A stretch of DNA of 61,718 nt, filler included, from Sphacelaria rigidula (GCA_964200075.2; 10 parts of 10 records of this genome joined end to end with filler, not necessarily neighbours in it), one strand, 5' to 3'. Counted from the whole stretch's first letter, positions 1 through 61,718 are shown. Program-made: numbers and translations. Notes: generated by a model not told the origin, from the sequence alone.

Positions 1-70
1 GATGAGATAAGGGGCTCCTAACAATTCTAATCTCAGAAATTATTTCTGTACCCCTACCGTAGCATCACTC
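1..70 (-). mobile_element. End of a Sola2-like MITE, cut by the contig start (same family as 51751-52006 and 52050-52306)
   Basis: The reverse complement GAGTGATGCTACGGTAGGGGTACAGAAATAATTTCTGAG aligns with the 5' end of 52050-52120. Confidence 0.8.
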
Positions 71-1214
71 ATCTTGAAATAAAAGTTGCGCGTGTTGATG
101 ATGAAAACGTCGTGTGAAACACAGCGCCCAACTCGCCAAGGAGCTATTATATCACCGCCAGCTGGTTCGGCTCGTGCGAAAAATGTTCGGCGGGTACTCA
201 CCAGCATTACCAGAAGGATGGGAACAGCCAGCCTAATGTCATTTCCTATCATTCATTGTGCAAACCAGCACCGGACGCTATGCGGTCTGCTGTTTTCAAC
301 TTTGTACGGCCTGTACTGCCTTAATCGGGTATTGATGCATTGTACAGTGTTATCTTCGTGGCGTTACTGCATGTGTCATGCAGTATGCTGCAGCCGTTAG
401 TGTACCCGTGCGTATACCCTACAGCTCTCTGGTACAGATGAATGTATGTTCTCTCTCTACTGCTGTTGCACAGCGTCACTGGCGTGTACTGTGATGCACC
501 GTACGTACACTGTGTGATATTTGCTTTGTGCTGTGTGCAGCTGCTCTCCATGCGTATGTACTGTGCACAGCTAGTTGCATGGTGCTCAGTCGAACTTTGA
601 TATCTCCGAAAACAGTCCACGAAATGGGCGGGAAAAACACCTCTGAAGAGAGCCCCCAATCCCGCGCAGGGTATATCACATCTCTCACTCCTGGCACCAT
701 AGTCCTCCCCCATTTTTTCGGCCTTACTACTTCGGGGTCTTCTTGAAGAGGCAATTTTCTATTATCCGTTTTGACTCTCCCCCATAAATCTGATTCGTCT
801 TCTGACTCCTCTCAAGACAAAACAGCTGAGGAAAAAAGCCAACGCTAGGGTTTCGGATAATTCTGTAGTCGGTCTTGAATTTACCCATGGTCTGACCTGA
901 CACTGTATTCTATTATCGCCTGACCTTACAGTATATTTTATTACCGCCTGGCCTGGTCAAGAAATAGGTCGGTTCTCACATTTCTCGAGGGAGAATGTTT
1001 GTTTACCCGAATATTCGGAGATTTCTGGGGGTGAGGGATAGACCCGTTAATAATACCCCTTGAAGAATGACGTGGCACACTGCTGTCCAAAATCCGCTGG
1101 TAAGCAGTAGGAAGGTCTCTGCAAGACGCTTTTCGTCAGGTACAGGAGTATTCACGAACACAAGAAAATATTTCGTTGGGTGAGCTGATCTCCCCCCACA
1201 GCCCATAAATATAT

Positions 1215-1516
1215 GGTGAGACACCCATGAGGCAGTGTGTACGCCAGGGCAGTCTCTGGAAGTGGTGATACCAGAAGATGAAGCAACTCGTTGGAGGCTG
1301 TCATCCAACTGCAAGATAACGAGGACAGTTCGGGCCGGACGATCTTAGCAGGATGCAGCTCACCCTTCATGCAACTCGCCGAACACACCACGGCGCTTCG
1401 CGCTTGGTGATTGAGTGCGAGCCTGGTACGGCAAAAACCCGGCGTCCTCGGTCCCGGCTTTGTAGGGATGCGAGGTCATGGGTCGTAAGTCTCCGGCATG
1501 CAAGATCATGAGTACA
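1215..1516 (-). repeat. Unclassified dispersed repeat; other copies at about 51723-52745 (+, interrupted by two MITEs) and 60530-61025 (+)
   Basis: Shared blocks GTACTCATGATCTTGCAT, GCGAAGCGCCG and CATGAAGGGTGAGCTGCATCCTGCTAAGAT..CGGCCCGAA occur in three different contigs. Confidence 0.85.
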
Positions 1517-1672
1517 CAACCCCTAAAGGGTGCGGCGCGGATTGATCATGGGGTGAATAATTCGACCGTCATATGGCGAGACTCTGGACGTCATGGAACC
1601 ACGCTGTGGTGGGGGGAAACGACGGGATGGACTACCGCAGTAGATAAGTGATCAACTGTCATGACTTCTCAC

Positions 1673-4600
1673 CAGAGCTGCTCCCCCAGCGGCAGCAGGA
1701 CATGCCATCGAAGTACCGGCTTGGTCGAACATCTGGCAGGTATTGCCGTCTCTCCCACCACTTGCAGAGAACACCTGTAGGCAGGAAGGGCAGTGAGAGG
1801 GGGAAGAAGAGGACGTGAGCGATGCTCGGCTTTGCGAAATAAAGGTGCGGGACCCTGGCTATGAGGGGGCGAGAGGGATCAGTGAGAAGCCTAGCGTTGC
1901 CAGTGATGCAATATTTTTTACTGCGAAAGGCTGATTCGTCCACGAGTGTCCTTATATGTACCAAAATTCACTCATTCACAAATGCCCACCCCAACTCATG
2001 GAGCTAGACCCCGACAATGTGTACATATATGATATGGGGAATCACGGAAATTTCGAGGAACGGTGTTCTTTAATACCAATTTTATAAGGCTAGTTATTGG
2101 GAGTCAGAAGGAGTCATGAGCACACATGGCCTTCTGGGACCGCCGACAACGGGCGAAGTATGAAACCAATATCGAGAAACAGCTTTCTCCGGAAGTCTTG
2201 TGATGACGAAAGCAGATTTGTGCAAATGTTTCCAAATTTCAACTCCGAAAATTGGCGTGAGTATTTGCATCTTTGTGCGGTGAAATGGGTTTGGAAGCTA
2301 ACTAATCCTAACAAATTAAATTGATTCAGTATAGGAACGATCCCCCGATAGTTGTAAGTTTAGCGTTAAAACGACCGCACTCCATCCGTTTTTTACCAGG
2401 TACGCAACGAAAATTATTACAAATGTTTCTTGTTCTACCCCAGGACGCATGCATTTTTCCTTCTGGTATTGTTTTACGCCTTTCGGAGATCTTCCCGCCG
2501 GGACATCCGGAAGCCGGTAAAAAGCGGAGAATCTTCGAAACATGCCTTTTTATTTTGATCACCGAGCTGTCAAGTTTGAGGGCGGTCGGAACGTTTCTTC
2601 GACAGATATGAGGGAAACCGTCAAGAGGCTTCCTGGTTCTTCGACGCCTACCATCTGTGGATATCGTATAGCACTAGGCGCCTGGACGTTTTTTGTTCAG
2701 AAGGGTTTCCTCGCGACTACTCTGCGATAGAACTCGGTAGATTGTCGGTAGATTTTGGTAAAATGAACAGATCGTCGTTTCACCCCCGTGCCCAAGTTAC
2801 TGTTAGTTGGTTTTATCGGGCGATACGATTAGATACCCCGTTTATGAGGAGGGTGTTATTGACCGTGAACTCACAGTTTTTTGCTCTAGTGCAATGAGTA
2901 GGTAAAATTTCACACAAAAAAAACCGTAGATTTCTTCACAAATACGATCGGGACGGGCTCGATCGACCGTAAATACCGAGTCAGAATTTAGGCTGAAACG
3001 TGTCAGGACCCCCTATGACCGGTCAGCCCAAAAGTCACTCAATATTGAGTACAGATGATTTTATTTCTTGTCATGTGGAGCTGATACAAGAATCTTCGGA
3101 TCCCCTGTGTGATAAGCGCCGGCAAGCGAAAGAGCTTAAAAAACGCCAATCAAGAAGAAATTACAAAATGAGTTGTTCAGGCGCCCATTGCTGAGACACC
3201 AGTTCGGTCCCATCGTAACCGTTTTCATTTTTTTTCCTCGACTGACTTCCTCGCTGATCGCTGGCTACTATTGAATCATGTGGAGTTTAGGTAGAAATTG
3301 GGTTGGAAAATTGCATTTTGGACTCCAGAACAATTTGAAGCGCGCTGATTGGTCGTGGTATCTTCTCGTCCTCAGTGCCAACGCTGTGGTCTTTAACTAA
3401 AATCCGGCTGTGTCCCCCTCTTCAGTTGTCTATGGCGGTCAGTATGACACCATGCACGCAACTATTGAGTGGGTGTTGCAAACGGTATTAGCTGATGAAT
3501 GACTTGTGGGTCAAAACCGTGAACCAACCGAGTACGATTGCGTTTAACGGTGACTGCCCTCTCTTGAATTCGAGTCTCGCAGCTATGCGTTCGTGAACGG
3601 TTGAGTCAATCATCAGCATTGTCGGTTGTGGTGCCGCATTTATCAAGGCCTTCATATGTACCTCTCAAATTCCCTCGACGCTTACCGTGAATTTCCGTTT
3701 GGACCCTTGACAGTATTTTCCACGTCTTTTCTCACCCGACTTGCCCGCTCGGGTATTGTATTATTTACTCTAATGCGAATGGTATCAACCCTACAATGAG
3801 CGTTGCAATAAAATAACTATATATACCCTCACCTTCTCGCCTGGAGCAACAAGCTCCGGCTTGATACGTCCGTCGAGCGTGTGGCCGTAGGAACTGAAAT
3901 AGGACCGCGTATCAAAGTCAGCCGGCTCATCGGGGGTAGTTGAAGGTAAGCCGATGTAACTATGCCCGAACGGTTGGATGCATATCCAAGGATAGCCCTC
4001 TTCGGTGTACCGGGATAATCCCACTTGTTCATAGCGGAGGCGCCCATCAGATCCCGTATAGGGCGCACCTACCCAAGAGAATTTTGAAAGCGTTTGCATG
4101 CAGGATCGGGATGACTGCTTAGTGGAGCTGTTTGCAGCGAGGCAAGACACACGGCGTCATGTGCACCCCGATACTTGTGGGTATAAGTGTTCCTGCGCGG
4201 ATATTCGTACCTGCGAGGAGGGAGTACGGTAAGCTTGGTGCTTCAGTAATGTAGCTCTAGGCACGTATTATTCATTACCAAAAGCGCCACCTTCACCCGG
4301 GACGGGAATCGTCATCATGGCTCCAAGGGTAACGGAACACATCGATCATGCCTCAACGGCCACATTACGAAGATACACGTGCCATGAGATGAAAACCAGT
4401 CGTTTCTAGATACCCGTGATATTGCTACTGCTGGCGTCACCGACGACGACCATCAGGAACTTACGTGAAGGACCGTTCGATGTGGATCCAATGGTCAAAA
4501 CGTTCTTTGCCGTGGCAGGTGAACCCAACGTGCAATTAGAAACATCGAAACCCATTTCGTTGATGTCCTTGAGTCCGCCTGAATTCCCCGCGGAAAATAG

Positions 4601-5613
4601 CAGCAGGTTCTCTGGATTCTGCTCACACGTGGCGATGCGGAGTAGGAGGTAAGGAGTGGAAGATGAACAGCGCGGAGAGGCACGGAGGGAACAGGGGGTA
4701 CTTTGAACACACACAGTATCCGAACTTGCAAAGTTCGGAATGGGAGAACGGGGAAGGACTCGTTGAGTTGCTGTCACTGCAAAGTCCATCTCCCCCAAGC
4801 TTGCAAAGTGGAAAAGGCTGACGTATTTCTCGAAGGGTAGCTAATCGCCCGGTGTAAGGCGATATCGATACATACACACGGATTCCAGCCTCAGTAGGTG
4901 AAGAAAGTTTATACCACAAATATTGACTCGACATCCGTTTCTGGTGAGCTTGCCTACCAATACCAACACCGCCATTTTCGGTCTGGAAAATATCTGCAGA
5001 ACACACTAGATGATCCACGCCTCCATGCGCTTGAATTGATGTTTTCCGCCTCTGAGGTCATCAGGGTCGCAATTTGATCGCCAGTTTTTTCTCGATTTTT
5101 CGAAGGAGCTTGAGCACAAAAAACTGGTATAGCCACCCCCGACGATATCTCTCGAAACCGCGTCAACCGTCGGCCCGTTCTGCACAAGCTATGAACTCAC
5201 CTCGTACATAAACAAGTCGTACAGGTAGTCAAGTACGTCGTACTCGCAAGTTGGTCCTCCGCCCCAGGAGTTGGAGTGAATCTTGGCTCCCGTGTCGAGT
5301 GCCGCCTCCCACAGATAATTACCAGCTAAATCTGGAAGCAACGTTCCCAAACTGTTGAAGTATGCGACGTCAAAAATTGCGAGTTTCGCGCCGGGAGCCA
5401 CGCCATTGTTTTCAATCAGATTCTCCGAGACGTCCCCACTCAAACAGTTGGGCGAGTCGGGTCCGAAGCCGTCACAGGAGAACGTGGGGCAATAGGTTTC
5501 GATGTCGAAAAACTCGTTGGTCACGAAACTGTAGGCTTCACTCGGCGTCATGCATTGGCCCGCACAAGCGTTGAATTCGTCATTGCCGCAGGTCGACGTA
5601 ATGAACGGGCTGC
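1673..5613 (-). CDS. Subtilisin-like serine peptidase (S8, KP-43/TagC-like), partial; exons 5613-5201, 4618-4465, 4068-3833, 1774-1673
   Basis: All four exons have AG/GT boundaries and compatible phases. Motifs: GVAPGAKLAIFD, AKIHSNSWG, LLLFSAGNSG (oxyanion Asn), SPATAKNVLTIGS, FSSYGHTLDGRIKPELVAPG, and catalytic Ser in AGTSMACPAAAG. I did not find the Asp/His exons or the 3' exons in this contig. Confidence 0.93.
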
Positions 5614-6083
5614 CTGTCGTTTTGAAGAGAGATCGTGCGAGGAATATTTGATGATAGCCACGTTAACCGCTTGCGTGAAGTCTCCCTCTAGCACGTTTCA
5701 CCACGCGAAATTGCACGGCGAAAGTAGTTCAAGTACACAATATATGACTGAGCAGTATCTGTACTGACATGAACGAATCAATGTGTCGTACTACGACATG
5801 AAGTTGTACTTTGAGGGCGTGGTCTCGGGCTCGAGCCAAGAAGCACGTTCTTGCGTAACGACTTCACACTGATGTGGACGACAGAACGCTGCAATTGTTC
5901 ACGACAACCAAACCCGTCAGCCTGGACACTATATTGCTATTTCACATACATGAGGAGAAGAGATATATCACACAATGCTGCAAACTATCCAGAGGTAAGG
6001 GTAATGTCGCGTTTCCCCCCCCCCACCCCCCCCTCTCTCGCTAGCGAAGCATGGGCAACTGCACCAAAACACAACAAAAAAAA

Positions 6084-6183
6084 NNNNNNNNNNNNNNNNN
6101 NNNNNNNNNNNNNNNNNNNNNNNNNNNTTAATTAATTAANNNNNNNNNNNNNNNNNNNNNNNNNNNNNNNNNNNNNNNNNNNN
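6084..6183. other. Artificial contig spacer (N44-TTAATTAATTAA-N44), first of nine
   Basis: Identical 100-nt spacers at 6084, 12267, 18449, 24631, 30813, 36995, 43176, 49357 and 55538. The core has stops in all six frames, and contig lengths fall from 6083 to 6081. Confidence 0.98.
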
Positions 6184-6525
6184 CGGAGTTCCTTCGGCAT
6201 CAGGACGGCAGTCTCCCCCGTAGGTCTCTGACTACTCTAGCGATATGCCTTCCTTACAGATGCATGTTTTGAGGTACTATGTACTAAATGCACATGGATC
6301 GAATAGGACAATGGTATCAAACATCGATGCTATCGTGGCATACCCATCACACTGTGGACTCAAGTTAACTCCACCTTGGACAACTAGAGAAGGAAGCCTG
6401 GAAGTCAAGAAGGCATGAAGACGACAAGATGACTTGATGGCGACTAGATGACTTGATGACTGAGTACGTTAGGGGGCGCAGCTCATTGCGCGAAACACTA
6501 CACTAGATAATGTCAACACACGCGG

Positions 6526-6896
6526 CCATTTCGCTACCCCAAAAACCCCTCCACATGAGTTTTGACCCCTCTGGAGAGAGGTCAACTTCGTCTGCAGAGG
6601 TGTTTTATTCCTCTGTAGGGATCAAAATTAACCCCTCCACAACACCGCTAGAGGAATAGTGACCTCTAGAGGGACTCATATTGTGTTGGATCCTCTAAAG
6701 TGCGCATAACCCCTCGAGGGGGCTCCATCTCCCCCCCTCTACAGTGACTTTGTGTGAGCTATTTCTCTAGCGTTGTTAAATGCCTGTGGAGGGAGATACT
6801 ATCCACCCTCCAGAGGGATCAAACGCCTCCAGGAGCTTTGTTCCCTCTGGAGCGGTAGAGTTTCGTATGGAAGGATGTTTGGCGGCAGCCAAATGG
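6526..6896. mobile_element. MITE-like element with imperfect terminal inverted repeats (TIRs) and internal CCCTC..GAGG palindromes
   Basis: The left end CCATTTCGCTACCCCAAAAACCCCTCCACATGAG resembles the reverse complement of the right end, CCATTTGGCTGCCGCCAAACATCCTTCCATACGAA. CCTCTAGAGG, CCCTCGAGGG and CCCTCCAGAGGG occur inside. Confidence 0.6.
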
Positions 6897-6956
6897 TAGC
6901 GTGTGAACCGTGCTCCAATAATCCGTTACCGGCTCCTACCCCAAATATACGAATGT

Positions 6957-7199
6957 CTTCAGTGCAAGTACATGCACATATATCCAGAACAGGTATACTA
7001 GATCTGGGGGATCTTCATCAATTTTGGAACCAAGCGTTTGACACGTCGAACCTCAAGACCTGTCTCCAAGGAGCCACCCCCCCTCCCTCCACTGGTATAC
7101 AGATGAGTGGCCAGACACCCATATCAAAGAGTTGATTCGTAAGAGGTTTCAGATCCAGTATAGGTGTTCTGGGTATGTATGCACGTACCTGCACTGAAG
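6957..7199. mobile_element. MITE with ~50-bp imperfect TIRs
   Basis: CTTCAGTGCAAGTACATGCACATATATCCAGAACAGGTATACTAGATCTG is mirrored by CAGATCCAGTATAGGTGTTCTGGGTATGTATGCACGTACCTGCACTGAAG. No clear TSD. Confidence 0.75.
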
Positions 7200-10100
7200 T
7201 AATTCCTATCTTGCGGGAAAATCCGGCAACGATTAATAAGAGCATGGTTGTGATGGTCAAGTGTGGTGTATCGACGATCACCGCGCGCAACAGGGGTAGT
7301 CCGTACACTTGTCCACTTGTTCTCTCCTCCACCCGTCCAAGTTGCAGTCGATCTAAGACTACCGCTTGATGGGTATGTTACTCTGGTATCTGTAGGTGTC
7401 ACTATAGCCCTCTGTCCAAAATGTGCGGTTACTGTAGAATACCTCTAAACATCAATCTGCGCTTGCTCGAACCTTTCTACGGCCTACACTAATACACTTG
7501 TTACATGCGTGACTGAACAAATTTTACGTATATATATATATATATATTATATCCGGGTAGTCTTTACTCACAAGGTGCTGAAGCGTTGAGTGGCCTGACA
7601 GTTTTGTTGTTGTCCATGGGTCAGAGACGATGGTTTAACGACCACCTAGAGATTAAAAGTCTTTGAACCTGAGCATACGCAATCCCGCAATTATACTTGC
7701 AGAATGTTGTTGATATGACTGGCTGCAGCTATGTCATGTACTCTACACGTAATGTCAAACGTGTACTCTGCCTGTGTGAAAGGTCTGGGTCCCTGGGGTA
7801 CTCTAAGTCTTTGATCTGCAGATTGGCCCGGGCAATGTCTCCCTCAGTCTCGATCGACTCCTGAACTCACACTACTTGTTACCGCGGTTCAACTGTTCGA
7901 TTTATTTACCGATTAATGCGCTTGAACAATCCACACACATGTATATTTACATGAGATCATATCAGAATGAAGGGAGTCAATCGTCATCGACTCGACTGGG
8001 CAAGGATATGCACATCTCCACGCTCGGCATTGTCAGATCAAGCAGGAGTCGAAGCCCTCACACTGTTTGACAGAGTTCCTCGGAGCATCGCCCATCTAAC
8101 GCGCGCCACGAGTAGACGTAACAAGGTCCGCAAAGGCGTGCTCTCATCTCCAGTGAGGAGCATGAAAAACATGTTGACAGGAGAACTTGATGGTAGTCCG
8201 AGGGTTGATAGATCTGAGTCATCGACGGCGATGTAAGGGTAGTAATTAGATACAGACTATGACTACTGTATAACATCATTCGCTATCGTCTGAGACCATG
8301 GAGATAGAATCGCCAGACAACCTGCAAATGCCGTCTATCCGGTGTTACCGAGAAAGGTGGCCCACCTGTATTCCTGTGTTGAGTAAGTAGTGTATTCGGG
8401 CAACAATATATAGTATTGTTGATCACTGTCGCCCACGGGAATTGTCGCCAGCCTACGTTCAGGCCATCACTCGGAGCCACTAACCATTCGTTTCTCTTAC
8501 CAATCATGCTGTGCTATTGGTGGTTGACTGGCAGTGTTGGCACATATAACTTGGTTGTAATGGTTGTATGTTTGAAGTATCTCATCTTGCTTGTCAGATC
8601 TATTTTGAATTGGTCTCTAACGTCGTTTCCGTCCAGAGTATACCCCTCCTTTCCCCCCCCCCACTCCTCCCACACACGCTCGCCGCTTCTTCAGGCAAAC
8701 TCCGAATACCCCACAACTGTTATTGCTAGATCGATCAGAATTTCTTGATTTCTCACAACTATTTTTGAGCAAACGATATATTCCTCGTAGTCCAAGCAGC
8801 AACCATGTATCATACACCCCTCATCGGGGAAACATACGGAGGTCTACACTTATTACCAAACCAGACGCGGATTGTCACGGCTTAGACAGCACCCAGACAT
8901 CATTTATTCTTCGGTTTCGACAGTAGTTTCGACGGTAGGTTAGACAAGGGCTTCAAGGCGGAACATAACCCAGCAAGATGCGTCGCGTCCCACGCAACCC
9001 CCCCCCCCCACTGCCTTGCCGATCCGAAGGTTTACGCAGTATGGCTCCTGAGAAAAGTAACCATGTACTCCCTTGGTGATCTCTTCTTGGTTTGTCACCC
9101 GAACACGATTCAGCTGGCTGCACGACGTGCCGTATCTCTAGGTACAGGCATCATGAACCCTCTAGGGTGAGGCATGGTCTCCAGGGAACTCCAAAACTCA
9201 GATCTTCAACCACGATAATGGTTCTTAGTTTCCACATCAGTTCGATATTCCTGGCCCGTGGTGAAGAGTACTAGTAACCCGGAGACAGTGTACCTTTCTC
9301 CTCGTCTTCCTCCCAATCCTCTCATTCCGCTCCTCTTCCTACTCTTGCTCTTGCTCCGCCTACTGTTGCTCCTCGTGTCGGCCTCCCTGCGATTTCTTCT
9401 CTTCGTCGCTACAGTACTCATCTGTTTCGCTGCCCTCACTCCTGGAGTCACCGCTGTCTCCAATGTTACCTCCGGTGCCAGCAACGTTGGATCCCCCACC
9501 TTATCAGTCCCCTTCTCAGCCTATCGCACGCACCCCGTTCCGTGCCCTTCTCATAACCTCTCCCGAACCCTCTGAAGGTCGGGTCACGGCCGTGGAAAGG
9601 GTCGTTCTTCGGTCGTTCTTCGACTTCACACTGACATCAAGCTTGGCGAAGGGGTACGGGCCCGCGCACGATTCTTTCTATTTGGAAACTAAATTTGACT
9701 GTACTGAGTTGAAATAGGGACAGTGCGACGGGACAGTTGAAGGGCAGTCAAGTGGTTATAAAGAATGAGGCTACCTATGAGAAGATCGGTTCATCAAATA
9801 CCCCCGTTGCCGGCATGACGGCAGAGCGCCGATTGACAATCCGAAGCATCGTTCAGTCACCACCATGCCTCATCTTCCCCGAGGGGAATGAAGAGAGAGA
9901 CGCATCTACGCTTTCTACTCCTGATGGGAAGCTTAACCGAAACTCAGGAAGCTTCCCATGGGGCGGAGACCGCGGAAAGTTCTGAGTATATCTTGATATG
10001 TGCGTAAAGGTTTGAGATATCAGCTTTCTCAGTCTGTAGAAAGGTCAAATGGAAAAAGGCAAATTATTGAACTCGTGTTCGTGGGGGAAGATCAAGGAGG

Positions 10101-11338
10101 GGGGATATATTTTGTACTCCCGTGGAAGTGTGAAGCACCAAAAACACCAAGTGAAAATATTCTGCAGTAGTAGTGGGAACATCAATAAGTAGAACAATGA
10201 TACTCTCGGGAGAGGATAGGAGTAACGAACCTTATTTCCTTGGAAATATGGCAAAAAGCGCACACTGAAAGTGGTCCTCCCTTGGGGAGGTAAATGCGCA
10301 CTTCGTCATAAATACACCCAAAAGAAAATGAGACACGTTGTCGCAGACCGCAGTAGCACAGTAGTAGTCAGTATTGGGTTTCTCCCTTGATTACAGGAAT
10401 CGCACTGTGGTATGGTGAGCTCCTCGCATGCGAGGGACACGATTTGGATTCTTACTTCTACATCACACACCTTCCCAGCGTAGGCTCTGACTGCCCCATT
10501 TCAGACTCCAGCTCGACAATGTTTCGATGAGAGTGCGATGGGAAAATTACGACTTTGCCGCGTCCATCATCGTGGACCTCCCCGCGGGAGGAACCTCGTC
10601 CAAGCGAGCTTGTCCCGTGAGAATACACTGACACGTCAACGGGAGGGTTGTTCACTCTCGTCGCTGATTTTCCTGGGAAGAAACAAAAACAGCGACCCTG
10701 TGAGAGGCATTAAGCTTTTGCATTTCGAGGGCAGCTTTTGAATTAATGAGCGGAAAACTCGCGAGATCGTGTGAGGAAAATGTCTCGACTACTCGCCGGG
10801 TTGTCTCATGAGGAAGTGCGATTGCATCTGACTTGTGTCGTTGTCATCATCAGGCTTCTGCTCGATACTTTCGTGGGGTGGTTGCGACTCTTCTCCACCG
10901 TCGCTGATCATCTTTCTGTGGGGAGCTTGCGACTTTCGATTATGCGATCAGACTCCGAATGTCAACAGCATGTATGTACTGAAATAAATGGACATCTCGG
11001 GAGGTCGTATCCGTATTATGTCAAAACAGATAGAAGCTTCATCGATAACAACAGGTAGACGAAAGTCGGACCTCAAGAGAAGAATGGCTCGAAAACACCA
11101 ACTCCGAAGTTGCCATTCCAGCACCACTTCACCGCGCGCGCCCTCCAATTGAATTGCCACTGGTTCATCCCGTATTCTTTTGTGTAGCACGTGAAGGCGA
11201 ACGAAGAAGGCGTGGAACACTTTCGTACTGTATTATACAGCACTGTACTTGTGCACTGTGATCAGACTTCCACGTGCTTCAGTCATACGTAGTCGTACAA
11301 GTATATGTTTTCTCCAGTGACAACACAGTCGATCGACT

Positions 11339-11545
11339 CTGTGATGCGTGAGAGGACCGCGTGCTTAGAGGACCGAATCGTAGTTCGAAAGACCTCAGGA
11401 TCGACGTTTTTCGAAACCAATCGGGCCAGTCCCTACAGGGACCACGCCCCTGACCCTAGCCCCAACACTAGCCCTAACCCTAACCATGGGGATATTCAAA
11501 CGCCGATGCGGTCCTCTAAGCACGCGGTTCTCTCACGCATTACAG
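11339..11545. mobile_element. MITE with ~42-bp TIRs and internal telomere-like CCCTAA repeats
   Basis: TIRs are CTGTGATGCGTGAGAGGACCGCGTGCTTAGAGGACCGAATCG and CGATGCGGTCCTCTAAGCACGCGGTTCTCTCACGCATTACAG. The interior contains CCCTGACCCTAGCCCCAACACTAGCCCTAACCCTAACC. Confidence 0.8.
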
Positions 11546-13155
11546 TCTCTGCCGCAGAAATGAGCAACTCTGCACCCACATCTGCAACCGTGGATGAAAC
11601 TTGCAACAGAGAAATGCGTTGCGGTACAACGGCTCAAGATAAGGGCCGTCAGTCCCATGAATTCATTAACATGGCACAACAAGTACACTGCCCTTTGAAG
11701 CTTTACGGCCTCTATGACTACAGGTGTTCAAAGAACTCGCAAGGTCCATGTAAGCTGGGAATCTATGTGCTAGCGCTCTTGCTCATCGCCGCGTTATGAT
11801 CGTGCAGGGCTAGCCCCCACAATCAACGGGGAACTAAATTATCCTGCAACCACCATTACATGTCTGAATCTAGCAACCATAAGACTACTGGCATGCAAAT
11901 GTCACTGTATATCGTAGCCACGGGATGAAAGCACAGTGAACACACAGCAAGTGCTACCAGAGATACCAACCTCTCTCTCCTCGAACCCCCGTTTCCTTCG
12001 AGTAGCGGCACGTTTAAAAATCTCACTTAAGATGACTGTGCTATAGTAGTCAGCGTCAGAAGTTTTCAGAATTCGTTGTCGTCCTTTTTTCCGAGTTTTT
12101 CTGGAGTACCGTTCTTCATTACTACTTGAAAATGCTAGCGCCGGTAGATTTAAGGAGAAAGCGTAGGCCGCGCTCAACCTACAGTGCTCACGTTGGTGTT
12201 TTTGGGGCGATACGGATTTGATGCCCCGTTTATCAGGAGGGTGTTATCGTTCGTTTTTGGTTCAATNNNNNNNNNNNNNNNNNNNNNNNNNNNNNNNNNN
12301 NNNNNNNNNNTTAATTAATTAANNNNNNNNNNNNNNNNNNNNNNNNNNNNNNNNNNNNNNNNNNNNCTAGCTCATGATCCGGATCAGTAGTCTAATAAGA
12401 CGTAATATCCAGGTAGCTCATGAGCTGTCCGACGTGTGCAATATTTAGGTTATCTTACGAGCTATCCGACGTGTGAACACTTGTCACACATCACCAACTG
12501 AAGCAGTATAACTGACGACCGTTGTCCACACTATGACCTGAAACTTGGTAGAGACTGCCTGAGTAAGTGAGTCGATACGCATAAGGAGAAAGCTGACTCC
12601 AATCATTGTTGTACGTAGGAAGTTTTGGGCCGTGGGAATACGGGCTATACGCAGTATGGCACAGCGGCATGAAAGCCCAAAAAATCGACGTGCGGAGGTC
12701 GCTTAGACTTCGAAAATAAAATGAAGCATGTGACCTGGCGGTGGCCGCGGTTGAGTAGAAGGGCTGTGTACTGGTCGGCTTAACCAAAACAGTATATCAC
12801 ACTCTGGATAAAAGGTTGCATTTTCAAAAAGTGTACTGCGTGTACTATCGGCAATGGCGTCTATTGCAACAGACAAAAAATTCCACAAACCCCTGTTTCC
12901 GTCTGCGCGGCTGTTTGATACTGAGCCCGAGGTAGACACGGCCTACAAAAACACCGACCTGCCCTCTCAACCATGTTGGCCTTCTGCAATCCCATTGATC
13001 GAAACATACAGTACGCAAAATCAGCTTGAGCGCCTGGACGTTCTGTTAGGTCTTCCTCGTCCAAAATATCGCCATCCTCCATGGGACTGTCACGTCTTGC
13101 AGCAGGCTGCGGGCGCTCAAACGGTCAAGAAGGTTCTGCGATGGGCAGAAAAAAC

Positions 13156-26184: not shown

Positions 26185-27248
26185 TGTGGCGAAATCACGT
26201 CGTCACGGTTGAGTATATGGTGGATCCTGGATGATGACCAGGGGACAAGGGCATCCTGTGGATGATGACCCTTGCTGTGTAGCCCAGGCCTGATGGTACG
26301 GGGTTGCAGCTGTTTACTTCAGGAATGATGAGGTGTTGTGAAGGCTAACAACTGAGACCCTGAGGCCAGTGGAACTGGGGAGTCCCTCAACAGCATTTAG
26401 ACGCTGCAGTACTAGCAACCTGCTGGCGTCACAAAATCGATATTAGTGCTAGTGCTAGGCGTGCTAGTTGGTGCTATCGTTTGAGACTGCTGAAAGTTTT
26501 TCAGCAGGCAGGAGTCTGAACAGCTTGTGATTAGCTTCGGGCATAGAGCTTCACGGACGCGTGAGGAGGTTTCAAGCTGAGGTAGCTGCAAAGGCGGCTG
26601 GCCCGTGATTGATCCAGACTGGGGATTTGCTGGAGCTGCGTACAGTGGGTGTTCATAGGACCCCAGGGCTGTGTGAAGCGGCGAAGAAAGCAGGTGTGAC
26701 CTGAAGTTCGAGAGGGTTTTAAAAATCTTCGATTTTCCGCTCGAAAATGTCGACTACCGAGGTACCGGCAATAGAGCCAACGGAAACGACTGTAACCCCA
26801 GTCGTTCAAAGGGAAGAGTTGCGGCCGCCCAGTTACGGGAATTTGTATTCTGAGGGTGCTTCGTTTTACACGAAATACGTGGAATACAAAAGGAGGGTGG
26901 ATCATGCGAATGCAGGGGGTGCGGTAAGGCATCGAGTGGTATCCATGGCGAAAGTCGTGCCCACCCCCCTCCAACGCGTTTTTGCGGGGAGATTCCACAA
27001 AAAACACACAATAACGCCGCCGCAATTAGTTGCGGCGATCAGAAAGCATGCTGGCATGCGGCTGGTCCTTGCCACTGTTGTGGCTAGGTCGGCTATTACG
27101 CGCGCGATTGCCTAGCGTCTCCCGGTGGAAAGTCTGGGCAGTCTCATGCCGCGCGCCACCAGCATCGTCAGCACAAGGGCAAAAGACGAGGTAGTCGTGG
27201 CGGCGGCGGCGGCGGATCCTCCAGCGGTGGATGTGCACAGTCGAGTTC

Positions 27249-27296
<48 letters not shown>

Positions 27297-30200
27297 GCGT
27301 CAGCAGGGGTCCGGTTCTGGGTCTGGCTCAGCCGCAGAGGCTGCTGCTCCGCAACGGGCGGTGCAGGTGGGACTGACCACTCTAGTGTCGGGCTAAGTGC
27401 CGGCGCAGCCGGTAGCAGAGCAAGGCGAGACGCCTGCGGCGGAGCCGGCCGGATTTCAGCTGAAATTTGGATCCGCTGCTGCGTCGGCCGGAGTACCGCT
27501 AAAATTTGGTTCTGCGGGGGGGGCTTCGTGCCCGCCGGCGGTGCCGGTGACCCCAGCGGGGGCGCCTATGTCTGCGTCACGCGCGCAGCCGTGGCGCCAA
27601 GTGGGGATCACGACCAATCAGTCGGGGGAACAGGTGCCGATCGAGTATCAGGGCAAATATATTCCTGCAGAGGTATATCTCCCGAATCACCGGGCGCTGG
27701 GAGCCATTGCGGTAGAGGCTAAGTGGGATTCTGGCGCCCACTGGACGGGTCATGTGAGTCTGTCGGTACATATTGTAGAGATGTTGGAGCGTCTTCTCCC
27801 GGGTGTGCCGCTGCGCACTCCGTTTTCGCTCGGGGCGCGGCAGGCCGTCACCGCGTCGGGTCAGCATATTTACGTCACAGAGCGTACTGTTCCGCTACAG
27901 CTGACTTTGACGACTTCCTGGGGGCCGGCGCAGTTGCCTCCGATCTCGTTTGCGATCATGCCGGGGTCGGATGGCGTTATTCTTCTGGGGTTACCGATGG
28001 TTCAGGATATTGGAGTCAACGCTCGGCGGTTGTGGGGCTCCATGAAGACGCGGATGTCTCCGCCTGGTCCACGCTTGGAGACGCCCGCTGTTTTGGGCAG
28101 TCGTCGCGTGAGCTTGTCGGTGGATACTTTTCAGGATGGAGGGCAGGTGACCGAGGAGCGGGATGCGGCGGTGGAACGCTTGGTAGAGCGCGGCCCGGAA
28201 ATATTTATTGATTCGGCGGAAGAGGAGTCCGCTTGGAAGGTCGCGCTGGAGGAGAGCGTGACGGATGCTAGGGCGAAAAGCCTCAGCGTCTCAAAAGCGG
28301 AGCACCTGCGCGGTATATTGCATTGCCGCGTCAACGCGTTTCGTCGTGCGCTGCGGGGGGATCCCCCTGCGCGCGTGGAGCCCATGCGTGTTCAGCCAAA
28401 ATCTGGGGCGTCCGCGGTGAAGACGAAGCCGCGGCGGTACGATCCAGTGAAGTCGAGTTGGTTGGCATTGTGCATGGCGGCTCTTCTGGCGCTCGGGTTG
28501 GTGTTACGGAATTTGCAGGCGGGGTGGTCCAGTCCAGGTATGGGGTTTCCGAAGAAGGCTGCATCGTGGACGGAGGGCAGGCTGCAGGCGTGGGCGGCAG
28601 CGAAGGATCTGGTGGCTCATGCCGTGACGCTGCCCCATCCTCGTCCTGATTGTCAGGTGCCAATGTTTCCGGATGCATTTGAGTGCCATTGGGGTAGTTT
28701 TGTGACGCAGGTGCCTGGTGCCGGTTGAAGACATGACGCATGAACCACTGGATTTTCTGAGTGGTAATTTCAAGGGTTCACAGATACGTTGGGCAACCAT
28801 TGACAAGGAAGGTTTTGCTATCGTGAGCACTTTTCGTCGTCTCGAGCATCTATTATGGAATGGCGTACACATTTTCACGGATCACCGAAATTTAGTATAC
28901 ATTTTCAACCCGGAGGCATGCGTGACGTCTGTGTCGAAGGCGTTGGCACAGCGATTGGAGGGGTGGAAACGTGTATTAGGACAGTATCGGTACAAGATTT
29001 GTCATATTTCGGGTGAACGTAACGCGTGGGGTGACTTGCTGTCGCGCTGGGTAAATATTCCGGCTTTGCCTGCGCGCGCCATGGCTATGTATGATCTGTG
29101 CGAACCTGATGACTCGATGCCGTCCAAATCTGTTGTCCGCCAAGCGTAGCGAAAAGACCTTGGGGTCGAAGATTTGGATGTGCAAGCTTTCCAGTCGGAC
29201 GTTGGTACTGCTATCTTGGATAATGAAGGTAGGTTTCGTGTGCATGTGCGTGGCCGAAAGGTTTTGTGGATTCCGAGTTCTGACAAGCAGTTGCAGGTAC
29301 GTTTGATGATTTGCGCGCACATGCGCGACGCCGGGCATGGTGGTGTGGCTGCGACGCTCGTGCGCTTGCAAGAGTTTTGTGTCTGGCAGAGGATAGAAAC
29401 TCATGTGCGCGAATTTGTCCGCCAGTGTCTTCACTGTGCTGACTCGAGGGCGGGCGATGTTGTTCCCCGCCCGCTCGGCGAAACGGTCCATGGGATCACG
29501 CCGAATGAAGTCGTTCATTTTGACTTCTTGTACGTGGGCGAGAGCGGCCCGCTAGCTTCCCAAGGTTTGTCGGAGGATGCGGGGTTTCGATATATTTTGG
29601 TGATCATGGATTATTTGAGCAACTTTGTGGCTCTGGAACCAGTAGCAGTGTGTACTGCTGATTCGACTGCTGCGTCTTTTCTGATTTGGTGCAAAACTTT
29701 GGGGGTGCCCCGTGTGTGGGTGAGAGATACTGACACGCATTTCAAGAATGCGATCTTGGCCCGATTGCGAGAGGCTTTGCGCGTTGATCACCAGTTGCGG
29801 TAGCGTGTTCTCTGTGGTCTAACGGTACGTGCGAACGCATGGTCAAGGAAGTAGTTCGTGCTCTTCGCTCTGTTCTTCTCCAGCAGCGTAGAGCGGTTTC
29901 CGAGTGGGTGGGCGTGTTGCCGCCGGTGCAAAGGGCGCTCGATACAGTGTATCGACGTCGTTATGATCGTATGACGATAGTGGGATTCAGTTGTGACTTG
30001 CTAAATCGTTTTGGCGTTAGTTTCTGAGTGTCAAACTTGTTGCTCGATTCTCGTCCAACGCGCTTTGGGGGTGCTGTGGCGAAATCACGCCGTCACGGTT
30101 GAGTATATAGTGGATCCTGGATGATGACCAGGGGACAAGGGCATCCTGTGGATGATGGCCCTTGCTGTGTAGCCCAGGCCTGATGGTACGGGGTTGCAGC

Positions 30201-30323
30201 TGTTTACTCCAGGAATGATGAGGTGTTGTGAAGGCTAACAACTGAGACCTTGAGGCCAGTGGAACTGGGGAGTCCCTCAACAGCATTTAGACGCTGCAGT
30301 ACTAGCAACCTGCTGGCGTCACA
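26185..30323 (+). mobile_element. Ty3/Gypsy LTR retrotransposon copy B, complete ends, non-autonomous (RT core deleted)
   Basis: 249-bp LTRs at 26185-26433 and 30075-30323 (TGTGGCG...CGTCACA; 5 transitions counted by eye), with flanks GGAC/GGAT. Gag starts at 26747. Protease WDSGAH, RNase H (FPDAF..WG, DKEGFAIV, FTDHRNL, DLLSRW), integrase HHCC and core at about 29300-29960. Confidence 0.95.
27251..27295. repeat. (AGC)15 microsatellite in the gag-protease linker
   Basis: Perfect AGC run. Confidence 0.9.
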
Positions 30324-30568
30324 GGATCTACTCAAGTTGACGATACACGGCTACAGCAGATCCACACAATATTGTCCACTCATGGCAGTAGCAGCACACA
30401 ACAGACCGCACGCCACACAGCACAGCAGTAAAACAGTACGCCCGGAGTTATACGCAACTCGACACCATGAGTAGCGCAGTAACTCGTGGTGTACGTGCTG
30501 CACCCGCCACCGTCAATTCCGCATCGCAGTGTTTTCCCTCGTATGGTAAGTCAAGGTGGAAATACAAC

Positions 30569-30703
30569 CGATTTTACCTCCCACGACATAATCGCTCTCC
30601 ACTGTTGGGCATTGTGCGAGAAAAAATCCCAGACCACTCCAAGATTCGAACTCACGACCCAACCGTCAGGAGGTTTCGAGGTTACCGACTGGGCCACCAG
30701 GGC
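30569..30703 (-). mobile_element. tRNA-derived SINE, 5' part (family of 14901-15291)
   Basis: The reverse complement reads GCCCTGGTGGCCCAGTCGGTAACCTCGAAACC..GAGTTCGAATCTTGG..ATGCCCAACAGTGGAGAGCG. Confidence 0.85.
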
Positions 30704-31081
30704 GAGGCTGTATCCATGAATAACCCTTAGACCGTGATGCGGGTAGTCCATCTGTATCACGCACACGTTTTTCAAGTGAATATTGATGCCGATTCAGCAG
30801 GTGACCTACCCTNNNNNNNNNNNNNNNNNNNNNNNNNNNNNNNNNNNNNNNNNNNNTTAATTAATTAANNNNNNNNNNNNNNNNNNNNNNNNNNNNNNNN
30901 NNNNNNNNNNNNAGTTGCTCACACCACAGCTTTCCCAGTTTCCCGAATGAACCCGATGTAAGCATATCACTGTGAAATGCAGATCATCCTGGTAACACAC
31001 GGCACCGCCGCTGAATGAAAAAAAAAAAATGACGAAAAATGTAGTGCATAATATATGACCTTAACGACGGACGAAAAAAAA

Positions 31082-31153
31082 GGAGAATCTGCCGGGATTC
31101 GAACTCGTGACCTCCATAAGTGAAGTCTCTTATCACTTGAATTATAGGGGTGC
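31082..31153 (-). pseudogene. Degenerate tRNA-like sequence (tRNA pseudogene or head of a second SINE family)
   Basis: The reverse complement has GGTCACGAGTTCGAATCCCGG (B box) followed by a T run. The acceptor stem does not pair. Confidence 0.5.
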
Positions 31154-31469
31154 AGCAGCGTTAGGCAAAACGTTGCACGCACGGCCCAATTCGACGACTT
31201 TTGCCCTGAAATTTCACGAAGACCTTCTGCACCCGAGGAAATGGTGCATCACGGGAGCAGCTGCAGATTCTCGTTTTTTTCCTAGACTCGTGACATTATC
31301 TTGTTTTTGCTGCAATTTTAAATCCCTATAACTTCCTTTTTTTTTTTTACCACTCTCGTCATATTCTGCATGCCGATCACAATAAGCTGCTGTCAAAATT
31401 TCAGCGTCCAACTTCTATTTTTACGCTGTGCGTCGCCTGAGCGAGAAAACTACCCACTGTTGGCTGGCC

Positions 31470-31885
31470 CAGGTCGTACTCAAATTTTGAATTTGGGGTA
31501 GATTGAGTACAACCTCGAATACTCTACTCAAATATTGGGTGATCACTCTTAGCAATACTTGAGTGCTGAGTATCACTTGGGTATGACCTCAATACTCTAC
31601 TCGATTGTTGGGTAGATTGAGTACGACCTCAAATACTCTACTCAAATACTAAGTAAGCACTCTCACGAGTATCACTTGGGTATGACCTCAATGCCCTACT
31701 CAAATTTTGGGTCAGTACTCTCAAGAGTATCACTTGGGTGTGACCTCAAATACTCTACTAAGTTTTGGGTAAGTACTCTCCAAAGTATCACCTGGGTATG
31801 ACCTAAAACACTATACTCATTTTCTGGGTAAGTTGAGTGTGGCTTCTCATGAACACCGAGTATTGAGTATACTCGCCTCGACCTG
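31470..31885. repeat. TACTC/GAGTA subrepeat array with CAGGTCG...CGACCTG ends (MITE-like)
   Basis: Repeated GAGTATCACTTGGGTATGACCTCAA(A)TACTCTACTC units and 7-bp inverted ends. No TSD. Confidence 0.7.
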
Positions 31886-32069
31886 CCCTTGGATGACGAC
31901 TTTCGAATCCAGTCGCGGCCACAAGATGCAGATAGATAAAAGTCCAGGTGATCGTGAACGAAGACATTCTTGTGACAGTAACACATGGGGAGGACGACCA
32001 GGAATAAGCATCGTCGGAGGGGAAGAGAGAACAATCAGCACAAGGGCACCAGACTCTGAGGGTGTGTGG

Positions 32070-32433
32070 TAGTGTTGGATATCGAACCATTGAGCACTTC
32101 CATACGATATCGAATTTTTCAGCGTTCGATAACGATAACTTTCGATGAATATCGGCAAAGCCAAACGGAAGCGAGCGCAGCGAGTCCGCTCGCTGTGCGA
32201 GCCTCAAATACCCCCTCCCCCGGGTCGTGAGGGAGTTCCGCGGGAGGCGCCGCCGGAGGCAAGGAAATTGAGATATGTGGCTCTATTTCTCCTCGAAATT
32301 GACATAATCAAGGTCTCCCAGCCTAGGAGAAAAGGTGTCCACACTGCACGTTTTATCGTTTTATCGTTTTATCGTTTTATCGTTTTTTTTTTGGATACGA
32401 TGCATGGAAACTTGCATACGATATCCAACACTA
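32070..32433. mobile_element. hAT-type MITE
   Basis: Perfect 15-bp TIR TAGTGTTGGATATCG / CGATATCCAACACTA and a perfect 8-bp TSD GTGTGTGG. Internal (TTTTATCG)4. Confidence 0.9.
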
Positions 32434-32928
32434 GTGTGTGGGAGGACCGAGTAAAAAACGTTGATGTGGCTGTAATGCCCGCTGTGATGGTTGATGTCTG
32501 CAAACAAGAGGAGAGAACAGGCGAGCGCCAACACCAAACGGCGAACTGCCTCCCTGTGAGAGGCTATTAGAAGTGTTGTTGCCCATCACCTACTAGATTT
32601 GGCTCTTGTGAGAACATCCCGTTGGTTACCCGCGAGAAGCAGGGTCCCCGTAAAATAAGAAATTCACTAGAACGGAAAAACGGAAAAGGCAATGCCGGTA
32701 CTCTTTCTGCACGCAATATACTCACATATGTAAAAGACGAAGCCTACTTACGTTTGGGCCGTGAGATTGCATAAATACGCGGTACTCTTGATGGGAGGCC
32801 GGCATTTAGGTATGTACGTAGGGCTGGGAGAAGAAAAAGTAGGCACCACTCGATCATCTCTCTCAGGGGAACACAAGAGGATTTCGTCTTTTTCGAGCAC
32901 GCGCGATCAGAGATTGACAACAAAAATG

Positions 32929-33423
32929 CATGGATTTGTTCTGTAGGGTACGTTTTTGTATTCCTGAGGGAATTGCCGGGGCATTACCCGTACCCGACAG
33001 CTCTGTGATATCTGCTAGCCTCCCGTACCGGTACCCGATAGTCCCCGGGGTATTTGCCCGGGTACTGACCGCATCCGGGTTCTGTAAGTTTTGTAAGCTT
33101 CCCGTACCCATAACCAACAGTTCTGTAAGTTCTGTGAGCCTCCTATACCGATACCGGATATATATGATATACACGAATTTTTAACCCGTACCCGGGGCAC
33201 GGGTATACCCTTTTAGAAAATATCCGGTTGCGGGTAAGGGTTTCTGTACAACCTCCATACCGTACTCGACGTGTTTTATAAGCCCTGTAAGACTTGCATC
33301 CCGATACTCGATGGTTCTGTGGGTTCAGGAAGACTTCCACACCGGTACTCGATAGTTCTTGAAGTCCCGGAAAAAATGTCATACCCTACCGAACATACCC
33401 GTACCCTACAGAACAAAACCCAG
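32929..33423 (+). mobile_element. hAT-type MITE, short relative of 13156-14777
   Basis: TIR core TTTGTTCTGTAGGGTACG / CGTACCCTACAGAACAAA, flanks CAAAAATG / CAAAAAATG, and the same TACCCG/TTCTGT arrays. Confidence 0.85.
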
Positions 33424-34275
33424 CAAAAAATGGCTTGCCAACCACCACCATGCCGCTCCTTGAAAATTACTACCCCCCACCTGGACCATTTCTATTAGCC
33501 TACTGTACGGAGTAGTATGTAGTATGGTGATGCAATCGACTAATATAAATGACACTGCCAAAACGTAGCTTGCAACAACAATCTGTGCACGAGCTTGAAT
33601 CTGGCTGTCCATGGCTTGTTTTCATGTTGCGTTTTTATGTACGCGGCTAGGTTTAGCCCGAGTATGCCGTGTAAAACCACGGCCGCAGGTGGGTCAAAGC
33701 CCGGCGTGCTTACCTCCCCACCACTCAGTGCGTTGTTGCTCTACGCGAAGGGATGCAAGTTCAATGGCCCCCGAAAAAATCACGCTCCAAGGCACATCTT
33801 GCCGTTCTTACGGTACCCTTTGCCTTCCCCCATCACAGGATAACGGGTAGGCACAGCATGAGAAGTCGTGAAACGAACCAGGGTGGAGATCGCACATGCT
33901 TGTGGGGAAAGGGGTTGATGAAGTCGCGGTAGAGTTTGTGCGAGAATCTGACTTGTGTGTATGTGTGTAAAAAATGTCCGTTCAAGTTTTGTGCACTGTA
34001 GTCCCCCCCTCCATATCTCTCGTAAAACAGGCGCTGCTTCATCACACGAGGGAGGGGAAGAGGGAAGGGGTCGACTCTGTAATATGTCCTGAGGCTTACT
34101 AAATTGCTGCATTAGTCACATGGCATAGTACTGCCCTCCCTCCTCTCTCCCCCGCCGCTTTGCAATAAATAGCCACCCTCTCTCTCTCCGTTGTACCCAT
34201 GCCGCCCGCTTTCTCATCCCATTTTGTTTTTCAACGACGACAACTTTTCACGCACATGTATATACGTATACGCAG

Positions 34276-36702
34276 CACTTGGGTTACAAACCCCGCGCCA
34301 AGCCTTCGCCGGAGGTGGAGAGGAAAGCACAGGAGTTCGCTGCGGATGTCCCTGCTGCTATCCAGTACCGCCGAAACCTCGCTCCGCTCGCGGGTCCGCC
34401 CGAGTCGGTAGATTGGGCTGCAGACGGCGCTGTGACTCCGGTCCAGAACCAGGTAGATTACTCTGTGACATGAAGCCCGTGCTCTTTATCCTCGTATCTG
34501 TGTTTTCGATTCATCCCCACAAAAGAGGTAAGCCCTCTGTAGGCCTCCATCTCAGCCTACTCCTCAGACGCGGAAATTTTGTGAAGCGGGAGGGGATCGG
34601 GGTCGGAGAAAGGAGTGATGTAGAAAGTCCGTTCGTTCCCTACATTCCGGTCTCGCTGTCTTACAACCTCGATCGGTTCCCCTAGCTACCTCTAGAAAGA
34701 GTTTTACCGCCGGTACCGAGCAGCTTGCTCAGCTAACCTGCTTGGGCTTCTCTGTAGGCGGTCTTGTGCGTTTTGTCACTCGTTTTATATTGATTTTAGT
34801 GCAGGCACGTCTTGTATCCGCGTTTGGGCAAAATATAAGAGGGGAAGCAGCCTAGCCGTATTCCCCCATGAAAGAGCACTCTGTGTCAAGGAACCGTGTG
34901 TGTTGTTCAATCGCATTACATTCTCTAGCTTGGAATGATTCTCTATCCTGGGGAGCCTGTGCGTAGTTCGCATTACAATCGCTAGCTTGAAATCGACTAC
35001 CCGACCTCGAACAAGATCCTCGCACTGTAGTCAAAGGCTTCTGTGAGAGCACAGCGTTTCTATTTCCTCGTCTCTTCGTTTGCCGTTTATGGGGGAATAG
35101 TGGAACGATGAAGTATGAGCGCAGGGACATGGTCTGTGCTGTGTTGAGTGGTGGTCGTCGACGATGTCGTTTCGTGGAGAAATGAATAGTACTCATCAGC
35201 GGCGCGTGTTCACCTCTATCCTGACATGCAGGAAAATTGATTTGTGAGTGTTCAGGTATGCTATTTGCTCACGTTTTGTAGTACAGTGATTTTCATTGCG
35301 GAGTCCCTCTTGGGAAACCACCGACGGTATTGATGGTGAGAGAGAGTGTCTGATGAACCTGACGAAGGCGGCGAGTCGGAGCGCGAGCTGATGATTTGGT
35401 AGGCATCCTTCCTTCCCCTCTTCTTTTTTTCCGTTCGTCGTTCTCTTTTTTTTTCTTCGTTTTTTACTTCCAATGCCCCCGTCCCCTGTCCCCCGTCCCC
35501 TTCTTCGGGACAGGCCCTTATTCTGGAGAGGTCCACCGCTCTTTCTCCCTTCTCCCTGTTGGCGAGTTGTTGGCATTCGACAAGTGGACCCAGGGATTCA
35601 GCAACCCGTCCACTTTCGCTTCTTTTTTTTTTCTTCCCCCAACAGCTCACGTCGTCACGCTTCACGACGGCATACAAACACACGTGAAGCAGTTAATACC
35701 CTGATTTCGAACCCGCTAGTTTGCTCAATTCGACCAATGATGTACTGGTTTGGACCACCGGTGCGTGACGGTGCGCTACTCTTGATTTTTATTTTTTCCA
35801 TTTTAAAATCGCCCGCAGGGAATGTGCGGGTCATGCTGGGCGTTCTCCGCCATCGGCGCTATGGAGGGTGCTTACTTCATGGAGACGGGGGAGTTGGTGA
35901 GTCGCTCGTTGCTTCCTATGGGTGGTGTAGTTGGCGCTTACGTGGCACCCGTCATTACCCTTCGGGATTTTTTTTGCGTGATTTGTGTCGGATCGTTGTC
36001 GGACCGTTTTGAAGTGTGCTGTGTTGACATCCAGTACACACGCGATGTCATGACTTTTTCGAGGGAAAGCTACTTCGTTTCACGACGACTGTTTTTTTTT
36101 CCTTCTCTCTATGATGTGGCTCATGTACCAGCAGTACGGCGTACTGCACGGCAGATGATTCTGGGGAAGGGAGGGAGGTGGAGTTGAACCCTGGTTCGTT
36201 TCACTACCCGCATACCCTGCCCTTGTCCTGTAGGGAGGAGGGGAGAGGGTTCCAAGCGCCTTCGAATTTTATGCATTTTGCAACACGCCGAATTTCCAAG
36301 CATTCGAGGGAGGTTCAGAAAAAATCCCGAAATAGAGGCGATTATTATGCTGGCTGAATTAATTACCCCTCGCCGTTTTTTTTTGTTGTGCTTCCACTCC
36401 TCGTGTTGTTGCCGTGATTGGGGATGGCATAATTGGGGTACGGGTGTGTGTGGTGTGTGTGGCGTGTGGGGTGTGGGGGCAATAAAAAATACGCATCATT
36501 TTCACAGATGAAATTCTCGGAGGAGCAACTGGTTGACTGCGACAAGTCTGACAGCGGATGCCTCGGCGGCGACATGGGGATGGCGTTCGATTGGATCAAG
36601 GACAACGGAGGCGTATGCAAGGAGGATGACTACCCTTACGCTGGCTTTTGGCCCCCGATCAAGACTTGCGCCACCACGTGCGACGTGGTGGAAGGGACGG
36701 AG
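34276..36702 (+). CDS. Papain-family (C1A, cathepsin L-like) cysteine protease, partial; exons 34276-34452, 35819-35896, 36508-36702
   Basis: Phase-0 AG/GT exons join as PESVDW..GAVTPVQNQ|GMCGSCWAFSAIGAMEG..|MKFSEEQLVDCD..GCLGG. The catalytic Cys is present; the His/Asn exons lie beyond the contig end. Confidence 0.95.
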
Positions 36703-37094
36703 GTGATAATTACGATGATGGTATGCTGTTCTCTGTCTTTTTTTGTGATTCAGGGCGAGGTAGTTATTTGTTTCTTGGAATACTGTGCCATGATTGTTGA
36801 GTACAGTGGAAAATAATATCTTTCAGCTTCACGTTCGTTTTGAACTTCAGCAAATGCGGAAATTGTACCGTATCCAGGCTCCTCCCTCAGATCACACCAT
36901 GCTACGACTTCATCAACCTGCTGCCCCCCCAAGATTATGGTTCAGCCCCTGATTCGTTGCGCCACTCTCCTAACCCCACCCCCGCCCTCCACCCNNNNNN
37001 NNNNNNNNNNNNNNNNNNNNNNNNNNNNNNNNNNNNNNTTAATTAATTAANNNNNNNNNNNNNNNNNNNNNNNNNNNNNNNNNNNNNNNNNNNN

Positions 37095-39183
37095 CCCACT
37101 TGAGCCTCAATTCAGAGTTAAACCTCAATTCGCACAATTTGCTGTTATTGCTTGACACGCTGCTTCCCTCCCCGAGTTGCCGTGGCGACGTAAAACCACC
37201 CATATTTCTAAGCTGACTTGCACCTACCTCACAAGAAGCAGAACCGAGTATAGGATTGGACACTTTGGTAAAACAGCGCAAAGAGCACCAATCCGAGGTA
37301 ATACTGGTGATGGATCCGGAGAGGGAGATCTGAACGGGTCGGGATGGCAACGGCAGGAAACTACAGCACTAGTACACGGTACATGAAACGTTGACAAGGA
37401 TCGATGGCGTCATGCGGTCCAAAGGTGGAGATGCAAGGGCACACAAAACGTACGCGCAAGATGGCCCACCATAGGTCGAATCACATCTCGTTACCAGCCT
37501 CACCTGAGATACTCATTCGCAGACGGGTCCGCCTAGTTTGCCTAAACACTAGACTTCAAGGCGAAGCCAACCTTCATCTCAAAACCCAACCTCCTCACCC
37601 GGAAAGATCGTCGCGAGTCTCAATCCGAAACAAAATCAAGTTAGAAATAGCGAACAAAGGCCCAGGATGGAGCAATGTCGGAGTGGCTACCAGGAAGCGG
37701 AGTCCTGGAAAGCCTCGCACTTCCACGAGTGGACGGGGTTCACGCCGTTTGGCATCTGTACCGCCCAGCCAAGGCATCAAGTGTGCCATCCCGCCCGAGC
37801 ATGCCATGTCCCTCTGTCGTGCAATGATGCTCTGAACTTGTTCCCCATAGGTTCCGCATTCTGGGAGGATTTTGACGGAGCTGAGCAAAAGGCACAAGTG
37901 TTCGACGGCGGCAGACGCTTTTGGAGAGGAGACAAGTCGACGGAGACTACGAGGAATCTTCACGTAAAGATCCCCGGCAAGTGGCCCAGACGAGAGAGCG
38001 TACACATCAATTGGCCTCCTGCGCTGCACTACAGAAGCGAGCAGCAGCCTTGTATTTGTTTTCTCTTTCTTTTTTAAGGAATAAGCAGTACTTCAGGACT
38101 ATTTCTCTCTTTTCATTGGAGAAGCCATACAGTATTTGTTTTTACTCTCTTCGGCATTGTTTTCCCGTTATCATAAGCTCGCTCATATATCTTCTAATCG
38201 TTTCCGTTTTTATTTCTTCACTTTTCAACGTTTGATTTGATTTTTTGCCTCGTTTTGTTTTACGGGTCGGAATTTGTCCCTCTAACCCTCTTTTTTTTCT
38301 CTGTTCGGTTTTCCGGTCTGGATTTCATGTGTCTTTTCTTTTCTGTTTTTGTTTCTCTTACGTTTGTCGGACTTGATCCTCTTTCTCGTGTCAGGCCCTG
38401 TTATTTGTTTTCATTATTCATGATTTTCTTCTTCGTATTTTGGACCTGGGATGTTATTTCTACTTTTGCTTCATGCTACATTTTCTTTTTTTCCCTGCCC
38501 CTTTCATCACATTTATTCGTCCTCGGTGAAGGTTGATCCGACTTTAGGGCGCCCCACCCTTCTTATGTAGAAATATTCGTGCGTGAGCATTGCACAATGG
38601 GGTGAGCGCCGAGTACCTGCTAGGACACTGTATCGTGACTGAACTGTTGATACACGATGTAGTCCCCCAGTGTCCAGTAGGTTAGCGGATACTGGTCGAT
38701 AGGAGAAGAAGCGTGGAGCGCTCCCATCAACCAGTAAACGCTTTCGTGGGGTTATTTTTAGTAGGTCAGCTCTTTGCGAGTCTCACACTACCCAAGATTG
38801 GCGTAGCCAATCAGGGGTGTCTAAGCGCCGTTACCATCTGAAAATAGTCATATTCTATTTTCGGTAGTTTCTGTTCTCCAGTCTAACTGAGATCCTGGGA
38901 AGACATGGCACATGCGGAAGCAGTCACTATAATCTGAACGGGCGTGAGAGATTTTTTTCCCCAAGCGATAAGCTTTTCCCTGAATACCAGGTTTGCCCAT
39001 CTTCTGATTTCTTCACGATTTTTTTCCGCGGTCAACCCTAGTCCCAAAATTCTGCGGCTTTCTCATCTTTGGCGTGATATTAGGCTGATGGCATCGAGAC
39101 TTGTGTGAATCACCCTCGGAGTGACTTGAGCTGTGACTTTCCTCGTCTTGCATGAGCAGCGTGAACAAAGCAAGGGAGGGGGA
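37095..39183 (+). mobile_element. Degenerate 3' end of an LTR retrotransposon (pol tail with Tudor-like remnant, T-rich UTR, polypurine tract)
   Basis: Frameshifted FPIGSAFWEDFDGAEQKAQVFDG..FWR / VDGDYEE at 37841-37970. T-rich tract at 38050-38520. AAGGGAGGGGGA (39172-39183) is followed directly by TGTTACGG. Confidence 0.6.
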
Positions 39184-39843
39184 TGTTACGGCGGATACCG
39201 ACTGTATATATAGTAGGCGTTTCGGAGTACGCGTGGCATGGGCGATAGGTCGTATTCCAGCTGTACGTTAGTCGGGTTATATTCTAGTCAGGTTTCGCAG
39301 TATCACCCCCGGCCGGTCAGCCGTGTTTCAGCAACCAAGCGAGCCCAACAACAAAAACTATCAGCCACACTTGGAGACATCCTGCTTGCAAGCAAGGCAA
39401 GAGCACCTCTTCTGCCCGTGGAAGTGAGTCCCTGCTTGGCCTTATGATGCTGTGCTGGACGGACTCGAGGGTCTGTTACTCACGAGTTCAAGGGTGATAT
39501 CGGCTTCGCTGATGATATATGCGTGGAAGCCTCTTTGAGTGATAATCATTTACTGAGTCACGCCACTGCTGATCGCAAATGTAGCCCTTCTCTATACCGT
39601 GGCTTTGATTTGACACCTCCAGTAAATTTTGGCTACCCGTGGTCAGTAGCAGTGCATGCATTTGAAAACCTTTAGATTTTTTCATATTTTCCGTCTTCTC
39701 ATTGTCATACGTGACCTGTTTCCATGAGAGAGTTATCCTACGATAGGGAGGGTTTTTTGGGCCACGTTTTGCACGAAAATTCCTGGTCAAATCGTCGTTA
39801 AAAGTAGCAACGGTCGTTCGAACGAGCTTGTTTTAGATTAACA
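39184..39843 (+). repeat. Putative 3' LTR (start supported, end uncertain)
   Basis: Begins TG right after the polypurine tract. The end is only guessed at TTAACA. Confidence 0.35.
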
Positions 39844-40034
39844 ACGCTCATTCATACTGCTTGACACCGGTTTGAACCAAATACAAGCGCACCACGAGTG
39901 TGGCAGGTCGTCACATCTATCAGATTTATTTTTCGTGCGATCAAATACCCCCCTATCGAAGGATGACTCTCAACGTATTTGAACTGTGGTGCTCGCTGCA
40001 TCTGCTGGTATACATGGGCTCCTGGGTTATTTAT

Positions 40035-40660
40035 GCCCGGATTCTGGGATGCCTTCGGTTCCGCTGACAGCGGAGTAGGACAAAGTCCTCGCGTTAGCAA
40101 AGCGGTGGGTGTGGTGTTTTCCAACCTGTGAGCATTGTGCTATTTGGCGAAACATAATCGAAGGGCCCCTCGCTTCTTGTCATTTTGTGTCATGTTAGTG
40201 TGTCATGCGTGACATATTTCCATTAGATTCACTTGCACTTCGGGGTTGGTTGCATCAGCTAGTTATACATGACGGGGCACAAAGCGGTGGATATGATGTT
40301 TTTTGTCCGGTAAATACTGTGCTCTTTTGGCAAAACATCGTCAAAATGCCCCTTGCTTCTTGTCATCTTGTGTCATGTAAGTGTGTCATGATGTGTGACA
40401 TAGTTCTATTAGATACATTTTTTGCACTTTGGTGCTGAATGCACCTGCCGTCTATACATCACCAGGCACTGGGACACTGATCGGTCCACGGGCGCCTGGC
40501 CTATTGATGATCGGGTTCTAGGATGCCTTCAGTTTCGCTGACACCGAAGTAGAACAAAGTGCTCGCGTTAGTGACAAAGTGGTGGGTATGATGTTTTTCT
40601 TATCTTGTGAGCATTGTGCTCTTGTGGCGAAACATGGTCAAAGTGATCCTTGCTTCTTGT
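40035..40660. repeat. Imperfect tandem array (three related units) downstream of a Gypsy integrase
   Basis: CAAAG(C/T)GGTGG..TGTGCT..GGC(G/A)AAACAT..GCTTCTTGTC occurs at about 40097, 40280 and 40575. A further duplicated block lies at 40040 and 40515. Confidence 0.75.
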
Positions 40661-40857
40661 CCGCGACTACCCCCATTGCTGACTTCCTTGGGGTCTTGTA
40701 CCACCGTCACCGCTGACGTGTCATATGTTATTCCGTTCATGTAGGCATTGTTCTAACGTCGTGTTATGTGTTTCTCATTAATCTCCAAATTATGACCCCA
40801 GGCTACTACTCAACCCTTGAGCGTTTTGCTAGGACGCTCGAACAGTCTGTTGAACAG

Positions 40858-41520
40858 TCACTTCTGTTTTCGTTCCCCGGTGTCTTTGGATTTCGAGTGC
40901 GGACGTGAGCACTCGGCTAACCCATTGCCATGACGATATTTATCGATGAGATGTTTGCATTGTTTTATTTCATCAGCTCGATAGGTCAGGTCGGGTGCTG
41001 AGCCGTAGCCTTTGAGTGTCAACTGATATTTACGGTTATGGAGACTTCTCCGACCTGGTCCTGGAGCGTGGCCCACATTTGTGTCCATCACGTATCGTTC
41101 TACTTTAGGCAGTGTTTCGTCTGGTTGATCTATCTCTGATAGAGGTATCAATTTGCCTACGAACGACTCAATCAACATATCGAAATCTGGCGGTGGTGGT
41201 CTTTACCTAGGGTTCTTCATGTGAGCGAGATGTACCGACAATTCTTTAGAGTCGTCGCCTATTTTGATGTTATACTCAACCGGCGATTGTCTTCCGGTCA
41301 TCGTGAAAGGTCCTCTCCACGGTAATGGGAGTGCTGGGTCCGGCCCTTCTGAGTCCTGGTATGGTCGGTAACGGAAAACCTTCTGACCGGGTTTGAACAC
41401 TGGGAACGATTTTTAGTCGTTTTTGTATTCTTGCTCATTCGCTCTTTCTCGTAAAGCTTATCTCGCAATTTCAAATACCAACTGTGGGTTTTCCCGCGTT
41501 TCTTTTAAAAATCCTTCGGG
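40858..41520 (-). mobile_element. Gypsy integrase C-terminus: GPY/F module plus chromodomain-like region, degenerate
   Basis: FKPGQKVFRY..LPWRGPF..SPVEYNI..VHLAHMK (41203-41400), then YVMDTNVGH..KYQLTLKGYG..DLTYRADEI..LIDKYR (40858-41178). Confidence 0.85.
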
Positions 41521-41522
41521 AG

Positions 41523-43010
41523 TTAACAGTAGTTTCGTGAGATTGAGAGTCTACGATACGATAGAGAGTAGGCTTTTCATTCGATTCAGCTGCCGGTTAT
41601 GCCTGCATCATTAATGGAGAAAACTCTTACCTCGGACATTGGTGAAAAATCCTGCCGGCAAACCTGACAATGTTTCCGTGAAATTGAGCGTTGAAGGTAC
41701 GATCGAGAGTGAGGTCTTATTCATAACATGACTCGCTTCGCCGGTTCCGATAATGAGACGAAAAGTTTACATGTGTAGCATGTTGAACATTCCTGTCACC
41801 CGTTGCCTGAATGGAATGGCAGAATAATGTTGGACAATGTTGCGCGCTGGCCCACAGGTCGCATTTGTGGAAAAATGCACCGTTCAAGATGTCTCCAAAG
41901 TAGTGTGAGTCGTGCGGTTCGAGTAAAAGATACGATTTAGCCAGGTTGTGCCCGAATTCATTCGCAAATGCAGTTGATGCCACCATTCGTCGTGTGGACT
42001 TGGGACTCGTGGGTATCTTAAAATCACTTTTCTGCTCACAAATTTCGCCCAGTTTCCGTCTTTATTTTTAAAAGCGCAAGTCATCGCGTGTGATATGATT
42101 GCTGATATCCCGCCTTCTCGTGCCGAGAAAAGTCGCAAAGCGTGGTGGGACCCTGGGTTCTGTTCCATGATCTCACCCTCGATGGGAGCGGATCATAACA
42201 AATTCTCTTGCACGAAGCCAATGGAGCGCCTCCCGTCTATGAGCTGCAGCAAATCGATTTTGCCGGGGACTCTCGCCAACCGCATCGGATATCCCAAAAT
42301 GCACTCAAAACATGTGCCGACGGACCCATCAAGAATAGCTCATAACCCATCAACACGGGAAAACAAATACTACCGCATCAGCAAATTAGCTGTAAAACAC
42401 CGGGAGCACTTGGAACTGGCGACCCAAAGAAAAAACATCATGCTGTGCTGAACAGCAATCGACGGTACAACGAACACCGGACGCTAGGTCTCGGTAGACT
42501 CCAAGATCACTGCTCCTGCTTCACCTCTACCCCATCCGTGCTCTCCTCCTTGAGGGACAGTACGTGGCCTACACAAATCGCTGACTCTGCGCAATTTGAT
42601 GTCACGCCGAGCGTCGACACGTGAAAGAGATGCGTCTTGCACGTCTTCTGCATGATCCTGCGGAAATGATTGATCGGGGGCAGCGGCAAAGAGTACGGGT
42701 GATCGCAAGAGTTAATGGGGCAGGTTACAGTGGATAAATCGGGCGCTCCAGTACAGCTGGGCGAATTTCAACAACTTCAAATTAGAAACTGGCGCAAACA
42801 GGACGTCCTTCTGTCCCGTGTGGGGATGATGCTTCCAAACGTATCCATTCACTTGGCACCACGTGAGGACGATACCGACATATTCAACACTAGGCGGGTA
42901 CTCACGATCTAAGAGACTTGGACTCATCATGCCGAGCAGCTGGGCACTCTCGACTCCGGCGACATCAGACACGACATCCTCCAAGGCCTTGTCGAGCTCG
43001 ATCGTGTCTC
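41523..43010 (+). mobile_element. Short-LTR-like family: ~116-bp terminal unit ending CA, a TGGTG site resembling a primer-binding site (PBS), and an internal region with no recognised protein
   Basis: It interrupts the Gypsy integrase. ...CTCGGACA-T-TGGTGAAAAATCCTGCCGG lies at 41631-41658. Homologous to 19187-20623. Confidence 0.55.
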
Positions 43011-43058
43011 CGTCGAGGAGTTTTGTCTGGTTCGTGGAAAAGGCGCCAGCGAAAGGAG

Positions 43059-43175
43059 CTTTTTCTTTTGTATTTGTTTTTAGTACCCCACCTTCCTTCC
43101 GCGGTGCTTTCCTTCTTTTTTTTTCGCGAGAGGGGTTCAGCAGTCCCTTTCCCTTGTCGACCGTCATGTCTATTT
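43059..43175 (-). mobile_element. SINE body fragment (family of 14901-15291)
   Basis: TAGTACCCCACCTTCCTTCCGCGGTGCT..CCCTTTCCCTTGTCGACCGTC matches the reverse complement of about 15040-15150. Confidence 0.75.
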
Positions 43176-43386
43176 NNNNNNNNNNNNNNNNNNNNNNNNN
43201 NNNNNNNNNNNNNNNNNNNTTAATTAATTAANNNNNNNNNNNNNNNNNNNNNNNNNNNNNNNNNNNNNNNNNNNNAATGCCTTTGCTTGCCCCGGCCCGT
43301 ATTGTATGTACCCCCTGACTGTTCCCTCTTTTTTTTTTTTTTCCTCCCTGGTTTATTTCCTTGGTTTCTTGGTTTCTTGTTCCAAG

Positions 43387-46300
43387 GGTTGCTGCGAAAC
43401 ATTGGCCAGCTGTCGCTGAAGCTCAAGAATGACAGCGGAGCTCAGTATGCTTTTTACGACTGCGCTATGTCGCCATGGAAGATCTTCATGCGCGGCTTAC
43501 AAGGCAAGACGGGGAACACCGAGAAACATGTCGCTACTTTTCGTGTCTCGTTGTTCCGTCTTTTTTCGTCGAGGGTTACTCACGTGTCTGTCGCGCGTGA
43601 GTGGGGGAGGACTGCCTGCGCAGTACTGGAGAAATAGTTTTCATTGGATGCGCAAAGCTCCTTCCATAGACAGACACGTGCAGGACTTGACTACAGAGAG
43701 GACCGCAGTGTAGACGAGGTAACTTGGAATATCCTGAACACAGAGCGTTTCTGGAGGCACGCCCTAGTTTTACTTCGCACCGTCTGCCATGACCCCCCCC
43801 CCCCCTCCTGCTCCGTTTCGAAGGAATGCGTAGTCAATGGTCAAACGACTCAGGCAAGCAACAAATGAGTACGTCCCTCCTCTCCCTCGTGCTCCCTACC
43901 GTCTACATCTACTCACGCCCAGCCTCGTCGTACTCTCTCGAGGTCGTGGCACCGGCCTCCGAAAAAGTTGTCAACCGCCACCGCGCCGTGCCGATGGTGA
44001 TGTGGACAGAGACTCCGGAAATGTACGCTACCGTAACGGAACCCTATCTGGATAAAGTCTTGGGCAATGGTAATTCGCTGTCATGGCTATACAACGTGCT
44101 CTCCAAGGAAAAAGAGGCAGACCGGGTGCTGTACGAGGACGACGACGAGGTGCGCCGGGTAGTTGCCGCATGAATTGCAAATGCAAGGCGGGTCTGGGGT
44201 CGTGTTTTTTACTTTCCCTCCGTTGTCGTTTCATTTCCCACCGAGATGTTTTCCTGTTCAGCAGACTCACCCACTTGTGTTGGCCGTCCTGCGGTAACGC
44301 CTTACTTCTTTCGTGTCTGGAATGCCATGATGATTGATGATTGGGAGACCTCTCCATGTCCCCTTGGCTAACAACTCACCTCACTAATATGTTTACTTCC
44401 CTATGCAGGAGTATGGGTTTTTGATGAATGTGGACACCAAGTGGCGCACGCACCCCGACGTCCAAACCGTACCTCGTGAGCAATGGCGCGACCACCCTAG
44501 CGTGACGGACCTTTACTGCCTTGGGATCTGTCACAGGAGGGACATCCGGACCATTAGAGACCTGCGCGCGACGCACCTCCCGATGCTCAGGGCGTTGTAC
44601 ACGTAAGTCTGGGTGGTTGAGCGGTGCGTGCAGATTGACTTGTGTCATGTGAGGGGTGAATTTGATTTGGCTTGTTCATGTACTCTTTTGGGTTTCCGTG
44701 GCTCTTCACGTGACCATCGTCGCACGTGTCTTTTGCACGTTGACGCGTTTGCCGGCCGGCTCGGCGCGGTCATGAGTTTTTTTTGTCGATGCCGGTCAAT
44801 GGAAAGGATTCGCAAGAAGTGCCGTGTGATCGCGCCCTTCGTTCTTGGACTGTGTGTGAGTGCTGTGGTTGAAGGCGTTCAGGGCGACCCCTACACTTTT
44901 CGGAATGTGAAAAATTGCGTTCTCATCTCTTCACCAGAGAACAAAACCTCCCTCATGTTGACATCAATAGCAGCAATGGTCCTCACGCATGCTAAACCGT
45001 ACAAATTAATGCCGTGCCGCTATGCCCGCTTCGGTGGTTGTGCGTCGAGAGGCGGACTGTTTATCTTCAAAACACAATGAGTATTATCCAGTGACTGTCT
45101 AGACATTACAAGAAAAAAATGTTGGGTAAGCGATAGGACACAGTCTGCTGTCCAGGCGGTTTACTATTTCTTGTCGCGAGCGCTGCGCTGATCCCAAGAG
45201 AGCCACATGATAGTCAGTTCTAGCGTTGTCATAGGTGCGTCTAGGTCATGATTTTGCTTGGTAGGTCTCGATCCCGTCTACCCCGAAAAAATCCCAAGCA
45301 CTTGGTGTATGGAGCGCCAAAGTTAGATGGTTGTGGTCCGCTTGATGCAGGCAAGGCGTGAAGACGATTAAGGATGTGTACGGAGTGCCCGAGGACCAGC
45401 TGAGGGTGTTCGTGCACTACATGCCGCAGTTCTTCCACTTTCATGTTCACTTCACGAGGTACGGTGGGAGATCGACCCGAGCCCGAGTGTGTGTGTGTGT
45501 GTGTGTGTTGTCATCCCATCTATTCTAAACGCCGGTCTATACCTTTCGGTAGATGTGGGCGTACCAGCCGGGGTCACACGGGAGGAAGGCCAAGACAGGA
45601 GTTTGTTTGTTTGTTTGTTTGTTTTAGTTCTCCACGTTCCTTCTGCGGTGCTCGCCTTTTTTTATCGCGAGAGTGGTCTAGCAGTCAGTCCCTTTCCCTC
45701 GTCGACCATCAAGTCGAATACAGTTGAAAAAAGTGTAGTGCAAGCAGTATTAGGGGTGATGCGTGAGAGCGAGACAGGAGGGGTGATGCTTTGCGAAGGA
45801 TTCGGGGAGGACACCAGCTGCGCTTGATGCGTGGGGCATTGGTTGGACGGCATCTTGCAGGAGATCAACACGTGATTTTGCAGAGCAACTTGTTACGCCG
45901 TTCCCGCGTTGCCAGCGTGTATCTAAAGGTAGTGTTCGTGGTCACTTCCATGAAGGGAAGGGCCACCGGTCATTTTGTGTCGGTTGCTAAGGGTAACCTC
46001 CACATGATCATTGCAGCCATGAGCAAACCCTCCGGGCTGGCTGCGTGTGTGTTTTATGTATACTCGCGTACATGTGGGATGGTGACTTCAACGCCATGAA
46101 ATTCATTGAAGAACACACGGCGGATATGACCCGTAGCAAGCACGGTCCCAAACCGAAATATGTATATTTTGAACAATTTTTCGCTTTGTGACGTTTCTCT
46201 TGCTTCGTGCGCCTGTCCCTCCATGCGTCCCTGCGCGTGCTCGTGTTATTTATTGGTCGTAAAACGTGTTGACAGAGTAAATAATACGATTGGTGTAGAG

Positions 46301-46453
46301 GCGGAGAAGGCGCACTTGCTGCAAGACATCATCCAGAACTTGGAGATGGACAACAGCTTTTACCAGGAGCGCAAGATGCAGTTCAGACTCCACGAGAACG
46401 ACGCTCTCCACCTTGCTCTCAAGGTGGATGAGGAGCGACCTCGTGAAGAATGA
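43387..46453 (+). CDS. DCPS: m7GpppX diphosphatase (scavenger mRNA decapping enzyme), 5'-partial; exons 43387-43503, 43923-44149, 44409-44602, 45351-45458, 46276-46453
   Basis: Phase-consistent exons give ETPEMY, SWLYNVL..KEADRVLYED, GFLMNVDTKW, DIRTIRDLRATHLPML, QLRVFVHYMPQFFHFHVH (HIT motif) and AHLLQDIIQNLE, ending in a TGA stop. The first donor is tentatively GC. Confidence 0.95.
45487..45718 (-). mobile_element. SINE 3' part with (GT)n tail, in a DCPS intron
   Basis: The reverse complement matches about 15035-15270, including the tail. Confidence 0.85.
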
Positions 46454-49289
46454 AGCGGGGCTTCTCAACCGGTGCGACCGAACATGTCATGGCAGACCAA
46501 CCAGCCATCACCGCCGGTGAAAGTCCTGACCGCCGCGCAATCCGATGACCAAGCGCTGGTGGCGCAAAAAAAACTACTTGGGGTGACCAGCCACTCGAGG
46601 CTCTGACCGAGCCCGCCGATACAGGTGGAAACCCTGATCGGACCAACCAGTGAACCGGTAATGGCCTTCTAAGTTTGCCCTGGCTGATCCGCCGTGGGTC
46701 CCTGACCGGATTCAATCCGCCAGCGGCGCAATCCGGGCCACCCAAAGCTAGCAGACCGCTGAATGGCGTTCTCAACATTCGAGTGTGGCCCACCAGCCAC
46801 TCGAGAAGTTCTTCGGTGGACACACCGGCTATGTATCGACGCCAGAAGGCCAGGATCGAACCGAATGGCCGAAAGTCAAATATCCTTGTGGAGAGCCGAC
46901 CGGCGACGGTTAAGATTGGAAATAGGTCCTTTCAACCACCCAAGATAAGTTACCTAGTAGGTTTCCGCTGGGTGACGACGGTGGCGACGACCTCCAAGAC
47001 GGATCGCTGCTGACCAATCATCCTGAACACCGGTTTCCTCATGCATATCTGCACGGAATATGTATGTACACCAGGGGGGTAGTTAGCGAACAACGGTACG
47101 GTGTGGATACATATGACCCCGCAGAAGAGTGCCGGTTCGTCTAGGATAGAGCCAGCAGCACAGTCAACATTCATGGATGTGGCGCTCCAGGACACGAGCA
47201 CCTTCGTGAGAACTCCTGAGGGGGCTGCCCTGTGCTCTCCATCCAGCGATCCGCATGATGTTGCTCCGACCATGTCAATCACCGCTGAGCGATGTATCCA
47301 AAATTTTGAACCTTGTCCACGACCTAGCTGGTGTCGATAATCTGTCTGTGGCAATTGGTAGTGAGTTCACCTTGCGGTTGATCGGCCGTGAACGTACTGG
47401 GATGTCGAGAGACCGATGTTTTGGTGTCAAAATGAGTCGTGAACCATGTCGTGCGGTACCAAAGTTCTGTCGTCGTGTTTTGATTTACAGGCTCCCCCCC
47501 ACCTTACCGGAAATTGGTTCGTATTGCTTCTCTTCGTTTATTGTTCTGATTTACCACGTGGCCTACCTTCGGGGTGTGTGTCGTCGGTATTTGGTAATCG
47601 TCGTGTGTCTCAACGAGCTTGCGTCTTCCCTCCTCCTTTTTCCCTCTGCGTGTTAGACGGGGTGCGGTTTCCCGCAGGCCGTGCAAGGTTCAAATGAGAC
47701 GTTTAGGTGATTTTAGATTAGAGAAGGAATTCGAGGAAGTTCACTGTCGTTTGAATAGGGAAAACGCGTCATATTGAAAATATGTAAAATCTTCATTTGT
47801 CTGAGAACGCAGTGGGAAAATTCCCCGCCCTGCTGACAGGCCGGCATCTCATTCTCTCGAGCTCTGAGAGGCCTGCATCTGGTTTTCACTTGATTTTAGT
47901 GTTTTTGATTCACCGTATTTTAGCCCTCGAGAGATATGCCGCCTGACTTGAGGTGAAGTGAGCTCTGTCTTTATTCGGGTTCAGGTTACGTTGCTTTCCG
48001 CACAGTGATAAGTATGCATTATGGCATTGCGATGCGCCCCATTCGGTGCGCGTCTACTCTATTCGCTTGTCTCTGTTCTTCTGTAAACTGGACGTAGCTC
48101 CGTTTTTAGCTGTTTTGATTGCTATGATACACAGAGGAATCTCTCGCGCGCTGAAGAACAATATTTTCCATTTTTGGATCCGGCAGTTGAAAATTGAAGA
48201 CTGAATCAGCACCATTTTTACCGGTAGACTTCTGACCCGTGCAGTTGGGAAAAAACAACAGTATGGCTCGCGTCCCTGCTGTAGAAAATCGAATTGGCTT
48301 AATTTTTTTGTTGTTGACCGCCGTATCTGAGGTATCTTTTCCTCGGGTCTATCTGGCCACATTCTGCTGTTGAAACCGGTGAAAATGCTCTCCTCTCGGA
48401 TCTTCCATTCTGTGACCGCTCTGAAAACAGCTGAAAACGGTTTCATCTCGAGACAAATGGCTTCTAACGGCCTCGGGTCGAAGTGCACCCCACCCTTTGT
48501 GAGCCTTTTAGATTTGATCCACCCTTCAACTGGTGAAAATGCTCTTGTTCGGTCTCCTCTTCTGTGGCCGCTCGGACAACTGCCGAGAAGCTCTCATCTC
48601 GGTTCAGACATGAGTTGTAATATTTTCGTGAAATCATATGCCACTCCCAAGACATGTGCCACGATACGCACTTGGCGCATGTACCACATTACGCAACGCA
48701 CATGATTATCGCCGGCTCTCATGTATCTTGGAACCGATCCATTGAGGATGGTGGCTTACGCCGCCGAAACACTTGCATAAAATGTATATTTGAGTCTCGA
48801 CTGGTACAATCGTGGCTTCATTTGAAGCAAAGGTGGATTCATACATGTTTGTTTGCAGGAATTGGTATGGAGAACTTGGGATGTTTCGCGAGAGGGAGAA
48901 CTTGAGATGTTTCGCGAGAGGGAGCTCTTCGCATGACAGTTCACCATTCATTGACGGCGGACGGTATAGTGGGTGGTCGAACAATTGCACACGCGGGATA
49001 AATGGAAGGCGTCTAGTGCGGTGGCAATAAAACCCCCAATAGACGAGTACATTACCACTGATCATGTATATCAACACAAGAACTAAAAGTCCATGGCTGC
49101 TGACCATGTATATTGATACAAAAATTGAGAGTTCATTGCTGCTGACATGTATATATATATATATATCGATCCAAAAGTTGAGAAATCTGTTGCAAAGGAT
49201 AATATATATGTATATTAATAGGAAATTTCCATCTTCAATTTGCATCGATGAAATAAACCAAAATTTGTCACTACGGGTAACGACAAGTA

Positions 49290-49356
49290 AAAGTGTTTTC
49301 GTGAGATTGAGAGTAGATGATATGATTGAGAGTGGCTTTGATTATTCGCTTCAAGT
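49290..49356 (+). repeat. Start of the short-LTR-like family at a contig end
   Basis: AGTGTTTTCGTGAGATTGAGAGTAGATGATATGATTGAGAGTG is nearly identical to 24563-24605. Confidence 0.75.
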
Positions 49357-49529
49357 NNNNNNNNNNNNNNNNNNNNNNNNNNNNNNNNNNNNNNNNNNNN
49401 TTAATTAATTAANNNNNNNNNNNNNNNNNNNNNNNNNNNNNNNNNNNNNNNNNNNNTTTTCCCCCGTTCTTCTCCCTGCTTCCCGCGAGACCCCCCCTCC
49501 CCCCCCCCCCCCCCCCGAGCTCTGACAAC

Positions 49530-49593
49530 CCCCGTATGTCTCGGGACCGTCAGCCTGTACAACTGTTCCGAGGCGACGCTCGTCGTCTAAGGG
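49530..49593 (+). repeat. Dispersed repeat; second copy at about 56402-56465
   Basis: GTCAGCCTGT..AACTGTTCCGAGGCGACGCTCG is shared between contigs 9 and 10. Confidence 0.7.
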
Positions 49594-49960
49594 TTCACTG
49601 CTGCCGAACATGCTGGTCATATCTTTCGCTGTTGTTGGATAAGCGATGTTATGATGAGGTTTTTCGTATTGCGTCGAGACCTGGCTATGTCCGCCCCGGG
49701 TCTATAAGGTCACATCTTGACTGAATGAAATTCGTCGTTGATTTGAATTTATTATTGCTTCGAAGTATACACCGACGGTCATTTTCTGCTCAATGAAGGG
49801 CAAAGAAACTCAAAATATCCCAACGCAGCTGTGACTTGGTGCCGAACACATGATATGATAGTATCTCTCGATATTTATACGACTAGAGTCCAGCAATGAC
49901 CCAACCATGGCTCGAACGAAAGCCCCAAGTGTGGGCAACAGATTGAGTACATTTACTGTT

Positions 49961-50403
49961 AACGGCCGATCATCGGAATTGAGGATGGAGCTTTTCAATA
50001 AGGATGGGAACCCGGAGGACGAAAATCTTCGTATCCACACCAAATCTTCGAGATATGGTTCCATTCCTGCACCTACGGGTAGCTTTTGACATATGCTACA
50101 CGCCCGATAAATTTGGATATCACTCACCGGAATGCTGGGGTCCTAGTCGAAGAAAACATTTTGGGGAATTCCGACAATCCGATCGGATCGTCGAAATTAC
50201 CCAAAAAATGTGTTTCACGTCGGACCCCAACATTTCGGATGTCGAAATCCATATGTTTATGGGCGTGTAGTACTTGTCAATAGCTACCAGTAGGTGAAGG
50301 AGTGGCCATAGTTCGAAGATTTGGTGTGAATACGAAGAGTTTTGTCCTCCGGATTCTCATCCTCAATAAAAAGCTCCATCCTCAATTTCAACGATCGGCC
50401 GTT
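49961..50403. repeat. Spacer-less foldback palindrome with ~220-bp arms
   Basis: The arms pair imperfectly from AACGGCCGATC/GATCGGCCGTT inwards to the centre ATCCGATCGGAT (50177-50188). Confidence 0.9.
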
Positions 50404-51750
50404 TGTTGCCTGCCGTTACGAAATTCTGCGCCAAATGTCCTCTGAAGATGGAGCAATGCTGTGCGTGAGATTTTCGCTTGGTTTGGTGATCGTTTATTTC
50501 TCCCATCATTGGGCATTCATTGCTTGGCATTATAGCTGGTGAGTTCTGAGGGGACGCGCACCGCGCTTTGGCATTGAAGAATCGTATAGAAGAGCTATTA
50601 ATGTCTCGGCGTGTAGGTCATATTCGCCGCTTCTTATGGAGTTTGACAAAAAATGTCGTGTTTTTTTTACACTTTTTTGCTCACACGCTTGACTGATGAC
50701 GAAATAGCTCTCCCCACGAAAGTGACTGGTTTGAGGAGGCAAAATCTACATGTAAATAAGAATGACGAAAGAAGCCAGGCACATCGAGCATTTGGGAAAT
50801 CCCGCGGGTGGGGTCGTTTGCGCTAATCATAATGTCGCCCATATGATGCGCCTCATGCAATCCGAAACCAGCTATCATGCCATGTATGACCTTTTTCGTC
50901 GTGACAGTTTTGGGGCTAGTTTGGGGTCTATCGCGGCATCAGTGGTTTGTGAACACCATTGATCCCTTTGGGCGAGTTCAAGTCCGGCACGCCAGCTGGC
51001 AGGGCAACCTTTGCAGGCGGGGTTGTACTCGGCTATGCATGACACATTTGGAGATGGCACACGAATCGTGAAAAAGGCAGAATGGCACATACAAAATATC
51101 GCGCAGAGAAACTCTGACATAGCCATCAGCCATTGTCTTGCGAAGACGGGAGGCAGTGCGGAAGAAACAGACACCCCGCCGTCGAAGATACCACCAGTCT
51201 CCGTTCCCGGTGACTTCTCAACATCCACAAACGATGTGATGTCGTCAACAATAACCAATGAATTCACCACTGTTACCATGCTGTTGTAGAGCTTGTGCAC
51301 CATGGCCGACCCAGCTTCCACGAGCTGCTCGTGAAACCTGTAAAGACAGTCTGCCTCCAGACTCGATAACATTATTTGCTCGCCGCGTGCATGTGGGGCG
51401 TGTTCGGCTGTATCGCTTTCTCAAACATCTCCGATCTAGTTCGGAAAGTCGGGGCATTCAATCAAATGATTGTATGAGCAATGCTTTTCGTCGAATAGTT
51501 GTTCATTTTCCAAATAATTTACCAAAAAAGCATCCCACGAGGAATGGAGTCTCAGAAATCTGTCCGAATCCGACGAAATAAGTTTCCCCAAACTGATTTT
51601 TTTCGTAGCATAAAATGAAAAGCGAGCACCGGTGATCATTTTTCGTGATCATGTTACAAGCACCGCCACACAAAATTATAGGTCTCATCGTACTTTTCGG
51701 GGGCGCGCGCGGGTGGGGAGAGGGTACCCATGATCTTGCATGCTGTAGCC

Positions 51751-52006
51751 GAAGGATACTTCGGTAGGGGTATACACATGTTTTCTGAAGTTGGAATTGT
51801 CAGGAGCCCTGTACCTCCTCCAAAACACGACTTATGAATTTTGAGGGCGTACGCCAGGATCACCATTCCAATGTGCCAGGGATATCCCGAATGAATTCGC
51901 TAATGAGGATGCCCTGACCCGTATTCTTGTGCGTCAAGAATCGTCAGGAGCCCCTGAACCAAACACGAATCTGCGCAAAAACTTCACTCCTACCGTAGCA
52001 TTGTTC
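51751..52006 (+). mobile_element. Sola2-like MITE, copy 1
   Basis: Imperfect 20-bp TIR GAAGGATACTTCGGTAGGGG / CTCCTACCGTAGCATTGTTC and a 4-bp TSD AGCC. Confidence 0.8.
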
Positions 52007-52049
52007 AGCCGTATGACTATCAACCTCGTATCCCTACAAAGGCGGGACG

Positions 52050-52306
52050 GAGTGATGCTGTGGTAGGGGTGCAAAAATATTTTCTGAGGTTCGGATGGTC
52101 CGGAGCCCTGTATCTCATCCAAAACACCACGTACGAAAAATGTGAGAGTACGCCAGGATTATTATTTCAATGTGCCAGAGATCTCCCGGATAAATTTGCA
52201 GACGGGGATACCCTGACCCGTGTTCTTGTGTAATCCAGAATCGTTAGGAGCCCCTGAACAATACAAGATTTCCTGCAAAAAGTGCGCCCCTACCGTAGCA
52301 TTGCTC
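52050..52306 (+). mobile_element. Sola2-like MITE, copy 2
   Basis: TIR GAGTGATGCTGTGGTAGGGG / CCCCTACCGTAGCATTGCTC and a 4-bp TSD GACG. Confidence 0.85.
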
Positions 52307-52794
52307 GACGGAGCACGTGGGGTTGTCACTGAACCAGGCTCGCAATCAAATACCTAACGCGAAGCGCCGTGATATGCCGTGATGTGTTCGGCGAGTCGCA
52401 TGAAGGATGAGCTGCATGCTGCTAAGATTGTTCGGCCCGAAGCGTATTGATTGTCTTGCATATGGATCACAACGTCCGATGAGTTTCTTTATTCTCTAAT
52501 CTCGCAACTTCCGAGACAGCCGCGGCTCACACACTGCCTCATGGGTGTACATGTAAACACTACGTAGTATGATAATTCCCCTTGCACGGAATTTAAGTTC
52601 CCCCACCCCGCACAACATGATCGAGCTCGACCACCATCATGACTACCGCCAAAATACGCAAGCACAAGAATACGGAAACCTCGATGCCTAGCTTATGCCG
52701 TGAGTAGCGGGGTTGACGGCGTCGTTGCCAACTGACGCCAACCCCATAAGAGCCTTGGGGGGTGGGGGGGGAATCACACACATGGCCGAACAAA

Positions 52795-53052
52795 TGAGAC
52801 GGTGTGGAACAGAATGAGACGGGACGGTACGGTGGAAGACATCCCAGGGGATTGTTCCTGTGAGGACGGGACTGGACGGGAAACCCGCAACGGGAAAACG
52901 ATCCGTCCGGTCTCGCGTCATGATGGCGACGGGTAACCGATCGCGTTCCCTTGTTTTCTTCGCGACGGGGAAACGATCCCGTCCCGTCCCACCCCGCGGC
53001 CTCCGAGAATACGGGACTCCTCGTCCTCCCCGAAGCCCCGTGACGGACCCTG
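52795..53052. repeat. GACGGG/CCCGTC motif array, probable transposon subterminal region
   Basis: Many GACGG(G) motifs in both orientations, ending GACGGACCCTG. I did not find a matching left end. Confidence 0.5.
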
Positions 53053-54783
53053 CGCAGGACTGATTGCGTGGAAACAAATACCCGATCACGAACAAATCCA
53101 ACTAGTAACGTGTAAAACAATCTTGGATGAGAAACCAATACACGGGTACTCGTGGGTATTAATCACGCAACTACCAATGGTTGCGACCGAAAGCAGGTTA
53201 CTTCATAGTTATCTGGAATGCGGACTCCTCATTGTCGGCCCTCGCTGTACATTATTTTGTTTGTTGGCGGATGCGTGACCTACACACTCTCTATGACTAG
53301 AGCTAATAGCTCACTGATTGTTTCGTGCAACCATTGATAGTTTTTCGAGGTATGTGGTCCCTTGGCCGATAACTCGTTGCACAGGTTTCTGTCAGGGTAG
53401 TTTTGCGCGCGACTACTTTCAGAGGATTATGGCTGAGCACGACGTAGTTGTTTAAACGCAACTAACAGTTCTCCGTCCGAGCGGTTCTTTGCAAGCAACC
53501 AGTTGCACTGGTATCCATCCGACAGTCATTCGCAGGCAACTACCGTAGACATTTGAATATTTGTTTTCGAATAAAGGCGATCTTTCCAGATTTTCAGATT
53601 TTCCGGTTACCAAGCACCGCTTTATCGCAAAACTTGAGAATCGCGATTTGAGTACCCGACGTCATCGATAGTCAGGGCCGATTGTTCTTAACAGATGATA
53701 CAAGCCTCCCTGAAACATATTGGAAGTACATACATCTACTCAACACGCCTTTCCTGTGCTTTGATTTCAGCGAAGACATCGAGTTCTCACTTGTGTCGGA
53801 CCTACTGTAGATGTCGAGGCGCGCCAATCGTGCACATTTTACTCACGGTGTCACCAAGTTTGCTGTGATAGCCAAGCCACACGTATTGAGTTATTAATGA
53901 TCATCACGCGCTGCCAGCAGAAACATCGTAATGCTCAAAAAGCTGTTTCAATCTTGACGTTGAGGCATCTCAGAAGGGAGCATTATACTGACCCTCTTCA
54001 ACTACAAATCGTCATGTTCCATCAACGGTTCCGAAAGGGTTAACGTAATCACGTGTTTCTCTCGACGGCTGAGTACATTTGCGTGTAGTCTAAAGGGTAG
54101 CGTAATCTCCATTCCTCTCCTCAAAAATATACGTAATGATTGTCACGTACTCATGACGATAGAGGCCAAAGCGCTGCGCCTTCTTCTTCCTATTTCCCTA
54201 TTATAGTAGAAGATAACCAACGCTATTGCAATTCTGTTACCCGTCGCAATGGTTGGGTTCAGTCAAGAAACAACTGTGGGAACTCCAAAATTTCCAAACT
54301 GAACTTCGATCCCAAACTACAAATGAAGAAGGCGGTTCGCTTCTCGTTCCCGCACGTAATATCTCTACTCACGTGGTCGATATGCATACAAGGCATATTT
54401 CGAGGTATATTGTGAGGGAAACAGAAAATGAATCGTTTCAAGGGCAAAGCAACAGCTGACAATTACGCACGACCACAGGGTTTATCGTCTACCTTCCAGC
54501 CATGCCCGAAGGCTTAGTTTTTGAATATGTCTATCATGGTGGACACAAATCTCCATGTTACTGGCAACCCTCGAGTGTTTTCGGTGTACATATCGTGCGA
54601 AGTGTACCGAATACCGACTGCAACCCTGCTGGATACTCCTTGATCTCCGAATGAGCCTAACTCGAACATTGAGGGGGGGGGAGGGGGGAGATGATACATG
54701 GACATCCGTGCTAACTCTCCGGCCTACTGTTTTCTCCGCTACCGATCCACATTTTTTACGTTGTGCACACGAAGCAACAGACA

Positions 54784-55490
54784 ATGGCTACTCGAGGATT
54801 GCTAGCGGCGTCCCTGGCAGTCGGTCTGCTTTCTCTAGCTGCCGCATCAGACATCGGTGTGGAGGACCAACAAAGCCCGTTCTATATGGGGGGGGAGAAG
54901 CGTGAAGGAAGAAAGCTCCAGCGTGGTGGTCGTAATGATGGTGGTGCTTCTGATGATTCCGGCGGTGATTCTTGCCAAGAAGACGATGGCGTGTTGGACC
55001 CTATCGGCAGCGTAAGTGCCACAGCACCCCCAGCACCATACAAGCATGTCGAACATTAAACAATATGTCACTCTTTTACGCTCCACTGGCCCTCTGTCGT
55101 CCAAAAAAAGGCACAGAGGTGCTTTCGATGATCCTAAGAATACACCACACTTGCCGTTTCGATATTCCCCGTGCGAGAGCCGAGGAAGGAGAATGTGCGA
55201 CAGATTAGAATCACCGACAAAAACAACCCGGTCCCCGGTGCAGTGCACGGACTGCGATTTTTGGTGCCCAAGAAACTGTCGATGCGCGATTCATGCACCT
55301 ACCCCTTCCACCGCGGCCACCTAATAATGTGCAGATGTCGAGTGAGCGCGCGGACCACGCTGAAATGATAAGAATTCAGAGAGCGGAGAGGGATGAAGAA
55401 GGGTCGGAGATGGTTTGTCAGCAGCCGAGCAGTGACACGGCCCTGTACGCCAAGTTCCACAAGACCTTGTCTCACAACGACTTGGGAGAG
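54784..55490 (+). CDS. Vanadium-dependent haloperoxidase (bromo/iodoperoxidase family), N-terminal part; exons 54784-55011 and 55335-55490
   Basis: Signal peptide MATRGLLAASLAVGLLSLAAA, an RKLQ motif and a phase-0 GT-AG intron. ERA..RIQRAE..AKFHKTLSHNDLGE matches the FHK[ST]LPH..LG.V N-terminal motif I recall from brown-algal enzymes. The vanadate-binding motifs lie beyond the contig. Confidence 0.85.
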
Positions 55491-57104
55491 GTAACTGCGG
55501 TGAAGCGTGGGTGTTCACAAGCCCCCGCTGGGGTCGANNNNNNNNNNNNNNNNNNNNNNNNNNNNNNNNNNNNNNNNNNNNTTAATTAATTAANNNNNNN
55601 NNNNNNNNNNNNNNNNNNNNNNNNNNNNNNNNNNNNNGAGCTCTGCCCCGGAAAAATAAACAAGCAAAGACAGTGGGGGGGGGGGGGGGGGGCGTCGAAG
55701 CAAGTACTCACGTCCTTTTTTTCCGAAAGTGAGTTTTTGAGAAGAAATGATCGCTTCCGAAAAAGAACTCGCCTCAGAGTTTATGCGTGCCGGATTGTTT
55801 CGTTTGTTTTCGTCCGGTGCACTGCAGGCAATATTTGAAGACTGACCTCTTGGTTAACCCTTGAACAGCACGCGTCACCTCAAAACAGTCTCACAGGCAT
55901 TCAGTCCAGAGACATTCAGGGGTTTTCAGGGAAAGAAGGGGGTGGATTTTCAGGGGGAGGGGGGGGGGGGGGGCTGGGGGCAAAGTAACCGCAAGGAACC
56001 CGAAGGCAACCATGTCGTCCCGAAAGTTTCCCTCGAAAAATCCTAGGNNNNNNNNNNAAAGGCAGCCAGACGGGTGTGTGGGGGAGGCGTGGGGGGGGGG
56101 GGGGGGGGGGGGGGGGTGGTGTGGGGGGGGGGGGGGGGGGGGGGGACTGTGCGCAGAGTAACCGCAGAGATCACGAAGTCAACCATGTCTGCTCGAAAGT
56201 TTCCCTCGAAAGATCCTAGGCTAGGGACGAGGCCTGAAAGGGGCGGAATGACCATTTTGACCAATCACGGCCGTCAAAATGATCACTTTGTTCCCCTACA
56301 GGTGGACTGCAGATGGAGTGCTTCGCTGTCTACCCGTTTTCCTCATTTTGGTCGCGGAATGCCCCCCCCCTCAACAACCACCGCCCCCGCCCACTGGAAA
56401 TCCCCGAATGTCCCCGGACTGTCAGCCTGTGAAACTGTTCCGAGGCGACGCTCGCTGTCGAAGGCTAAATAGTTGGGGTGCGAACCTAATGTGGACAAGC
56501 TGGCTTCTCGATGTGACTGAAAACTGGTCGTTGTCGAGGCAATCAATTTTTAGGAGTGGGTTTCGGAAAGTGATGAGTGCTTTCTATAATATTGTGCGTA
56601 AGGGCGTGTCCCAGCAATCGTGCGGTGAAAAGAAAAAACGATCTCATAAGGTGGCCAAGTCAACATGAATGACCCAAGACACGCCCTGAGGAGATCTTAC
56701 TGTACATCCGGTGGGGGGATTGGACGAGTGAACTGACGCCATTCTGCTCGGTTTGGTCCTCTACGCGTGCGAGACCCGTGGTGTGGTTACCTGCGGCACT
56801 GCTGCCACGCGCGTCAGCAGTGGCTTACCACTATGATGGTTCACCCAGCATTTGTTTTGTTCCAGAGCACCTGAAACTTTTCGGCCGACTGTTCAGTGTG
56901 CTGCGGCAGGTGTTATCGTTGTCGCTATCGGTCGTCTGGATTTCTGAATTTTTGTACAGTATGAAGAACGAATGCGATGACGAAGACAACCACAAATATT
57001 AGTTGAGGATTTTGGGTCATCATCTTACGTTATTGCTAGTATTGATTTTTTCACGTCGCCCATTGTTGGTTACGTTGCCATTGTTTTGTGTCATGATGCA
57101 CCAG

Positions 57105-60100
57105 GCTGGAGAAATTGGCGGAAGACAACCCGGCAGAGACGAAGCAGCTGCTGGACAAGTTCCACCCTGAATCTGTGAGTTTCGCATCAGAACCACTGAG
57201 CTCTCGGTTGATCAACCCTGTGATTTCATTCACCAAATCACACTCACTCGTCATGTCCCAGTGAAGTCTTGTGTATGGTAGTATACCAGTGCAAACCGTT
57301 GTTTCAACTTGGTTATTGGAGATGTTGGTGCGCTGTTGCAGTGAAGATCCTGAAGCGCCCACCTTCCGGGGGTTTCATCCTGTGACCATCTGTCGAACCG
57401 GGATCATATTGAATTGGAAAATGATCCCATCAGTGCTACAGCTTGGTCAGGTGCTCTTGTATGGTGTTAAAGATGATACTCTGAATCGTTATAGCGCCCG
57501 CGGCGTGCAAAAAGACTCGGCAGCCTCGTGTAGGATGGCGATACTGCAGCTTAGGAGGGCGTAGCAGGACGTACAGGCGCTGAAACAGGTCTCGCGTGTG
57601 TTTGTTTTTTGCACCAGTAGCATCGCAGCGCATGCTAATATGGTTAAGAGGACGGGTTAGGGGGTTCTGTAGGCCGTGTTTATCTCGGGCTCAGCAGCAA
57701 ACAACCGCAGATGGAAGCTGGATGTTGTGGGGAGGACAAGTTCCTCGCTGAGGTTTCATGTGTGTCCTGTGCGGATGAGTGCGTGTGTGTTCGTCCTGCT
57801 TAATCGGCTTTCGGGGGCAGCAGGAGGGTTCCGCGAACTTCCGGCCCAAATCAAACACCACCCAACCACAAGTATAATGCCCCGCCTGCAGCATGTGCAC
57901 TCTCCACCAAATGCGCTACGCCCTCTAGCTTTCAAACAATGAACACACCGTTCAGTTGTGTGTTTGTCTTCGATCATGAACATGTACTTTTTTTTTCAGT
58001 TGTTGGCGTGATCACTCACCACTACTGTACCCTCTGCACAAAAGCTGCAATATGCCTACACTTAGCCCAGTACATATTTGTCTAATGTATCTATTCGTGA
58101 TATATTATTTTCCAGGGTATAGAATGTTTCGCTCACATTTTTGTTGTTGTGCATTTGTTGTGTTTTTGCTTCATGTGTCTGAACGTGTGCTGAAATTGAT
58201 TTTTTTGCAGGTGGGGCCGGACGTGTCGATCTACGCTGCAGTAATGGACATGAAGAAGAAGGGACTGTGTCCGGTGATCGCCTTCCACCTCGACACCTTC
58301 ATGGCCCTCAGTCTTTTCAAGGAGTTGCTCAAGGTGCAAACGTTCGGGACGGTTTCCGCTTTTTTTCTTTTTTTTTGCCCTTGCTTTTGCCTCCATCCTT
58401 GTTCATGATTCTGTGTTTCGTGTTCGATGTTTGCCTTTTGTTCGTGCTTTTTTGGTTGCGGTGGTATGGGTCTTACGCTCTCGAGCAGCTGCAGCCACGG
58501 GGTACGTTCAAAGTAAGGGTGCCGTCGGGACGCTACCTTTGTCTCCCATAATGAAGCTGGGGTATTTCTCACACCATGAACAATAACAATATGTTGCACT
58601 GTCTGACCTAGGTATTTTTTCTTTTTGTTTGTTTTTGTTTGATTTCCCCATATCTTATTATAGGTGGCTAGCCTGTGACCACGGAAGGCGTCCGCATCAG
58701 ATGCCCAGTACGAATGTAACGCGCAGATATCGAAACAGTTTTCAATGTGAAGACTACTACAACAATGGTCGAAAAAAGGGTACTGCATGCAGTATCGACT
58801 ATTTTGTCTGTTGCGAAGAGAACGTCAAGGAAAAACACGAATATTTTCATTTAGGCATATACACTATCCTACAAGTGTTGGCTCGTTCGAGTTGCGGTGG
58901 TTTATTATTGCTTTTGCCTGTGCTTTTGAGTTGATCCAGTTGGTTCGCTGATTGATGGTAAGTTGTTGCATTTCACGTACTGTCTGCCGGTTTCGAACGA
59001 CACACGCACACGTATCAAATCAGCCTATACGTTTGCTTGAACTTGATACTGTTTTCCTTCATTTTAGTGACCCATTCTCGTGTATTTTTCAGTTATGCTC
59101 TCGTTCAATTTCTGCTTCTTTTTTTTTTCTCAGGAAATGGAGGTGCAGCAACGCAAAAAATATCCCAACTGGGCAGAAGAACAACGTCGAAAGGCGGCGG
59201 AGCTTGCTCGCGTCCGGGCCATCAGGGAGAAAAAGATGGACAGAAATAAAAAAGAGGTGAAAGAGTATGACACATATTTCGTGTTTTTTTACATATTTTT
59301 TTGTTTCTTCCCCATGTTCGAGAATATCAGAGTGCGCGTTTGGTCAAAGAAGCGGGTCGTGTGCAGAAGACACAATCTTGATTTTATACCATCGCACAGA
59401 GTAAAATGACCCTTTTTTTTTTCCCGGAAAAATGCTGAGCCGTGTTCGGTCCATGAACACGTTTTTTTTTTCGGAGTACGGTGTCTTGCGGGCGCTTCCC
59501 ACACACACCCAATCTAGGTCGAGACGTGATGCTATTGCCTTCGCGCATGATACTTGGTCGCCAAAAACCTGAATACGCAAGAAAAAACACAATGTTTTTC
59601 GGCTTTTGGGGCTTTTTTTTGGTCCACTGTCGCGAATTGAGCGAAGGGAATCACGTCTCGGCATACCTGTTGTGTGTATGCGGGGGGCTGTGCAGTGCCG
59701 TTTGTCCGGCTTGCTTCTTCCTGTGTCGAGAACGTCGCGATCTCCAGTGCTACAGCTGTCGCATACTAAACCGAGTTAACAAGGAATGAAGCGTGTGTTC
59801 TGTTCGTATTTTGTTTGGCAGAGGTGCGACCACCTGATGATGGGTGCATTATTTCTTTTTTTTTTTTTTTTTTTTTTTTTTGAATGGTGTTTTTATTTGG
59901 GGGGGTCGTCAATTTGCTCCAAAACTTTCATCCTTTCCTATCGTTTATAAAAAAGGGNNNNNNNNNNTTTTTTTTGCGGTGTTGCCCCCACCTGTTGATG
60001 GGTTCATTTTTTCTTTTTTTTTTTTTTTTTTTTCCTCGGAGCGGGTATTTTTGGTCGTGAGGCTCCCCCATTCCAACCCACAACTGCTGCTACTGCTGTC

Positions 60101-61580
60101 GAGATTCAGAAATGATGTTGTTCGCATATTTTGAACTAGTTTTCGTATGTCGGGGACGATGTTATCATATGTTTGTCTTGATTCATTTACCTCTTCACCA
60201 TGATCCAGTACCACTGCCACTACAACCACGACTGCTACGACTGCGACTGCTGCTGCTGCTGTTGCATGCAGGCGGAAGAGGAGGAAAAGGAGGGAGACGA
60301 CGAGACGAGCGGTTTCGTCGACGTCACCGCGCCTCACCCAGAGTTCGTGCTGTCACCGCCCAACGCGCGAGTGAGCTCTCGAGAGTTTGAGGATATCTGC
60401 GAGGACCTTGCGCCACCCAACGGCAAGGGAGAACTGAAAAACTCACAGCACCCTTTCCTTCGCGCCCTCCGAAGAGGTTTGTCTGTGTGCGTGTGATTGG
60501 GAGAGGGAGGAGGGGAGAAGTGGGGGGGCGTACTCATGATCTTGCATCTCGTAGTCATGAGAGCATTCGATCACTAGTTCTTACCAAGTCGGGACGGAGC
60601 GCGCCCAGGTTTTCGCCGGGCCAGGTTTGCAATCACCAAGTGCGAAGCGCCGAAATGTGTTGTGCGGGTCACATGAAGGGGGAGCTGCATCCTGCTGAGA
60701 TTGTTCGGCCCGAAGCGTACTAGTCATCTTGCATGTGGATATGACAGCCTGCAATGAACTGCTACATTTTCCGGGATCGCCACTTTCAGAGACAGCCACG
60801 GGGTCGACGCTGCCTCCTGAGCGTGTCACAGTATAAACACTACGTTGTACGATCATCCCCTTTGCGCGGAGTTGAGTTCATCCCATCCTGCACACAATGA
60901 TCCAGCTCGACCGTCATGGTTACCGCAAAAAAACTTGGGCGCAGAAAAACTAGGCAACCTGGTTGCCTAGCTTACGTAGTGAGAGGCATGTTGTACAGCG
61001 TCGTTGCCAACCGACGCCAACCCCTGAAATGGGCCGGGGGAGGGCGAGGGAGAATGTACCACCTCGGTGCGAGATCACAGTAGAAAAAACGCAAGAACGT
61101 AGTGTAGTCGGAAGAGCGGTGGCACGCTGCGTGTCATGTTTTGTTATGGAAGAAGACGTACAAGAATACCCTGTGCGGGCATGCGCATCGATACGTGACC
61201 ACGGGTTCGCGAGATCGGGCTAATGTTCGGAAATACTACTACTACGACGACTAGTACTACAAAGAGTAGGGATACTGAATAATATATGCTGAAGGGTAGT
61301 AAAGAGTTACGGTGAATAATGTTAGTAGTAGAGTGATGATGAATAGAAATAAGTAGTACCACTTCGCTATAATAGGAAATATATCGGGCGTTAGGTTAGT
61401 GGTTTGTAACTAATAAATCACATCAATCATCAAGTATGCATTTGTATATATGTGACATGCACACATATTCCAGGTTTCGGGATCTACATCGACGATGCTT
61501 CGTTCTCGCGATACCGGCGGGTGGTGCAGCGGCTGGCGCAGCAGGGAAAGCTGGCGGTCGTGTTTAGTGACGAGTCGCTG
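57105..61580 (+). CDS. Ski2/DDX60-like SF2 helicase, internal part; exons 57105-57174, 58211-58333, 59134-59256, 60272-60476, 61474-61580
   Basis: Five AG/GT exons with consistent phases. They encode LCPVIAF (motif IV region), a charged coil, and HPFLRALRRGFGIY..RRVVQRLAQQGKLAVVFSDESL (motif IVa-V region). Confidence 0.82.
60530..61025 (+). repeat. Intronic copy of the dispersed repeat at 1215-1516 and 51723-52745
   Basis: Colinear shared blocks from GTACTCATGATCTTGCAT to TTGCCAACCGACGCCAACCCC. Confidence 0.85.
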
Positions 61581-61718
61581 GTGAGATGTGGTACATACAC
61601 ATAAATGTACATTCTCCGACGGTACTTTTTACGCAGTGAAATGTACCTTTCTCTCCCCCGGCCCCCCCCTCGCCCTTCGCTCTCCCGCCCCCGGCCCGCC
61701 CCCCCGCACCGCGTCCGC

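Follow-up and report, generated by a model that had tools for sequence, protein, structure and literature searches.

Can a long terminal repeat (LTR) retrotransposon that has lost the core of its reverse transcriptase (RT) still multiply, and what becomes of the pol sequence that it keeps? The question is raised by a Ty3/Gypsy element, copy B (positions 26185–30323), in the window that we analysed: 61,718 nt of Sphacelaria rigidula DNA, a string of unrelated ~6.1-kb contigs joined by N linkers and taken from a fragmented assembly of 27,214 contigs. Copy B lies on the + strand, on contig C22362. Its 5′ LTR (26185–26433; 249 bp, TG...CA) and 3′ LTR (30075–30323; 249 bp) have five differences, transitions only, and its flanks carry the target-site duplication (TSD) GGAC at 26181–26184 and GGAT at 30324–30327. 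A putative primer-binding site without the initial TGG (26436–26448) and a PPT-like site upstream of the 3′ LTR (30055–30074) are both also present in RT-intact copies. We found no tRNA gene within the window, and folding of U5 with the primer site was not significant (z −1.4). The internal region begins with an I1-type gag N-terminus (26747–27115), fused to the zinc knuckle through a 432-nt family deletion near 27060 and with its frame broken by a private 1-nt deletion. There follow the linker, aspartic protease and N-terminal RT remnant up to PKK (27397–28558; protease DSG at 27727, adjoined by a 9-nt insertion common to 37 copies), the RT connection and RNase H (28559–29146; DAF at 28672, frame broken by a private 20-nt deletion near 28716), and the zinc-binding and core domains of integrase (29150–29975), which have private lesions. 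The integrase C-terminus and chromodomain are gone through a 676-nt deletion, common to 13 copies, with its junction near 29975. Copy B thus keeps the order PR-(RT remnant)-RH-IN.

The RT-deletion junction of copy B, CCGAAGAAGG joined to CTGCATCGTG, occupies 28549–28568 with the break after 28558. The same junction is found from 23724 in copy A, on contig C22361 (20990–24557, start approximate; + strand, LTR end at 21234). A first-pass annotation of this DNA had described one in-frame junction in both copies, DAF in place of DAS in each, and paired LTRs with a TSD around copy B; all of these are present as described. It had also reported that the RT core is missing, and this was confirmed by comparison with P0001 and P0002, RT-intact proteins from public assemblies that are 69–71% identical to copy B: exactly 229 residues (687 nt, 229 codons) are absent, in frame, from just past PKK to just ahead of the RT connection, including the WVDD palm motif. 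Measured in nucleotides, the segment absent from copy B is 687 nt long in 24 of 30 intact loci and 684–711 nt in the other six; comparison with intact copies revealed no microhomology at the junction. DAF occurs in 47 of 85 RT-less copies versus 2 of 53 intact copies. The annotated layout, in which RNase H and integrase sequence is kept, needs correcting: copy B also lacks the central part of gag and, together with the chromodomain, the C-terminus of integrase, and copy A lacks the RNase H core through a 357-nt deletion near 23900. Copy A has an I2-type gag at full length, then protease, then the RT junction; 605 codons are open across the RT and RNase H deletion junctions, and the copy ends within integrase near the contig end.

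The exact 20-mer junction occurs 101 times in the genome (reversed control, 0) and a looser junction pattern 223 times (control, 8). TSDs were scored in 62 copies, namely the first 60 of 100 listed exact-junction places plus copies A and B. Both LTRs could be delimited in 27 of the 62, and the TSD was perfect in 17 of these, matched at three of four bases in 9 and failed in 1; the 17 perfect 4-bp TSDs comprise 15 different tetramers. The other 35 copies had no detectable end, many of the fetched stretches running into a contig end. Hence the independent insertions with paired LTRs and TSDs that the first-pass annotation expected do exist, 26 of 27 having their own TSD at three or four of four bases. 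LTR divergence in the 27 pairs ranges from 2% to 26% (median 6.4%). The RT-less family has spread to about 200 copies and, as in a non-autonomous LTR element, an essential enzyme is missing, yet independent insertions are many. The joint that skips RT was also found in contigs of sequencing runs X1 and X15 (two organisms; the joint is flagged ‘between: not known’), a lead that the RT-less lineage may be common to more than one species. It was absent among the 15 of 143 joints listed for a possible RNA run, X6, to which we give no evidential weight, nor do we give any to contig depth, which does not measure copy number.

A search with the RT core gave 145 scored matches within the same genome. 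The RT-intact elements are 5.8–6.0 kb long, form two subfamilies, I1 and I2, and have LTR ends, primer site and PPT in common with the RT-less copies. They show the Ty3/Gypsy domain order PR-RT-RH-IN between LTRs, and the ends are also those of Ty3/Gypsy elements, with TG...CA LTRs, a primer site (non-canonical), a PPT and a TSD. P0002 is a single 1661-aa gag-pol ORF with a weak Chromo match (E 0.0013, below the Pfam cut-off); named relatives come from Sphacelaria (72% identical), Cladosiphon (40%) and one oomycete. The LTRs of five intact pairs differ by 3–22%, so that the autonomous partners share not only LTR ends and primer site with the RT-less copies but also a similar age. Stops are present in every sampled intact copy, and the density of stops per 1000 codons is 5.2 in RT-less versus 4.8 in intact copies. 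Amplification in trans by a helper, the central proposal of the first-pass annotation, is thus supported both by the many independent RT-less insertions and by identifiable helpers, RT-intact relatives in the same genome that match in the primer site and also in the LTR ends and PPT.

We traced the origin of the deletion in 87 RT-less copies (60 by the exact junction, 25 further best matches to copy B, and copies A and B) and 56 intact copies (31 by protein search and 25 by DNA search with I2); both samples were chosen by similarity searches in a fragmented assembly. The junction-flank tree has only two switches of label between RT-less and intact, against a shuffled mean of 43. The number of changes is 9 in the linker and 24 in the protease (shuffled, 39), and is at the level of chance in gag (23 vs 25), integrase (26 vs 30) and the C-terminus (10 vs 10). 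All 86 typed RT-less copies are of I2 type adjoining the junction, in which region the RT-less clade has a node support of only 0.73 and one I2 copy falls inside it. As annotated, the deletion predates the split of copies A and B, given that the RT-less copies form a single clade in the junction flanks. Gag, by comparison, is of I1 type in 22 of 59 typed RT-less copies, copy B included, while comparable mosaics number 0 among 33 typed intact copies (Fisher p = 2e-5). The protease of a subgroup of 18 copies, including copy A, is indistinguishable from that of current I2 elements, and that of a 21-copy subgroup from I1; in subgroups Db and Dc the protease is without net divergence from the helpers, as is the integrase in every RT-less subgroup. 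Further deletions are shared, of 432 nt in gag (30 copies), of 357 nt (46) and 336 nt (4) in RNase H, and of 676 nt (13) and 271 nt (2) in the integrase C-terminus. The 432-nt and 357-nt deletions occur in all four combinations, and two RT-intact copies, L156 and L160, have one each of the gag and RNase H deletions. The sequences indicate that the RT deletion arose once, in subfamily I2, and was later combined by recombination with gag and integrase from I1 as well as I2 elements. Such mosaics are usually explained by co-packaging followed by template switching. The mosaics themselves are directly visible, and template switching probably produced them; genomic copies could also have yielded them through gene conversion or by recombining ectopically.

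To the first-pass annotation, this was a lineage that kept protease, RNase H and integrase, and dN/dS of these domains was a means to check it. We estimated dN and dS by a least-squares fit to branch lengths, with a tree for each region and a transition weight of 3; L136 was the coordinate reference, and gag codons 59–84 were excluded because a local frameshift in L136 creates seemingly shared stops at codons 65–71. On internal branches of the intact lineages, dN/dS is 0.12 in RT, 0.12 in RNase H, 0.17 in the RT flank, 0.24 in integrase and 0.37 in protease plus linker. The terminal RT-less branches, which serve as a post-insertion baseline, give 0.76–1.02. Internal RT-less branches give 0.53–1.16 in protease, linker and RT flank, and 1.0 in RNase H, all with wide intervals; the stem gives 1.8 with a very wide interval, and the protease, linker and RT-flank rows plus the stem, summed by hand, give 0.84. 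The values for integrase, again with wide intervals, are 0.43–0.64 internally and 0.84 terminally, and weak constraint on the RT-less integrase is possible. Net divergence from I2 adjoining the junction has a dN/dS near 0.3, a value to which evolution on the helper side, or a parent missing from the sample, also contributes. From protease to the RT N-terminus, the codon changes found in at least 8 RT-less and 0 intact copies comprise 24 nonsynonymous, 2 synonymous and 1 stop. Copy B belongs to the largest subgroup, of 39 copies, in which the protease has drifted (net dN/dS ~0.6 versus 0.23 between helpers) and has a 9-nt insertion beside its catalytic motif; 26 of the 39 are without the middle of gag. 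Across the family, the RNase H core has also been lost from 46 of 87 copies and the middle of gag from 30 of 87. The catalytic residues mostly survive, the protease Asp in 43 of 52 and the first integrase Asp in 47 of 51 RT-less copies. The raised dN/dS (~0.8 on internal RT-less branches vs 0.1–0.4 in intact lineages), the codon counts and the drifted protease together argue that the enzymes are not maintained as they are in the helpers. The claim that the three domains were kept must consequently be revised: they are remnant sequence on which selection is relaxed, restored in part by recombination with helpers and frequently lost once more. We conclude that useless pol sequence persists through carriage and recombination with helpers.

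Reading frame behaves differently in inherited and private indels. Of the inherited indels specific to RT-less copies, counted from codon 95, seven lie upstream of codon 1431 (of 1661), and every one has a length divisible by three: the deletions of 687 nt (all 87 copies, 85 exact), 357 nt (46), 432 nt (30), 336 nt (4) and 3 nt (33), and the insertions of 9 nt (37) and 3 nt (4). The corresponding fraction among private indels is 59/212 (28%; small, 43/173; large deletions, 16/39). Events with at least 8 carriers are in frame in 5 of 6 cases when the 676-nt deletion is counted as a failure (Fisher p = 0.009; binomial p = 0.018). Three small shifts in 4–5 copies look recurrent, two having carriers that do not form a clade and the third occurring also in intact copies. 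We consider this bias suggestive of translation in cis helping mobilisation, in a post hoc comparison of few events. By this reading, which resembles mouse IAP 1Δ1, the RNA would be stable or packaged only if gag-pol were translated as one open frame, with selection ignoring the amino acids; there is a precedent in that the IAP 1Δ1 fusion protein works in cis (PMC6466679, in the part of that account available to us). We rate its chances at a little under even. The large shared deletions taken alone are in frame in only 4 of 6 cases (p = 0.19), the two that shift it being those of 676 nt in 13 copies and of 271 nt in 2, both past the integrase core, and codon-periodic microhomology could favour in-frame deletions. 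A stop at protease codon 445 stands above background in one sublineage (8/40 copies vs 4%; p = 1e-4), although its carriers are not a clade, being related to each other as in random sets (p = 0.36). Moreover, lesion density does not fall towards zero as LTR similarity increases, the intercept being 6 per 1000 codons (L098, whose LTR pair with 26% divergence is probably mis-paired, was left out of this regression). Such an intercept could reflect broken templates or a noisy LTR clock. RT-less and intact copies have similar densities of stops, so that the data agree equally well with a burst of similar age whose LTR clock is noisy.

These observations are best accommodated by a family that is, with high probability, non-autonomous and derived by deletion from a resident Ty3/Gypsy element with a chromodomain, copied by I1 and I2 helpers and with its pol refreshed by recombination. 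The parent would have been a chromodomain element with a single gag-pol ORF, ~250-bp LTRs and a 4-bp TSD, and an I2-type copy of it lost its RT core through the one 687-nt deletion that all RT-less copies display. RT-less RNA, which retains the LTRs, primer site and PPT, would be reverse-transcribed with the enzyme of intact I1 and I2 relatives, presumably after co-packaging in particles common to both RNAs; such trans-mobilisation is what the sequence comparisons point to. Template switching would then join the deletion to gag, protease and integrase sequence from either helper subfamily. The remaining pol would be carried along and refreshed by recombination, its proteins not being maintained, and the later deletions in gag, RNase H and the integrase C-terminus would have spread likewise. 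A weaker pressure may, with the chances about balanced, have held the reading frame open. More tentatively still, we suggest that the lineage shed RT, RNase H, the middle of Gag and protease stepwise while selection kept a long frame translatable, and that the junction survives longer than the backbones that carry it, passing from one helper subfamily to the other and perhaps even across a species split.

Alternatively, the RT-less copies might provide working Gag, protease and integrase of their own and borrow only RT/RNase H. This is unlikely. It would agree with a frame open through the junctions, with the catalytic residues that are mostly present, with the integrase dN/dS of 0.43–0.64 on internal branches and with the helper-like gag and protease of subgroups Db and Dc; however, helper-like segments are explained by recent capture, the largest subgroup combines a drifted protease and an insertion at its active site with frequent loss of the middle of gag, and the 13 copies without an integrase C-terminus have further changes in common. 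A second possibility, that the RT-less copies descend from spliced RNA as retrocopies and that the segment they lack is an intron, has very little to commend it beyond a precise, in-frame junction whose deleted side reads ...AAG/G.... The removed 687-nt piece starts with AC and ends with GC in intact copies, and neither strand offers GT/GC...AG or an alternative cut; the other deletions are without splice ends in the junctions inspected, and repeated splicing would not be expected to leave junction flanks that form a single diverged clade. We therefore reject an intron origin. Segmental duplication of one copy, or RT sequence collapsed in assembly, would have been conceivable in an assembly this fragmented, and is now scarcely credible: the junction lies on ~100–200 contigs with unrelated flanks, the differing TSDs refute both, RT-intact and RT-less forms coexist, copy B differs by at least 6% from the nearest sampled copy, and the joint recurs in the contigs of runs X1 and X15. 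The helper-dependent derivative remains our preferred reading.

Helper-dependent LTR derivatives are well known, and in this respect the basic finding is ordinary. Its value lies in the closeness of parasite and helpers, which allows one junction to be followed across two helper subfamilies, along with a recombination gradient that accounts for the persistence of useless pol sequence. The tendency of inherited deletions to keep the frame open is the one unusual feature, a hint of something modestly new. If true, it would extend the cis-translation effect of IAP 1Δ1 to Ty3/Gypsy in a distant lineage, would make the frame of inherited versus private indels a simple genomic test for any non-autonomous family, and would be a natural record of translation in cis, not the protein product, licensing packaging.

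How does this family compare with known systems? TRIM, LARD and TR-GAG elements are likewise non-autonomous with LTRs, primer site and PPT, and have been argued to be points on a continuum (PMC13570524, in the part available). The Sphacelaria family differs in its size of 3.4–6.0 kb and in retaining pol remnants: its internal region is recognisable gag-pol, unlike in TRIM and LARD elements, and it departs from TR-GAG in the presence of integrase and RNase H remnants and in the loss of the middle of gag from 30 of 87 copies. The annotated distinction from these three classes therefore stands; the novelty that it implied does not, as families with pol remnants are known from sugar beet, sorghum and Ectocarpus, in addition to IAP 1Δ1. 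Given these reports, the Sphacelaria element is of a known kind. In sugar beet, 15 of 115 families are non-autonomous LTR families with decayed pol remnants (PMC13570524); as here, patchy remnants of RT, RH, INT and chromodomain accompany a traceable autonomous partner, and sizes fall between TRIM and LARD. The accessible portion of that account has neither an exact junction traced through two helper subfamilies nor a frame bias. In sorghum CR2-Sb-B, members with absent or truncated RT co-evolve and recombine with autonomous partners, as in the Sphacelaria family, and for grass CR elements co-packaging with template switching has been invoked (PMC4079200, in part). Co-evolution of such members with autonomous partners is also described for wheat Angela, Sabrina and WHAM (the available part of PMC9744471), with the differences that Sabrina and WHAM lack both RT and integrase and that non-autonomous Angela has many frameshifts and stops, the opposite of the bias seen here.

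Judged by description and architecture, the family is probably brown-algal and ECR-like. From the available portions of PMC11541908, PMC12477816 and bioRxiv 10.64898/2025.12.07.692804, Ectocarpus ECR-1/ECR-like elements have a single 1699-aa gag-pol ORF (P0002, 1661 aa), and ECR-1 has 273-bp LTRs (~250 here) and a length of 6.6 kb (5.8–6.0 kb here), together with a C-terminal chromodomain, 4-bp TSDs and oomycete relatives like the intact elements, for which the single ORF, a weak C-terminal Chromo match and a 4-bp TSD were found. These portions describe no RT-less ECR derivative, and neither ‘non-autonomous’ nor ‘deletion’ occurs in bioRxiv 10.64898/2025.12.07.692804. Gypsy-6b_Ec32 of Ectocarpus is a brown-algal Gypsy element with complete ends and a pol with ‘only integrase domain’, and is a separate family by size (7.7 kb, 468-bp LTRs; PMC12477816, in part). 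The literature searched, in which few subscription journals were represented, yielded no account of a non-autonomous Gypsy family with successive deletions that keep the frame. The closest likeness is to mouse IAP 1Δ1, where, according to the part of PMC6466679 available, one in-frame internal deletion gave a high-copy non-autonomous subtype moved in trans, and where the open fused ORF was shown experimentally to act in cis, an effect that may apply to the Sphacelaria family. IAP 1Δ1 derives from an env-less endogenous retrovirus by a 1.9-kb deletion over part of gag and pol, whereas the Sphacelaria family is Ty3/Gypsy, lost its RT core first and acquired more deletions later.

The window consists of unplaced contigs that were sorted by length and joined end to end; linkers of TTAATTAATTAA flanked on each side by a run of N recur every ~6.17 kb (for example, at 24631-24730 and 30814-30913). 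Contigs that adjoin in the window are therefore not linked.

The window also holds other repeats. A dispersed repeat of ~900 bp is found on two contigs in opposite orientation (19141-20024 and 42158-43055; 92% identity), and its ORFs gave no Pfam match. Degenerate tandem repeats with periods of ~41 bp and 58 bp occupy positions 13214-14628 and 32985-33370, and 31568-31828; repeats of similar appearance lie on either side of L107, an RT-less copy. We also observed a weak Peptidase_S8 (subtilase) match (E = 2e-4) on the minus strand at 5192-5662, which is perhaps a host exon.

Insertions of ~215-270 nt and ~450 nt recur within both RT-less and intact copies (L070, L085, L094, L126, L132, L058 and others), and are probably short mobile elements. 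Two RT-less copies, L005 and L028, lie together in opposite orientations on contig G000:C17177, and the locus of a third, L105, also carries a separate partial match to the RT core. Contigs from run X15 (organism B), when aligned to copy L124, skip the RT region exactly where those from organism A do, which hints that the origin of the RT-less lineage predates a single species.

Within copy B, the linker between gag and protease contains a (CAG)n tract (27250-27296) that varies between copies. The putative primer-binding position of copies B and A is ATCGATATTAGTG (26436-26448 and 21237-21249), for which a tRNA fragment or self-priming may supply the primer. Primer-binding sites usually start with TGG; ATCGATATTAGTG does not.
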